A DNA stretch of 10,789 nt from Candidatus Woesearchaeota archaeon (lineage in GTDB: Archaea > Nanobdellota > Nanobdellia > Pacearchaeales > GW2011-AR1). The stretch is from positions 51,973 through 62,761 of the forward strand of contig CAZFJM010000002.1 in assembly GCA_964519415.1 (NCBI GenBank), given 5' to 3'. A program made the translations under genes and the position numbers. Positions within the stretch are counted from its first letter, which is position 1, and every line of letters begins with the position of its first letter. Below the pieces are notes generated by a model, which worked only from the letters and a program-made list of their open reading frames with translations, did no database searches and was not told where the DNA came from. This document shows positions 1 to 10,789 of the stretch, in pieces.

Positions 1-366
1 CAACTAATCTGTTTAGCAATATTAGTAGGTACAGACTACAATCCTGGCGGAGTTAAAGGCATAGGACAGAAAAGAGCTCTTGAAATCGTTCAGAAATACC
101 AATACCCCGTACCTATCTTCGAGTTTGTAGCTAACTCTGACAAATATTCATTAGAATTCGACTGGCAAGAAGTTTACAAACAATTCAAAGAATTCAAAAC
201 AAAAACTACTGAGAAAATACCTGAATTAAATATTAATAAAGAAAAAGTAATTGAAATTTTAGTAAACAGACATGACTTCTCAAAAGAAAGAATTGACTCT
301 GCTTTAGATAAACTTAAAGTCCTAGAAGAAAACAAAAAACAAAAAGGATTGCACGAATTCTGGTAA
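1..366 (+). CDS. fen1: Flap endonuclease FEN1, C-terminal part; the 5' end lies outside the window
   Basis: Frame 1 is open from base 1 to TAA at 364-366. The translation QLICLAILVGTDYNPGGVKGIGQKRALEIVQKY matches the H3TH region typical of FEN1/XPG nucleases. It ends in QKGLHEFW, a canonical C-terminal PCNA-interacting PIP box (QxxLxxFW). It is missing from the supplied ORF track because no start codon lies in the window. Confidence 0.85.
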   Translation, partial: QLICLAILVGTDYNPGGVKGIGQKRALEIVQKYQYPVPIFEFVANSDKYSLEFDWQEVYKQFKEFKTKTTEKIPELNINKEKVIEILVNRHDFSKERIDSALDKLKVLEENKKQKGLHEFW

Positions 367-444
367 ATTGGAGCGAGAAATCTAGGATTTTATCGAATAT
401 AAACACATATATAATCTAATGTATATATTGAAAAATATATTTGC

Positions 445-453
445 TTTTAAATT
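445..453 (+). promoter_or_regulatory. TATA-box-like element for the 473 gene
   Basis: TTTTAAATT ends about 19-20 nt upstream of ATG 473. The spacing is close to the other putative leaderless promoters in the window. Confidence 0.45.
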
Positions 454-472
454 AAAATTCTTCTAGAAAATT

Positions 473-1096
473 ATGAAAATGCCAAATATACAAGAGATAA
501 AAGATAAAGTATCTAATGTAAAAGTACCTCAAAAATTGAAAGAAGATCTTTCTTTTGCAGGAAATACTGCTCTATTTTTAGCTTCTCCCCCAGTTTATGC
601 TGCTAAAAAAGGATTTACGTCTCAACCAAATGAAAATTGGTATGAAAAATCAAGACGTGCAACTTTTAATTTTATTGGTACAGGTATATTGTGTATACTT
701 GGAAGCGGAATAACCGATGATATGTTTACAAGATTCGGTAGAGATAGAACAGTTGAAAATAGCGAAATAAGAGTAACTTATGAATTCGGAAGCCTATTAT
801 TCTCACAAAGATGGAACTGGGAAGTAAAAGATGATTCATTAATGAGAAAAGCACTCCTTCCATTTGAAAGAATCTTAAACCAAAAAAACACATATGGTAA
901 ATCTAATCAAAGAACAGAATTTGAAGGCAAGATAAAAAGAAACGGATTAGATTTTATAGTAGAAGGATATATGCCCGTAACAACAAACGTAACTGACATA
1001 TCAACAGCAGATTTAAGTAAATATACTTACAAAATGTATTTAGGCCGACCTACTCAAAATAATATAGATTTATTATATGGATTAGATAAAAAATAA
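473..1096 (+). CDS. Hypothetical protein, 207 aa, with one central hydrophobic segment (FIGTGILCILGSGI)
   Basis: Long ORF with a TATA-like box at leaderless spacing. I recognise no family motif. A second in-frame ATG lies at 479. Confidence 0.6.
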   Translation: MKMPNIQEIKDKVSNVKVPQKLKEDLSFAGNTALFLASPPVYAAKKGFTSQPNENWYEKSRRATFNFIGTGILCILGSGITDDMFTRFGRDRTVENSEIRVTYEFGSLLFSQRWNWEVKDDSLMRKALLPFERILNQKNTYGKSNQRTEFEGKIKRNGLDFIVEGYMPVTTNVTDISTADLSKYTYKMYLGRPTQNNIDLLYGLDKK

Positions 1097-1098
1097 TT

Positions 1099-1569
1099 CT
1101 AAAGTTTTCCTTCTGGAAATTTATCCATAAAAGATTGCAATAAAGTATTGTAAACATGAGAATTAATACCTGAAGAATGTCTTTCTAAAATCTCCGGATT
1201 ATATTCTAGACTAAAATAACCACCTATTGCTGCACCAACTGCCGTGCTCCTACTTAATCCGGCATAACAATGAACCATAATATCTTCAAAATTACCTTTT
1301 TGTCTATCTAAAAAACGACAGATATTATTTGAATGCTTTTTACCAAATAAAACAAACTTCCCATAAGTTTCCCTATCTTTACTAACAGTCATAGGAGTAA
1401 GATCATCGAAAACCAAAGATAATAGCCCAACGTATAATTCTTTATTTAAAGTACCATAAGACTCACTTTCCCAAGCCCTACAACGTTTTGAACTCATACA
1501 TCGAATAACAATTGTTTTCTTATCTGGAATAAAATTCTTAGCACTAACAACATCTAGAACATGTATCAT
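1099..1569 (-). CDS. Cysteine-dependent protein phosphatase (dual-specificity / tyrosine phosphatase superfamily), 156 aa, no signal peptide
   Basis: P-loop VHCYAGLSRSTAVGAA matches the HCX5R(S/T) signature (Cys101 codon at 1267-1269, Arg107). Upstream LSLVFDDL supplies a candidate general-acid Asp. The layout resembles small prokaryotic predicted tyrosine phosphatases. Confidence 0.8.
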   Translation of the reverse strand: MIHVLDVVSAKNFIPDKKTIVIRCMSSKRCRAWESESYGTLNKELYVGLLSLVFDDLTPMTVSKDRETYGKFVLFGKKHSNNICRFLDRQKGNFEDIMVHCYAGLSRSTAVGAAIGGYFSLEYNPEILERHSSGINSHVYNTLLQSFMDKFPEGKL

Positions 1570-1577
1570 CTTAAGAA

Positions 1578-3185
1578 TTATTTCTTCTTTTTCAAAGCAG
1601 ACATCTTAACTACTTTTACAGAGGAATTTGCTGCTTTTCTTTTCTTAGCAACAAACCAGTAAGCTAATCCTACAAGAATTAAGAATACAAGGATTCCTAA
1701 AGAAACTCTACCTGTAGTTGTACCTATTACATTACCTGTAATCGTACTGAATCTACTTGGTTGTTCTTCTTCAACTTCAGAAACTGTAGAATTTGTTTGA
1801 TTAGCTACAGTAGTATTTGATGTAGTTGGAATAGTAGCATTAACTGTAACATTTGTTTGATTAGTTACTGTTCTTCTAGAACTTCCACCACCGCCACCAG
1901 TATTACCGTCGTTATTATCGCCGGATCCACCAGTTGATTTGATTTCAAATTCAGCTAAAGTAGTCTTGTTTAATAATTCATTAGTAGAACTGTAAAGAGA
2001 TAAGTTTAATGTATAATTACCTGCTGCTAATCCTGTAGGAACAGAATAATTTGTTGGTAAATCTAAAGAACTGTTAGCTGTGAAATTAGATTCATTTACT
2101 AAAACGTTTCCATTATATAATTGGAAATTCAATAATAAAGGATAAACTTCAGAACTTACATTAACAGTAACATTATCTCCAGAAGTTGTTTCATTATCAG
2201 CATCATCTGTAACGTTATTAACAACAGTAGTATTTACATAAATAGTAACTGTAACTGTTGAACTATTTTTATCTAAATCTGTAATATAATATGTGAAGCT
2301 ATCAGTACCTATAAAACTTGTATTTGGAGTATAAATGAAACTACCATCGCTATCTAAGTTTAAAGAACCATTAACTGTAGTATTTACTAATTCAACAAAT
2401 AAATAATCTCCATCAGCATCAACATCATTAGCCTTAACACCTGCAGAAGCACTAACATTCAATTCCCCTAAAGAAGTAGAATATGTGTCATTCATTGCAA
2501 CCGGATTAGAATTGTTTCCAATAACAATAATAGCTCTAGCAGAAGTACTATTAGAATAACCATCAGATAATAAATAATCGAAATAGTCTACACCACTAGC
2601 ATTAGTTAAAGTTGTTGCATAAGTAAATGCACCCATTCCACCTATATGAAGATTAGAAAGATTTCCTTTGTGAGGTTCATTAGTAATATAGAAGTATACT
2701 GTGTCTCCATCTGGATCACCATCAAGATTATTTAATAAACCAGGAGCGCCTACCTGTAAAGATCCATTAGCAAGAGGTAAAGAATATGATTCACCATAAA
2801 CAAGAGGGACACTATTATTTATACCCAACCATACTCTAGTTGTAGTAGAATTATTAACTCCATCATTAGCAATATAATCGAAATAGTCTACACCACTAAA
2901 GTTAGTGAAAATTGTTGCATAAGTAAAGGAACCCAATCCTCCAGAAATAAGATCATTGAAAAAATAAATTGCACCATGTAAAGTTTCGTTAGAAACTAAA
3001 TAAACATCAGTAATATTAGGTTTAGATAAATCATTATTCAAAACTCCAGGAGCTCTAACTTGTAAAGACTCTTCAGAAGAATTTAAACTAAAATAATCAA
3101 CAGATGTATCAACAGCTGCGCTAACACTAGAAACTAATAAAAATAATGATACAAAAACAAAGGAAAGAACATTAAAATTCTTCAT
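1578..3185 (-). CDS. Cadherin-like / bacterial-Ig-like repeat surface adhesin, N-glycoprotein with C-terminal transmembrane anchor (535 aa)
   Basis: I chose the ATG at 3185 (MKNFNVLSFVFVSLFLLVSSVSAAV, a clear signal peptide), preceded by AGGGAG at 3193-3198. There are three repeat modules with an xGVLxNDxDxDGD-type start and a GxDxFxYxxxD-type end: LQVRAPGVLNND..., LQVGAPGLLNNLDGDPDGD..., and AGVKANDVDADGD...DSDGSFIYTPNTSFIGTDSFTYYITD. I count about 36 N-x-S/T sequons by hand. A Gly-rich linker is followed by a C-terminal TM (LGILVFLILVGLAYWFVA) and a basic tail KKRK. Confidence 0.8.
   Translation of the reverse strand: MKNFNVLSFVFVSLFLLVSSVSAAVDTSVDYFSLNSSEESLQVRAPGVLNNDLSKPNITDVYLVSNETLHGAIYFFNDLISGGLGSFTYATIFTNFSGVDYFDYIANDGVNNSTTTRVWLGINNSVPLVYGESYSLPLANGSLQVGAPGLLNNLDGDPDGDTVYFYITNEPHKGNLSNLHIGGMGAFTYATTLTNASGVDYFDYLLSDGYSNSTSARAIIVIGNNSNPVAMNDTYSTSLGELNVSASAGVKANDVDADGDYLFVELVNTTVNGSLNLDSDGSFIYTPNTSFIGTDSFTYYITDLDKNSSTVTVTIYVNTTVVNNVTDDADNETTSGDNVTVNVSSEVYPLLLNFQLYNGNVLVNESNFTANSSLDLPTNYSVPTGLAAGNYTLNLSLYSSTNELLNKTTLAEFEIKSTGGSGDNNDGNTGGGGGSSRRTVTNQTNVTVNATIPTTSNTTVANQTNSTVSEVEEEQPSRFSTITGNVIGTTTGRVSLGILVFLILVGLAYWFVAKKRKAANSSVKVVKMSALKKKK
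1791..1864. repeat. Short direct repeat in the Asn/Thr-rich stalk of the adhesin gene
   Basis: ATTTGTTTGATTAG occurs at 1791-1804 and again at 1851-1864 (60-nt period). It encodes the NQTN(V/S)T-type sequon-rich stalk. Confidence 0.7.
2571..2940. repeat. Tandem intragenic duplication with a 300-nt period (adhesin repeat modules 1 and 2)
   Basis: 2571-2640 aligns with 2871-2940 at 59/70 identical bases by manual alignment, including a 25-nt identical run ATAATCGAAATAGTCTACACCACTA. The protein equivalents are GGMGAFTYATTLTNASGVDYFDYLLSDG and GGLGSFTYATIFTNFSGVDYFDYIANDG. Confidence 0.85.
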
Positions 3186-3186
3186 A

Positions 3187-3513
3187 TTAATTCTCCCTAA
3201 CACGGTATACTCTATTTGTAGTAAGATAAGGTTCAAAAACATAAACATTTTGAACACGAGCAGGAAATGTATTAACTAAATTAGTATTAGACAAAGAATC
3301 AGTCCAAGAAGCACTATCTGCTAAATTAGTAGTTGATTGAACTTTGTAAGATCTAGTATCTCCAGCATCTAGTTTAACATCTAACTTAACTCGAGAATAA
3401 TTATCTGAAGATAAAATACTGATTCCTGTAAAAACTGGTGGTTGTGGAGCACTAGCAGCAGCAGAAGCTAACATAGCCAATCCGCCAATTGCTGATTTTA
3501 TTTTATTTACCAT
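3187..3513 (-). CDS. Small secreted protein (108 aa) with signal peptide, predicted beta-rich
   Basis: The N-terminus MVNKIKSAIGGLAMLASAAASA-PQPP looks like a cleavable signal peptide. The stop at 3187 lies 1 nt before the adhesin start at 3185, so the two are co-transcribed. A TATA box ends 21 nt upstream of the ATG. The motif YKVQSTTNL...SW...VYRV resembles a small beta-sandwich pattern seen at the ends of many uncharacterised surface proteins; this is from memory and is not a named family. Confidence 0.65.
   Translation of the reverse strand: MVNKIKSAIGGLAMLASAAASAPQPPVFTGISILSSDNYSRVKLDVKLDAGDTRSYKVQSTTNLADSASWTDSLSNTNLVNTFPARVQNVYVFEPYLTTNRVYRVREN
3193..3198 (-). promoter_or_regulatory. 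Shine-Dalgarno-like site for the adhesin gene
   Basis: The minus strand reads AGGGAG, 7 nt upstream of ATG 3185. It lies inside the 3' end of the preceding gene. Confidence 0.5.
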
Positions 3514-3534
3514 AAATATTTCAGAAAAACAGGG

Positions 3535-3549
3535 TATTTAAATCTTTCG
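3535..3549 (-). promoter_or_regulatory. BRE/TATA promoter element for the 3513 unit
   Basis: The minus strand reads CGAAAGATTTAAATA. This 15-mer is identical to 9293-9307. The TATA box ends 21 nt before ATG 3513, giving a leaderless geometry. Confidence 0.65.
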
Positions 3550-3562
3550 GTTCTGATGTAAC

Positions 3563-3597
3563 TATTGAATGACAACAAAATGAAGAATTAATCTTTC
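3563..3597 (-). promoter_or_regulatory. Second, upstream promoter-like element containing the TTGTTGTCA box
   Basis: The minus strand reads GAAAGATTAATTCTTCATTTTGTTGTCATTCAATA. It has a degenerate AAAGAT+AT-rich box followed by TTGTTGTCAYTCAATA, and the same 16-mer with one mismatch occurs at 9274-9289. Confidence 0.4.
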
Positions 3598-4298
3598 TCC
3601 GTCACATTTATCCAATCAATAGAAACATAACTATTCTTTTTAGAAGACAATCCTAAATGAGGAGCATTTATGTAAAATGTATATTCACCATCTTCAACAA
3701 ACAAATCACTTGTATTAAACTCAGCAGAAACTATTTGCCAATTACTTACATTTGTCCTATTAATAGAAGCAGTATAAGCAACTTGTGTAATATACTCTTC
3801 ATAAGATGAAGCCTTTGCACCTATAATTAAAGAATCATTTCTAGGCAAATTATCCTTAATATTAATAGCAATAGTAATATTACCTTTAGAATATTCTGCA
3901 GGAACATTAAAATAAACCATCGGCGCAGTCAAATTTCTATGACTCACATTTTCTTTCAAAGAAGAAACTCTTTCAGAAGGAAATAAAACAGGACTTTTAA
4001 ATTCCTGAATACCACCTAGATCATAAAAATAATTAACTTCTGAAGCAGTATTAAAATTAGAATAAATAACAAAACCAAAGAAGATTATTGGAATAACCAA
4101 TATCAAACCCTTAAGCAATTTAGCCTTAAGAGAATCGTTTGTCCTATATAAAATAGCAAACAATGCAACTAAAAAAATCATCAATAAAGAAACTACATAA
4201 ACATTAAACCCTAAAAAGAAAGGAACAATCAAATTAGCCAAAGCAACTAAAGCAAACAAAACTAAAAATCCAATAGCTAAATTTCTATTTATCCTCAT
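3588..4298 (-). CDS. Integral membrane protein (236 aa): three N-terminal TM helices plus a C-terminal extracytoplasmic sequon-rich domain
   Basis: TM segments are LAIGFLVLFALVALANLIVPFFL, VYVVSLLMIFLVALFAILY and LILVIPIIFFGFVIY. After them come several N-x-S/T sites (NVS, NLT, NIT, NDS, NRT, NVS, NTS, NVT). The start at 4298 lies 1 nt after the stop (4300) of the upstream coiled-coil gene. Confidence 0.7.
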   Translation of the reverse strand: MRINRNLAIGFLVLFALVALANLIVPFFLGFNVYVVSLLMIFLVALFAILYRTNDSLKAKLLKGLILVIPIIFFGFVIYSNFNTASEVNYFYDLGGIQEFKSPVLFPSERVSSLKENVSHRNLTAPMVYFNVPAEYSKGNITIAINIKDNLPRNDSLIIGAKASSYEEYITQVAYTASINRTNVSNWQIVSAEFNTSDLFVEDGEYTFYINAPHLGLSSKKNSYVSIDWINVTEKD

Positions 4299-4299
4299 T

Positions 4300-5343
4300 T
4301 TAATCAGACATAGATTTTATAATGCTATTAAAAAAACCCTTCTCCTCCTGTTTTTCTAATTTCTTAACTGGCTTTTTCACAACTTTAGATTTCTTTGAAA
4401 CTTCTTTAGCAGGAGTAAATTCGACCTTAATCTCAGGAGACTCATCAGCTAAAAGAGAAACTAAATTTGAAAATAAACTCTTATCTTTTTTAGATTGTAC
4501 TTTGACAGATTTAACTTGAACTTCCTTAACTTCTTTCTTTTCACCTTCATCAGATAAAATACCAACAAACTTACTAAAAAATCCAGGCTTGCTTTCCTTT
4601 TTAGATTCTTTAACAACAACTTTCTTTACTGGAACTTCTTCTACTCCAATTTCTTTATTTACTCTTCCTTTAATATAAGCAATTTGGCCTCTTAATCTTG
4701 CAAGCTCTTCATCATTTGAAGCTTTCAAATCATTAAACTTTCTCTCAGAGCTAGATAATATCTCTTTCTTACTTCTACTATAATGTCCTTCAAGTTCAAC
4801 AGAATAATTCTCAAGATTAGCACTATATTGGTCCATCAAACTATTTTGTTCAGAAATACTTCTTTTAGTAGAAGTCTTCAAAGCTCTCATTTCAGAGATA
4901 GCCTTTTTATCCAACTTAGCAAAATTAGCTCTCATTTCAGCCAAACCAGTATTAAGCTTAGCTTCATTAGCACTAGACCATTTATTCTTAAATGAATTCA
5001 ATTCTTCCTTCAATTCTTTATTTTCTAGCTTAACTAACTTCAAACCAACATTAATTTTTTCATTAAAAAGAGGCATAACTTCCTTCAAAACTTCTCTCTT
5101 CAAAGAATCTCTTGCCATATCTTTCTTGAATTTTTTAAAACTAGAATCATTGGAATCAACTTTCTTATTCAAATCAGCAAGATCTTTAGAAAGAGTACTA
5201 TTTTTCAAACTAACAGAAATCTCATCAATTCTTTTCTTAATTTCATCGTTGTCAGCTTTAGCAGCTTTGAAAGAATTACGAATCTTTTCTTCGATTACAG
5301 CAGTTCTTTTATCCAACTCCAAACTTAAATTTATGAAAGTCAT
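4300..5343 (-). CDS. Lys/Glu-rich coiled-coil protein (347 aa) with three C-terminal amphipathic repeats
   Basis: About 230 aa are heptad-like and K/E/L/N-rich with no TM. They are followed by GFFSKFVGILSDE (4546-4584), SLFSNLVSLLADE (4441-4479) and GFFNSIIKSMSD (4303-4338), separated by KVKE-rich linkers. The promoter has leaderless geometry. Confidence 0.75.
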   Translation of the reverse strand: MTFINLSLELDKRTAVIEEKIRNSFKAAKADNDEIKKRIDEISVSLKNSTLSKDLADLNKKVDSNDSSFKKFKKDMARDSLKREVLKEVMPLFNEKINVGLKLVKLENKELKEELNSFKNKWSSANEAKLNTGLAEMRANFAKLDKKAISEMRALKTSTKRSISEQNSLMDQYSANLENYSVELEGHYSRSKKEILSSSERKFNDLKASNDEELARLRGQIAYIKGRVNKEIGVEEVPVKKVVVKESKKESKPGFFSKFVGILSDEGEKKEVKEVQVKSVKVQSKKDKSLFSNLVSLLADESPEIKVEFTPAKEVSKKSKVVKKPVKKLEKQEEKGFFNSIIKSMSD

Positions 5344-5350
5344 TATAAAA

Positions 5351-5377
5351 TGACAACAGAAATACTATTTAAACCTT
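5351..5377 (-). promoter_or_regulatory. BRE/TATA promoter plus TGTTGTCA box for the 5343 unit
   Basis: The minus strand reads AAGGTTTAAATA-GTATTTC-TGTTGTCA-TTTTATA-ATG. The TATA box (5366-5373) ends 22 nt before ATG 5343. Confidence 0.6.
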
Positions 5378-5403
5378 GTTATATAAAAAATTTGTTAAAA
5401 AGC

Positions 5404-5414
5404 CTTTTTAAATA
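5404..5414 (+). promoter_or_regulatory. TATA-box-like promoter for the helicase gene (divergent from the 5343 unit)
   Basis: CTTTTTAAATA ends 27 nt upstream of ATG 5442, which suggests a very short leader. Confidence 0.5.
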
Positions 5415-5441
5415 GTCGAATCACAGATTATAAATAAAAAG

Positions 5442-7313
5442 ATGGAAAATATATTTAGTTCGAAGGAAGACCAGCATGTTTTTGATTATCTTAAAATCTT
5501 AAAATCTCTAAATGAAATTCCTTTCCCAATAGGAAAAACAACTTTAATAGACTTCTTAACAGGCGACTCTACAAATGCATCAGTCTCTAAAAACAAATTA
5601 ACTAGGAAAATAAACTTCAATAGTCTAAAACTATCCAAAGACCAAACAAGAGAAATGATAGATGACCTAATCAAACAAAGATTCATAGAAGTTACAGGCA
5701 CTCTTTCAAACCCATTTATTAAACTTCTAAGCCTAACATCTAAAGGCAGTACAGAACTAATCAACCCCCAATACTATAATAAAAAACAAAAAGAAACTCC
5801 GGTCCTAACAAAGTTTGACATTAGCACAGAAGAAATATACGAATTTCAAGAATTTGATAAGTTCCTAGAAAACTTCAATGAAAACCAAAAAAAAGCAATA
5901 ATCTCAAAGAACGAAAAAATAATGTGTATTGCAGGAGCAGGCTCTGGTAAAACAGCAGTTCTAACAAAAAGAATAGAGTTCTTAGTAAAACATAGAGGAG
6001 TAGATCCTTCAAAAATCCTAGCAATAACCTTCACAAGAAAAGCAAGACAAGAAATGAGAAATAGACTTCAAGAATTCGGAATCTCAACAAATGTAGAAAC
6101 ATTCAACTCTTTAGGAGAACACATTCTTAACAAATATGAAAATGAAATTTACGGAAGACCAATAAGACTAATTAGTACTGCAGACAAAATAACAATGGTA
6201 AAGGAAGCCCTAGAAAGTCAAAAAAAGACACTTTCACAAGCAGTAGAAGAATACTTCACACCGCAACAACGAGCAAATAAAACTCCTGAAAGACTAATGT
6301 GGACTTTCATAAACGATTGTTTCACAATAATAGATTATTTCAAATCTAAAAATACACCAATACCTGATTTCTCAAAAGATGCAGACACTAAACACTATCT
6401 AATTGCCCTAATGGTCCATAGAACTTGCAGCTATATTAAAATATATATGGAAACAGAAGGCCTAAGAGACTTTTCAGACCAAGTTATAGATTCATTAAAT
6501 TTCCTTAAAAGAAACCCCGACAAAATCCCTAGATTCGAACATATCCTAGTAGACGAATACCAAGATCTCAACTCCATGCAAGTAGATTTCATAAAACTAC
6601 TAAATGCTCCAAATATTTTTGGAGTTGGCGATCCCAGACAGTCTATTTTTGGTTGGAGAGGCTCAGAAATCACATATATAACAAACTTCTCAAAAGAATA
6701 CCCTGAATCCGAAGTCGTTCCTTTAATCATGAATTACAGAAGCACAAAAAAAATAGTAGAACTAATGAACTCCTCAATTAAACACTTAAAATTTCCAGAC
6801 TTAGTTTCAAATAAAGAATCCAAAATAAACGAAATAGCAATAGAAAAATTCGAAACAGAAATGGATGAAATTTTAGACGTCCTACAGAAAGTCCTAGAAT
6901 CTAAATCAGAAAGACACGAAATATTTATCCTAGCTAGAACAAATAGACAACTACTAGAAATTTCAAAAATAATGAAAAATATGCAAATACCGCACATATT
7001 GAAAACAGAAGACGAAAATACTCAAATAAATGCAAAGGAAGGAGAAGTAACTTTAGCAACAATCCACTCAATCAAAGGATTACAAGCAAGAGAAACTTTC
7101 GTAATTGGCTGCAACGTTCAAAACTTCCCCTGTAAAGCATCCGACCACCCAATAATTGAAATGATAAAAATGGAAAACTACGACAAAGACGAAGAAGAAA
7201 AGAGATTATTCTACGTAGCAATTTCAAGAGCAAAAGAAAAACTATATTTAAGTTATTCAGGAACGAAAACAGATTTCATCACCGATGAAATGATTAAGAT
7301 AATCAATGACTGA
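5442..7313 (+). CDS. SF1 UvrD/PcrA/Rep-like DNA helicase with an N-terminal winged-helix (RQC-like) extension, 623 aa
   Basis: All SF1A motifs are readable. Q-region: NENQKKAI. Motif I: AGAGSGKT (5931-5954). Ia: AITFTRKARQEM. Ib: TFNSLG. II: ILVDEYQDLN. III: GVGDPRQSIFGWRGS. IV: NYRST. V: TIHSIKGLQARETFVIG. VI: EEKRLFYVAISRAKEKLYLSY. The roughly 150 aa N-terminal extension contains FPIGKTTLIDFLTGDS...MIDDLIKQRFIEV...LSLTSKGSTEL. Confidence 0.9.
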   Translation: MENIFSSKEDQHVFDYLKILKSLNEIPFPIGKTTLIDFLTGDSTNASVSKNKLTRKINFNSLKLSKDQTREMIDDLIKQRFIEVTGTLSNPFIKLLSLTSKGSTELINPQYYNKKQKETPVLTKFDISTEEIYEFQEFDKFLENFNENQKKAIISKNEKIMCIAGAGSGKTAVLTKRIEFLVKHRGVDPSKILAITFTRKARQEMRNRLQEFGISTNVETFNSLGEHILNKYENEIYGRPIRLISTADKITMVKEALESQKKTLSQAVEEYFTPQQRANKTPERLMWTFINDCFTIIDYFKSKNTPIPDFSKDADTKHYLIALMVHRTCSYIKIYMETEGLRDFSDQVIDSLNFLKRNPDKIPRFEHILVDEYQDLNSMQVDFIKLLNAPNIFGVGDPRQSIFGWRGSEITYITNFSKEYPESEVVPLIMNYRSTKKIVELMNSSIKHLKFPDLVSNKESKINEIAIEKFETEMDEILDVLQKVLESKSERHEIFILARTNRQLLEISKIMKNMQIPHILKTEDENTQINAKEGEVTLATIHSIKGLQARETFVIGCNVQNFPCKASDHPIIEMIKMENYDKDEEEKRLFYVAISRAKEKLYLSYSGTKTDFITDEMIKIIND

Positions 7314-7326
7314 AAGGTATTTAAAC
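7312..7326 (+). promoter_or_regulatory. BRE/TATA promoter for the 7347 gene, overlapping the helicase stop codon
   Basis: GAAAGGTATTTAAAC ends 20 nt upstream of ATG 7347, a leaderless geometry. Confidence 0.55.
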
Positions 7327-7346
7327 AGAAGATAAATAAGATAATT

Positions 7347-7751
7347 ATGGTAGACCTACAAAATAATAAAAAGTTAATTATAATCATTGCAGCAATCGCT
7401 GCATTAGTAATCATAGCCGGAATCGCAATATCAATTTTTAGTTCTTCATCTAATAAAACAGAAAAAGCTCCAGAAGACCAAACCATCGGAGAAATATTAG
7501 ATGGGTGTATGCAAACATGTAGCCAACTTTCAGGTTCAACTAAAACAGATTGCGAAGCAGGATGTACTCAAGCAAGACAAACAACAGTAAGTGAATTTGA
7601 AAAAGCAGGAATAGTAGGAGCAGAAGATATGACAACAGAAGAAGCATTACAAGAAATAAAAGCTAACTGCGTGAATATTTGTCAAACAAATCCTCAAATA
7701 CCTGAAGAATACAGAGCAGAGTGTGTTATCAAATGTGAATCAGTACAATAA
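7347..7751 (+). CDS. Membrane-anchored, cysteine-rich small protein (134 aa) with two twin-CX3C modules
   Basis: The N-terminus has NNKK followed by a TM (LIIIIAAIAALVIIAGIAISIF). The eight Cys are at positions 54, 58, 69, 73 and 108, 112, 126, 130. That gives CX3C-X10-CX3C (7506-7565) and CX3C-X13-CX3C (7668-7736). Confidence 0.7.
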   Translation: MVDLQNNKKLIIIIAAIAALVIIAGIAISIFSSSSNKTEKAPEDQTIGEILDGCMQTCSQLSGSTKTDCEAGCTQARQTTVSEFEKAGIVGAEDMTTEEALQEIKANCVNICQTNPQIPEEYRAECVIKCESVQ

Positions 7752-7752
7752 A

Positions 7753-9222
7753 TTACTTTCTTCTTCCAACCAAAACTATAATTAAAAGCATTAAAATAAT
7801 TGCAATAAGTAAGATCATATTGAAAATTAAACCATTTTCTTCTCCAGATAGATAACTTTCCATACTAAATCCTTCACTCTCGCTATTATTTACATAATTA
7901 AGAGCAACAACGAAATTATCATTCATCGAAATTGAATCTGCAGTTTCGTTAGAATCAAAGTCATTTACTGGTGCATGCGTATTATGTCCACAGCTAGAAG
8001 TATGAACATGAGTATTTGTACTGCTAGTTGAATTATTAGTTGTAGTATTTGTTGTAGTATTAATTGTAAAGTTAACAGTCGCATTACCTGTAATATTTGT
8101 AGTAGTATTGATAGTCGTATTTATTGTTACATTGGTAGTAATATTAATAGTTGTATTTGTTGTTATATTACCTAGATTACCTACTGTCACATTTGGATTA
8201 GGTAATAAAAAGCTTGAATTAACTCCTAAATAATCTGTATAATTAACATAAGCAATTTGATTTAAATGACTTAAAGAGGAATTATAAACAAAAACATCGA
8301 AACTGAAAGTTTTTACTTCTCCAATATTCAAAGAGCCAGCATCGCAAATTACTCTTCTTTCATTCCAAATATAATGACAATCTGCAGGCAGAGTTATTGG
8401 GAAAACTCCTTGCTCTAAAATATCTGTAACAACTATATTACTTCCAGAAACACTAGTTAAAACAGTATTATTAATATCATCAACCAACCAACCAGCAATA
8501 TCATTCATAGTATTAGGATCACTAACAGTCGGATAATGCCAATACATCCCATTACCAATACGAGATATATTCCTAAGTAAATTAAATCCAGGATTGTTAA
8601 ATTCTTCTCCAATACCTATTGTATAAATAGAAATATTATTTGCAGCAGCAAGCCTTGCCTGTTGAAGAGCGTATGCTCTAGCATTAGCTGGAATATTTGC
8701 CTTTCCATCAGAGATTAAAACAATAACTCTTGAATTATTAGTATTATTAAACTGTTCAGAAGCTTTCTTTATTGCTTCACCAATATTAGTACCGCCAGAA
8801 GCAGAAATTGCACTAATATTATCCTTTACAGAGATATAATCCTGAGTCAAGTTATTTCTTACAAAAGGATTAGCATTAAAATAAATAAGGCCAACTCTAT
8901 CATAAACAGAATTTAAACTATCAACTACTGCCTTTCCAGCTAATTTTGCCTGTGAGAGTTTATCCCCACACATACTACATGAATTATCTATAACTATAAT
9001 AAAATCTGAAGGAACAATAACAGATCCAGAGCTACCTGCACCATTAACAGTCAAAGTAATAGTAGCCCTATCTCCAACAGACAGAACATTAGAAGATAAT
9101 GTCTTATTTCCTTCTAAATAGGGAACTGCTGAAATAAATGTTAATGAAACTACAACTAATAAAATAAAACTTACTAAACTAAGAATGATTCTCTTTGCAT
9201 TTTTGTGTGGTTCTCTCTTCAT
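7753..9222 (-). CDS. von Willebrand factor A (vWA) domain surface glycoprotein with MIDAS motif, Asn/Thr-rich stalk and C-terminal TM anchor (489 aa)
   Basis: N-terminal signal or anchor IILSLVSFILLVVVSLTFISA. MIDAS DxSxS is IVIDNSCSM (DNSCS at 8974-8988), with GGTNIGEA and VLISDGKAN as the later vWA motifs. The stalk is NITTNTTINITTNVTINTTINTTTNITGNATVNFTINTTTNTTTNNSTSSTNT. The C-terminal TM is IFNMILLIAIILMLLIIVLVG followed by RRK. Confidence 0.85.
   Translation of the reverse strand: MKREPHKNAKRIILSLVSFILLVVVSLTFISAVPYLEGNKTLSSNVLSVGDRATITLTVNGAGSSGSVIVPSDFIIVIDNSCSMCGDKLSQAKLAGKAVVDSLNSVYDRVGLIYFNANPFVRNNLTQDYISVKDNISAISASGGTNIGEAIKKASEQFNNTNNSRVIVLISDGKANIPANARAYALQQARLAAANNISIYTIGIGEEFNNPGFNLLRNISRIGNGMYWHYPTVSDPNTMNDIAGWLVDDINNTVLTSVSGSNIVVTDILEQGVFPITLPADCHYIWNERRVICDAGSLNIGEVKTFSFDVFVYNSSLSHLNQIAYVNYTDYLGVNSSFLLPNPNVTVGNLGNITTNTTINITTNVTINTTINTTTNITGNATVNFTINTTTNTTTNNSTSSTNTHVHTSSCGHNTHAPVNDFDSNETADSISMNDNFVVALNYVNNSESEGFSMESYLSGEENGLIFNMILLIAIILMLLIIVLVGRRK
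8011..8178. repeat. Low-complexity repetitive DNA encoding the (I/V)N(I/T)TT stalk of the vWA protein
   Basis: Reiterated GTTGTAGTATT / GTAATATT / ATTGTT units on the + strand. They encode residues 349-404, which are nearly all N, T, I and V and form overlapping N-x-T sequons. Confidence 0.75.
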
Positions 9223-9273
9223 GATAATCCATCACACACTCTCTTCACTCGGGTTAAACTAAATAATAGTTAT

Positions 9274-9307
9274 TATTGAGTGACAACAATCCTATTTAAA
9301 TCTTTCG
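9274..9307 (-). promoter_or_regulatory. BRE/TATA promoter plus TTGTTGTCA box for the vWA gene
   Basis: The minus strand reads CGAAAGATTTAAATA-GGA-TTGTTGTCACTCAATA. The 15-mer is identical to 3535-3549. The TATA box sits about 70 nt upstream of ATG 9222, which implies a leader of roughly 50 nt, unlike the other units. Confidence 0.6.
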
Positions 9308-9332
9308 TTTTGAAACCACCAACCAGTAACAT

Positions 9333-9375
9333 AAAAAACAATAGAAAAATTATAACCAATAAAATAAAAGAAAAA
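9333..9375 (-). terminator. Oligo-T terminator region after pilin-like gene 1
   Basis: The minus strand downstream of the stop at 9381 reads GTAAGTTTTTCTTTTATTTTATTGG...ATTTTTC...GTTTTTTATG. Several T5-T6 runs (complements of 9371-9375, 9361-9370, 9345-9349 and 9333-9338) match archaeal intrinsic termination signals. Confidence 0.55.
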
Positions 9376-9380
9376 CTTAC

Positions 9381-9956
9381 TTAAGGAAGAGTATTATATG
9401 CAATATTATAACGACCATCTGTTCCAAGATTGCTATCATCTACATTAAATGCAGACCTTAAATTTACTACATCCAAAGCATTTGCTCTTGAACATTCCAT
9501 CCCATTAATGAAAATAACCCAGTTGGAATTATCACTTCTTTTACTGTTGTTAAATTCTAAACATTTATTATATGCTAATTTATTGGAAATATCAGAATTA
9601 CATTTTGCAGCAACAGTGCTAGAGATTTCTGCTTCTGTGAAAGAAACAACACCGCTTCTTTGCATAAATTCACAATTAGTATATCCCTTCTCACCGCCTA
9701 CAACAGCAGGATATTCAAAAGTACCACAATACTTAGCAAACTTGTCTGCATCAGTAGATCCACTTAAAGAAGATAAGAAACTTGTTTGACAAGAAGCAAT
9801 TCTTGCTTTGTTTTCAACACCTTGTGCGTCAATAACAGTACTAACTTTACCAAAACTAGTATAAACGAAATATGCAACAACAACTGCAGCAATAACAGCT
9901 ACAATAATCCACGGAGTAACCTCCATAGTCTCTGCACCTTTTTTATTCATCCTCAT
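9381..9956 (-). CDS. Type IV pilin-like protein with class III signal peptide (191 aa), six-Cys ectodomain
   Basis: The N-terminus MRMNKKG-AETMEVTPWIIVAVIAAVVVAYFVY has a short basic leader, Gly at -1, Glu at +5 and a roughly 20-aa hydrophobic helix. This closely resembles archaeal pilin/archaellin-type precursors (KKGQxxxE...hydrophobic). An alternative start is ATG 9950. The TATA box ends 21 nt upstream of ATG 9956. Confidence 0.7.
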   Translation of the reverse strand: MRMNKKGAETMEVTPWIIVAVIAAVVVAYFVYTSFGKVSTVIDAQGVENKARIASCQTSFLSSLSGSTDADKFAKYCGTFEYPAVVGGEKGYTNCEFMQRSGVVSFTEAEISSTVAAKCNSDISNKLAYNKCLEFNNSKRSDNSNWVIFINGMECSRANALDVVNLRSAFNVDDSNLGTDGRYNIAYNTLP

Positions 9957-9963
9957 TCTTTTC

Positions 9964-9990
9964 TTACAACAAACCTCTTTATAAATCTTT
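9964..9990 (-). promoter_or_regulatory. BRE/TATA promoter plus TGTTGTAA box for pilin-like gene 1
   Basis: The minus strand reads AAAGATTTATAAA-GAGGTT-TGTTGTAA-GAAAAGA-ATG. It begins directly after the stop codon of the upstream gene (9991-9993). Confidence 0.6.
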
Positions 9991-10743
9991 TTATGAACTA
10001 GTTTTTGAAATATGATTAAACATTAAATTAAATGCAATAAGTTCTATTTTTTTATTTAAATAATAACTATCTTTACTAACCATATGGACCTGCCCAGGAA
10101 CAACCCTATTATATCCTGCATCAAATTGAGGAAATTCCTCATTTAAACAATCCAATAGACTCACTTCAGAATCTGTAACTTCAGAACATATTCCATGACT
10201 TATAACCAAGGCATCGATACCTGGCAAACCAACTCTATTCAAATTAAAAGAACTATTCAAACTAGAAGAGTAATATACTTTAGAATTATCTTCCTTATTA
10301 GAACTTAAATTTTCTTCAATCTGTAATACCGAAGTTGAAATCTTAATAGTTGTACCATCAAATTCAAAAGAATTTACCTTTCCAAAAAATTCTTTCATTT
10401 CCTCAGACTTACCATTATAATTTTTAAAATTAGTTTCTACTTTAGCTTTAAACAATGCATTAAGATCTAAATTAGGATCCCCAATTTTCATAGAATTCTC
10501 CTCCAATACTTCCTTATAACTGTTTAATGAAACCTCCATAAGCCTAAAATATAATGTAGTTTCTGCCAACTGATGATTTGAATAAACTTGCTCTAATTTT
10601 GAAACATCATTAAAATTTCCTGAAATTTTAGCCAAATCAGAATTCATCGCACCAAGTACATATACAAATAATACAATAGTTAAAATTACCATTACCGCTA
10701 CAGAGATATCTCCTCTTTTATTTAATTTAAGATTTGAAAACAT
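9991..10743 (-). CDS. Second pilin-like protein with a putative class III signal peptide (250 aa)
   Basis: I prefer ATG 10743 (MFSNLKLNKRG-DISVAVMVILTIVLFVYVLGA) because GGAGG lies 6 nt upstream. The track's start at 10767 is a TTG, and that frame stays open to the window edge. The basic leader ends in KRG and is followed by a hydrophobic helix. Asp at +1 is atypical, so the prepilin call is tentative. Confidence 0.6.
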   Translation of the reverse strand: MFSNLKLNKRGDISVAVMVILTIVLFVYVLGAMNSDLAKISGNFNDVSKLEQVYSNHQLAETTLYFRLMEVSLNSYKEVLEENSMKIGDPNLDLNALFKAKVETNFKNYNGKSEEMKEFFGKVNSFEFDGTTIKISTSVLQIEENLSSNKEDNSKVYYSSSLNSSFNLNRVGLPGIDALVISHGICSEVTDSEVSLLDCLNEEFPQFDAGYNRVVPGQVHMVSKDSYYLNKKIELIAFNLMFNHISKTSS

Positions 10744-10789
10744 CTTTAACCTCCAAAAAATAAGCAAATTCCAAATAATCCTTAGGACA
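10727..10789 (-). CDS. Possible 3' end of an upstream gene overlapping the start of pilin-like gene 2
   Basis: The minus-strand frame entering from the window edge reads CPKDYLEFAYFLEVKDVFKS and stops at TAA (10727-10729). It overlaps ATG 10743 by 17 nt. Only 20 codons are visible, so this is weak. Confidence 0.3.
   Translation of the reverse strand, partial: CPKDYLEFAYFLEVKDVFKS
10750..10754 (-). promoter_or_regulatory. Shine-Dalgarno site for pilin-like gene 2
   Basis: The minus strand reads GGAGG, then TTAAAG, then ATG (10743). A perfect core SD suggests this gene is internal to an operon that starts beyond the window. Confidence 0.6.

Follow-up and report, generated by a model that had tools for sequence, protein, structure and literature searches.

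What does a short sequence box shared by several promoters of surface-type genes represent in a Woesearchaeota archaeon? Woesearchaeota and other DPANN archaea possess few transcription factors and presumably rely on attaching to other cells. In the window, by which we mean the whole analysed stretch of 10,789 nucleotides, a preliminary description placed the 8-base box TGTTGTCA at four minus-strand promoters, each time between the TATA box and the start site, and read it as either a lineage-specific promoter-proximal element or the operator of a regulator coordinating a surface regulon.

The window contains four exact copies of TGTTGTCA where 0.36 were expected, every one on the minus strand; four copies were reached in 0 of 200 shuffles. 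Three of the copies are intergenic and lie exactly where they had been reported (3570-3577, 5351-5358 and 9281-9288). The fourth (7630-7637) runs antisense within the coding region of the CX3C gene and has no right half-site. The CX3C orthologue of locus L124 also carries this antisense copy, which we attribute, from our reading of the sequence, to the codons that it overlaps. The box reported at pilin-like gene 1 (9964-9971) is instead a one-mismatch variant, TGTTGTAA, and matches of this kind are not enriched in the window (17 found, 10.3 expected). Orthologues of the pilin-like gene read TGTTCTAG, TGTTCTAA, TCTTTTAG, TCTTCTAG and TCATTTAG at the position of the box. This promoter was rejected as a member of the motif because it has no dyad and its orthologues carry another conserved spacer. 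None of the three plus-strand promoters (473 gene, helicase and CX3C gene) has the box, as had been noted, but no meaning attaches to the strand bias, because all target operons in the window happen to be on the minus strand.

The 8-base box is the left end of a 20-base site with two-fold symmetry that is kept at three promoters of the window (Table 1). The three intergenic copies give the consensus TGyTGTCAYTnwwTAATnAC, with the core dyad GTYAYT-N4-ARTNAC inside it, and the pattern GTYAYTNNNNARTNAC had five strand matches at three sites where 0.04 were expected, that is, about 100 times the expectation. Among 16 non-redundant sites, half-site positions paired as complements in 75 of 96 cases (78%) at the true centre, compared with 14-49% at 17 shifted centres, and dyad positions T2, A4, T6, A11, T13 and A15 were invariant. 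The TG located 5' of the dyad is also invariant but has no mirror on the other side, which makes the motif asymmetric and counts against an operator.

Table 1. Sites, promoters and target genes in the window.
Feature	Coordinates	Strand	Description
Site A	3558-3577	-	20-mer TGTTGTCATTCAATAGTTAC; core GTCATT-caat-AGTTAC at 3558-3573
Site B	5339-5358	-	20-mer TGTTGTCATTTTATAATGAC; perfect 6+6 dyad GTCATT-ttat-AATGAC at 5339-5354
Site C	9269-9288	-	20-mer TGTTGTCACTCAATAATAAC; core GTCACT-caat-AATAAC at 9269-9284
3513 operon promoter	3535-3550	-	consensus BRE/TATA, CCGAAAGATTTAAATA
5343 operon promoter	5366-5378	-	BRE-like sequence and TATA box, CAAGGTTTAAATA
vWA promoter	9293-9307	-	BRE/TATA, CGAAAGATTTAAATA
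Target operon 1 (5343)	3588-5343	-	347-aa coiled-coil gene (4300-5343) and 236-aa membrane-protein gene (3588-4298)
Target operon 2 (3513)	1099-3513	-	three genes: 108-aa secreted protein (3187-3513); 535-aa adhesin with Big_9 and cadherin-like domains (1578-3185); 156-aa protein with a weak DSPc phosphatase match (1099-1569)
Target gene 3 (vWA)	7753-9222	-	vWA-domain protein, 489 aa, N-terminal signal anchor

Site B begins 7 nt after the TATA box of its promoter, and the ATG of the 347-aa gene (5341-5343) falls within its right half-site. Site C runs from 4 nt past the vWA TATA box to the predicted start site, about 48 nt upstream of the ATG. Both sites cover about -18 to +5, and for both of them the flanks and geometry given in the preliminary description are correct (TTTAAATA, 7 nt and the box at the 5343 gene; TTTAAATA, 4 nt and the box at the vWA gene). 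The stop codon of the 236-aa gene precedes Site A by 11 nt; the 3513 promoter follows, its BRE 7 nt and its TATA box 15 nt downstream of the site. The TATA-like GAAAGATTAATTC in front of Site A overlaps the preceding gene's stop codon (3588-3590) and is not kept in relatives, and therefore the 3570 box is not located between a TATA box and a start site. The placement claimed for all four boxes applies to the 5343 and vWA promoters, but not to the box at 3570, which is upstream of a BRE. From TATA box to ATG there are 22 nt at the 5343 promoter and 21 nt at the 3513 promoter, so that the 3513 mRNA is predicted to be leaderless.

As to the genes themselves, the notion of a surface regulon fits the vWA protein and the operon of the secreted protein and the cadherin-like adhesin, but not the 347-aa coiled-coil product of the 5343 gene, which has no signal peptide, although its 236-aa partner is a membrane protein. 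Neither of these two proteins had a Pfam match. The vWA gene is directly downstream of the pilin-like genes, and we suspect that its product is a pilus-associated adhesin.

Conservation was studied in about 170 kb of DNA from the lineage, consisting of loci rather than whole genomes; the longest stretch from the source genome itself was L001, with 14.1 kb. For the survey of half-site spacing we used 124 kb of lineage DNA, 9% of it non-coding, with 877 kb of unrelated loci as a control. The dyad with a 4-nt spacer (N4) had 13 matches in lineage DNA, 12 of them intergenic, and that with a 7-nt spacer (N7) had nine, all intergenic. Spacers N2, N3, N5, N6, N8 and N10 had zero or one match each, and the four strand matches at N9 correspond to two palindromes that are coding by our own ORF calls. 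Shuffled sequence gave about 1.2 matches, and the unrelated loci gave two matches each for N4 and N7. In the relatives, enrichment of the dyad is thus confined to the 4- and 7-nt spacers and almost entirely to intergenic DNA. The two spacer classes lie 3 bp apart, an awkward difference for a rigid dimer.

The sites of the relatives occupy the same three places as those of the window. The first is the interval from the TATA box to the start of the 347-aa gene: here the orthologues in L183, L185, L179/L180 and L181/L182 have [G/A]TCATT-N4-AATGAC at a distance of exactly 11 nt from the TATA box, and those in L135 and L136 have the N7 version; the 5343-gene orthologues, at 49-76% identity and in differing contexts, all keep the site at this distance of 11 nt. 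The most distant orthologue (L189, 34% identity) lies inside an operon and has no promoter of its own. The second is the interval from TATA box to start site at the vWA gene, where the site has the N4 spacer in L122 and L124 and the N7 spacer in L123, L132 and L172. The third place lies in front of the operon for the small secreted protein and the adhesin, 4-8 nt upstream of its BRE, with orthologues of Site A in L122, L123, L124, L172, L173, L179 and L183, and here the flanks are unconserved: at the 3513-like promoters of six species the site and the BRE/TATA are kept and the 5' flank is not. In the L123 genome, where the two operons lie on separate contigs, each keeps its own site. A weight matrix built from the three window sites only had exactly five matches of at least 19.8 bits in 86.6 kb from relatives, all five at orthologous positions, and on shuffled sequence its top score was 18.3 bits. 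All of these relatives are fairly close, and part of the conservation reflects shared descent. Searches of GTDB genomes with the vWA alignment returned only the same three genomes and, with the alignment of 5343-gene orthologues, one locus. A scan of GTDB genomes for TTTAAATA-N(3-8)-TGTTGTCA led, among the matches listed, almost only to unrelated bacterial loci, which we reused as negative controls.

Based on these data, we consider it probable that the site of about 20 bp, TGyT-GTCAYT-N4-ARTnAC, is the operator of one sequence-specific and probably dimeric transcription factor in this Woesearchaeota lineage. The symmetry of the half-sites, their confinement to two spacings and the persistence of the site at orthologous promoters amid diverged flanks, as well as at several promoters that are not homologous to one another, all argue, if indirectly, for the operator proposed in the preliminary description. 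Most likely, the 20-base site would bind a single regulator of adhesion-related operons; what we infer from sequence is that a protein binds, in which direction it regulates and that the three operons are co-regulated. A protein sitting on Sites B and C would block the recruitment of RNA polymerase or the opening of the promoter and, from the position of these sites relative to TATA box and start site, we infer repression of the 5343 operon and of the vWA gene. The position of Site A, upstream of the BRE, is the typical one for archaeal activators (PMC5512572). The 3513 promoter, however, already has a consensus BRE/TATA and does not look dependent on an activator, so that Site A might act in either direction. 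Both placements have a precedent in TrmBL1, which acts through the palindromic Thermococcales glycolytic motif (TGM), repressing from downstream of the TATA box and activating from upstream of the BRE (PMC4706686).

The location of Sites B and C in the -18 to +5 region might also be explained by a core promoter element, that is, a promoter-proximal or initiator sequence specific to the lineage, contacted by TFB or RNA polymerase and marking a class of promoters. The TATA-to-dyad distance, fixed at 11 nt among orthologues of the 5343 gene and at 8 nt among those of the vWA gene, would agree with such an element. Across targets, however, the distance is not constant (2, 8 and 11 nt), and about 45 of 48 candidate leaderless promoters (a TATA box, about 21 nt and then ATG) have no site, the three carriers all being orthologues of the 5343 gene. 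Moreover, Site A and its seven orthologues precede the BRE and have no conserved TATA box in front, and a directional core element is not expected to be dyad-symmetric. We therefore regard the promoter-proximal element put forward in the preliminary description as improbable, whether general or lineage-specific: the site is absent from most promoters and stands at no single distance from the TATA box.

A different reading starts from the two-gene unit formed by the 5343 gene and the 236-aa gene, which Sites A and B flank as direct repeats in the window. The sites might be att-like sequences or cassette boundaries, the scar of an insertion into a hot spot between the 3513-like and helicase genes; in agreement with this, L123 and L124 have one site and no two-gene unit, and the same gap holds an MscS channel gene and a paralogue in L122 and an HTH gene in L172. 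This history is nevertheless very unlikely to account for the sites, as the block of four genes that carries both of them (347-aa, 236-aa, small secreted protein and adhesin) recurs as a unit in L179 and L183, Site C at the vWA gene bounds nothing variable and L172 has no second copy beyond its inserted gene. No recombinase gene was seen nearby, the spacer is not constant, and arms of 6 bp with spacers of 4 or 7 nt fall short of known tyrosine-recombinase core sites in length and vary too much to match them.

The perfect 6-bp inverted repeat of Site B includes the start codon, a fact that could point to an mRNA hairpin controlling translation or stability, for instance by sequestering the ATG. 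With a TATA-to-ATG distance of 21-22 nt, typical here, transcripts would begin at or near the ATG, and consequently the left arm of Site B would not be transcribed. In several relatives the promoter downstream of Site A is not preceded by any co-directional gene, half-site positions 3/14 and 5/12 show no covariation, and the vWA leader has no stable fold (z-scores of -0.8 to +0.9), no Rfam match and no pairs predicted by RNAalifold. An element acting at the RNA level is accordingly hard to credit. Least credible of all is chance similarity kept by shared ancestry without function: a genome with 70% A+T does have many partial A/T-rich palindromes and the relatives are close (helicases 72-93% identical), but the hundredfold excess in the window, the restriction to two spacings and to intergenic DNA, the retention beside completely diverged flanks and the presence at paralogous, non-homologous promoters all speak against it.

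If the site is an operator, a gene for its regulator may be sought near it. No transcription-factor gene is evident in the window, and no candidate was conserved near the sites in the relatives' loci. One nearby candidate, a sigma70_r4-HTH gene in L172, has an N7 site in its own promoter; we rejected it as the regulator because it is an orphan, having no homologue but itself and none in the loci of the lineage. The AsnC-type regulator of L132 and the TrmB proteins of L177 were set aside for not being conserved near the sites. TrmB genes were seen only in L177, a distant relative whose locus has no dyad sites, and no TrmB-family gene linked to a site was found.

The putative operator would tie the vWA protein, the cadherin-like adhesin operon and the coiled-coil/membrane pair into a concrete and testable regulon, and the 20-bp site may serve as a probe for fishing out the regulator. 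More speculatively, and with considerable doubt on our part, the three sites could belong, as its local part, to a lineage-specific switch by which an episymbiotic DPANN archaeon controls attachment to its host. The dyad would then be read by one regulator in two positions (before the BRE or across the start site) and two registers (N4 and N7), and the cadherin-like adhesin operon would be on while the vWA gene and the coiled-coil/membrane pair are off, or the reverse. If true, this would be a first handle on how DPANN archaea control contact with their hosts.

In the literature we found no regulator operator described for Woesearchaeota or other DPANN archaea. The motif sequence is new, while the kind of feature is known and ordinary, a transcription-factor binding site with a presumed regulator and a presumed physiological role. 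Sites B and C share the location of the archaeal promoter-proximal element or initiator (-15 to +1), but that core element is general, A/T-rich and directional, whereas the site described here is rare, dyad-symmetric and also found upstream of the BRE. Regulators of archaella and pili of the EarA/ArnR type bind immediately upstream of the BRE (PMC5512572), as a protein on Site A would. EarA sites, however, consist of four 6-bp consensus sequences (PMC5512572), which we read as repeated boxes, in contrast to the 16-bp dyad found here. The promoters served by such regulators are weak, unlike that of the 3513 operon with its consensus BRE/TATA, and the pilin-like promoters of the window have no site.

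A close likeness is to the TGM (TATCAC-N5-GTGATA; TrmBL1/Tgr), which has in common with our motif its hexamer half-sites, its dyad symmetry, a short A/T-rich spacer and, within one regulon, a placement past the TATA box at some promoters and before the BRE at others (PMC4706686). The cores of the half-sites are also alike, RTCAC in the TGM and GTCAY here. The motif nevertheless differs from the TGM consensus, with zero matches at the N5 spacer and the form GTCAYT-N4/N7-ARTnAC preceded by an invariant 5' TG. The TGM belongs to Thermococcales and controls sugar metabolism, whereas the sites described here belong to DPANN Woesearchaeota and stand at adhesion-type genes.

The 8-mer TGTTGTCA, which the preliminary description placed at four minus-strand surface-protein promoters, was found as an exact copy at three intergenic ones (sites A, B and C in the table), and is now seen as part of a 20-bp dyad site, the three boxes being alike over 12 further bases (TGTTGTCATTTTATAATGAC, TGTTGTCACTCAATAATAAC and TGTTGTCATTCAATAGTTAC). 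The 20-mer encloses the inverted repeat GTYAYT-N4-ARTNAC (N4 and the like give the number of spacer nucleotides between half-sites), which occurs in exactly three places in the window, in two of them on both strands, that is, five matches against 0.04 expected and a shuffle maximum of two. Among 16 non-redundant sites of the lineage (the window organism and its relatives), half-site pairs are complementary in 78% of cases at the true centre, compared with 14-49% at 17 shifted centres. The dyad site has six invariant positions, and an invariant TG lies 5' of the dyad without a mirror on the other side. The 8-mer comprises this TG and two more bases, followed by the four with which the left half-site begins.

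Exact copies of the 8-mer number four in the window, all on the minus strand (0.36 expected; four reached in 0 of 200 shuffles). The fourth, previously overlooked, lies within the CX3C gene, is not extended to the 20-mer as the intergenic copies are and, since the right half-site is absent, is not an operator; the orthologue in L124 also has an exact copy, whose retention we attribute to the codons overlapped. At pilin-like gene 1, the other promoter claimed for the box, TGTTGTAA carries no statistical weight because one-mismatch matches are not enriched (17 against 10.3 expected). This promoter was excluded: its orthologues lack the dyad and share another conserved spacer (roughly TAGSTTTSWTYTAGAAWAWTT). 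The geometry proposed for leaderless genes was correct: in 48 candidate promoters of the lineage, the ATG comes about 21 nt after the TATA box.

The pilin-like promoter itself has a strongly conserved BRE/TATA (CATAAAAAGATTTATAAA) ahead of its spacer and may represent another regulatory element, distinct from the dyad site. Upstream pilin-like operon promoters have in common TCGTTAAGTTTATAAT and a T/G-rich spacer (e.g., tctgttttggcttgttttttt), a third promoter flavour in the locus. Unlike nearly all of its neighbours, which are leaderless, the vWA gene carries a conserved leader, about 48 nt long. Besides the invariant block GGTGAAGAGAGTGTGTGAT, this leader includes an inverted repeat, AACnATT...AATnGTT; the T-rich stretch that the repeat surrounds could alternatively be a second, weak TATA box. 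No Rfam match and no consensus fold were found for this leader, and its fold z-scores were about 0.

The spacing of the half-sites is specific. In 124 kb of lineage DNA, 9% of it non-coding, N4 gave 13 matches (12 intergenic) and N7 nine, all intergenic, while N2, N3, N5, N6, N8 and N10 gave zero or one match each; N9 gave four strand matches, corresponding to two palindromes in coding DNA according to our own ORF calls. Shuffled lineage DNA yielded about 1.2 matches per spacer, and 877 kb of unrelated control loci two for N4 and two for N7. Among the 185 loci examined, the N4 pattern was present in lineage loci plus two single matches only. At orthologous promoters of the lineage, the same half-sites are found with 7 nt in place of 4 nt, and intermediate spacings are absent. 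A 3-bp difference of this kind would not be expected of a rigid dimer.

When a weight matrix was derived from the three window sites only, 86.6 kb of fairly close relatives yielded five matches scoring 19.8 bits or more, all at orthologous positions (best shuffle score, 18.3). At the 347-aa gene, whose orthologues are 49-76% identical and stand in differing genomic contexts, [G/A]TCATT-N4-AATGAC is kept exactly 11 nt past the TATA box and overlaps or adjoins the ATG; two more orthologues have the N7 form adjoining the TATA box. In eight genomes, the small-secreted-protein/adhesin operon has the site 4-8 nt ahead of its BRE, and the sequence 5' of the site shows no conservation across the genomes compared. 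At the vWA gene, the site falls after the TATA box and before the predicted start site; three genomes have the N4 form and another three the N7 form.

The box had also been viewed as a general promoter-proximal element. This fails, as the dyad is too infrequent among candidate leaderless promoters, its distance from the TATA box varies and site A sits upstream of the BRE. An insertion scar was suggested by a two-gene unit, missing from L123 and L124, that has site A on one side and site B on the other; this reading fails too, because L179 and L183 again contain the four-gene block as a unit with both sites, and because site C flanks nothing variable. In the L123 genome, the 347-aa gene operon and the small-secreted-protein/adhesin operon lie on separate contigs, each retaining its own site. 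An RNA hairpin fails because a leaderless start would leave most of site B untranscribed; covariation is absent and the vWA leader has no stable fold.

The window has a G+C content of 30%, and its DNA is also present in a 14.1-kb Logan contig (L001); the nearest public genomes are labelled Candidatus Woesearchaeota. The relatives came from GTDB genomes (L122, L123, L124), JGI metagenomes (L131-L136) and look-ups of homologues of the helicase (L172-L178) and of the 347-aa protein (L179-L185, L189).

Features of the window and of related loci
Feature	Position	Remarks
Site A	window 3558-3577 (-)	upstream of small-secreted-protein/adhesin operon
Site B	window 5339-5358 (-)	347-aa gene promoter
Site C	window 9269-9288 (-)	vWA promoter
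Fourth exact 8-mer copy	window 7630-7637	antisense within CX3C gene; plus strand ...ATGACAACAGAAGAA
8-mer copy in CX3C orthologue	L124 13126-13133	
N7 sites	L123 5803; L172 12943 and 8257; L135 460; L136 1100	
N7 copy at HTH gene	L172 8257-8275 (+)	GTCATTTAATAGTAATAAC
HTH gene	L172 8277-9047	256 aa
Pilin-like gene promoter	window 9957-9990	
Its orthologues	L122 14266; L123 6474; L124 15906; L132 20432; L134 1956; L172 13593	
Upstream pilin-like operon promoters	L001 12049-12090; L123 8629; L124 18121 and 20672	
vWA leader	window 9223-9268 (-)	orthologues in L122, L123, L124, L132, L172
FEN-1-like gene, 3' end	window	translation read by eye
Small secreted protein gene	window 3187-3513	
347-aa gene	window 4300-5343	
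UvrD-type helicase gene	window	
RQC-like winged-helix domain	window 5442-5760	helicase N-terminus, residues 18-107
Weak Rfam match	window 7167-7264 (+)	within helicase gene
vWA-domain protein gene	window	
Big_9/cadherin-like adhesin gene	window	
Several small genes	window	N-termini resembling archaeal type IV pilins
Variable gap	window 3514-5441	347-aa and 236-aa gene pair
Variable gap	L122 7600-9320	MscS channel gene, paralogue of small secreted protein
Variable gap	L172 8150-9110	orphan sigma70_r4-HTH gene
Variable gap	L123, L124	nothing
Upstream of helicase	L136	nucleotidyltransferase/HEPN pair, then small gene
Upstream of helicase	L135	DUF5678 and aspartyl-protease-like gene, then small gene

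The FEN-1-like label comes from reading the translation; in relatives L172 and L179, the neighbouring gene has XPG_N/XPG_I domains. With 1150 homologues (E <= 1e-50), the helicase gene is widely distributed among Pacearchaeota and Woesearchaeota. The match within it to n00280, an sRNA of C. difficile, reaches 33 bits where the gathering score is 65 (E = 0.029) and is most likely due to chance. Public gene calls begin the small secreted protein at a downstream ATG (95 aa); a start at 3513, giving 108 aa, is supported by its orthologues and by the TATA-plus-21-nt geometry. The 347-aa protein has a predicted coiled coil, no Pfam match and three C-terminal amphipathic motifs kept in orthologues (GFFSKF, SLFSNLVSLL and GFFNSIIKS). 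The 236-aa membrane protein always follows it, and it may serve as a scaffold associated with the membrane.

The gap that separates the small secreted protein gene from the helicase gene is a hot spot whose content varies; the small genes of the L135 and L136 upstream regions encode 158-166 aa with a hydrophobic N-terminus. The sole nearby regulator candidate is the orphan gene in the L172 gap, encoding a protein with a sigma-70 region-4 HTH domain, for which no detectable homologues were found and which is not conserved in the lineage. An N7 dyad copy fills its TATA-to-ATG spacer, and the gene is transcribed divergently from the site upstream of the small secreted protein gene; its product may be an autoregulated factor.

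Being rare, dyad-symmetric, spacing-specific and conserved at several non-homologous promoters, the dyad site has the signature of a transcription-factor operator. The regulator-operator reading of the preliminary description is indirectly supported; its "surface regulon" is justified only in part, as the 347-aa protein lacks a signal peptide. We infer both protein binding at these putative operators and the direction of regulation. The dyad is a new motif of an already known kind of feature. Sites B and C span about -18 to +5, where bound archaeal repressors keep RNA polymerase from being recruited. With its palindromic TGM downstream of the TATA box, TrmBL1, for instance, acts as a repressor, and with this motif upstream of the BRE, as an activator (PMC4706686). 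No sign of regulation is assigned at site A, since the promoter there already has a consensus BRE/TATA; in its placement upstream of the BRE, this site resembles those of typical activators, which usually bind just upstream of that element (PMC5512572).

Follow-up and report, generated by a model that had tools for sequence, protein, structure and literature searches.

Near one end of a 10,789-nt stretch of DNA from a Candidatus Woesearchaeota archaeon (the whole of which we call the window), genes for two pilin-like proteins stand beside genes for a vWA surface glycoprotein and a membrane-anchored CX3C protein. Do these genes together specify an adhesive pilus? An earlier note on this DNA had proposed a single module, and every feature that it listed was found where it had placed it (Table 1). 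Our analysis takes the module apart. A block of six genes (g1-g5 and pilin 1) ends in the window, whose positions 9381-10789 contain its final two and a half genes. This block probably encodes prepilin-type proteins of an archaeal T4P/Tad-like filament widespread in DPANN, with the vWA protein a separate surface adhesin beside the fiber.

The six-gene block and its leader motif

A public 14-kb contig (L001) is 100% identical to the window over 10,689 nt and extends the locus upstream, where the operon runs on with four further overlapping genes that share the same N-terminal motif. The prediction that the operon would continue beyond the window was thus borne out. The end of g4 is overlapped by the start of pilin 2, and the perfect GGAGG described before pilin 2 is present at 10750-10754, 6 nt upstream of the ATG. 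Checking the neighborhood in relatives, as the earlier note had advised, upheld the block: the gene order persists in relatives whose pilin 1 identity is as low as 36-41%, and g1-g2-g3 are consecutive in 46 of the 47 testable loci among 80 fetched. In general the close clade has a tRNA endonuclease gene followed by the block, with UvrD and FEN1 after it. The only related locus that the genome collection yielded comes from a Candidatus Woesearchaeota MAG, which supports a DPANN archaeon as the organism.

Table 1. Features of the locus, in window coordinates (↓, putative cut site).
Feature	Position	Strand	Description
CX3C protein	7347..7751	+	N-terminal TM anchor, four CX3C motifs; 1 nt from vWA stop
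vWA surface glycoprotein	7753..9222	-	489 aa; Sec-type signal, vWA with complete MIDAS, beta-rich region, N/T stalk, C-terminal TM
BRE/TATA-like box AAAGATTTAAATA	9293..9305	-	83 nt upstream of vWA ATG, inside 158-nt gap after pilin 1
Pilin 1 (sixth, last block gene)	9381..9956	-	191 aa, MRMNKKG↓AETMEVTPWIIVAVIAAVVVAYF
BRE/TATA-like box AAAGATTTATAAA	9978..9990	-	34 nt upstream of pilin 1 ATG
Pilin 2 = g5 (fifth block gene)	9991..10743	-	250 aa, MFSNLKLNKRG↓DISVAVMVILTIVLFVYVL
g4 3' end	10727..10789	-	146 aa, MLNKKG↓VGEGFTW...; L001 3020-3460 maps to window 10727 onward
Rest of g4, plus g3, g2, g1	beyond window end		on L001

Judged from the N-termini, the leader motif is not a chance occurrence, since [KR][KR][G/A] followed by a hydrophobic helix is found in all six block genes and is retained in 17 of 18 orthologue N-termini, whereas none of the other N-terminal-TM ORFs of these loci (including the vWA, CX3C, 236-aa and Big_9 proteins) carries it. 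Among homologues, [KR][GA] precedes the TM segment in 56/57 for pilin 1, 68/69 for g2, 69/80 for g1 and 28 of the 31 loci with a g5 homologue; the remaining two of the six counts are 51/62 and 10/10. The most frequent processing-site patterns are KG↓Q and KG↓A, which the sites of characterized archaeal pilins resemble (PMC4371748).

Pilin 1 has the class III-type leader K-K-G↓AETME, a TM helix and then an alpha/beta head. The Glu at +5 and the six ectodomain Cys reported earlier are present, together with a Glu at +2. An alignment of the family (23 sequences) shows K5, G7 and five Cys invariant and the sixth Cys nearly so, with K..G held constant although the family is only 19% identical. The AF2 model of pilin 1 (pLDDT 83.8) places a low-confidence hinge (residues 36-39) between the TM helix (14-35) and a compact alpha/beta head, in place of a single long alpha-1 helix. 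Solved archaeal pilins have an Ig-like sandwich head; the head of pilin 1, in contrast, is a three-disulfide alpha/beta domain without a PDB match. Foldseek returned no match for the model (best E = 4.4), neither the PDB nor BFVD gave a structural match, and the head matches no known pilin or solved structure. The BRE/TATA-like box upstream of the gene suggests transcription of pilin 1 from a promoter of its own; the box is one of three exact matches in L001, all three upstream of gene starts. Two or three pilin 1 homologues are present in some distant loci. With this promoter-like box, a disulfide-rich head and a family duplicated in several loci, pilin 1 is a candidate for the main or a variable filament subunit.

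Pilin 2 bears a class III-type leader, K-R-G↓DISVAV, and its family consists of seven close homologues; its AF2 model is poor (pLDDT 55.8) and unusable.

Pilus machinery in homologous loci

Metagenomes contain at least 544 relatives of g1, and the 80 loci fetched served for neighborhood counts, taken upstream in the 34 with more than 6 kb of upstream sequence and downstream in the 28 with more than 6.5 kb. Upstream, 30/34 loci have a platform protein and 25/34 an ATPase; downstream, 22/28 have an A24 (FlaK-like) prepilin peptidase. The ATPase has a Pfam match to T2SSE (7.6e-15), and among solved structures A. fulgidus GspE2, CpaF and FlaI are closest to it. The platform protein (715 aa) contains 8 hydrophobic segments, and 3 of 11 members match T2SSF weakly (best E = 8e-5). 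The peptidase matches Peptidase_A24 (1.7e-15). The window's g1 and its homologue in a motor-linked locus align with E = 3e-14 over 260 ectodomain residues.

The earlier note had proposed to look for these three genes beyond the window and had counted the lack of a peptidase or ATPase anywhere in the genome against a pilus. In the window's Woesearchaeota clade (L001, L007/L025, L011, L020, L021, L026 and L029), no ATPase, platform or peptidase gene is found within 10 kb of the block; in the majority of the more distant loci, the homologues sit between a T2SSE ATPase/T2SSF-like platform and an A24 peptidase, an indirect answer to the note's test. In the Woesearchaeota clade, motor and peptidase genes are presumably located elsewhere in the genome, an arrangement comparable to pilA1-6 of Haloferax, where pilin genes lie away from motor genes. 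With the leader motif found throughout the block and its homologues linked to pilus machinery, the reading of the two window proteins as prepilin-like (class III type) members of a type IV filament system is well supported.

The vWA glycoprotein and the CX3C protein

The description of the 489-aa protein as having a complete MIDAS, an Asn/Thr stalk and a C-terminal TM proved correct. It matches Pfam VWA at E = 2.8e-18 and has the vWA fold with the DxSxS, T and D metal-site residues: the DxSxS motif is DNSCS (residue 79), and both GGT and SDG fall on MIDAS positions when aligned with BatB (3ibs) and VWA2 (5a8j). The best vWA domain matches are of the BatA/BatB and ArnB/VWA2 types (3ibs BatB, 9e-10; S. 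acidocaldarius VWA2 5a8j, 6e-9). Unlike those proteins, the window's vWA protein is extracellular, with a signal peptide, 27 N-x-S/T sequons, a stalk and a C-terminal anchor (a TM segment followed by GRRK), and no MoxR or FHA partner is encoded near its gene. Mfa5 matches it through the vWA domain only (E = 2e-4).

Could the pilin fiber present or dock this MIDAS vWA adhesin to make one host-attachment organelle, as the earlier note had modeled? The analogues would be PilY1, TadG or the PilB of S. sanguinis. The gene directly follows pilin 1 in six distinct loci of the close clade (L001, L007/L025, L011, L016, L017 and L020; 41-100% pilin 1 identity), and in L016 it still adjoins pilin 1 even though a mobile element has displaced g1-g5. 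The completeness of the MIDAS also fits such a model, as would exchangeable adhesin cassettes, for in the sister loci L021, L024 and L026 the slot after the block holds other signal-peptide surface proteins instead. Beyond these six, however, the vWA gene is absent from the fetched loci, including all of the roughly 30 motor-linked ones, and the adjacency may merely mirror the generally conserved gene order of the clade. The N-terminus, FISA↓VPYLEGNK, is conserved, of Sec type and devoid of [KR][GA], and a C-terminal TM helix tethers the protein. Only vWA-type families pass the Pfam score cut-offs, with no pilin or PilY1 family among them. The hallmarks of pilus-borne vWA adhesins (TadG, S. 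sanguinis PilB, PilY1, RrgA/GBS104, Mfa5), namely a pilin module or class III leader, a PilY1 C-terminal domain or a sortase/fimbrial polymerization signal, are all missing from it. The gap after pilin 1 contains a box, AAAGATTTAAATA, which suggests separate transcription of the vWA gene from a promoter at this box.

A role of the vWA protein as a conserved pilus partner was not supported. From its sequence and distribution, it is a lineage-specific membrane-anchored surface protein and not a conserved pilus part. Given its restriction to the close clade, its Sec signal and C-terminal anchor, its replacement in relatives and its promoter-like box, a pilus displaying the vWA domain is possible but unproven, and we regard a shared organelle as unlikely.

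The convergent neighbor of the vWA gene is indeed an anchored twin-CX3C protein, as had been described, and its eight Cys are invariant among four orthologues. The paired CX3C motifs are present with no family match in Pfam or NCBIfam, so twin-CX3C is here a description of a motif and not of family membership. The UvrD helicase gene ends 33 nt before this gene and runs in the same direction. Inclusion of the CX3C gene in the module was not supported, as it is not a consistent neighbor: the CX3C and vWA genes are about 5.5 kb apart in L007, the CX3C gene is apart from UvrD in L020, and it is missing between vWA and UvrD in L011. We judge the CX3C protein to be unrelated to the pilus block.

Relation to known filaments and alternative functions

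The block is of a known kind, the archaeal type IV filament, with pilin families that carry no annotation and a pilin 1 head that lacks a solved-structure match. Leaders ending in [KR][GA] are shared with the archaeal T4P (Epd of Methanococcus maripaludis, PilA of Haloferax, Aap/Ups of Sulfolobus), and the KG↓Q site of Epd pilins is also common among the block homologues (PMC4371748). Archaeal type IV systems likewise have several minor-pilin-like genes per operon, and their FlaI/TadA-type ATPase, polytopic platform and FlaK-like A24 peptidase recur in the loci homologous to the block. The block proteins differ in having no sequence match to curated archaeal pilin families. The fixed g1-g5 block is not described in PMC4858521 or bioRxiv 10.64898/2026.04.22.720090, and the cognate pilins of nanoarchaeal ATPases could not be identified by Makarova et al. 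(2016).

Among bacterial systems, the fimU-pilVWXY1E operon and the TadE/F/G genes of Tad likewise place several small pilin-like proteins beside a vWA-containing surface protein, and CpaF of the Tad system is related to the ATPase of the homologous loci. Related loci also encode proteins of 52-55 aa that have KKG↓Q leaders; Flp pilins are of similar size. The window's vWA protein nevertheless lacks the pilin module of TadG and the C-terminal domain of PilY1, and differs from the vWA proteins of both systems in having a C-terminal TM anchor and in not being conserved with the pilus system. No sequence homology between g1-g5 and bacterial minor pilins was detected.

An improbable alternative is that the six proteins are uncleaved N-terminal anchors, or parts of a short pseudopilus or secretion-type device, that form no extended pilus. 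Searches of Pfam and NCBIfam gave no curated pilin or class III signal family for any block protein, even at E <= 1; in 4/6 of the proteins a stretch of 5-9 polar residues lies between the putative cut site and the hydrophobic core; the predicted head of pilin 1 is hinged and of non-pilin fold; and the motor genes are not adjacent in the window's clade. In addition to its N-terminal helix, g1 has a glycine-rich hydrophobic segment at its C-terminus and may therefore be not a pilin but a membrane assembly factor. Yet the invariant K..G and the motif counts across six families would be difficult to account for if there were no peptidase site, the ATPase, platform and A24 peptidase flank the same genes in most distant loci, and a short pseudopilus would still count as a type IV filament. 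Least probable is a filament for DNA uptake or exchange (competence or Ups pili-like) in place of host adhesion: type IV filaments of other organisms have such a role (PMC4371748) and UvrD and FEN1 genes lie near the block in the close clade, but no ComEC, Ced or DNA-binding component is present in any locus examined and the UvrD neighborhood is not preserved in the motor-linked loci.

For the preferred reading, a filament with a separate surface adhesin, we infer cleavage, polymerization, individual subunit roles and adhesive function as follows. Each block product would insert into the membrane through its N-terminal helix and be cut after K-[KR]-[G/A] by a FlaK/PibD-type A24 peptidase. The ATPase and polytopic platform protein would polymerize the subunits into a surface fiber, with g1-g5, in their fixed order, probably forming an assembly-priming, base or tip (minor pilin-like) set and pilin 1 a candidate main or variable subunit. 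The Woesearchaeota clade would have the block separated from the motor and peptidase genes. The vWA protein would be a metal-dependent glycoprotein of adhesin type, transcribed separately, exported by Sec and anchored at its C-terminus. It would occupy a variable surface-protein slot after the block and probably act on the cell surface, beside the fiber and not within it.

Type IV pili mediate host binding in ultrasmall episymbionts of the CPR/Saccharibacteria (PMC9894109, PMC12206443). Those pili are bacterial, and we liken them to the DPANN filament, whose function we infer, without claiming homology. More tentatively, the locus may represent an undescribed type IV filament common to DPANN archaea, in which a constant set of five priming/tip proteins of its own (g1-g5) goes with a disulfide-rich pilin whose fold is novel. 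In one Woesearchaeota clade the structural block would have become uncoupled from the motor genes and joined to exchangeable adhesin cassettes (MIDAS vWA, Ig-like and others). If this is true, filament and surface-adhesin cassettes together would constitute a modular host-attachment organelle.

A prepilin-type gene block and its leader motif

The sequence features listed in the earlier note are all present in the ORF map and the sequence, and its expectation that the pilin operon continues upstream of the window is borne out. A 14,148-nt Logan contig (L001), 100% identical to the window across 10,689 nt, reaches 3.4 kb beyond the window end and carries four further same-strand genes there, giving the order g1-g2-g3-g4, then pilin 2 (g5), then pilin 1. 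A gap of 37 nt separates g2 from g1; g3, g4 and pilin 2 each overlap the upstream gene, and a GGAGG lies 6 nt upstream of the best-read pilin 2 ATG. A partial surface protein with GLUG repeats is encoded directly upstream of g1.

Features of the window, of contig L001 and of related loci (window positions unless a locus is named; a slash marks the putative cut site)
Feature	Location	Strand	Length and characters
g1	L001, past window end	as pilins	333 aa, MNKRG/DINWFIV
g2	L001, past window end	as pilins	143 aa, GKKG/DAEEVSWPQVIF
g3	L001, past window end	as pilins	167 aa, MDKKA/SEKINAAMFLL
g4	L001, into window end	as pilins	146 aa, MLNKKG/VGEGFTWAAGLIV
Pilin 2 (g5)	ATG at 10743	minus	250 aa, MFSNLKLNKRG/DISVAVMVIL
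Pilin 1	9381-9956	minus	191 aa, MRMNKKG/AETMEVTPWIIVAV
vWA protein	7753-9222	minus	489 aa, Pfam VWA 2.8e-18
CX3C protein	7347-7751	plus	134 aa, N-terminal TM helix, four CX3C motifs
UvrD-family helicase	5442-7313	plus	N-terminal RQC-like winged-helix region (Pfam RQC 7e-5, just at cut-off)
Lys/Glu-rich protein	4300-5343	minus	347 aa, coiled-coil in appearance, without family
Big_9 surface protein	1578-3257	minus	535-559 aa, Big_9 and cadherin-like repeats (1.8e-24)
156-aa protein	1099-1569	minus	weak sub-threshold dual-specificity phosphatase match (2e-4)
Exact promoter-like boxes	9978-9990, 9293-9305, 3535-3547 (L001 4197, 4882, 10640)		AAAGATTTAWAWA
GLUG surface protein	L001 8-1015		partial, seven GLUG repeats (Pfam PF07581, 9.5e-23)
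Distant pilin 1 family member	L015 6639-7097		152 aa, MKRG/QTEVSLGTILL
Genes in place of g1-g5	L016 898-5941		419-aa transposase-like protein, 958-aa methyltransferase-like protein, two small genes
Split vWA gene	L016 6753-8662		ORFs of 259 and 386 aa
Small proteins	L007 4301-4468; L020 6300-6467; L021 6258-6416; L022 10813-10968		51-55 aa
Island	L007 12662-18000		about 5.5 kb; Fic, Mrr-type nuclease and nucleotidyltransferase genes

Within this six-gene block, [KR][KR][GA] is retained at 17 of the 18 N-termini in three orthologous loci. As a control, all ORFs with an N-terminal hydrophobic segment were examined in five loci. Besides the block genes, one or two further genes immediately upstream carry the motif in relatives, as does a solitary pilin 1 homologue (L015). 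The vWA, CX3C, Big_9 and other membrane proteins of these loci lack it. Among all homologues, [KR][GA] precedes the TM helix in 56 of 57 for pilin 1, 68 of 69 for g2, 28 of 31 for g5, 69 of 80 for g1, 51 of 62 for g3 and 10 of 10 for g4. Q and A are the most frequent +1 residues among pilin 1 homologues, as they are in characterised archaeal pilins and archaellins (PMC4371748). Recent paralogy of the six families is rejected, because profile-profile comparison reveals weak similarity only, mostly N-terminal. Pilins usually share N-termini while their heads are unrelated.

Pilin 1 carries Glu at +2 and +5 and six cysteines. Four close homologues are found, together with 20 cluster representatives from a profile search; in a family alignment of 23 sequences with identity down to 19%, five cysteines never vary, nor do K5 and G7, and the sixth cysteine is nearly invariant. 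The AlphaFold2 model built on this alignment is confident (pLDDT 83.8): residues 14-35 form a helix, residues 36-39 a hinge of low confidence, and the head is compact and mixed alpha/beta. The Foldseek comparison foreseen in the earlier note for the ectodomains finds nothing similar to this model in the PDB (best E = 4.4) or in BFVD, and the modelled head fold may be new. Pilin 2, with seven close homologues, gives a poor model (pLDDT 55.8), which was set aside. The distant pilin 1 relative of L015 lies alone amid housekeeping genes, much like the stand-alone pilin genes of other archaea.

Three exact copies of a promoter-like box sit 34-83 nt upstream of the starts of pilin 1, the vWA gene and a 95-aa gene. 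The 158-nt gap between pilin 1 and the vWA gene contains an exact AAAGATTTAAATA box, of the same type as that 34 nt before the pilin 1 ATG. Since matches with up to two mismatches show no enrichment over chance, only the three exact matches were used. The exact box is likely the local BRE/TATA consensus, and we infer that pilin 1 and the vWA gene would have separate promoters.

Relatives of the block and pilus machinery

The gene order g1-g2-g3-g4-g5-pilin 1 is kept in L007 (pilin 1 identity 65%), L011 (54%), L017 (41%, partial) and L019 (36%), and in two NCBI MAG contigs, L020 and L021. Archaeal markers (tRNA-intron endonuclease, Alba, S17e, FEN1, PolB) flank the close-relative loci, and the UvrD-family helicase gene is kept beside the block in several of them. 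A genome-collection scan with alignment A1 returns a single locus, L016, from a Candidatus Woesearchaeota MAG (86% pilin 1 identity). Here a transposase-like gene and a methyltransferase-like protein, labels that reflect a reading of the sequence and not a family match, occupy the g1-g5 position, and pilin 1 and vWA are still adjacent; the split of the L016 vWA gene reflects a frameshift or an assembly error.

The connection with pilus machinery runs through g1, for which the protein database holds 27 homologues. The most distant, P0071, matches g1 across 260 ectodomain residues (E = 3e-14) and lies in locus L022 immediately after a 770-aa ATPase (Pfam T2SSE, 7.6e-15) and the platform candidate, a membrane protein of 715 aa and 8 hydrophobic segments. 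After P0071 come several small proteins, the majority of which carry KKG-type leaders, and an A24 peptidase is encoded 9 kb downstream. The similarly sized 138-aa gene at the g2 position of L022 shows no significant BLASTP match to g2.

A metagenome scan with the g1 alignment yields at least 544 relatives, from which 80 loci, some with archaeal markers, were fetched and analysed. Their ORFs were searched with HMMs of the six families and of the L022 ATPase, platform and peptidase, with E-values that relate to small local databases. Consecutive g1-g2-g3 genes are found in 46 of 47 loci. The platform lies upstream in 30 and the ATPase in 25 of the 34 loci with more than 6 kb upstream, and the A24 peptidase lies downstream in 22 of the 28 with more than 6.5 kb downstream, following the last pilin 1-family gene in most distant loci. 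Both upstream genes are absent in four loci, the three nearest to the window (L025, L026, L029) and L037. The peptidase, ATPase and platform sought in the earlier note are therefore present in most distant homologous loci, but none occurs within 10 kb of the block in the close-relative loci, whose long contigs (84-208 kb) were examined to +/-10 kb.

The ATPase is closest to A. fulgidus GspE2, CpaF and FlaI. T2SSF matches are weak and confined to 3 of 11 platform members, and the platform family profile has no match among PDB sequences. The peptidase is FlaK-like, by a sub-threshold match. An archaellum is rejected, because the ATPase reaches 128 bits with the FlaI model (cut-off 550) and because L022 Pfam/NCBIfam scans return no archaellum-specific family besides this peptidase match.

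In L007, L020 and L021, small proteins of 51-55 aa with leaders of class III type (MRLIKKG/QVTLHGVDLILAILGLV...) are encoded upstream of the block; the L022 protein, encoded directly behind g1, begins MSKRAEFVWDK..., and the C-termini resemble one another (RFGGCFK, FRFGS, RFGG). In L007, L020 and L021 they occur together with KKG-leader proteins measuring 199-254 aa and 422-452 aa; in L001 the GLUG protein occupies this position. The small proteins resemble Flp pilins in size, and they could be the real main pilin.

The vWA protein and its neighbours

DNSCS, GGT and SDG of the vWA protein align with metal-site residues in BatB (3ibs) and in VWA2 of S. acidocaldarius (5a8j). The protein bears 27 N-glycosylation sequons, an N/T stalk and, as membrane anchor, a C-terminal TM helix followed by GRRK. 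Its N-terminus lacks the pilin motif, has a conserved FISA/VPYLEGNK ending and reads as a Sec-type signal. This predicted topology argues against a fibre subunit. According to a domain HMM, the protein occurs only in L001, L007/L025, L011, L016, L017 and L020, and in no other fetched locus; in sister genomes other proteins take its position, namely an Ig-like one of 399 aa in L021, one of 587 aa in L026 and one of 330 aa in L024. The pilin-vWA pairing is therefore real but limited to one clade, and the pilus or short fibre carrying a vWA adhesin that the earlier note had proposed is not supported.

The CX3C protein has eight cysteines that are invariant in four orthologues. In the window its end lies 1 nt from the vWA stop, and its gene follows that of UvrD on the same strand, 33 nt downstream. 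In L007 the gene adjoins UvrD, with the vWA gene about 5.5 kb away; in L020 its neighbour is the vWA gene, apart from UvrD; and in L011 no CX3C gene lies between vWA and UvrD. Comparison of these four loci gives no evidence for CX3C membership in the pilus module, and a conserved pilin-vWA-CX3C order is not found. Fic, nuclease and nucleotidyltransferase genes make the L007 island that separates the vWA gene from the CX3C-UvrD pair look like a mobile or defence insertion. The Big_9 protein, which is rich in N-x-S/T sequons and has a C-terminal TM helix and a long tail of many Lys residues, appears from its sequence to be a second adhesin-type protein of the window.

A putative archaeal type IV filament

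The pilin-like reading of the original gene pair is upheld by the leader motif and by machinery-linked homologues, but Pfam and NCBIfam offer no meaningful family for any of the six proteins or the 23 pilin 1 family members. Judged by leader and by the gene context of its homologues, the block is predicted to work like an archaeal type IV filament. Prepilins would insert into the membrane and be cut after [GA] by the FlaK-like peptidase, and the ATPase and platform would build the cut prepilins into a fibre. The fixed g1-g5 set would likely be a priming, base or tip set; alternatively, g1 could serve as a membrane assembly factor, given a conserved C-terminal segment that is hydrophobic and rich in glycine. 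The main subunit of the putative filament could be pilin 1 or the 52-55-aa leader-bearing proteins of relatives.

The cognate pilins of nanoarchaeal pilus ATPases were not identified by Makarova et al. (2016), whose discussion of vWA proteins is confined to cytoplasmic regulators and, for bacteria, TadG. A 2026 preprint covering archaeal TFF systems touches on DPANN only briefly and on vWA not at all. The pilus-plus-vWA pairing is attractive, yet no general design. DPANN attachment to hosts is poorly understood. The six pilin-like families are conserved and currently unannotated, and as a set they travel with an ATPase, a platform and a prepilin peptidase in hundreds of metagenome contigs. The block is a useful, widely conserved marker for DPANN pili, and it provides targets for annotation models, for structure work and for the labelling of DPANN surface fibres.
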